Assembly (NCBI GenBank): GCA_047611865.1 | Contig: JBLFWS010000061.1 | Span: 1 to 16,735 of the forward strand | Direction of reading: 5' to 3' | DNA: 16,735 nt | From: Chlamydiales bacterium | GTDB taxonomy: Bacteria; Chlamydiota; Chlamydiia; Chlamydiales; JBDQID01 | Shown: positions 1 through 16,735 of the stretch, piece by piece | Numbering within the stretch: position 1 is the stretch's first letter | Layout: each line of letters opens with the position of its first letter | Notes under the pieces: model-generated | What the model saw: only the letters and a program-made list of their open reading frames with translations | Told to the model about the DNA's origin: nothing | Databases searched by the model: none | Translations under genes and position numbers: made by a program

Positions 1-85
1 TTTCATAGAGTATACTGTCATGCTTTCTTTCTTAGTAAGCCAACGTGTATAGTTTTGCTTTATTTGAACAAACAGGAGTAGTTTC

Positions 86-910
86 ATGCTTGTAAACTTA
101 TTAGTATCGGGGTCACTTTTGGCTTCTTCTTTAATTATTGATATTGGCAATTCTCATATGGTCGGAGCCTTTTTCGATGGCGACAAGATGGTGGAGAAAA
201 TCCGTGTTGCTGAAACTGATGATTTTGTTGATAATTTGGAAACCCTTCTGGAAGACCACATCTCAAATATTACGGATGCGACTATAGGTAGTGTTAACCG
301 GAGGGTTAGTTACCCGGTAGCTTATGTCTTGGAGAAAAATAACATTCCATACAAATTTATCAACAAGAGCAAGTTGAATTTGGAATTCCAAAGGGTGGAT
401 CCTAGTGGGATTGGGACTGATCTCCTCGCTAATGCATACGGAGCATTGGATAAGTTTCCAGGAAACTGTATCGTCGTTGATGTGGGAAGCGCCATTACGG
501 TTCAGGCAGTTTCACATGACAGGAAGTTTCTTGGTGGAGCTATTGCCCCAGGGATGAATATGAGTTCTGTAGCCATGCATGAAAAGACTTATGCTTTACC
601 CCGTGTTACGGTATATAAGCCTGAAAAATCTTCTACATTGGATACCCCGGAATGTATTCGCAGTGGCATTTATTGGAGCTCCATCGGAGGTATAGAGCAT
701 TTGGTAGATGAAACCAGGAAAGAATGGTTTCCGGGTGAAGATGTAACCGTTGTTGCTACGGGCGGGGTCTTTTCTGATACCAGCGAAGAAAATTCTGAGA
801 TGAGAAATACTTTTGGTGACGCTATTAAGGGAGACCTTTCCCATTGTGTCGACTTCTTTGACCCAGAGCTCACTCTCTATGGTCTTTTCCTTATGTCTAA
901 GGAAGCATAA
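86..910 (+). CDS. coaX: Type III pantothenate kinase
   Basis: Motifs LIIDIGNS, IGTD, VVDVGSAITV, FLGGAIAPG, T-x-ECIRSG, VVATGG and LTLYGL occur in the order typical of type III PanK. SD AGGAG lies upstream of the ATG. Confidence 0.92.
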   Translation: MLVNLLVSGSLLASSLIIDIGNSHMVGAFFDGDKMVEKIRVAETDDFVDNLETLLEDHISNITDATIGSVNRRVSYPVAYVLEKNNIPYKFINKSKLNLEFQRVDPSGIGTDLLANAYGALDKFPGNCIVVDVGSAITVQAVSHDRKFLGGAIAPGMNMSSVAMHEKTYALPRVTVYKPEKSSTLDTPECIRSGIYWSSIGGIEHLVDETRKEWFPGEDVTVVATGGVFSDTSEENSEMRNTFGDAIKGDLSHCVDFFDPELTLYGLFLMSKEA

Positions 911-926
911 TTCAAAGTATTATCAA

Positions 927-964
927 GCGGTAGAGCTCTTAAGGAATCCTTAGAGCTCTACCGC
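927..964. terminator. Likely bidirectional intrinsic terminator hairpin between convergent genes
   Basis: Perfect 13-bp stem gcggtagagctct (927-939) / agagctctaccgc (952-964) with further inner pairing, between the stop codons at 910 and 974. Confidence 0.75.
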
Positions 965-973
965 GATATTCTT

Positions 974-2851
974 TTAAGCTCTGAACCATCCAAACCAGCG
1001 CCAGCTTTCATCACTAGTGACCGCTGGAGAGGTATGGCGGACAGCTTGTAGGGCTGTTGCCAGGTTTTCACCATTGGGACTTCCCCATCCTGTACAAGCA
1101 TCCCAGCCTTCTGTGGCCTTATACCCAGGCGTTGAGCTCACCTCGTTATCACCTTGCGTGATGTCATGGAAAGCGCCTCGGGACTCACCTATCTGGTATA
1201 GTTGTGGGTTTAAGAAACCCAAACGGGTGTCCATCTTTTGATTGAGCTGTGCAATCAATCCTGCCCAAAGAGGGGCCACAGCACTCGTTCCGCCTATGAC
1301 ACCCATTCCTTCTTTAAGACGAATCTCATATCCTGTGGAGGGATCAGCGACACCTGAAACATCGGGCACCCCTCGTCCCCAGTCTTTTCCCGTGTTTACG
1401 TTTACGGGCATATGAACAGCATTTTGGTAGCTTGGACGCTCCTCTAGCTCACTGATTCCACCACCTGTTGCTCCTCCATAGACATTATTCCAGACGACTT
1501 CGCTTTTGATCACATGATCAGCGGCTTCAAGTTTTGTACCTCCGCAAGAAAGTACATAGGGAGAGGCGGAGGGGAAGTCTACGTTTGCTTTATTATCCTG
1601 ATGAGGCCTCTCATCACTTGCACCCGCATCTCCAGCGGCTACACAAACACTTACATTGCGTACAGTAGCCGCTTCTTTAAAGGCTTGATCAAAGGATGTG
1701 CGATAGGGATTGTTTTGAGAGTCCCTTTGGTTCCAGACAGCTTCGGGAGAACCCCAGCTTATGGATATCACAGAGTTGTCATGTAATGGATCATGGGCTG
1801 CTTTTTTTACAGCACGGAGAAATCCTTCTGTGGTATTCGGGGCAAAATAAACAACGATGTCAGCCTCAGGAGCTACGGCACCTATGACTTCAATATCTAA
1901 GTAGACTTCTCCATCGGCATCTCTTGTTGGGCCATCGGGATCGTTTTTACCGCCAGCTACAGAAACACTGGTCACATTTGGAGGAGTTTCTAATCCGCAG
2001 TCTTCGGTGAAGTATTTTGTGAGGACTTCAGGATCATATCCTCCACCTAGCTCTATGATAGCTATCGACTGGCCTTTTCCAAGAGAGTCTTTGGGGAAAT
2101 TGTATATTTTAGAAAGGTCTGTGGGTAAAAAAGATTTTCTTTCACGAGTTTGACTTTCACTAGCGAAGCGAAACTTTGGTTGGAAAACGGGGCGAGTGTC
2201 CAGTCCAAAGACTCCCTCTATAATACCATGTAGAGATTCAGGCAAGTGGACAGGACCTGAGTGTCCACGATATTCGCCATTAGAATGTGAGTAGTTTTTT
2301 AGGGAAACACCAAAGGCTTTATTGATAGTTTTAGCAGTACCTGAGAGGACGACGATCCTTTCTCCGGCAGACGCTTCTACAATAGAAAGCCCATGAGCGT
2401 GAGAAAATTTCTCTACTAATTTTATGTCTTTTTTGTCAGCTCCGTATATTCGTGCAAATTCTTCTGCGGAGAGTGTTACTCTTTCAGTTTGTGGCTTTCC
2501 ATGGGCTTCTGTCATGGTGGGCAATTCTGGGTGTGATTCACGGTAGCGTAGATGAAGGGTGACTTCTACATGGTCATCTTCAGCAGGGGAGCCAATCATA
2601 GTAGCTCCTGTCATACGTGGAAGGCTGGAGTTGGGAATCGCCTTTAAGCTATGCATTGGATTGCGTTTGTGAGTTACGACATTTCGAGCAACTTCAGCAC
2701 CATCAAGTAATGAGATAGTACGGTTACTTAGCGGACTAATAGTATTTTGCACTTTATCATGAGATTCTGTTGCGGCTTCCACCAAAAGGGAACTTGAGTG
2801 AGCATGTACTCCTCCTCCTCCTGGACGTTCTGTGGCACTTGTAAAAGTCAT
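974..2851 (-). CDS. S53 family (kumamolisin/sedolisin-like) serine-carboxyl protease with prodomain
   Basis: Pro-kumamolisin-like prodomain (VEVTLHLR...FARIYGA...LSGTAKTINKAFGV). Catalytic motifs IAIIELGGG, GEVYLDIEV (Glu/Asp), SISWG, AAGDAG (oxyanion Asp), GRGVPDVSG, GGTSAVAPLWAG (Ser) and Ca-site GWDACTGWGS. Start placed at ATG 2851 because of an AGGAG SD; the ORF track extends to 2884. Confidence 0.95.
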   Translation of the reverse strand: MTFTSATERPGGGGVHAHSSSLLVEAATESHDKVQNTISPLSNRTISLLDGAEVARNVVTHKRNPMHSLKAIPNSSLPRMTGATMIGSPAEDDHVEVTLHLRYRESHPELPTMTEAHGKPQTERVTLSAEEFARIYGADKKDIKLVEKFSHAHGLSIVEASAGERIVVLSGTAKTINKAFGVSLKNYSHSNGEYRGHSGPVHLPESLHGIIEGVFGLDTRPVFQPKFRFASESQTRERKSFLPTDLSKIYNFPKDSLGKGQSIAIIELGGGYDPEVLTKYFTEDCGLETPPNVTSVSVAGGKNDPDGPTRDADGEVYLDIEVIGAVAPEADIVVYFAPNTTEGFLRAVKKAAHDPLHDNSVISISWGSPEAVWNQRDSQNNPYRTSFDQAFKEAATVRNVSVCVAAGDAGASDERPHQDNKANVDFPSASPYVLSCGGTKLEAADHVIKSEVVWNNVYGGATGGGISELEERPSYQNAVHMPVNVNTGKDWGRGVPDVSGVADPSTGYEIRLKEGMGVIGGTSAVAPLWAGLIAQLNQKMDTRLGFLNPQLYQIGESRGAFHDITQGDNEVSSTPGYKATEGWDACTGWGSPNGENLATALQAVRHTSPAVTSDESWRWFGWFRA

Positions 2852-2995
2852 AGGGGATCTCCTGGAATTTTCTGTGATCATCAAAGAATTTACTTACACA
2901 TCTGTAATTTGCCACCTTGGCACAAATGAGCATCAGAAATAAATATCCCTGTTTGAAATATTTGTAAATTGAAACATATAAAAAAAATGCTTAGG

Positions 2996-3214
2996 ATGGG
3001 GTTTCACCCCAAACCCCACCAAAGGGCTAACCCTCTGGGCTCCTGTGTAGTGGCCTTACACCGTAGGCGAATTGAAAAATCAGGAAAATATATCAGGTAC
3101 TTCTTTACTCTTCTTTTTTCAGTACTCGAAGAACTTCGTTCCTCTCGCAAGCAGTCAGCATCATTGTTCCAATGACGCTGAAAACTTCCACCTGCGGTGG
3201 TGTGACGATACCTG
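2996..3214 (-). repeat. Structured non-coding repeat element, copy A
   Basis: Its reverse complement aligns in conserved blocks with 3262-3477 (caggtatcgtca..., actgcttgcgagaggaacg, ccctttggtggggtttggggt..aaaccccat). Hairpins show compensatory changes between the copies. Confidence 0.88.
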
Positions 3215-3261
3215 AACTAATACGAATGATCAGACAAAGTTAGCTTAAGTTCATATTCTGA

Positions 3262-3477
3262 CAGGTATCGTCAACCGGCGAAGCCGGGCTTTTCAGTATC
3301 ATTGGAACAATGGTGCTGACTGCTTGCGAGAGGAACGGAGTTCATCGAGTACAGAGAATGAGTAAGATAGAGGAGCTTAAAGTGTATTGTAGCTTTTTCA
3401 GTTCGCTTACGGTGTAAGACAACTAAAGGGGAGTCCAGAGGGCTGGCCCTTTGGTGGGGTTTGGGGTAAAACCCCAT
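3262..3477 (+). repeat. Structured non-coding repeat element, copy B (inverted relative to copy A)
   Basis: Hairpins ccggc-gaa-gccgg (3275-3287), cagtatcattg-gaa-caatggtgctg (3294-3318), gaac-gga-gttc, ccagaggg..ccctttgg and ggggt-aaa-acccc, followed by a T-rich tract (3478-3508). Confidence 0.88.
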
Positions 3478-3538
3478 TTTTTCTTTCTTTCTTTCTTTTT
3501 TCTTTTCTACGTTGACCTTATTGTGTTTCGAATAGGCA

Positions 3539-4570
3539 TTAGACTTGATTGATACTTAAGACTTCATTTTCTAGAATTTGTGAGCTTTCATTTCGTTGTT
3601 TTGCTTGCTGAACTTTTTGGATAATAAGTTTGGTGGTGTATAGGGAGGAGAATGTAGTTATGATTCCGGCTTGTATGGCGGTGCCTGGGTAGAGGTCGGC
3701 GACAGCCATTCCGACATCTCCAGCAAAGTGTAGGACGATGTTTGCTTTGGCAACGAATTGTTGTGTCTCTATATTTTTTAGGGCTACGTGTGAGATAAGA
3801 CCTTTTATTTTATGAATATTATTGTCTTCGATTAATTGAATATCTTGTGAGAATTTTCTCCAGGTGTCTTTGTCCATACGCCCTCTGATGTAGGCGGCTT
3901 CCTGGCTGCCGAAAGTATTTTCAGGCAGTGCTATAGAGGGGGATGTGAATAAATGCTTGATAGTATGCAGTTCTACGTCGGAGAGACCATTTTTGAGCTG
4001 TCCGATGATACTTTTGTTTGTGAAGTATTCGAAAAAATCTATTCCTATACCTAGTACGATAGAGCTAACCCCCCACGGCCTGCTTATAGAGTATAGTTCA
4101 TCGGTAATGTCATTGTGATGGGTCATTCTTGTGATGGATGCAACACATCCACTAACTGTTAAGATTATTCCTGAAGCAATATAGACTACCTTTGCAGCAG
4201 AACTTATTAAAATTGTTTGGTTCCGAGTTTTCTTTGCGAGAGCAAAGTCACCAATGGTTTTATGCAGAAGACTTGCCTGAAAATTTAGTGAGACAAGCCC
4301 AATAAAATTGAGTGTAAAAAATGAAACATTCGTGATCTTTGGAGGAAAGCCTGGAACTGTTTCTCCGATTAGGAAAATGATGTCGACAGCTAAGATAGTG
4401 ACGCTTGATATGAGGTCGGTATATTTTTCGAGAAGGTCTCCTAGGCGGCACCTGCAGTTGGAGGAGGTATCCGTACATATCCTTCTCCACCATGTATTTT
4501 CTCTTGTATGGTACAAATCGTTTGTTGAGCTTGAGCTAGGAGCGAGGAGGGCGGTCGTCATAGTGGGCAT
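3539..4570 (-). CDS. Hypothetical multi-pass membrane protein (Inc/effector-like)
   Basis: 343-aa ORF with a Ser/Thr-rich N-terminus and several paired hydrophobic segments. No family recognised. Confidence 0.75.
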   Translation of the reverse strand: MPTMTTALLAPSSSSTNDLYHTRENTWWRRICTDTSSNCRCRLGDLLEKYTDLISSVTILAVDIIFLIGETVPGFPPKITNVSFFTLNFIGLVSLNFQASLLHKTIGDFALAKKTRNQTILISSAAKVVYIASGIILTVSGCVASITRMTHHNDITDELYSISRPWGVSSIVLGIGIDFFEYFTNKSIIGQLKNGLSDVELHTIKHLFTSPSIALPENTFGSQEAAYIRGRMDKDTWRKFSQDIQLIEDNNIHKIKGLISHVALKNIETQQFVAKANIVLHFAGDVGMAVADLYPGTAIQAGIITTFSSLYTTKLIIQKVQQAKQRNESSQILENEVLSINQV

Positions 4571-4594
4571 AGGAGGTTTAAGTTATTTTGTGGG

Positions 4595-5991
4595 TCAGGG
4601 TGTTTCGATTTCTTGAATTTCGCCGAGTTCTTTTGCTGAGAGTGGACCTGTTTCTGAAGGGATTTTTTTAAGGATCTCAAAACGCTGGCGCAATAAAAGT
4701 TCCATCCCATTGTCAAAGTAGTCCACTTCAAGTCCATGTGCACCTTCTTTATACAAATCAATAAGAGCATTTAAGCGTTCGTCTGTTAGGTGATCGAGGA
4801 TGAATTGTTTACTTGCATCGGTGAATTTTTCTCTAGCAATATTTAGGTTTTTCCAAAGGTATTGTTTTATGGCTAGTGAGGAAGTAGATAACCCAGGGTT
4901 TTGTCTGGGAAGGCAATTGCCGTTGTCAATGCACTTGATGTCGACAATTTCTCCATCGTCTCCGAGTCTTATCATCCAGTTTTCTTCGTGTCGATCCAGG
5001 TTGGCAGTAAGGAAGTCAAAAAGCGTCATTTTTTGAAAGAGGGTTTTCTCGTCTTCGGAGAAAGACCGACCGGGCATTTCTAATTGTGACATCACTTCAG
5101 AAGCTTCTTGATACCCATGGAGGAATTCTAGAAAGGCACCGCTTTGATTTTCAATTTGAGTCATTACGGTACAAGGCGCCATGTTAAACCCAAAGGTTAT
5201 GTCAGCAAGAAAAGCCGCAACTTCACCCTTAGGTTGTGCCATGGGAGCTGTACTTAGCAGACTAATTTGCCCCACAGTCGAGTCAATCATTCGTTTAATG
5301 TTTTGTGTTAGTCCTAGCTGGTCTGAAGGGGTTTCGGGTTTGAAAACACCAATCTTTTCACCGTTGAGAGAAGCTAGTAAACTTGATCCGGTGGCTCCTT
5401 TGTTGGTTTTTTTTAAAGTCCTATCTTTATGGCAAGGCGGGGTTTTTGGATTTTATGGCTGAGCATGAGAGTGCGGGTGCTGATAGAGGTTTCATTGAGT
5501 TGAACGATTTTTTCAGAGAGATACTCCTCCCTTTTTTGGAAAGCCTTTAGTTTCGTATGGCTCTCTCCTATAATTTGAGGGGTACTTTTAAGTTCTCTTT
5601 CTTTTTCGGATGCTAAAAAGCTATCTTGCCAGCTTTTTATTTTGCTAATTTCTTTCCGGTTTTTTTCGAGGCTTTCTCTGGCTTCAGACAGGCTTTGGGT
5701 TCTACTTTTTAGTTCCTTATCTAATTGAGAGTAGTCAGAATCGATATACCTCAAGATATTGTTGTAGGCTTCGAGTTCATTGCGGTCGAAATGATTTATT
5801 GTCAGGCGAGAGAGTTTAGAAAGTAAAAAATACGTGATGGTTTTTTGTAGTGAGGCCTGGTCAAAGTTAAGGTTTTCTGCTGTGGAGGTTACTTCTATTA
5901 GTGCTTTTATCTTCACTACCAGGCGGGAAACAATCGCTTGCATGTTCTCATCTCCAATGGAGGCTTCTCCATTGGAGATGAGAATTTGCAT
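4595..5991 (-). pseudogene. Frameshifted PI4-kinase type II-like (PI3/PI4K superfamily) protein with an N-terminal coiled-coil region
   Basis: The frame of ORF 4595-5290 stays open upstream to 5452 and encodes KGATGSSLL...IGVFKPE (P-loop and Lys) before the annotated Met. It continues with GEVAAFLAD, GAFLEFLHG, LFDFLTANLDRHEENWMI and IDNGNCLP. The upstream ORF 5413-5991 overlaps this frame by ~40 nt and stops at a TAA within a T3A8 run. One extra base would fuse them into a ~465-aa protein. Confidence 0.8.
5945..5984. promoter_or_regulatory. Perfect 18-bp stem hairpin at the 5' end of the kinase gene
   Basis: ttctcatctccaatggag (5945-5962), loop gctt, ctccattggagatgagaa (5967-5984). Confidence 0.6.
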
Positions 5992-6031
5992 GTCGTCATT
6001 ACAGGAAAGACTGGAAACATCATTGTTTACT

Positions 6032-6252
6032 CAGCAATTCCCGGTGTTTTTGACGTTGATAATAAAGGTGTTATAAATTAAAAAAGACACTCTAAAAAAA
6101 CAAAAAGAGGCTCACAATGGACTCTGAGGCATTTAAGGAAAAATTTTAAACAAAAAAATTTGCTGCGGAAATGATTTTACCCCCCCCTTCTCGAGAGAAA
6201 AGAGGGGGGGGGTAGCTTTTTCAAGGTCTAAAAATAACACCGGGAATTGCTG
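6032..6252. mobile_element. MITE (non-autonomous IS derivative), copy 1, 221 bp
   Basis: Perfect 17-bp TIR cagcaattcccggtgtt / aacaccgggaattgctg, flanked by a perfect 9-bp direct repeat ttgtttact (6023-6031, 6253-6261). No ORF. A second copy lies at 15007-15201. Confidence 0.93.
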
Positions 6253-6256
6253 TTGT

Positions 6257-7198
6257 TTACTTGGTATCGAAGACTTTGCGGTTTGATTCAGAGAGCTCTG
6301 AAGCCAGCTGCGAGGTATTCGTTTTCAAAAAGAATACAGTCATGCTTTTTTTGAAGAAGATGGCAAGAAGTAAGAAGAAGGTGGCGGGAAAGAGAAAAAC
6401 GTCAAAAATGGTGACGGCGATGTGTTTGACGACATAAGTCGCAAGGTGGGCATGTTTATTATCGAGGTTCCCTGAAATTTCTGAGTAGGTCGTTATAGCC
6501 CGATGTGCTTGATCTTTTATTCCTTCTGCTTTGTTTTGAATAAAAAGTTCCTTATGCTCAGTGCTTACCTCTGCTCTGATTTCTTTTACGACTGGTGAGG
6601 TAATGTATTGGGAAGTACGAAATCCAGCGTATATGGAAGCAGGTGTAAGTATGTATGTTGCGATGACCAAGAAGAATAACAATTCTGTAGCTTTGGCAGA
6701 GTAAAGAGTGAGTTTTGGAATAAACATGAGGGTGATACTGTGTGCAGCCATGAAGAACAAAAAGAGATAAAAGGAGGGAGTCGTTAGAAGATCTGACCAT
6801 TCTAACAAGAGTTCCATAGAATGAAGGGTCACCATACTTAATAATGAGGCGATCCAGGCGTAATCTACTAACTCTTTCAACGATTCTAGTACCTTTCCTA
6901 CCTGAACTTGAACGTCTACAAAAAAGGAGATTCCGACGCTACTGCTTTGAATTATGGAGATGCCGGATTTTAATCCTGTGAAGACCACAAAAGACTTAAT
7001 AGATTCCTTTTCCGCATTGGCAAGGTATTCTTTATTTTGTATAGAAAGTTCCTCTTTTCCCAAGTAATCCAGGAGGTCATCAATTTTCCCCATACTATGG
7101 AGGGCTAATAAACCGAGGGTTATTGCAAGTAGGAGAAAGTGTCTTATTTCTACTCTCCAGTCCCAGTCCTTTTTCTCTGTGCGTTTGAATATAGGCAT
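6257..7198 (-). CDS. Hypothetical membrane protein
   Basis: 313-aa ORF with multiple hydrophobic helices and SD GAGGG upstream. Its stop codon lies inside the MITE target duplication. Confidence 0.8.
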   Translation of the reverse strand: MPIFKRTEKKDWDWRVEIRHFLLLAITLGLLALHSMGKIDDLLDYLGKEELSIQNKEYLANAEKESIKSFVVFTGLKSGISIIQSSSVGISFFVDVQVQVGKVLESLKELVDYAWIASLLSMVTLHSMELLLEWSDLLTTPSFYLFLFFMAAHSITLMFIPKLTLYSAKATELLFFLVIATYILTPASIYAGFRTSQYITSPVVKEIRAEVSTEHKELFIQNKAEGIKDQAHRAITTYSEISGNLDNKHAHLATYVVKHIAVTIFDVFLFPATFFLLLAIFFKKSMTVFFLKTNTSQLASELSESNRKVFDTK

Positions 7199-7281
7199 CA
7201 GTTCCCCTCTTGTGTTAAAAAATCAGACTTGAAAGAATGCTATGAGATTAATATGAGCTCAAGAAAATTAAAATAATCCAT

Positions 7282-8265
7282 ATGGAATTAATTCGGGGGA
7301 AAATGATTTCAAATAAAGGTCTACAGGCTTGTACTTCTGTTCTAATGATTCGCCCAGTTTCTTTTTGTGGGAACTTGGAAACTCTATCAACGAATGCATT
7401 CCAGAAAAAGGATCATGGCTTGTCCTTAGGGGAGATTCAGAGCAGGGCTTTGGAAGAGTTTGACAATTATGTGAAGATCTTGCGCTCTCATGATGTTCTC
7501 GTTCACACTTTCGAAGATAATTCTGAGACTCATACTCCGGATAGTATTTATCCCAATAATTGGTTATCTGTACATCCAGATGGAAAAATACTCACTTATC
7601 CAATGGCGACGGAAAGCAGGAGGTTGGAGAGGAGAAGCGACATTATTGATTTCATAAAAGGCCATTATCAAATAACAGATCATCATGATCTTGGACATTA
7701 TGCTTCTGAGGGGCGTTATCTGGAAGGTACGGGAAGTGTGGTCTTTGACTATCCCCATAAGCGAGCATATGCTTGCTTATCAGCGAGAACGGATCAGGGA
7801 TTGTTTGAGGAACTTTGTGAATATTTGGAATATGAGGCAATTAGTTTTAGAGCTGTTGATGCCAAGCTTACAGCCATTTACCACACAAACGTTATGATGC
7901 ACGTGGGAGAAAGCTGTGCTGTTGTTTGTTTGGAAGTCGTTCCTGACTTTGGCGAAAGAGAGAAAATCCTTTCATCATTGAGAGAAACAGGTCATGAAGT
8001 GCTCTTGATCTCTTTGGATCAGATGAAAAGTTTTTGTGCGAATATTCTGGAAGTATCCAATCATAACGGTGAGGTGCTTCTGCTTATGTCCGAGCAGGCT
8101 AGAAAAGCTTATACAAAGCAACAACTTAGGCTTCTTGAGAAGAATACAAAAATACTTTCCACCTCCCTACAGACTATCGAAAGTGCTGGTGGAGGTGGGG
8201 CTAGGTGTATGCTTGCGGGAATTCACGCTGTTTCCCAAGATTGCTCCATCACATTTTCTCCGTAG
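7282..8265 (+). CDS. ctlX: CtlX-like citrulline utilization hydrolase (amidinotransferase/arginine deiminase superfamily)
   Basis: Motifs VLMIRPVSF, EEFDNYVKILR, TPDSIYPNNW, YPM..ESRRLERR, YLEGTGSVV, AYACLSART, IYHTNVMM and IESAGGGGARCM. The start could instead be ATG 7303. Confidence 0.88.
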   Translation: MELIRGKMISNKGLQACTSVLMIRPVSFCGNLETLSTNAFQKKDHGLSLGEIQSRALEEFDNYVKILRSHDVLVHTFEDNSETHTPDSIYPNNWLSVHPDGKILTYPMATESRRLERRSDIIDFIKGHYQITDHHDLGHYASEGRYLEGTGSVVFDYPHKRAYACLSARTDQGLFEELCEYLEYEAISFRAVDAKLTAIYHTNVMMHVGESCAVVCLEVVPDFGEREKILSSLRETGHEVLLISLDQMKSFCANILEVSNHNGEVLLLMSEQARKAYTKQQLRLLEKNTKILSTSLQTIESAGGGGARCMLAGIHAVSQDCSITFSP

Positions 8266-9947
8266 AAGAGTTCATACTCCTTCAAAATAGCGTTCATATA
8301 AGGAAAAAAGTCTTCAGGGCAGTTCATTTCTTTTCCATCTACTATTAGTGGCTGTTTGCGTTCGGAGTAAGATTTTCTTTCTTCATGAATGGCTTGAAGG
8401 AGGGTAGCCCATGAATAGGATGGCTCTGAGTTCAGAAGCTTCTCGTAGGTTTCGTAAATTTCTTTGAGCAGGTTTGTTAAAGGGCTATCCGGTAAATCGA
8501 GGAAGCCATACATTCCGTTAAAGTTTTTTCGGGCTTCCCATAAGATTTCCTTGAGATTGCCGCTTTGCCGTTTTTTGGAAAGGACTGAATGCGTGGCTTT
8601 TCGGAGGTTCTCAAAATCGTAGCTTTCTTTAAATGAGCTTGTTTGAAAGAAGTGGATTTCTGCTCCGTGGGATTGAAGAAGATATACCAGTTCCTGATGT
8701 TGCCTTTCTGCCAGACCTTTGTTTACTCTTCCGATATTGTTCTTCATGTAAGGGTCATTGACGTATACGACGTCAAATACCCCTCTTGGAGATTGAATAA
8801 TCTGGATTTTATTGTTTTTTGTTTCTTCAGGGCTAAAAATATCCTCTTCTAGTTCAAGAATGAGGCATTTAGCTCCTCCACCTGCTTTGTAGAATTCTGA
8901 CAGGTTGATAGGGATGACTTCTAAGCCTCTTGTTTCTAGCTGTGTTTTTAGGGAGTAACTAACCCGGTGGTCTATGATGAAAGATTTTCCAATACAAACG
9001 GAATTGCAGGAGAAATTTTCAGCATCCTCTTTTGAAATACTTAGGGCGTCGGGAAAGGTCCTTTTTAAAAGACTTTGAGTCTCTTCACTAAAAGCTTGGG
9101 GGTAATACATGATGGTTTCACCAATGATTCTCCCATTTCTAATAATAGGAATTTCCCTTAAAGCAGTATCTAAGTGGTAAAAGTCTTCGGTGATAATTTC
9201 AGCGGGGATGATGTTAACTTTTTCGAAGTCTTCACCCATGAGTTCATGCATTTTATCTGTAACCCACTCAATGCTTTCTTTGGATGTGCGTATGCCCCAT
9301 CCAAAAACGATGTCTACCATATGGCCGTGCTTGACATACTTAATTTCAGCGCTGGCCTCGAAAGAAAGGTGATTGGGAACTTCGATGATTTGGTATCCGT
9401 TTTCAAGAAACCATGAGCGGTTATATTTTATTTCTTCCAAGCGGGTATCGTGGCCGTGCTCTGATGAGTAGTTACCAAGAAAGACATAGGGTTTTTTATT
9501 CTTAACAGGGACTATGAAGCCCGACTCTGCCCTGAAAACAATATCTGGAACTTGGCGTGAAATGTATCGTTGATATCTTTCAGAAATACGTACGATGTGT
9601 TGGTAGATTTCTTCTGAGGAAAAGCTTGATCTTAAGAGTTCTTTTTTCCTTTCGGATACTTCGTTGATCAATGTATTAAATAAGGATTCGGGACATGGCT
9701 GAATATCGCCTTTGCTTTTTAGATACAGCATAATCGCTGGGCCTAATTCTGTAGCCTCATCGAGGATTTCCTCAAGTTTTATTCCGGGAGCTTCCCTTTT
9801 TTCAATTTCGCGTTCTTTGTCGATAGATTTTTGAAGCTTTATTACGGAAAAGTTTGGAGTGCGAGAAATTAAATTCAGGTATCTTGACATGATCGACTCT
9901 AAGGGGAAATGGCTGCGTATATCAGATTCTTGTGTAGATGTTAACAT
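8223..9947 (-). CDS. Amidinotransferase/DDAH/arginine dihydrolase-like protein with permuted domain order and extra N- and C-terminal regions
   Basis: Motifs VPDIVF, SFEASAE, FGWGIRT, FYHLDT, MYYPQAF, EDAENFSCNSV and SEFYKAGGGAKCL, followed by the normally N-terminal segment SPRGVFDVVYVNDPYM..GRVNKGLAERQHQEL...HGAEIH. Start placed at ATG 9947 (GGAG SD); the ORF track begins at 10010. Overlaps the ctlX-like gene by 43 bp at the 3' ends. Confidence 0.85.
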   Translation of the reverse strand: MLTSTQESDIRSHFPLESIMSRYLNLISRTPNFSVIKLQKSIDKEREIEKREAPGIKLEEILDEATELGPAIMLYLKSKGDIQPCPESLFNTLINEVSERKKELLRSSFSSEEIYQHIVRISERYQRYISRQVPDIVFRAESGFIVPVKNKKPYVFLGNYSSEHGHDTRLEEIKYNRSWFLENGYQIIEVPNHLSFEASAEIKYVKHGHMVDIVFGWGIRTSKESIEWVTDKMHELMGEDFEKVNIIPAEIITEDFYHLDTALREIPIIRNGRIIGETIMYYPQAFSEETQSLLKRTFPDALSISKEDAENFSCNSVCIGKSFIIDHRVSYSLKTQLETRGLEVIPINLSEFYKAGGGAKCLILELEEDIFSPEETKNNKIQIIQSPRGVFDVVYVNDPYMKNNIGRVNKGLAERQHQELVYLLQSHGAEIHFFQTSSFKESYDFENLRKATHSVLSKKRQSGNLKEILWEARKNFNGMYGFLDLPDSPLTNLLKEIYETYEKLLNSEPSYSWATLLQAIHEERKSYSERKQPLIVDGKEMNCPEDFFPYMNAILKEYELFYGENVMEQSWETA

Positions 9948-10150
9948 GCTTGGCTCCAGAGGAAATAGTTGGATTTGTTTCGGTATATTCAAAAAGAGAG
10001 GCAAACACAATTTAGTGATCCTTTCAATAGGATATTGCGTATTTTGAAAGTATTTGCAGAGCGTTTATGGGAGATGGATCTTTTCTAGATGCGTAAATAT
10101 TTGATTTTAATATAGATAAGTGGTAATTTAGACGTTTTTATTAAGACTAT

Positions 10151-10567
10151 GTGGCTAATGTCGTGGGTAAATCCTTAAGTAAAACAGCAGCACTTTTATC
10201 TTTTCTTCTATGCCTTCTATTGGCAAATGCTTCTTTTACTACCCCAGAGGTGACTAAGGAGTCGCAAAAGCATAGTGTTATTTCGACACCTAAAAATCAA
10301 ATTTCTTCTGTTATCCTTGAAAGCTCAGGTCACGAAGAGCTTTTCAACGGATGTGAGACCAAGCCTAAGAAAGGGAGGGCCCACAGGGGAAAGTGGCAAA
10401 GCTCTTTTCCAGATTTCGGGTCTGACGATCTTGCTAGAGAGCTAAATGCGGGATTCCCTAAGCCATTGTGTAATAAGGCTATTACGGACAACGCCAAGCA
10501 AATATTTGGAAAATTACATTACTGCGAAGAAATTCTTTCTTCCAGGTGTCATCCACCTACGAAGTAA
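10151..10567 (+). CDS. Hypothetical secreted protein
   Basis: 138-aa ORF with a GTG start and a signal-peptide-like N-terminus (KTAALLSFLLCLLLANA). Fills the intergenic gap. Confidence 0.55.
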   Translation: MANVVGKSLSKTAALLSFLLCLLLANASFTTPEVTKESQKHSVISTPKNQISSVILESSGHEELFNGCETKPKKGRAHRGKWQSSFPDFGSDDLARELNAGFPKPLCNKAITDNAKQIFGKLHYCEEILSSRCHPPTK

Positions 10568-10613
10568 ATTTTATTTATAACAATAAACTTTTAAATAAAA
10601 AATTACTAAGGAG

Positions 10614-11432
10614 TTGATGATGACAACGTTATCACCATCAGTTGTGGGTTCCTCAAGAGAAATAGGGGCCCCTGTTCAAATTGAGATGCAGGATATAGAG
10701 TCACAAGTACATGGGCCTATTTCCCAAAGAAGTCGATATTTCAAAGAGCTTGATCCCGTGGATTTCTTTTCCCACTTGCGTTCCGGAGGCTTGGATAGAC
10801 GCTTACCCATTTCAGAAGAAAATGACGATCTTCTTTCGAAGAGAAAATTTCTTCCTCAGGGTGGCTGGAGGAGGACCGGAGCTTTGTTATTCTGTGGTTC
10901 TTGTGTAGGTGGAGCCCTTTATGGTTCAGCTGCCGCGACATCATATGTGGGTCATACCGTGTTGAACTTTATTGCAGCAGGATCTTTGGCCTGCGGAGCC
11001 GAGGGTTTAAGTCACCTGATCAATAAACTTGATTCTGATAATAGTAATATCACTCAGGATGCGACGCATAAAATTCGAAAATTGTATGCTCATAATTCCT
11101 GTACTTTGTTGACAGTTGTTGTCTTTGCAAGGCGTACGCTGGAAGCTAGTGATTTGGCAAGATTTGAAAGAAGCCTTAGTGGACTCTCAGATGATGTTCG
11201 GACAAACTATGAGGTAATTGAAAGGCAGTTTCTAAAGCTTTTTCCCGGAAATCGTGATGTGGGAACATTTACGAAACCCTTAAGAGATACTATTGCTTAC
11301 TCAGAAAGCAGGATTAGGGATTTTCTAGAACATGATCAAGATCTATTAAATACCTTTCGTTTAGCAAGCATGCCCGGGGCTGATACTTTGACAAGGTCTG
11401 AAGAATCTCTCTTTAAGTACCTATTAGAGTAA
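10614..11432 (+). CDS. Hypothetical Inc-like protein (bilobed hydrophobic segment)
   Basis: Strong SD TAAGGAG. Hydrophilic Ser-rich N-terminus, then a ~45-aa Gly/Ala-rich double hydrophobic stretch, then a helical tail. The true start is probably ATG 10617 or 10620. Confidence 0.75.
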   Translation: MMMTTLSPSVVGSSREIGAPVQIEMQDIESQVHGPISQRSRYFKELDPVDFFSHLRSGGLDRRLPISEENDDLLSKRKFLPQGGWRRTGALLFCGSCVGGALYGSAAATSYVGHTVLNFIAAGSLACGAEGLSHLINKLDSDNSNITQDATHKIRKLYAHNSCTLLTVVVFARRTLEASDLARFERSLSGLSDDVRTNYEVIERQFLKLFPGNRDVGTFTKPLRDTIAYSESRIRDFLEHDQDLLNTFRLASMPGADTLTRSEESLFKYLLE

Positions 11433-11443
11433 TTGCCTAATGG

Positions 11444-11480
11444 AGAAAGTGTGGGTTTTCCCCACACTTTCTTTAATATT
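11444..11480 (+). terminator. Intrinsic terminator
   Basis: 12-bp stem agaaagtgtggg / cccacactttct with loop ttttc and a T/A-rich tail, beginning 12 nt after the stop at 11432. Confidence 0.75.
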
Positions 11481-11570
11481 TGATTTGTCACACGCATTCA
11501 TCTATCAAAAGTTTTGGAAAATATTATTCGAGCCCCTATAAGTTTCTCAGAGTCCAAAAGGAGCTTGTTC

Positions 11571-12386
11571 ATGCCTACAATGAATTCATTTTTTCACACG
11601 AGATTTCCTCAGATTTCCCATTTTCATGACCTTGGAGATAAAGCATTTTTTCCATACCATCATTTGTGTGGAAAGTATCTAGGAAGGAAAGTTGTGGTGG
11701 CTCGCAGAGAGGGGAGCAATATTTTTTTAGATTCTTTTGAGGGGTCTTCTCAAACGGCTTCTAAGATTTGTCAGCTTTCTCAAAAGGTTTTTGTTGTTTT
11801 GGCTTTTTTTCCAGGCTTGGTTTTTGGGATGATCCTGAAGCTACTTTCTTTTTCCAGTTTCGATGTTCGTCAGGCTTATCGGGATATTGAATCTGAATCT
11901 TTAGTGGAAGTAGAACCCTCTCAGAGTGATCGGGAGAAATACATCGATTTTCTTGTGGAGCTTAGAGTTGACAGGGAAGTTTCTCTTTTCAAAAAAAGGG
12001 CTGAGTTAAATGAACAGTATCTGATTGATTCAGAGCAGATTGAAGGAAGTTTTAGAGAAAGGCAGAGGCGATTGTCTAAAACAAAATCCAAGGCAAATAA
12101 AATAGAAGCATTGCGTGCAGATGGCGAACATGCCTTTGATGAAGTCGAACGTTTTGCAGGTTTAAGCATTTTACAACTGAGAACTCTTGGTGAGTGGAAA
12201 TGGTTTAAAAATGACTTAATATTCCGTCTGGAAAAAAGAATTTCTGGCTTATCGATACCGGAATATGCTCGGAAATTTCTAGATTCTGTAGCTTTAGATC
12301 ATGAACATTCTCAGAATCTTGAGCTTCTTAATTCTGAAATTTCATCAGGTTTTGAAACCTCATCATTTGTTCAAAAATTGATATAG
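11571..12386 (+). CDS. Hypothetical Inc-like protein with hydrophobic hairpin and coiled-coil tail
   Basis: ATG 11571 is preceded by AGGAG (the ORF track starts at TTG 11514). KVFVVLAFFPGLVFGMILKLLSF hydrophobic segment followed by a charged helical region. Confidence 0.75.
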   Translation: MPTMNSFFHTRFPQISHFHDLGDKAFFPYHHLCGKYLGRKVVVARREGSNIFLDSFEGSSQTASKICQLSQKVFVVLAFFPGLVFGMILKLLSFSSFDVRQAYRDIESESLVEVEPSQSDREKYIDFLVELRVDREVSLFKKRAELNEQYLIDSEQIEGSFRERQRRLSKTKSKANKIEALRADGEHAFDEVERFAGLSILQLRTLGEWKWFKNDLIFRLEKRISGLSIPEYARKFLDSVALDHEHSQNLELLNSEISSGFETSSFVQKLI

Positions 12387-12509
12387 TCTCCAATGAAGAT
12401 TTGAAATATTTCTAGAATATTCTTTCCAAATTTGATAAATAGGTCTCTCAGGTTTAAAATAATTTATAATGTATTTTTTACTGAACCAAGTTAGGGATGG
12501 GTAGATTTT

Positions 12510-14129
12510 ATGGAATTAGGTCGTGCGGATTCTGTTTTGGTTCACCGGGCTTTAGAAGTTAAATCAAGTCATGAGAGTGAGTTATTTTCCAAGGCAAACG
12601 TAATTGGTGTGGATGTCGGTTTTAAATACGTAAGTGGCGAAAGAACAAACGAAGTAGCTATCAGAATTTTTGTTAGCAAAAAAGAAGAAGTTGAAACTTC
12701 TAATTTTCTTCCAAGAAGCCTTGATGGAATCAAAACAGATGTGATTATGGAGGAGATGTTTGTTCCCATAACTCAGGTGCCTCAAGCGGACCAGGCGTTA
12801 CCTAACAGCAACAGGTATGACCCTTTAGTAGGGGGAATTAGTGTAGGACCTACCAGATCTATAAACAGAACCGTTTATACAGGTACTTTAGGAGCTATTG
12901 TGCAAAAAGCAGGGGAAATTTTTTCTCTCAGTAATTTCCATGTATACGGGGTGAATGATGGATGGTCTAAAGGGGACGAAATAGCTCAGCCGAGTCGTGT
13001 TGATGCAGGAAAGTGCCCAAGGGATAATATCGGAAAGATTGAAGATGCCTGTCTGGGAAATAAGCTTAGTGGAAAAGAGACTACTGTTGATGCTGCAATT
13101 GCCACAATAGAAAATAGACAAGCTTCTAACGAGAATGCCAGTATTTTAAATATTGGTGTGGTGAGGGGAAGTGCAGAGCCTGTCTTAGGTCAGATTGTCC
13201 GAAAGCAGGGAAGAACGACAGGGCTGACACATGGATTCGTTGATGGGCTCGGAGGGACTGTCAATGTTGATTATGGTGGAACGCTAGGAATGGTATGCTT
13301 CACAAACCAGATTCAGATTATGCCTGATACCTCAGAGAACTCTTCTTATATTAATGGAGGGGATTCAGGGTCAGTTTCCGTAAACGATAACAATGAGATA
13401 ATAGGTCTGAATTTTGCAAGGTCAAGGCAATCTGAAAGGGCTTCTGCAAATGTATTCTCTGATGTGAAAAGGGCATTGGGGGTGGATACACTTCCGGCAT
13501 GGAAAAGTATCGGAGGAGCATTATCACAAGTTTCTGCTGGGTCGGGAAGCCACGTTTGGGGGATTAACCCGGATGGAGAGCTTGTTCATCGTGAGAATGA
13601 TGCATGGACTATGGTAGAAGGGGCCCTTACTCTGGTGTCATCAGGTTCTGATGGAGCTGTCTGGGGGCTAGATGCAGAGGGTAGTGCATTCAAAAGGGAA
13701 GAAAATAACTGGGTGAAAATGGGTGGGCAGCTAAGTCAAATATCTGTTGGTTCTGAAAGTCACATTTGGGGAGTGAGTATTGAAGGTGACGTTTTCAAGC
13801 GAAACGAGGAAGAATGGGTACAAGTTGACGGCTCTTTAACTCAGGTGTCTGTTGGGTCTGATGGAAGTGTTTGGGGAGTGAATTCTTCGGGAGAGGTTTT
13901 CCGTAGGGATGATAGTGCCTGGACCCAAATCGAAGGTCAGGTATTGTCGCAAATTTCTGTTGGATCAGAGGGTAAGGTTTGGGGATTAACTGATGAAGGG
14001 GAAATTTTTAAGCGGGAAAGTGAAAGCTGGAAGAAGATGCCGGTATACCTTTCCTCTATTTCCGTTGCTTCTGACAACTCCGTTTGGGGGATAGGTCGGG
14101 AAAATAGAATTTGGGAAATTACGGGGTGA
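12510..14129 (+). CDS. Trypsin-like (Nal1-like) serine protease fused to a six-repeat tectonin beta-propeller
   Basis: Prodomain ANVIGVDVGFK...AIRIFVSKK; GGISVG and GTLG; triad SNFHV (H144), VDAA (D194), GDSGS (S286); KQGRTTGLT. The C-terminus has six ~35-aa repeats of L-x-Q-(V/I)-S-V-G...(V/I)WG...G-x-(V/I)F-x-R...W. Confidence 0.9.
   Translation: MELGRADSVLVHRALEVKSSHESELFSKANVIGVDVGFKYVSGERTNEVAIRIFVSKKEEVETSNFLPRSLDGIKTDVIMEEMFVPITQVPQADQALPNSNRYDPLVGGISVGPTRSINRTVYTGTLGAIVQKAGEIFSLSNFHVYGVNDGWSKGDEIAQPSRVDAGKCPRDNIGKIEDACLGNKLSGKETTVDAAIATIENRQASNENASILNIGVVRGSAEPVLGQIVRKQGRTTGLTHGFVDGLGGTVNVDYGGTLGMVCFTNQIQIMPDTSENSSYINGGDSGSVSVNDNNEIIGLNFARSRQSERASANVFSDVKRALGVDTLPAWKSIGGALSQVSAGSGSHVWGINPDGELVHRENDAWTMVEGALTLVSSGSDGAVWGLDAEGSAFKREENNWVKMGGQLSQISVGSESHIWGVSIEGDVFKRNEEEWVQVDGSLTQVSVGSDGSVWGVNSSGEVFRRDDSAWTQIEGQVLSQISVGSEGKVWGLTDEGEIFKRESESWKKMPVYLSSISVASDNSVWGIGRENRIWEITG
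13500..14120 (+). repeat. Six coding tandem tectonin-like repeats (~105 bp each)
   Basis: Repeat cores SHVWGINPDG, GAVWGLDAEG, SHIWGVSIEG, GSVWGVNSSG, GKVWGLTDEG, NSVWGIGREN. Confidence 0.88.
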
Positions 14130-14138
14130 TGATTAGAT

Positions 14139-14900
14139 TTACATGTAAATTTGGAGGCTACTAAGTAGTATCTTGATACATGTGATACAGGTGAGGGCTT
14201 GAACCAGTATACGAAAGCTTTTGCCAGGGATTTTGTCTAAAAAGGCAAATCCCAGGAGGCCTCCAATTAACATGGGAATGATGGCAAAAAGGCCGAGGTA
14301 GGCGGTATTTGGGGTAATGATCTCCGCTTGAATGTTTATGGGGATTTTGATGAGGTTCAAAATAAAGAAGAAAACGACCTGGGTGCTGGCAAATTCTCGT
14401 TTTTTGAGATTTTGAGTGAGAAGATAAGTAATCATGTACGAGGAAGCCATATTGGCAATCATTGTACTGTATCCAATTGATAAGCCTAAAACTTGTTGGA
14501 AAATAAAGTTTTTGCTTAGTCTTTGTATTTTTTCCATCCATAAATACATACACAGGTTGAAAAATAGAATAGACAGAACCATTAGGCAAATGAAAATTCT
14601 AAGTTGTAGTTCACTTATGTGGCTAATCGTAAGTACCCCTAAAGCGAGTCCAAGAGCTGTTGGAAGAGACAGGGCTTTGTAGAGTTTCCACTGGGTGTAG
14701 GGATAATACTTTATACAAGCGTGGATGCTAGCTAAGAGATAGATAGGAAGAAGTATTCCAATAGTGGTCTTTGCTGGAAAGGCGTCTACCATTAATGGAG
14801 TAATGAGTATTCCGAGTCCTGTGCTACTTGTCTTACTGAATCCAGCAAAGAATCCTGCTAGGATAAGGGTGAACCATTGATATTGACTGAGATCAGGCAT
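14139..14900 (-). CDS. Sulfite exporter TauE/SafE family membrane protein
   Basis: 253 aa with ~8 TM segments and motifs AGFFAGFSKT..GLG...PLM, GILLPIYL, GYSTMIAN and KREFAST...FFFILNLIKIP. Confidence 0.88.
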   Translation of the reverse strand: MPDLSQYQWFTLILAGFFAGFSKTSSTGLGILITPLMVDAFPAKTTIGILLPIYLLASIHACIKYYPYTQWKLYKALSLPTALGLALGVLTISHISELQLRIFICLMVLSILFFNLCMYLWMEKIQRLSKNFIFQQVLGLSIGYSTMIANMASSYMITYLLTQNLKKREFASTQVVFFFILNLIKIPINIQAEIITPNTAYLGLFAIIPMLIGGLLGFAFLDKIPGKSFRILVQALTCITCIKILLSSLQIYM

Positions 14901-15006
14901 AAAAAGAGTAAATATAAAGGGATAATACAGTTTTTAAAATGTTTTAAAATAGGGGGCCTATTATATGTAATTGTTATAAAATTTCGCAATTATTTTAATA
15001 ATTAGG

Positions 15007-15201
15007 CAGCAATTCCCGGTGTTTTTGACGTTGATAATAAAGGTGTTATAAATTAAAAAAGACACTCTAAAAAACCAAAAAGAGGTCACAATGGATTTTG
15101 AGGCATTTAAATAAAAATTTTTAAAACACCCCCTTTATCGAGAGAAAAGAGGGGGCTTTTTTAGCTTTTTCAAGGTCTAAAAATAACACCGGGAACTGCT
15201 G
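15007..15201. mobile_element. MITE copy 2, 195 bp
   Basis: Left TIR cagcaattcccggtgtt, right TIR aacaccgggaactgctg (1 mismatch). Flanks ataattagg (14998-15006) and ataattagc (15202-15210) form an 8/9 target duplication. The interior is highly similar to 6032-6252 apart from a ~26-bp indel. Confidence 0.92.
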
Positions 15202-15454
15202 ATAATTAGCATGCTTGCATCAACGGTATTTTATGAATTCCATGCTGAGTTTAAAGCTTTTGCATCGATTGACTTGATTGGGTTGGATTCTTAATAGATA
15301 TACTTTTGAAGTAATGGAATATCCAGTTTTCTTAGAGCAGAAAGACAAGGAATACCGGGGGTTTCCAGAAAAGATTAATAGGTGTAATGTTAGTGAAGAT
15401 ATTTAGACCCAGTCTAAAGGCTTAAAAGAGGTTTTTTCTTTTGGAGGGGAAAAG

Positions 15455-16105
15455 ATGGAATTCGATTTAAATGTAATATCGCTGATTCACCAACAAATTG
15501 ATGACGCTATAAATAGTGAAAAGCAGTCGGGAAATCTGGTGAAAATGTTATGTGGGTTTTCGAAAGACAAGGGTGAAGAGAAAAATCCGGAAGAGCTTGA
15601 GGAGATCCCCACTTTTATCGAAGATTATGTCAAACATTCTCCTATTTTGATGACTCTTATTCATAAAGAAGCTGAAAAATCTGGAGTTATTGAAGATGTT
15701 ATTCCGATTCTGGATGTCGCGTCGAAATACTTCCTTATTGAAACGGATGTAATACCTGACCATTTAGGCTTGGTAGGACTTTTAGACGATGCCTACTTCA
15801 CGAATCGTTTGATACAAGAAGTATCAGACAGATATAAAGAAAAGTCTGGTAAGGGTCTTATTCAAATCAATATGTCAAGTGCTAACAGCTTTGTTAGGAG
15901 GCTAATTGCTGAGCCACGAGCTTCTTTTCTTGATGAAATGGTTGACGAGGCTATCAATGGAACGAAGATAATGAATTGTCTGCAGGTGCTTGCATTAAAT
16001 TCTCCTGACTTTGGAAATCTCCCGGCCCCTTCCTGGAATGAAAAGAATATCAAGGATCTCGTTGATCTTAGTATGGTCAAGCTGGGTATTAGCAGCAAAG
16101 GATAG
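15455..16105 (+). CDS. YkvA/DUF1232-like family protein
   Basis: Signature YFLIETDVIPDHLGLVGLLDDAY; SD GGAGG upstream. Confidence 0.75.
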   Translation: MEFDLNVISLIHQQIDDAINSEKQSGNLVKMLCGFSKDKGEEKNPEELEEIPTFIEDYVKHSPILMTLIHKEAEKSGVIEDVIPILDVASKYFLIETDVIPDHLGLVGLLDDAYFTNRLIQEVSDRYKEKSGKGLIQINMSSANSFVRRLIAEPRASFLDEMVDEAINGTKIMNCLQVLALNSPDFGNLPAPSWNEKNIKDLVDLSMVKLGISSKG

Positions 16106-16109
16106 TCTT

Positions 16110-16281
16110 GAGTAGTACACGACTTAGGTCGTGTTTTCAAATTACGAAACGCTGCTTTTGGAGTCTTTTTTCATGTTTTTGAATCGCACCCAACTCACCT
16201 ACTTGTCTAAGTATGGGGAGTTGGATGCAATCCTCAAAATGCCCTCAAAATCAGGCATTCCCTAATTTGAAAACACTACTC
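16110..16281. repeat. Long imperfect palindromic element (MITE/RPE-like)
   Basis: gtgttttcaaatta (16131-16144) pairs perfectly with taatttgaaaacac (16263-16276). Inner stem gcacccaactcacctactt-gtct-aagtatggggagttggatgc (16186-16228). Outer gagtagt / actactc. Confidence 0.7.
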
Positions 16282-16508
16282 GCTTTTTCGGGTGCAACTT
16301 TAAGTGGTGGTGAATTTTTTTTTAAGTAAAAATGCATAGCGAGATTATTGCCCAAAGGAATCCAGGAAACCGTTCACGAGGAATAGGTTAAATCTTCATA
16401 AACGCCAGAGGCGTGGCATTATGTAGGCAGGGTCGAATCCGAGCGGAGCGAGAGACAGGGCCTGTAAAATGGATCTCGATACTACTGGAGCACCGGTCAG
16501 GTGCGGCA

Positions 16509-16735
16509 GTGCGCTTGTGATGGTATACGATAAGAGAGGTGAGAGTCCTCTTCAAGAAATGTTGCAATCTTGCAGCTGAAAGTAACTGCGTCAACGTGAG
16601 GTGGGGTTGAGAGCAACTGGAAGCGGATATTCAGGCCGTAGGATAACGAACTCGATTCGGTTCAATAACATGGCGAGTCCCTCTGTCGGACGACGAAGCC
16701 TGAAACTCAGTACTCACGATAAGCAACTATCATCG
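16509..16735 (+). ncRNA. Group II intron, 5' end (domain I), truncated by the window edge
   Basis: Starts with the GUGCG consensus, followed by the stem-loop agagg-tgagagt-cctct (GGTGAGAGTCC motif) and gaaagtaactgcgtc..cgtgagg..gagagc and cgaagcc segments resembling bacterial group II intron domain I. GC content is higher than the flanks and there is no credible ORF. The RT ORF and domain V are not in the window. Confidence 0.8.

Follow-up and report, generated by a model that had tools for sequence, protein, structure and literature searches.

A head-to-head dimer of structured, gene-following intergenic repeats in an uncultured chlamydial genome, probably of the REP/BIME/REPIN type

Correia/NEMIS, ERIC, RUP and the Rickettsia RPE are small non-autonomous palindromic repeats that are co-transcribed with genes, forming imperfect intergenic palindromes of 100–250 bp with effects thought to run via transcripts. 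Regarding hairpin repeats, C(GNA)G triloop hairpins are typical stable structures of single-stranded DNA (ssDNA), and the CGTC repeats lacked a known partner enzyme until the Ssn nucleases were found. According to Di Nocera et al. (2013, PMC3733652), REPs are tagged stem-loops that form head-to-head dimers and lie no more than 20 bp from the ends of upstream ORFs, and REP and BIME elements have roles in ending or stabilising transcripts. In the REPIN-RAYT system, as presented by Bertels and Rainey (2011, PMC3116915), what replicates is an inverted doublet with its spacer, singlets resemble remnants and the population is diverse and long-lived. The NTS/Ssn motifs, according to PMC11893778, are cut by single-domain GIY-YIG ssDNA nucleases and recognised only as ssDNA.

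The locus compared here lies in a window of 16,735 nucleotides, the whole stretch of DNA that was analysed, from an uncultured chlamydial genome of 3.6 Mb. The initial annotation had described two diverged copies pointing outward, and these are real: a covariance model delimits two head-to-head units of ~200 nt, at 2993–3216 (minus) and 3260–3480 (plus). The spacer between them is also present, but measures 43 nt by the covariance-model limits, instead of the 47 nt given by the earlier ones. Arms 2996–3079 and 3394–3477 form an inverted repeat that is 87% complementary, and further arm pairs are found at 3116–3184/3290–3358 (90%) and 3203–3226/3250–3273 (79%). All four hairpins first quoted are in place, namely hp1, hp2, hp3 and the last hairpin (2997–3011, minus; 3462–3476, plus). 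No tRNA or tmRNA occurs in the window, whose relevant features are:

974–2884, minus: sedolisin-type peptidase gene (Pro-kumamolisin activation domain and S8/S53)
2993–3216, minus: unit copy 1, covariance-model match of 187.7 bits, 80% identical to copy 2 (BLAST)
2996–3046, minus: 3' module of copy 1, with Pb at 2997–3011, Pa at 3019–3038 and then the tag (nhmmer match 3068–2996)
3076–3126, minus: variable-length middle of copy 1, aligning poorly, length varying in the family
3131–3141, minus: hp3 of copy 1, GAAC-GAA-GTTC, counterpart of hp3 in copy 2
3156–3180, minus: hp2 of copy 1, counterpart of hp2 in copy 2
3188–3208, minus: hp1 of copy 1 (CCACC-GCA-GGTGG, 3188–3200) and ATCGTCAC, the reverse complement of 3201–3208
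3217–3259, no strand: dimer spacer, its ends being the conserved unit leaders TTCRTATTNN (3217–3228, minus; 3248–3259, plus)
3260–3480, plus: unit copy 2, covariance-model match of 183.8 bits
3267–3287, plus: 5' motif ATCGTCAA and hp1 of copy 2 (CCGGC-GAA-GCCGG, 3275–3287)
3294–3318, plus: hp2 of copy 2, stem of 11–12 bp with a GAA loop
3333–3343, plus: hp3 of copy 2, GAAC-GGA-GTTC, within the conserved GCGAGAG...TCGAG
3348–3405, plus: variable-length middle of copy 2, aligning poorly, length varying in the family
3428–3477, plus: 3' module of copy 2, with tag GGGGAGT, hairpin Pa (3435–3454), GGGGTTT and hairpin Pb (3462–3476)
3539–4570, minus: gene of 343 aa without a family match; convergent with copy 2, 60 nt separating the stop codon from the 3' end of that copy, which is the usual placement in the family

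The hairpin pattern is far beyond chance. Among 24 aligned copies, 96.1% of the cells pair, compared to 91.5% in shuffles, and double (compensatory) changes are seen in 13 of 40 pairs against 5.5 in shuffles, none of the 500 shuffles reaching either observed value; the structure is conserved through sequence change, as first proposed from the two copies. In hp1, CG and GC pairs are exchanged in 4 copies, besides AU/GC/GU variation, and 7 of the 12 pairs of hp2 have changed on both sides across copies, with its G-U pairs on the outward strand only. The strand preference that had been noticed also extends to the family: predicted pairs hold 101 G-T cells against 7 A-C cells, counted on the same strand on which the structure was predicted, and folding of both strands, an unbiased check, gives the outward strand as more stable in all 24 copies (mean −68.9 vs −55.3 kcal/mol). 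Copy 2 taken as ssDNA has a predicted fold of −35.3 kcal/mol (z −4.1). A structured, strand-asymmetric, non-coding element is supported. No conserved ORF is present in the 24 copies, at least 60 open codons being found on the inward strand in 11 and on the other strand in 8; a coding reading was rejected, as the 68-aa inward-strand ORFs are not conserved and have no Pfam matches.

Other copies, which the initial annotation suggested looking for in the whole genome, are present. By covariance model there are 42 matches, comprising 25 full copies and 17 fragments, and nhmmer detects 28 5' halves and 39 3' halves, with no case in this genome of the two halves being split by an ORF. Each unit is gene-less, about 200 nt long and built of six hairpins, together with long invariant unpaired stretches. 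Columns G11, T12 and C13 (GTC) are identical in all 24 copies, and the upstream leader has the consensus aTTC.TATTcT in the same alignment. GNA loops prevail in this genome, though not in relatives. No terminal inverted repeats are found within the unit. The poorly aligned stretch of about 40–45 nt in the middle of each window copy is real, but other members of the family show it to be a segment that differs mainly in length (about 25–60 nt), and not a cassette. The 3' module is the most conserved portion of the unit, and many 3' modules stand alone, with the 5' part absent.

Eight head-to-head pairs occur in the genome, with spacers from 14 to 409 nt. Two of them, C149 and C58, are 88.9% identical over 468 nt including the spacer, while their flanks are unrelated; C18 and C25 are likewise homologous over both arms and the spacer, again with unrelated flanks. 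Private mutations look neutral, with stems broken at roughly the frequency expected of neutral decay: in a small set of 75 singleton substitutions, there are 0.41 per paired column and 0.49 per unpaired one, and 22 of the 33 in stems break a pair. The recurrence of whole pairs at unrelated loci, along with this neutral-like stem breakage, indicates that the family behaves as replicating DNA and not as 25 maintained RNA genes. We infer that the units are mobile from their copies within this one genome. No target-site duplication is visible at the pair ends, and the sedolisin gene was not found in the one other genome of the same family (68% complete). Likewise, a DNA query from one species had no match in its congener, the 343-aa neighbour protein had no relatives in the metagenome collection, and the contigs of four DNA runs were pieces broken at repeats, with no informative joints.

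Regarding placement, units lie with the 3' end right at the stop codon of a gene that converges on them. Their G-rich strand is antisense to that gene, whose mRNA would hence include the C-rich complement. An ORF of 90 codons or more, in convergent orientation, ends within ~200 nt, mostly 2–60 nt, of 31 of the 39 3' modules, 8 of these 31 being tandem neighbours that share four ORFs. The same is seen beside 42 of 52 modules in four other chlamydial genomes, and of the 29 Pfam-confirmed genes located 3' of the motif in various phyla, 23 are convergent. Copy 1 of the window, which lies upstream of the sedolisin-type gene and in the same direction, is an exception to the rule. Relative to GC skew, single copies are evenly divided (8:8). 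Unit orientation follows the gene, not the replication fork, unlike what a replication-coupled ssDNA transposition would produce.

The 3' ~50 nt of the unit are a tagged double hairpin, an older and separable module. It consists of a GGGT/GAGT tag, a hairpin of free sequence, GGGGT and TTGGGGC-N3-GCCCCAA; the tag stands directly before hairpin Pa, being GAGT/GTGT in this genome and GGGT across phyla. The core, GGGGTTTGGGGY-N3-RCCCC, reaches 153 copies in an acidobacterium. Of 150 further Chlamydiales genomes, 21 carry the module, which also occurs at no fewer than 126 loci in the genome_contigs collection; the 20 nt of its core are nearly invariant across phyla. Carriers belong to Chlamydiota, Acidobacteriota, Bacillota, Pseudomonadota and other phyla, with 20–150 copies per genome; in four non-chlamydial genomes, 153, 46, 23 and 71 exact copies were counted, with 0 for the reversed control. 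At 68 of the 120 loci compared across phyla a hairpin abuts the core, and its arms take 67 different sequences. Meanwhile, the 5' ~140 nt are an extension seen in this lineage only, and searching the metagenome collection with a 22-mer of the 5' module gave 0 matches. Searching for the letters of the motif retrieved no relevant paper in the literature, and the paper on a REP survey tool makes no mention of it; the "short RNA elements" of Geobacter, considered as the same motif, contain a different palindrome.

That no named family was recognised at first is borne out by Rfam, which has 0 matches in the window, with only chance-level similarity around the element and nothing meaningful at E <= 10. 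Among 39 different cross-phylum loci none scored above threshold, the best being Clostridiales-2 with 29.1 bits against a threshold of 58.6. Compared to Correia/NEMIS, ERIC, RUP and RPE, the unit lacks terminal inverted repeats, target duplication and a related transposase, and it possesses a core common to many phyla. A MITE does not fit, as the unit has no inverted termini, the dimer ends no duplication and the halves no ORF between them; nor does an IS200/IS605-derived PATE, as the IS200-like flanks differ from the unit and orientation is 8:8 relative to GC skew. For a guide-RNA scaffold (omega-RNA of TnpB/IscB, bridge RNA or crRNA), there is no TnpB zinc ribbon and the middles have no matches. 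The related earlier suggestion, a scaffold with a variable guide segment, fails likewise, because the middles match nothing elsewhere in the genome beyond chance A/T-rich words and vary mainly in length.

The resemblance to REP and BIME elements, as characterised in PMC3733652, is closer. The units are GC-rich stem-loops without genes, scattered through the genome and bearing an unpaired tag on one side; they mostly form head-to-head dimers, lie between convergent or co-directional genes near the 3' end of the upstream ORF, and are often mosaic with other repeats; as with the CGTC repeats in that source, no dedicated transposase has been found. However, a REP is there a single hairpin of 20–40 nt, compared to ~200 nt and six hairpins here. 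Together with the extended unpaired segments that do not vary, this makes the unit considerably more complex than all REPs described so far, and conservation of this degree might mean that individual copies have a function. The GGGT/GAGT tag differs from the GTAG and CGTC REP superfamilies. While hp1 carries CGTC, its stem is 5 bp long and its loop 3 nt, in contrast to the 8–9-bp stem, 4–5-nt loop and CCA tail of the CGTC repeats (PMC3733652), and with neither tag nor hp1 geometry fitting, membership in either superfamily was rejected. In addition, the core 20-mer hardly varies between phyla, while most REP families are confined to particular lineages, and single copies keep a fixed orientation to the upstream gene, unlike REPs as that survey treats them. 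This gene-relative orientation fits no known REP mechanism and may indicate a role at the RNA level.

As in the REPIN-RAYT system, the copied unit in the chlamydial family is the inverted doublet, as seen in two dimer pairs, but the arms are about ten times the REP length and no RAYT is flanked by units, the RAYT-like and IS200-like genes having other flanks (PMC3116915, for the features described there). The likeness to the NTS/Ssn motifs lies in an oriented hairpin repeat with an unpaired, GTC-containing head, which is essential in NTS, in abundance in host-associated bacteria and in a spread over several phyla; meanwhile, the SRM pattern is met in 0 of 24 units and the GIY-YIG proteins are only UvrC-sized (compared with PMC11893778, for the motifs covered there).

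The initial statement that the window holds no cognate enzyme is upheld, and the candidates considered in the wider genome did not qualify. An Ssn partner was rejected as the SRM pattern HGTCWY...RNCYNB is absent from all 24 units on either strand. The sole GIY-YIG match in this genome is a UvrC-sized ORF of 671 aa, and 4 of 5 other chlamydial carriers have UvrC-sized ORFs of 605–655 aa, the genome G144 being without a match. For TnpB, the zinc-ribbon domain has no match in the genome. A DUF222-HNH partner was considered because in one acidobacterium this family forms a 1.9-kb repeat that is often found close to the motif; the latter falls outside the repeat unit, however, and the protein family is absent from the present genome and three other carriers. 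A RAYT/IS200 partner was likewise dismissed, as no such gene is flanked by units and several carriers have no Y1 transposase.

The pair is probably one head-to-head dimer of a mosaic intergenic repeat of the REP/BIME/REPIN type. Of the options first offered, a non-autonomous mobilised element fits better, considering the 25 full and 17 partial copies, the copying of whole pairs and the neutral-looking stem mutations. Within this genome the family replicates, in some cases at least as entire dimers in a REPIN-like manner, and its copies then undergo roughly neutral decay in place. The hairpins are putative recognition structures for a trans-acting enzyme, which would be encoded away from the repeats. 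Persistence at gene 3' ends may mean that this position and orientation are tolerated, or are mildly useful for ending or stabilising transcripts, as is thought for REP/BIME.

Transcription suggests two other readings. The units could be small RNA (sRNA) genes, transcribed outward from the spacer or leader; the product would be a structured RNA of ~200 nt, terminated by the last hairpin and antisense to the adjacent mRNA at its 3' end, and the pairs would be divergent sRNA genes. We consider this unlikely, although the outward strand is preferred both in folding and in G-U pairs, a TATTCT conserved 0–2 nt before the unit start could be a −10 box, long unpaired stretches are invariant, and position and orientation are constant relative to the gene, which they follow. 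Both window copies also end in the form of an intrinsic terminator, a GC-rich last hairpin followed directly by a T-run; the initial remark that each copy ends in G/C hairpins and T-rich DNA is right for these two but not for the family, as a T-run is near the module, in this form, in only 4 of 35 anchored modules. Similarly, a relaxed sigma-70-like site (−35/−10) was found at the 5' end of just 4 of 28 units, and with most copies lacking a T-run, the divergently transcribed ncRNA pair proposed earlier is not supported. Stem-breaking private mutations at an about neutral rate and the many 3' modules without a 5' part also count against sRNA genes, as does the low strand bias of the cross-phylum hairpin adjacent to the core (G-T 14 vs A-C 12 by strict, 16 vs 5 by looser counting). 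Alternatively, the units might be host-selected 3'-UTR signals in the mRNA sense, where the C-rich complement after the stop codon loads Rho or blocks 3' exonucleases and the arms insulate convergent genes. The mRNA-sense strand is rich in C (~31–36%) and poor in G (~20–22%), the forward strand having 30.6% G and 20.5% C, and its predicted fold is less stable than that of the outward strand. The distance of 2–60 nt from stops, in one gene-relative orientation independent of the replication strand, agrees with such signals, and roles of this kind are ascribed to REP/BIME (PMC3733652). Nevertheless, an identical 16–20-nt core across phyla is unnecessary for loading Rho or blocking exonucleases, base-pair selection favours the opposite strand, the genes next to units have no common theme and most genes have no element, neutral-looking decay speaks against selection on each copy, and copy 1 of the window stands in front of a gene, making this reading rather improbable as well.

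Regarding ssDNA transposition, the units would be ends or passengers of an HUH/Y1 process, moved by the IS200-like transposase of the genome in a PATE- or REPIN-like manner. The genome does contain an IS200-like Y1 transposase (C24) with hairpin-bearing inverted repeats at its flanks, as well as Y1 fragments and a RAYT-like gene of 321 aa, and C(GNA)G triloops are typical of stable ssDNA. Moreover, a gene-less palindromic derivative of the IS200-like flanks, of ~200 bp, is located ~100 nt away from unit 5' ends at 7 of ~15 loci and occupies the dimer centre in C18 and C30; this co-location, however, may only mean that the palindrome loop is a good ssDNA target. The flanking hairpins of the transposase are unrelated to the unit, none of the 5 Y1_Tnp matches in the genome (search with filters off) is flanked by units, and orientation is independent of the replication strand. 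Y1_Tnp has no match in two chlamydial genomes with at least 14 modules each (G138 and G144), nor in three of the four motif-rich genomes that belong to other phyla. The HUH/RAYT link drawn in the initial annotation could not be made on these grounds, and the transposition reading is very unlikely.

For the mosaic repeat of REP/BIME/REPIN type, the cross-phylum core with its free-sequence hairpin, associated with neither RAYT nor Ssn, suggests an undescribed recognition system. It is possible, though tentative, that the 3' module represents a third, uncatalogued superfamily of "tagged" hairpin repeats across many phyla, with the core as a putative site for binding or cutting by a conserved trans-acting protein that acts on one strand, by analogy with the CGTC repeats and Ssn, the antisense position reflecting a transcription-coupled step and the 200-nt unit being the most elaborate known derivative. 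Full-text searches combining chlamydiae with REP, REPIN, RAYT or MITE gave nothing relevant, and such repeat families have not been previously described in environmental chlamydiae. Repeats of this type break assemblies and can mislead sRNA and terminator prediction, and their gene-following orientation offers a handle on the old question of whether REP-like placement results from selection on transcripts or from the insertion mechanism. The antisense position behind stop codons and the cross-phylum occurrence of the 3' module are both additions to the initial annotation.

The inverted repeat proposed in the initial annotation is borne out, its arms being 79-90% complementary (87% for 2996-3079/3394-3477, 90% for 3116-3184/3290-3358 and 79% for 3203-3226/3250-3273), and all four hairpins quoted there are legible in the window. 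It consists of two gene-less units of about 200 nt, each with six hairpins, which are 80% identical by BLAST:

2993-3216, minus strand, copy 1 of the unit
3260-3480, plus strand, copy 2 of the unit

The window has no Rfam match at the gathering score, with only chance-level matches at E <= 10 around the element, and neither tRNA nor tmRNA was found in it. Regarding the variable central cassette described earlier, the poorly aligned middle indeed differs between the two copies, but across the unit copies it varies mainly in length and no cassette is seen; a role of these segments as guides found no backing, as both window middles are without match elsewhere in the genome. Similarly, the endings in G/C hairpins and T-runs hold for the two window copies but extend to just 4 of 35 anchored modules of the family. 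A coding role of the inward 68-aa ORFs was rejected, as these are conserved in just 11 of 24 copies and match no Pfam family. The interval from copy 2 to the stop codon of the gene at 3539-4570 contains a T/C-rich, (TTTC)n-like simple repeat (3478-3510).

In the genome assembly (3.59 Mb in 272 contigs, 95.5% complete, the window being contig C61), BLAST with one copy returned 36 matches, while a covariance model built from 24 unit copies gave 42, of which 25 are full length (150-228 bits) and 17 partial. Separate profile searches detected 28 5' halves and 39 3' halves, and no ORF was found between the two halves of a unit in this genome. Head-to-head pairs like that of the window occur at eight sites (contigs C61, C58, C18, C25, C157, C149, C85 and C139), with spacers of 14 to 409 nt. 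The copies are old, with a mean pairwise identity of 76% (66-93%). A 'mini-unit' at C30:6130-6196 has the 5' motif CGTCAC joined nearly directly to the 3' module, as though the approximately 130 nt in between were deleted. In addition, the leader ahead of GACAGG, 20-25 nt upstream of unit starts, often resembles an imperfect GTATTC tandem (GTATTCGTATTCT), as at C58:10340-10360.

The RNAalifold consensus comprises 40 pairs in six helices, with 96.1% of cells paired against 91.5% after shuffling and 13 pairs changed on both sides against 5.5, neither value being reached in any of 500 shuffles; when partners are slid by 1-3 columns, pairing falls to 32-49%. The predicted pairs include 101 G-T cells and 7 A-C cells and, because this structure was predicted on the outward strand, on which each unit of a pair reads away from the spacer, every copy was folded on both strands too. 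The outward strand is the more stable in 24 of 24 copies (mean -68.9 vs -55.3 kcal/mol), and the strand specificity claimed initially therefore holds. With DNA parameters, the folding energy is -35.3 kcal/mol (z -4.1) for copy 2 and -30.6 (z -4.0) for its complement.

The dimers of C149 and C58 are 88.9% identical over 468 nt, including both arms and the spacer, within unrelated flanks, and those of C18 and C25 are likewise related as whole pairs with unrelated flanks; no target duplication is visible at dimer ends. Substitutions private to single copies amount to 0.41 per paired and 0.49 per unpaired column, and 22 of the 33 located in stems disrupt pairing. As private stem mutations are about as frequent as unpaired ones, the compensatory change lies between subfamilies, as expected, in this small sample, if the structure serves being copied and not each resident copy.

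The 3' module, the last approximately 50 nt of the unit (a tag, hairpin Pa, GGGGTTT and hairpin Pb), has in 31 of 39 cases in this genome a convergent ORF of at least 90 codons whose stop is no more than about 200 nt away, the distance mostly being 2-60 nt; eight of the 31 are tandem neighbours, with four ORFs between them. All nine single full units with a judgeable neighbour obey this rule, four of them between co-directional genes. Copy 2 obeys it too, at 60 nt from where gene 3539-4570 stops, but copy 1 does not, being placed upstream of the sedolisin gene 974-2884. No common theme was found among the genes adjoining units in this genome. Despite its strong GC skew (|0.07-0.2|), single copies divide 8:8 between the replication strands, and unit orientation therefore follows the gene, not the fork. 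The G-richness of the outward strand (30.6% G, 20.5% C) would give any read-through mRNA a C-rich complement.

Among relatives, BLAST matched 3 of 40, limited to the last approximately 50 nt, whereas the covariance model matched 21 of the order's 150 other genomes, from many families, at 20-57 bits, carriers often having 10 or more matches each. Common to them is the 3' module, with its tag, a freely varying hairpin, GGGGTTT and a second hairpin. G107 and G144 possess compact palindromic dimers of 150-250 nt, and G011 and G138 5' extensions of their own. In four of the carrier genomes, an ORF end likewise converges on 42 of 52 modules. No comparable match to the window unit's 5' 140 nt turned up among the 150 genomes, and a 22-mer from this part had none in the metagenome collection.

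The core motif reaches further, as pattern GGGGTTTGGGGYNNNRCCCC occurs at no fewer than 126 loci of the species-genome collection and at 66 in viral contigs. The genome loci listed include Bacillota, Pseudomonadota, Bacteroidota, Actinomycetota, Planctomycetota, Acidobacteriota, Chloroflexota, Spirochaetota, Synergistota and others, besides two records titled Chlamydiales or Chlamydiia, a spread taken from record titles and representing a lower bound. A lone match in a GC-rich genome may be fortuitous, but the context of the matches is not. Among the matches listed, AA directly follows the core in 132 of 181 instances (the viral scan having required it), and a strict hairpin ends 0-2 nt ahead of it in 88 of 181, with GGGT preceding the hairpin in 35 of the 88, whereas a control position has such a hairpin in 12 of 183; for genome loci alone, such a hairpin is listed in 68 of 120, with 67 different arms. 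Four genomes of other phyla carry 153, 46, 23 and 71 exact copies and a fifth carries one, with none of a reversed control pattern in the genomes counted, and 23 of 29 Pfam-confirmed genes 3' of the core are convergent. Two Rfam batches of 20 cross-phylum loci (39 different, L145 being in both) gave no match; the best resemblance, below threshold, is of clostridial copies to Clostridiales-2 (RF02937), at 23.7-29.1 bits for L119, L148 and L161 from Clostridia MAGs (gathering score 58.6). That motif likewise has a GGGGT-tagged hairpin, and the two may be related. No relevant paper was found for the core letters in the literature searched.

A second repeat lies near some of the units. At C24:29143-30075 (L069), an IS200-like Y1 transposase gene (150 aa, NCBIfam transpos_IS200 at 72 bits) sits between inverted repeats that bear the hairpin CCCAGGGC-AA-GCCCTGGG, truncated copies lying on C195 (L072) and C51 (L070, L073). 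These inverted flanks also exist as a gene-less palindrome of about 200 bp in the same genome:

C18:10517-10751, palindrome
C30:5902-6110, palindrome
C14:12740-12935, palindrome
C100:8213-8413, palindrome
C27, C177, C179, C244, C103, C224 and C55, palindrome halves

The palindrome lies approximately 100 nt from the unit's 5' end at 7 of about 15 loci and occupies the centre of the C18 and C30 head-to-head dimers. This proximity could reflect a long-palindrome loop, exposed as single-stranded DNA and drawing ssDNA transposons, or a functional link between the two repeats.

The units are probably a mosaic repeat family of the REP/BIME/REPIN type, which fits best because the units have tagged stem-loops, form head-to-head dimers that are copied whole, are placed behind ORF ends and are associated in mosaic with other repeats, decay is apparently neutral, and the units lack an enzyme of their own. 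Membership in the GTAG, CGTC/SRM or RAYT-linked families is denied, since their defining features were checked and are absent. This reading does not account for three features, which sustain the rivals: a 5' part both elaborate and strongly conserved, the gene-following orientation and the near-invariant core across phyla. That the units are sRNA genes is unlikely; the divergent transcription suggested initially found no support, just 4 of 28 units having a sigma-70-like site at their 5' end even under relaxed criteria. A 3'-UTR signal acting in the mRNA sense is similarly unlikely.

Mobilisation as ssDNA by a Y1 enzyme seems improbable. The Y1/HUH set of this genome comprises the IS200-like gene, its fragments and a RAYT-like gene, and a partner among them was rejected, as no Y1 gene there is flanked by units. 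Of the order's 150 genomes, 74 have a Y1_Tnp match, which the carriers G138 and G144 lack, as do three of four motif-rich genomes of other phyla. The unit's 5' end, a conserved ATCGTCAC with a hairpin, recalls CGTC/NTS repeats (PMC11893778, PMC3733652). Ssn was rejected as a partner, the SRM pattern being in 0 of 24 units and GIY-YIG proteins being UvrC-sized only, as was TnpB, without match in this genome. The same applies to DUF222-HNH, whose repeats adjoin the motif in one acidobacterium without containing it and are absent from the chlamydial genome and three other carriers.

In that acidobacterial chromosome (G151, L322-L327), a 1.9-kb repeat encodes the DUF222 and HNH endonuclease protein, with 17 family matches amounting to about 12 gene copies, often within repeat-rich regions also bearing the core motif; six copies compared are 73-90% identical, four of them 87-90%. 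In the chlamydial genome, C112 (L071:1474-2439) encodes a protein of 321 aa whose N-terminal domain is RAYT-like (REP_Tyr_transpos, 71 bits, under the cut-off of 80) and which also has a helix-turn-helix region resembling the DnaA C-terminus; it is not flanked by the repeats. The window also carries genes that, from their family matches, would be eukaryote-like within a chlamydial genome, DDAH_eukar being the 'eukaryotic' dimethylarginine dimethylaminohydrolase family, matched strongly (312 bits) by one of the two:

7282-8265, plus strand, DDAH_eukar gene
8223-10010, minus strand, DDAH_eukar gene
4595-5290, minus strand, 231-aa ORF with a sub-threshold PI3/PI4-kinase match

Follow-up and report, generated by a model that had tools for sequence, protein, structure and literature searches.

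What happens to an enzyme of the guanidino-group modifying (pentein) superfamily when its modules come in a different order, and on what substrate does it then act? Both questions are raised by a gene on the reverse strand of the window, i.e., the whole 16,735-nucleotide stretch of DNA that was analyzed (contig JBLFWS010000061.1 of assembly GCA_047611865.1, from a Chlamydiales bacterium). A preliminary description, made from the letters of the DNA, had read the gene's product as a circularly permuted relative of the arginine dihydrolases ArgZ and AgrE, with extra domains at the new termini.

Organization of the Permuted Gene

An open reading frame at 8223–10010 of the reverse strand encodes 595 amino acid residues if read from a TTG codon. 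Translation probably starts at the ATG at 9945–9947, which has a GGAG 7 nt upstream. This start gives a gene of 574 codons plus a stop codon (8223..9947, reverse strand; stop at 8223–8225) and a 574-residue protein, P0002. Numbering in P0002 is that of the 595-residue frame used in the preliminary description minus 21, so that the cysteine there called C382 is C361 here; the sequence statements of that description are all correct, and the Glu and His that it listed are present as E197 and H258.

The segments, all on the reverse strand, are arranged as follows. An N-terminal flank, residues 1–132 (9552..9947), includes copy 1 of a repeat at residues 9–80 (9708..9923). Pentein blades 2–5, residues 133–366 (8850..9551), were recognized by profile, by phmmer, and by fold alignment; they bear the nucleophile C361 along with residues D135, E141, R169, E197, R220, H258, D260, and N315. 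A 13-residue linker, residues 367–379 (8811..8849), bridges what are the C- and N-termini of canonical enzymes and leads to blade 1, residues 380–436 (8640..8810), which thus follows blade 5 and contains D398 and H417. The C-terminal flank, residues 437–574 (8226..8639), is helical in a model of low confidence and holds copy 2 of the repeat, homologous to copy 1, at residues 487–559 (8271..8489). The motif VPDIVFRAESG begins at residue 133, and C361 lies within SEFYKAGGGAKCL, with the codons verified. The segment beginning IIQSPRGVFDVVYVNDPYMKNN..., residues 382–434 at nt ~8645–8805, comes after the Cys-bearing strand and the linker. On the forward strand, a gene for a putative citrullinase of the CtlX type (7282..8265) converges on the permuted gene and overlaps it by 43 nt at its 3′ end; being convergent, the two genes form no operon.

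Swapped Order of the Pentein Segments

A phmmer search against the PDB matched the ArgZ/AgrE chain 6lrf twice, with the order swapped (best E-value 1.3e-25). In the numbering of the 595-residue frame, residues 155–391 match residues 64–273 of the chain (81.3 bits), and residues 400–449 match residues 3–52 (9.6 bits). A canonical profile, built from 101 homologues of 255–300 residues, also gave the two matches in swapped order that the preliminary description had expected: residues 129–366 of P0002 align with profile positions 57–263 (185.8 bits, E-value 5.5e-58) and residues 385–436 with positions 7–57 (27.9 bits, E-value 7.7e-10). Jointly the two pieces tile the canonical profile exactly. Canonical enzymes start with blade 1 and end with the Cys-bearing blade; P0002 departs from this order. 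With filters off, residues 1–128 and 437–574 gave zero matches to the canonical pentein profile. The preliminary description had also considered that the N-terminal flank might itself be the first pentein segment; the lack of a profile match, together with the model of residues 1–132, which has seven helices and no strands, rules out a first blade there.

The AlphaFold model of the domain, residues 125–445, has a pLDDT of 89.5 and a pTM of 0.90. Aligned with ArgZ (6juz_A), it gives a Z-score of 24.7 and an rmsd of 1.7 Å over 213 of 272 residues, with model residues 7..248 on chain residues 60..275; this alignment takes in four blades only, leaving blade 1 of ArgZ and the tail of the model unpaired. 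The eIF6 structures 4v8p_AJ (Z 10.9, 214 of 226 residues, model residues 9..307) and 1g61_B (Z 10.7, 211 of 225 residues, model residues 10..305) are covered whole, up to the C-terminal segment of the model, and it is therefore this segment that fills the fifth blade. The model shows that the permuted chain would still close a five-blade ring, and both sets of alignments agree with a predicted α/β propeller of five ββαβ modules. In the model, the old termini are connected by the linker, and the chain now begins and ends between blades 1 and 2. The analysis thus confirms an ArgZ/AgrE-like pentein domain with the blade order 2-3-4-5-1, a natural circular permutation. The core of the preliminary description stands: the Cys-His-Glu set is kept, and the new termini carry conserved extra sequence.

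Distribution and Origin of the Permuted Family

Homologues that share the swapped order exist, as the permutation reading had led one to look for. The permuted layout is found in 11 proteins from chlamydiae, from giant Omnitrophota proteins, and from unplaced metagenomic proteins, and in a tree of 114 rows their 11 group as a single clade (SH-aLRT 99). At the level of these aligned sequences, the tree shows a single origin for the permuted clade. Of ten other family proteins examined, seven show the two-piece pattern (P0003, P0004, P0005, P0006, P0007, P0011, and P0012); the small piece scores weakly in P0008 (E-value 0.16), P0009 has the large piece only, and P0010 is a fragment. Homologues at 39–47% identity are collinear end to end across the whole ~550-residue cassette, in chlamydiae and Omnitrophota, the cassette of the latter lying inside proteins of 5,900–7,600 residues. 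P0004 is deposited as “arginine deiminase” and P0005 as “aromatic amino acid lyase.”

The concern that the arrangement is an assembly artefact does not survive these collinear homologues and the exact contigs recovered from three runs, possibly the source samples: each of these Logan contigs spans 7200–10200 with 0 differences. Sequencing run X4 holds only parts of the stretch, and no RNA run among the listed sequencing runs carries it. A search with P0002 alone gave 0 matches in the genomes of 60 relatives. In a sample of the phylum, 4 of the 400 genomes scored have a match, the window's own included, and a metagenome scan returned contig L002 (see below) again and no others.

Recent duplication of the neighbouring ctlX gene is ruled out as the origin of the permuted gene (pairwise BLAST E-value 0.056). 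P0013, a relative with two canonical domains in tandem, is likewise ruled out as the direct ancestor, both of its domains grouping with canonical sequences outside the permuted clade. Its tandem duplication illustrates the usual route to permutation, in which duplication is followed by truncation.

Active-Site Residues

C361, H258, and E197 fall in profile columns 258, 164, and 116, all of them invariant, and supply the Cys nucleophile and the His-Glu pair of the pentein superfamily. Among the columns that are invariant in canonical sequences, R169, E172, E197, R220, and H258 are kept in 10 of 10 members of the permuted family and C361 in 7 of 10. D135, at the α-amino position, and R169 and R220, at the α-carboxylate positions, are likewise kept in all ten aligned members. 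The roles of these residues, in substrate binding by arginine deiminases (ADIs) and dimethylarginine hydrolases of the DDAH type and in the catalytic set, follow PMC11659421. The same paper gives the roles of nine NnhA residues, G143, W149, M168, E197, S216, H260, D262, N311, and C357, the spacing of which fits profile columns 63, 69, 88, 116, 135, 164, 166, 213, and 258.

The altered pocket motifs listed in the preliminary description (TANAG to RAESG, INPW to NDPY, and EGAGD to EASAE) are correct as statements of sequence. In the profile alignment, the Asp of ADIs (FMRD), the Asn of CtlX (YPNN), the Asn of ArgZ-type enzymes (FTAN), and E141 of P0002 (FRAE) share one column. Asn71 of ArgZ presumably acts at the guanidino-binding position, an assumption that draws also on PDB titles, among them that of 6juz, which shows that N71S traps an intermediate of the reaction, bound covalently to ArgZ. 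In P0002, the two guanidino-binding positions, E141 and D260, are both acidic, and every one of the 10 permuted members has either Glu or Asp at the Asn71 position. The two substrate-binding positions are Asp/Asp in ADIs and Asn/Asn in CtlX, according to PMC9007349. Blade 1 is altered as well: the invariant Asn of canonical enzymes is replaced throughout the family by Asp (D398) or another residue, and the conserved canonical Trp is His (H417) in 8 of 8 members. A further change in the pocket, GD to AE, is also family-wide.

The Helical Flanks

The flanks had been described as unrelated sequence. This is contradicted by the finding that both carry homologous copies of one ~70-residue repeat, so that the N- and C-terminal flanks are homologous to each other. 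Pfam and NCBIfam yielded no family in either flank. In the ESM Atlas, residues 1–132 and 437–574 gave weak leads, with feature scores of 0.82–0.91 to short fragments labelled DDAH or ADI; the shared features were under the tool's trust level and the structural TM was at most 0.54, and we treated these leads as uninformative. A role for the repeat as a general linker of giant proteins is ruled out by its copy number, which is exactly two per protein. Each genome likewise has two copies, both within the permuted gene. The two flanks probably pack together beside the new termini.

It is tempting to propose that the repeat-flanked domain is a portable cassette, the repeats clamping the new termini so that the unit can be spliced into any polypeptide, and that the altered pocket (Glu/Asp, with the Asp and His of blade 1) leads to a guanidino substrate or product outside the range of ADI, DDAH, and ArgZ. 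Such a cassette would explain why the 550-residue unit occurs both stand-alone, and perhaps sometimes exported, in chlamydiae and within the giant Omnitrophota proteins, which string metabolic enzymes together. As a whole, this proposal is unlikely.

Gene Neighborhood

In four separate settings, the gene context is arginine/citrulline metabolism. In the window, the convergent neighbour matches the CtlX model (NF046062) with 381.3 bits against a cut-off of 334, has Asn at both substrate-binding positions (YPNN and HTN), and keeps the canonical blade order; according to PMC9007349, the function of CtlX rests on genetics only. In genome G202, the permuted gene is part of an ADI-pathway cluster that also contains a permease, LysE, arcA, OTC, and an amino-acid kinase gene, the last being that genome's arcC match (418 bits). 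On contig L002, as in L003, the gene has a polar amino-acid ABC transporter on one side and argS on the other. The giant Omnitrophota protein P0005 has a carbamate kinase domain ~130 residues past the cassette, a fusion found in one of the two giant proteins.

Searches of genome G000 (95.5% complete) for PF02274 and arcC matched neither, and three chlamydial genomes of family f5 have matches to both and none to CtlX. Other neighbours in the window are orphans, for which Pfam at E-values up to 0.5 yielded no match, along with a weak PI3/PI4-kinase-like match and a tectonin domain. Signal-peptide-like N-termini, judged by hydrophobicity alone, occur in three of the five stand-alone proteins scored (P0003, P0004, and the product of the L003 gene), which suggests a different compartment for these proteins. 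P0002 and the G202 protein have no hydrophobic N-terminus.

Proposed Function and Alternatives

We consider it rather probable that P0002, a fixed circular permutant of an ArgZ/AgrE-like hydrolase, converts free L-arginine (or an analogue very similar to it) to citrulline, which CtlX would then convert to ornithine. In a polypeptide that runs from flank repeat 1 through blades 2–5, the short linker, and blade 1 to flank repeat 2, the guanidino group of the substrate would be hydrolysed via a covalent thiouronium intermediate on C361. Since E141 and D260 are acidic as in deiminases, unlike the Asn/Asp of ArgZ, the reaction probably stops at citrulline, a deiminase-type outcome. With the neighbouring CtlX taking citrulline on to ornithine, the pair would be the two-enzyme equivalent of an arginine dihydrolase, in a genome where the searches turned up neither a canonical ADI nor a carbamate kinase. 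The retention of D135, R169, and R220 argues for a free amino acid and fits a peptidyl substrate poorly; judged from these residues and from the gene context, the substrate is most likely free arginine rather than host proteins.

A permuted arginine dihydrolase like ArgZ/AgrE would instead turn arginine into ornithine, releasing CO2 along with two ammonia, and CtlX would then be a coincidental neighbour or a scavenger of citrulline. Although the best matches are indeed to ArgZ/AgrE (132 bits for NF052232, E-value 1.3e-25 for 6lrf, Z 23–25), and the protein retains the catalytic set together with the residues that bind the amino acid, we hold this to be rather unlikely. The NF052232 score is far under the curated cut-off of 450. 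Asn at the Asn71 position is a ureido-type feature common to CtlX, and all ten permuted members have Glu or Asp there. The context, moreover, ties the gene to consumers of citrulline, be it CtlX, OTC with carbamate kinase, or the fused carbamate kinase.

A different guanidino substrate is possible, since the side chain of Glu exceeds that of the deiminase Asp by one carbon and the blade-1 changes are family-wide. A canonical ADI is present in the three f5 genomes anyway, so that a further deiminase in them calls for a separate explanation. Chlamydiae depend on a host, and the substrate might be another free guanidino amino acid that the host supplies, such as methylarginines (as for DDAH), homoarginine, canavanine, or N-acyl-arginine, the ureido product of which would enter the citrulline route. 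The family-wide pocket changes at Asn71, at the Asn and Trp of blade 1, and at GD would suit this, as would the presence of the permuted gene beside a canonical ADI in the f5 genomes and the 126 bits that P0002 scores on the Mtb-type DDAH model. That score, however, is far under the cut-off of 300, and two residues after the catalytic His the protein has Asp (HLD), as in ADI, whereas the DDAHs compared in PMC11659421 have Lys there, fitting methyl groups. A host-supplied substrate of this kind is quite unlikely.

The preliminary description had further suggested a macromolecular or peptidyl-arginine substrate and, perhaps, a host-directed effector. The protein would then be exported, either to modify host proteins in the manner of a peptidyl-arginine deiminase (PAD) or to deplete arginine as a secreted enzyme. 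This is not borne out, and we regard it as very unlikely. The α-amino and α-carboxylate positions are kept in 10 of 10 members, all four settings have a metabolic gene context, and PAD chains match the same protein less well (Z 11–14) than ArgZ does (Z 23–25). The signal-peptide-like N-termini of three of the five proteins scored speak for export, but P0002 is without one; a chlamydial genome, orphan and eukaryote-like neighbours (PI3/PI4-kinase-like, tectonin), conserved extra domains, and a cassette within giant Omnitrophota proteins are the further points in its favor.

A reading of P0002 as a pseudoenzyme, without catalysis or in decay, is hardly credible. In one subclade of ~2600-residue proteins (P0007, P0008, and P0009), Ser replaces the nucleophilic Cys and the active site is changed further; but Cys, His, Glu, and every binding residue are retained in P0002 and six other proteins, the reading frame is unbroken, and the 550-residue cassette is 39–47% identical between chlamydiae and Omnitrophota.

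In the literature searched, we found no natural circular permutation in the pentein superfamily; the present one is evolutionarily fixed in a clade that spans at least two phyla. Linear family models cover four-fifths of the permuted domain, with scores far under their cut-offs, and automated annotation is affected. A Glu/Asp enzyme adjoining an Asn/Asn CtlX makes the two-step route from arginine to ornithine testable, and the permuted enzyme is a natural test of which residue divides deiminase from dihydrolase chemistry.

Comparison with Known Enzymes

The minimal five-blade pentein eIF6 (1g61 and 4v8p) has no catalytic residues and is 6–9% identical to P0002; it served as a symmetric ruler only. 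DDAHs (P. aeruginosa 1h70 and human DDAH-1) share the pentein fold (Z ~16–17), Cys-His-Glu, and an acidic first guanidino position, but have Lys where P0002 has Asp260, at an identity of 12–15%, and the DDAH models fall short of their cut-offs (NF045659, 126 bits against 300; NF045658, 14.7 against 450). CtlX belongs to the same superfamily and shares the Cys-bearing C-terminal motif; its order is canonical and its Asn/Asn pair suits a ureido substrate, whereas the permuted protein has Glu/Asp.

With the arginine deiminase ArcA (PF02274), the permuted protein shares two acidic guanidino-binding positions, the catalytic triad, and an arginine-catabolic context. It differs in having Glu (FRAE) rather than Asp (FTRD) at the first guanidino position, in the permuted order of its modules, and in a domain of ~300 residues; ADIs carry a helical insertion domain, as described in PMC11659421. 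The Pfam ADI match is weak and C-terminal (26.9 bits against a cut-off of 22.8, at residues 327–383 of the 595-residue frame only), and TIGR01078 gives 18.4 bits against 489.

Closest in both sequence and fold, at ~30% identity, is the N-terminal domain of ArgZ (Sll1336) and AgrE (Alr4995), represented by 6juy, 6juz, 6jv0, 6jv1, and 6lrf-h. The ArgZ/AgrE models are nevertheless not reached (NF052232, 132.3 bits against 450; NF052231, 131.1 against 1025), the bifunc_ArgZ match covering only profile positions 58–278 of 696. The ornithine cyclodeaminase-type C-terminal domain of bifunctional ArgZ is absent: beyond the pentein part, neither Pfam nor NCBIfam gave a match. Both have the Cys-His-Glu set, the HLD motif, and two invariant Arg residues. 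Unlike ArgZ/AgrE, with the order 1-2-3-4-5, the permuted protein runs 2-3-4-5-1, has Glu for Asn71, and carries two homologous helical flanks.

Gene and Source Contig

The window is an entire contig of 16,735 bases, from an assembly of 3.59 Mb that is 95.5% complete; its nearest gene relatives are in a “Candidatus Anoxychlamydiales” MAG. The permuted gene lies on the minus strand (8223–9947). The open reading frame, 8223–10010, gives 595 residues when read from a TTG, and an ATG at 9947, with GGAG 7 nt upstream, gives the 574-residue product, P0002. Residue numbers used here are those of P0002, i.e., the 595-residue numbering minus 21. The convergent neighbor ctlX (7282–8265, plus strand) encodes a putative citrullinase. 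The 3′ ends of the two genes overlap by 43 nt (8223–8265), which leaves no space for separate terminators. Amid several orphan ORFs, the window also carries three eukaryote-like or effector-like genes. These encode a sedolisin-like protease with a Pro-kumamolisin activation domain and an S8 domain (974–2884, minus), a small protein with a PI3/PI4-kinase match below threshold (4595–5290, minus; 23.8 bits versus 27.1), and a 539-residue tectonin-domain protein (12510–14129, plus).

Permuted Order of the Pentein Blades

ArgZ/AgrE is matched twice by the P0002 ORF in a phmmer comparison with PDB sequences, with the pieces in swapped order. A canonical profile, built from 101 canonical homologues of 255–300 residues, finds both pieces as well: residues 129–366 match profile columns 57–263 (185.8 bits, E 5.5e-58), and residues 385–436 match columns 7–57 (27.9 bits, E 7.7e-10). 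The circular permutation claimed in the preliminary description is thereby borne out. Residues 1–128 and 437–574 have no canonical-profile match, even with filters off. Of 10 other family proteins examined, 7 show both pieces in the swapped order; the small piece is weak in P0008 and not detected in P0009, and P0010 is a fragment. Homologues of 39–47% identity are collinear with P0002 from flank to flank, and Logan contigs of each of three runs labelled as ice metagenomes, which may be the source samples, span 7200–10200 with 0 differences. The permuted layout is not an assembly artefact.

Predicted structures agree. A full-length AlphaFold model (11 sequences) has a mean pLDDT of 68.5, with a confident core and a poor C-terminal flank, and superimposes on ArgZ with Z 23.1 and an rmsd of 1.8 Å over 211 of 272 residues. 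A domain model of residues 125–445 (60 sequences) reaches pLDDT 89.5 and pTM 0.90, with the blade-1 helix and strand at 95–97. When the domain model was searched against 48,161 PDB representatives, ArgZ (6juz_A) aligned with Z 24.7 over 213 of 272 residues (model 7–248, chain 60–275); this alignment comprises four blades and leaves ArgZ’s own first blade unpaired. For eIF6, a minimal and symmetric five-blade pentein, the alignment runs over the full extent of the chain, both with 4v8p_AJ (Z 10.9; 214 of 226 residues; model 9–307, chain 7–225) and with 1g61_B (Z 10.7; 211 of 225 residues; model 10–305, whole chain). Since eIF6 is aligned whole, model residues 256–310 (residues 380–434 of P0002) take the place of the fifth blade, so that the ring is closed. 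In the predicted structure, this closure is what a circular permutation is expected to give. The alternative that the N-terminal part forms the first blade does not hold, as residues 15–130 are modelled as seven helices and lack a profile match.

The Flanking Repeats

The preliminary description called the flanks helical and unrelated. The model upholds the helical character of the N-terminal flank, but the flanks prove to be related. Profiles of the two flanks align with an hhalign probability of 74.6% (E 2.6e-5, score 33, 63 columns); the reversed control scores 8.3, and 20 column shuffles all stay at or below 13.2. With a score well over the controls, the flanks are two copies of one helical repeat of about 70 residues, at residues 9–80 and 487–559. 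Every protein has exactly two copies, although the repeat model was derived from these very copies, which makes the count circular; in 4 of 4 genomes there are exactly two matches, both within the permuted gene. The repeat has no Pfam or NCBIfam family. The two copies probably pack against each other next to the new termini.

Conservation extends beyond the enzyme domain over the whole unit of about 550 residues. This unit is found inside the giant proteins P0005 (5866 residues, partial, Omnitrophota) and P0006 (7556 residues), and in P0007–P0009, of about 2600 residues, together with Peptidase_M20 (ArgE/DapE-like) and GNAT (acetyltransferase) domains. In the P0007–P0009 subclade the nucleophile Cys is replaced by Ser, with further active-site changes, and the cassette may be a pseudoenzyme or have altered chemistry. 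The gene for P0005 was also seen on an Omnitrophota MAG contig (L004:2–14863, plus) as a single open frame of >4954 residues. It encodes two 2-phosphoglycerate-kinase-like parts, HEAT repeats, the permuted cassette, a carbamate kinase and a histidine ammonia-lyase-like part, and looks like a giant multi-enzyme polypeptide.

Active Site and Predicted Reaction

ADI and DDAH, as described in the NnhA paper (PMC11659421), share the triad Cys-His-Glu. The guanidino group is gripped by an Asp that stands two residues past the His (Lys in the compared DDAHs), a second Asp lies at its opposite side, two Arg bind the substrate carboxylate, and one Asp binds the amine. The spacing of the corresponding NnhA positions agrees with that of canonical-profile columns 63, 69, 88, 116, 135, 164, 166, 213 and 258, which are D135, E141, R169, E197, R220, H258, D260, N315 and C361 of P0002. 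These residues are conserved across the permuted family except at two positions, the nucleophile (Ser in P0007–P0009) and column 69. In column 69, 85% of canonical relatives carry Asn (Asn71 of ArgZ), and 10 of 10 permuted members carry Glu or Asp.

Both substrate-binding motifs contain Asp in ADIs (FTRD, HLD) and Asn in the putative citrullinase CtlX (FPNN, HTN), according to the GapMind paper (PMC9007349). In the profile alignment, a single column unites FMRD of the ADI of G202 (a chlamydial genome of family f5), YPNN of the window’s CtlX, canonical FTAN and FRAE of P0002. The two positions are thus Asp/Asp in ADI (guanidino), Asn/Asn in CtlX (ureido), Asn/Asp in ArgZ (both steps), and Glu (or Asp)/Asp in the permuted family, for which action on the guanidino group only is predicted. 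The Asn71 position of ArgZ presumably has a role in the second step, which fits the title of PDB 6juz, ArgZ(N71S) bound to reaction intermediate.

The most likely substrate of the permuted enzyme is free arginine or a near analogue, from which it would release a ureido product. This would be citrulline, to be consumed by CtlX in the window’s genome and elsewhere by OTC and carbamate kinase. The window’s CtlX scores 381 bits against a cut-off of 334; in this genome (95.5% complete), CtlX was found, and PF02274 ADI and arcC were not. All three f5 genomes contain ADI, arcC and OTC; CtlX was not found there. In G202 the permuted gene has an amino-acid permease and a LysE exporter for company, and the same cluster holds a canonical ADI, the genome’s arcC carbamate kinase and OTC. 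At two further f5 loci (L002 and L003) it lies after a polar amino-acid ABC transporter and before argS; the binding protein of this transporter scores highest with the Lys/Arg/Orn type, at 140 and 127 bits, under the 256 cut-off. In P0005, about 130 residues past the cassette, lies a domain that matches carbamate kinase at 278.7 bits; P0006 lacks one. Anoxychlamydiales are reported to gain ATP via the ADI pathway (PMC8242063).

Several observations nevertheless speak against a free-arginine deiminase. The first guanidino position is Glu, not Asp; blade 1 has family-wide changes (an invariant Asn to Asp, a conserved Trp to His); the nearest relatives are dihydrolases; the pair with ctlX is convergent; and the f5 genomes would carry two deiminases. 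Moreover, signal-peptide-like N-termini, scored by hydrophobicity alone, occur in three of five stand-alone proteins, though not in P0002, and suggest that those three may be periplasmic or exported. The earlier idea of a host-directed effector can largely be set aside, given that D135, R169 and R220, whose positions bind the substrate's amine and carboxylate in ADI and DDAH, are retained, and given the arginine-related gene contexts.

Origin and Distribution

In a tree on the columns of blades 2–5, the 11 permuted rows form a single clade among 114 (SH-aLRT 99), divided into the proteins of about 2600 residues and all others; on this tree, the permuted family has one origin. Circular permutation commonly starts from a tandem duplicate. 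P0013, a 667-residue metagenomic protein from a 2273-base contig, has two complete canonical ArgZ-like domains in tandem (residues 80–349 and 390–665), so the duplication stage that can precede permutation occurs among these relatives. The permuted clade does not have the P0013 domains as its sister group.

Few genomes carry the family. Of 400 chlamydial genomes scored, 4 do, the window’s own included, and the other three carriers all belong to family f5 (3 of 69 scored); further members are one word-index match besides the window’s own protein and about ten representatives. P0011 (343 residues, 1153-base contig) comprises the end of a permuted domain (last blade and blade 1) and, where the C-terminal flank repeat usually stands, an HNH_3 endonuclease domain. 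In the “uncultured bacterium” MAG, G286, the homologue at locus L003 has nearby a gene for a topoisomerase I that ends in a SWIB domain (4127–6715, plus). This fusion is typical of chlamydiae and fits the assignment of G286 to the same order.

Comparison with Known Penteins

Full-text literature, covering a minority of subscription journals, yielded no relevant publication on circular permutation among pentein or guanidino-group modifying enzymes, ADI or DDAH, the one hit for pentein being unrelated; such a publication may still exist. The names under which family members are deposited, “Arginine deiminase” and “aromatic amino acid lyase”, were assigned automatically. The permuted pentein is real and well supported, and it brings a testable functional prediction. 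Fold and catalytic residues place P0002 in the pentein superfamily; it scores under the curated cut-offs of all named families and, unlike canonical penteins, departs from the canonical blade order.
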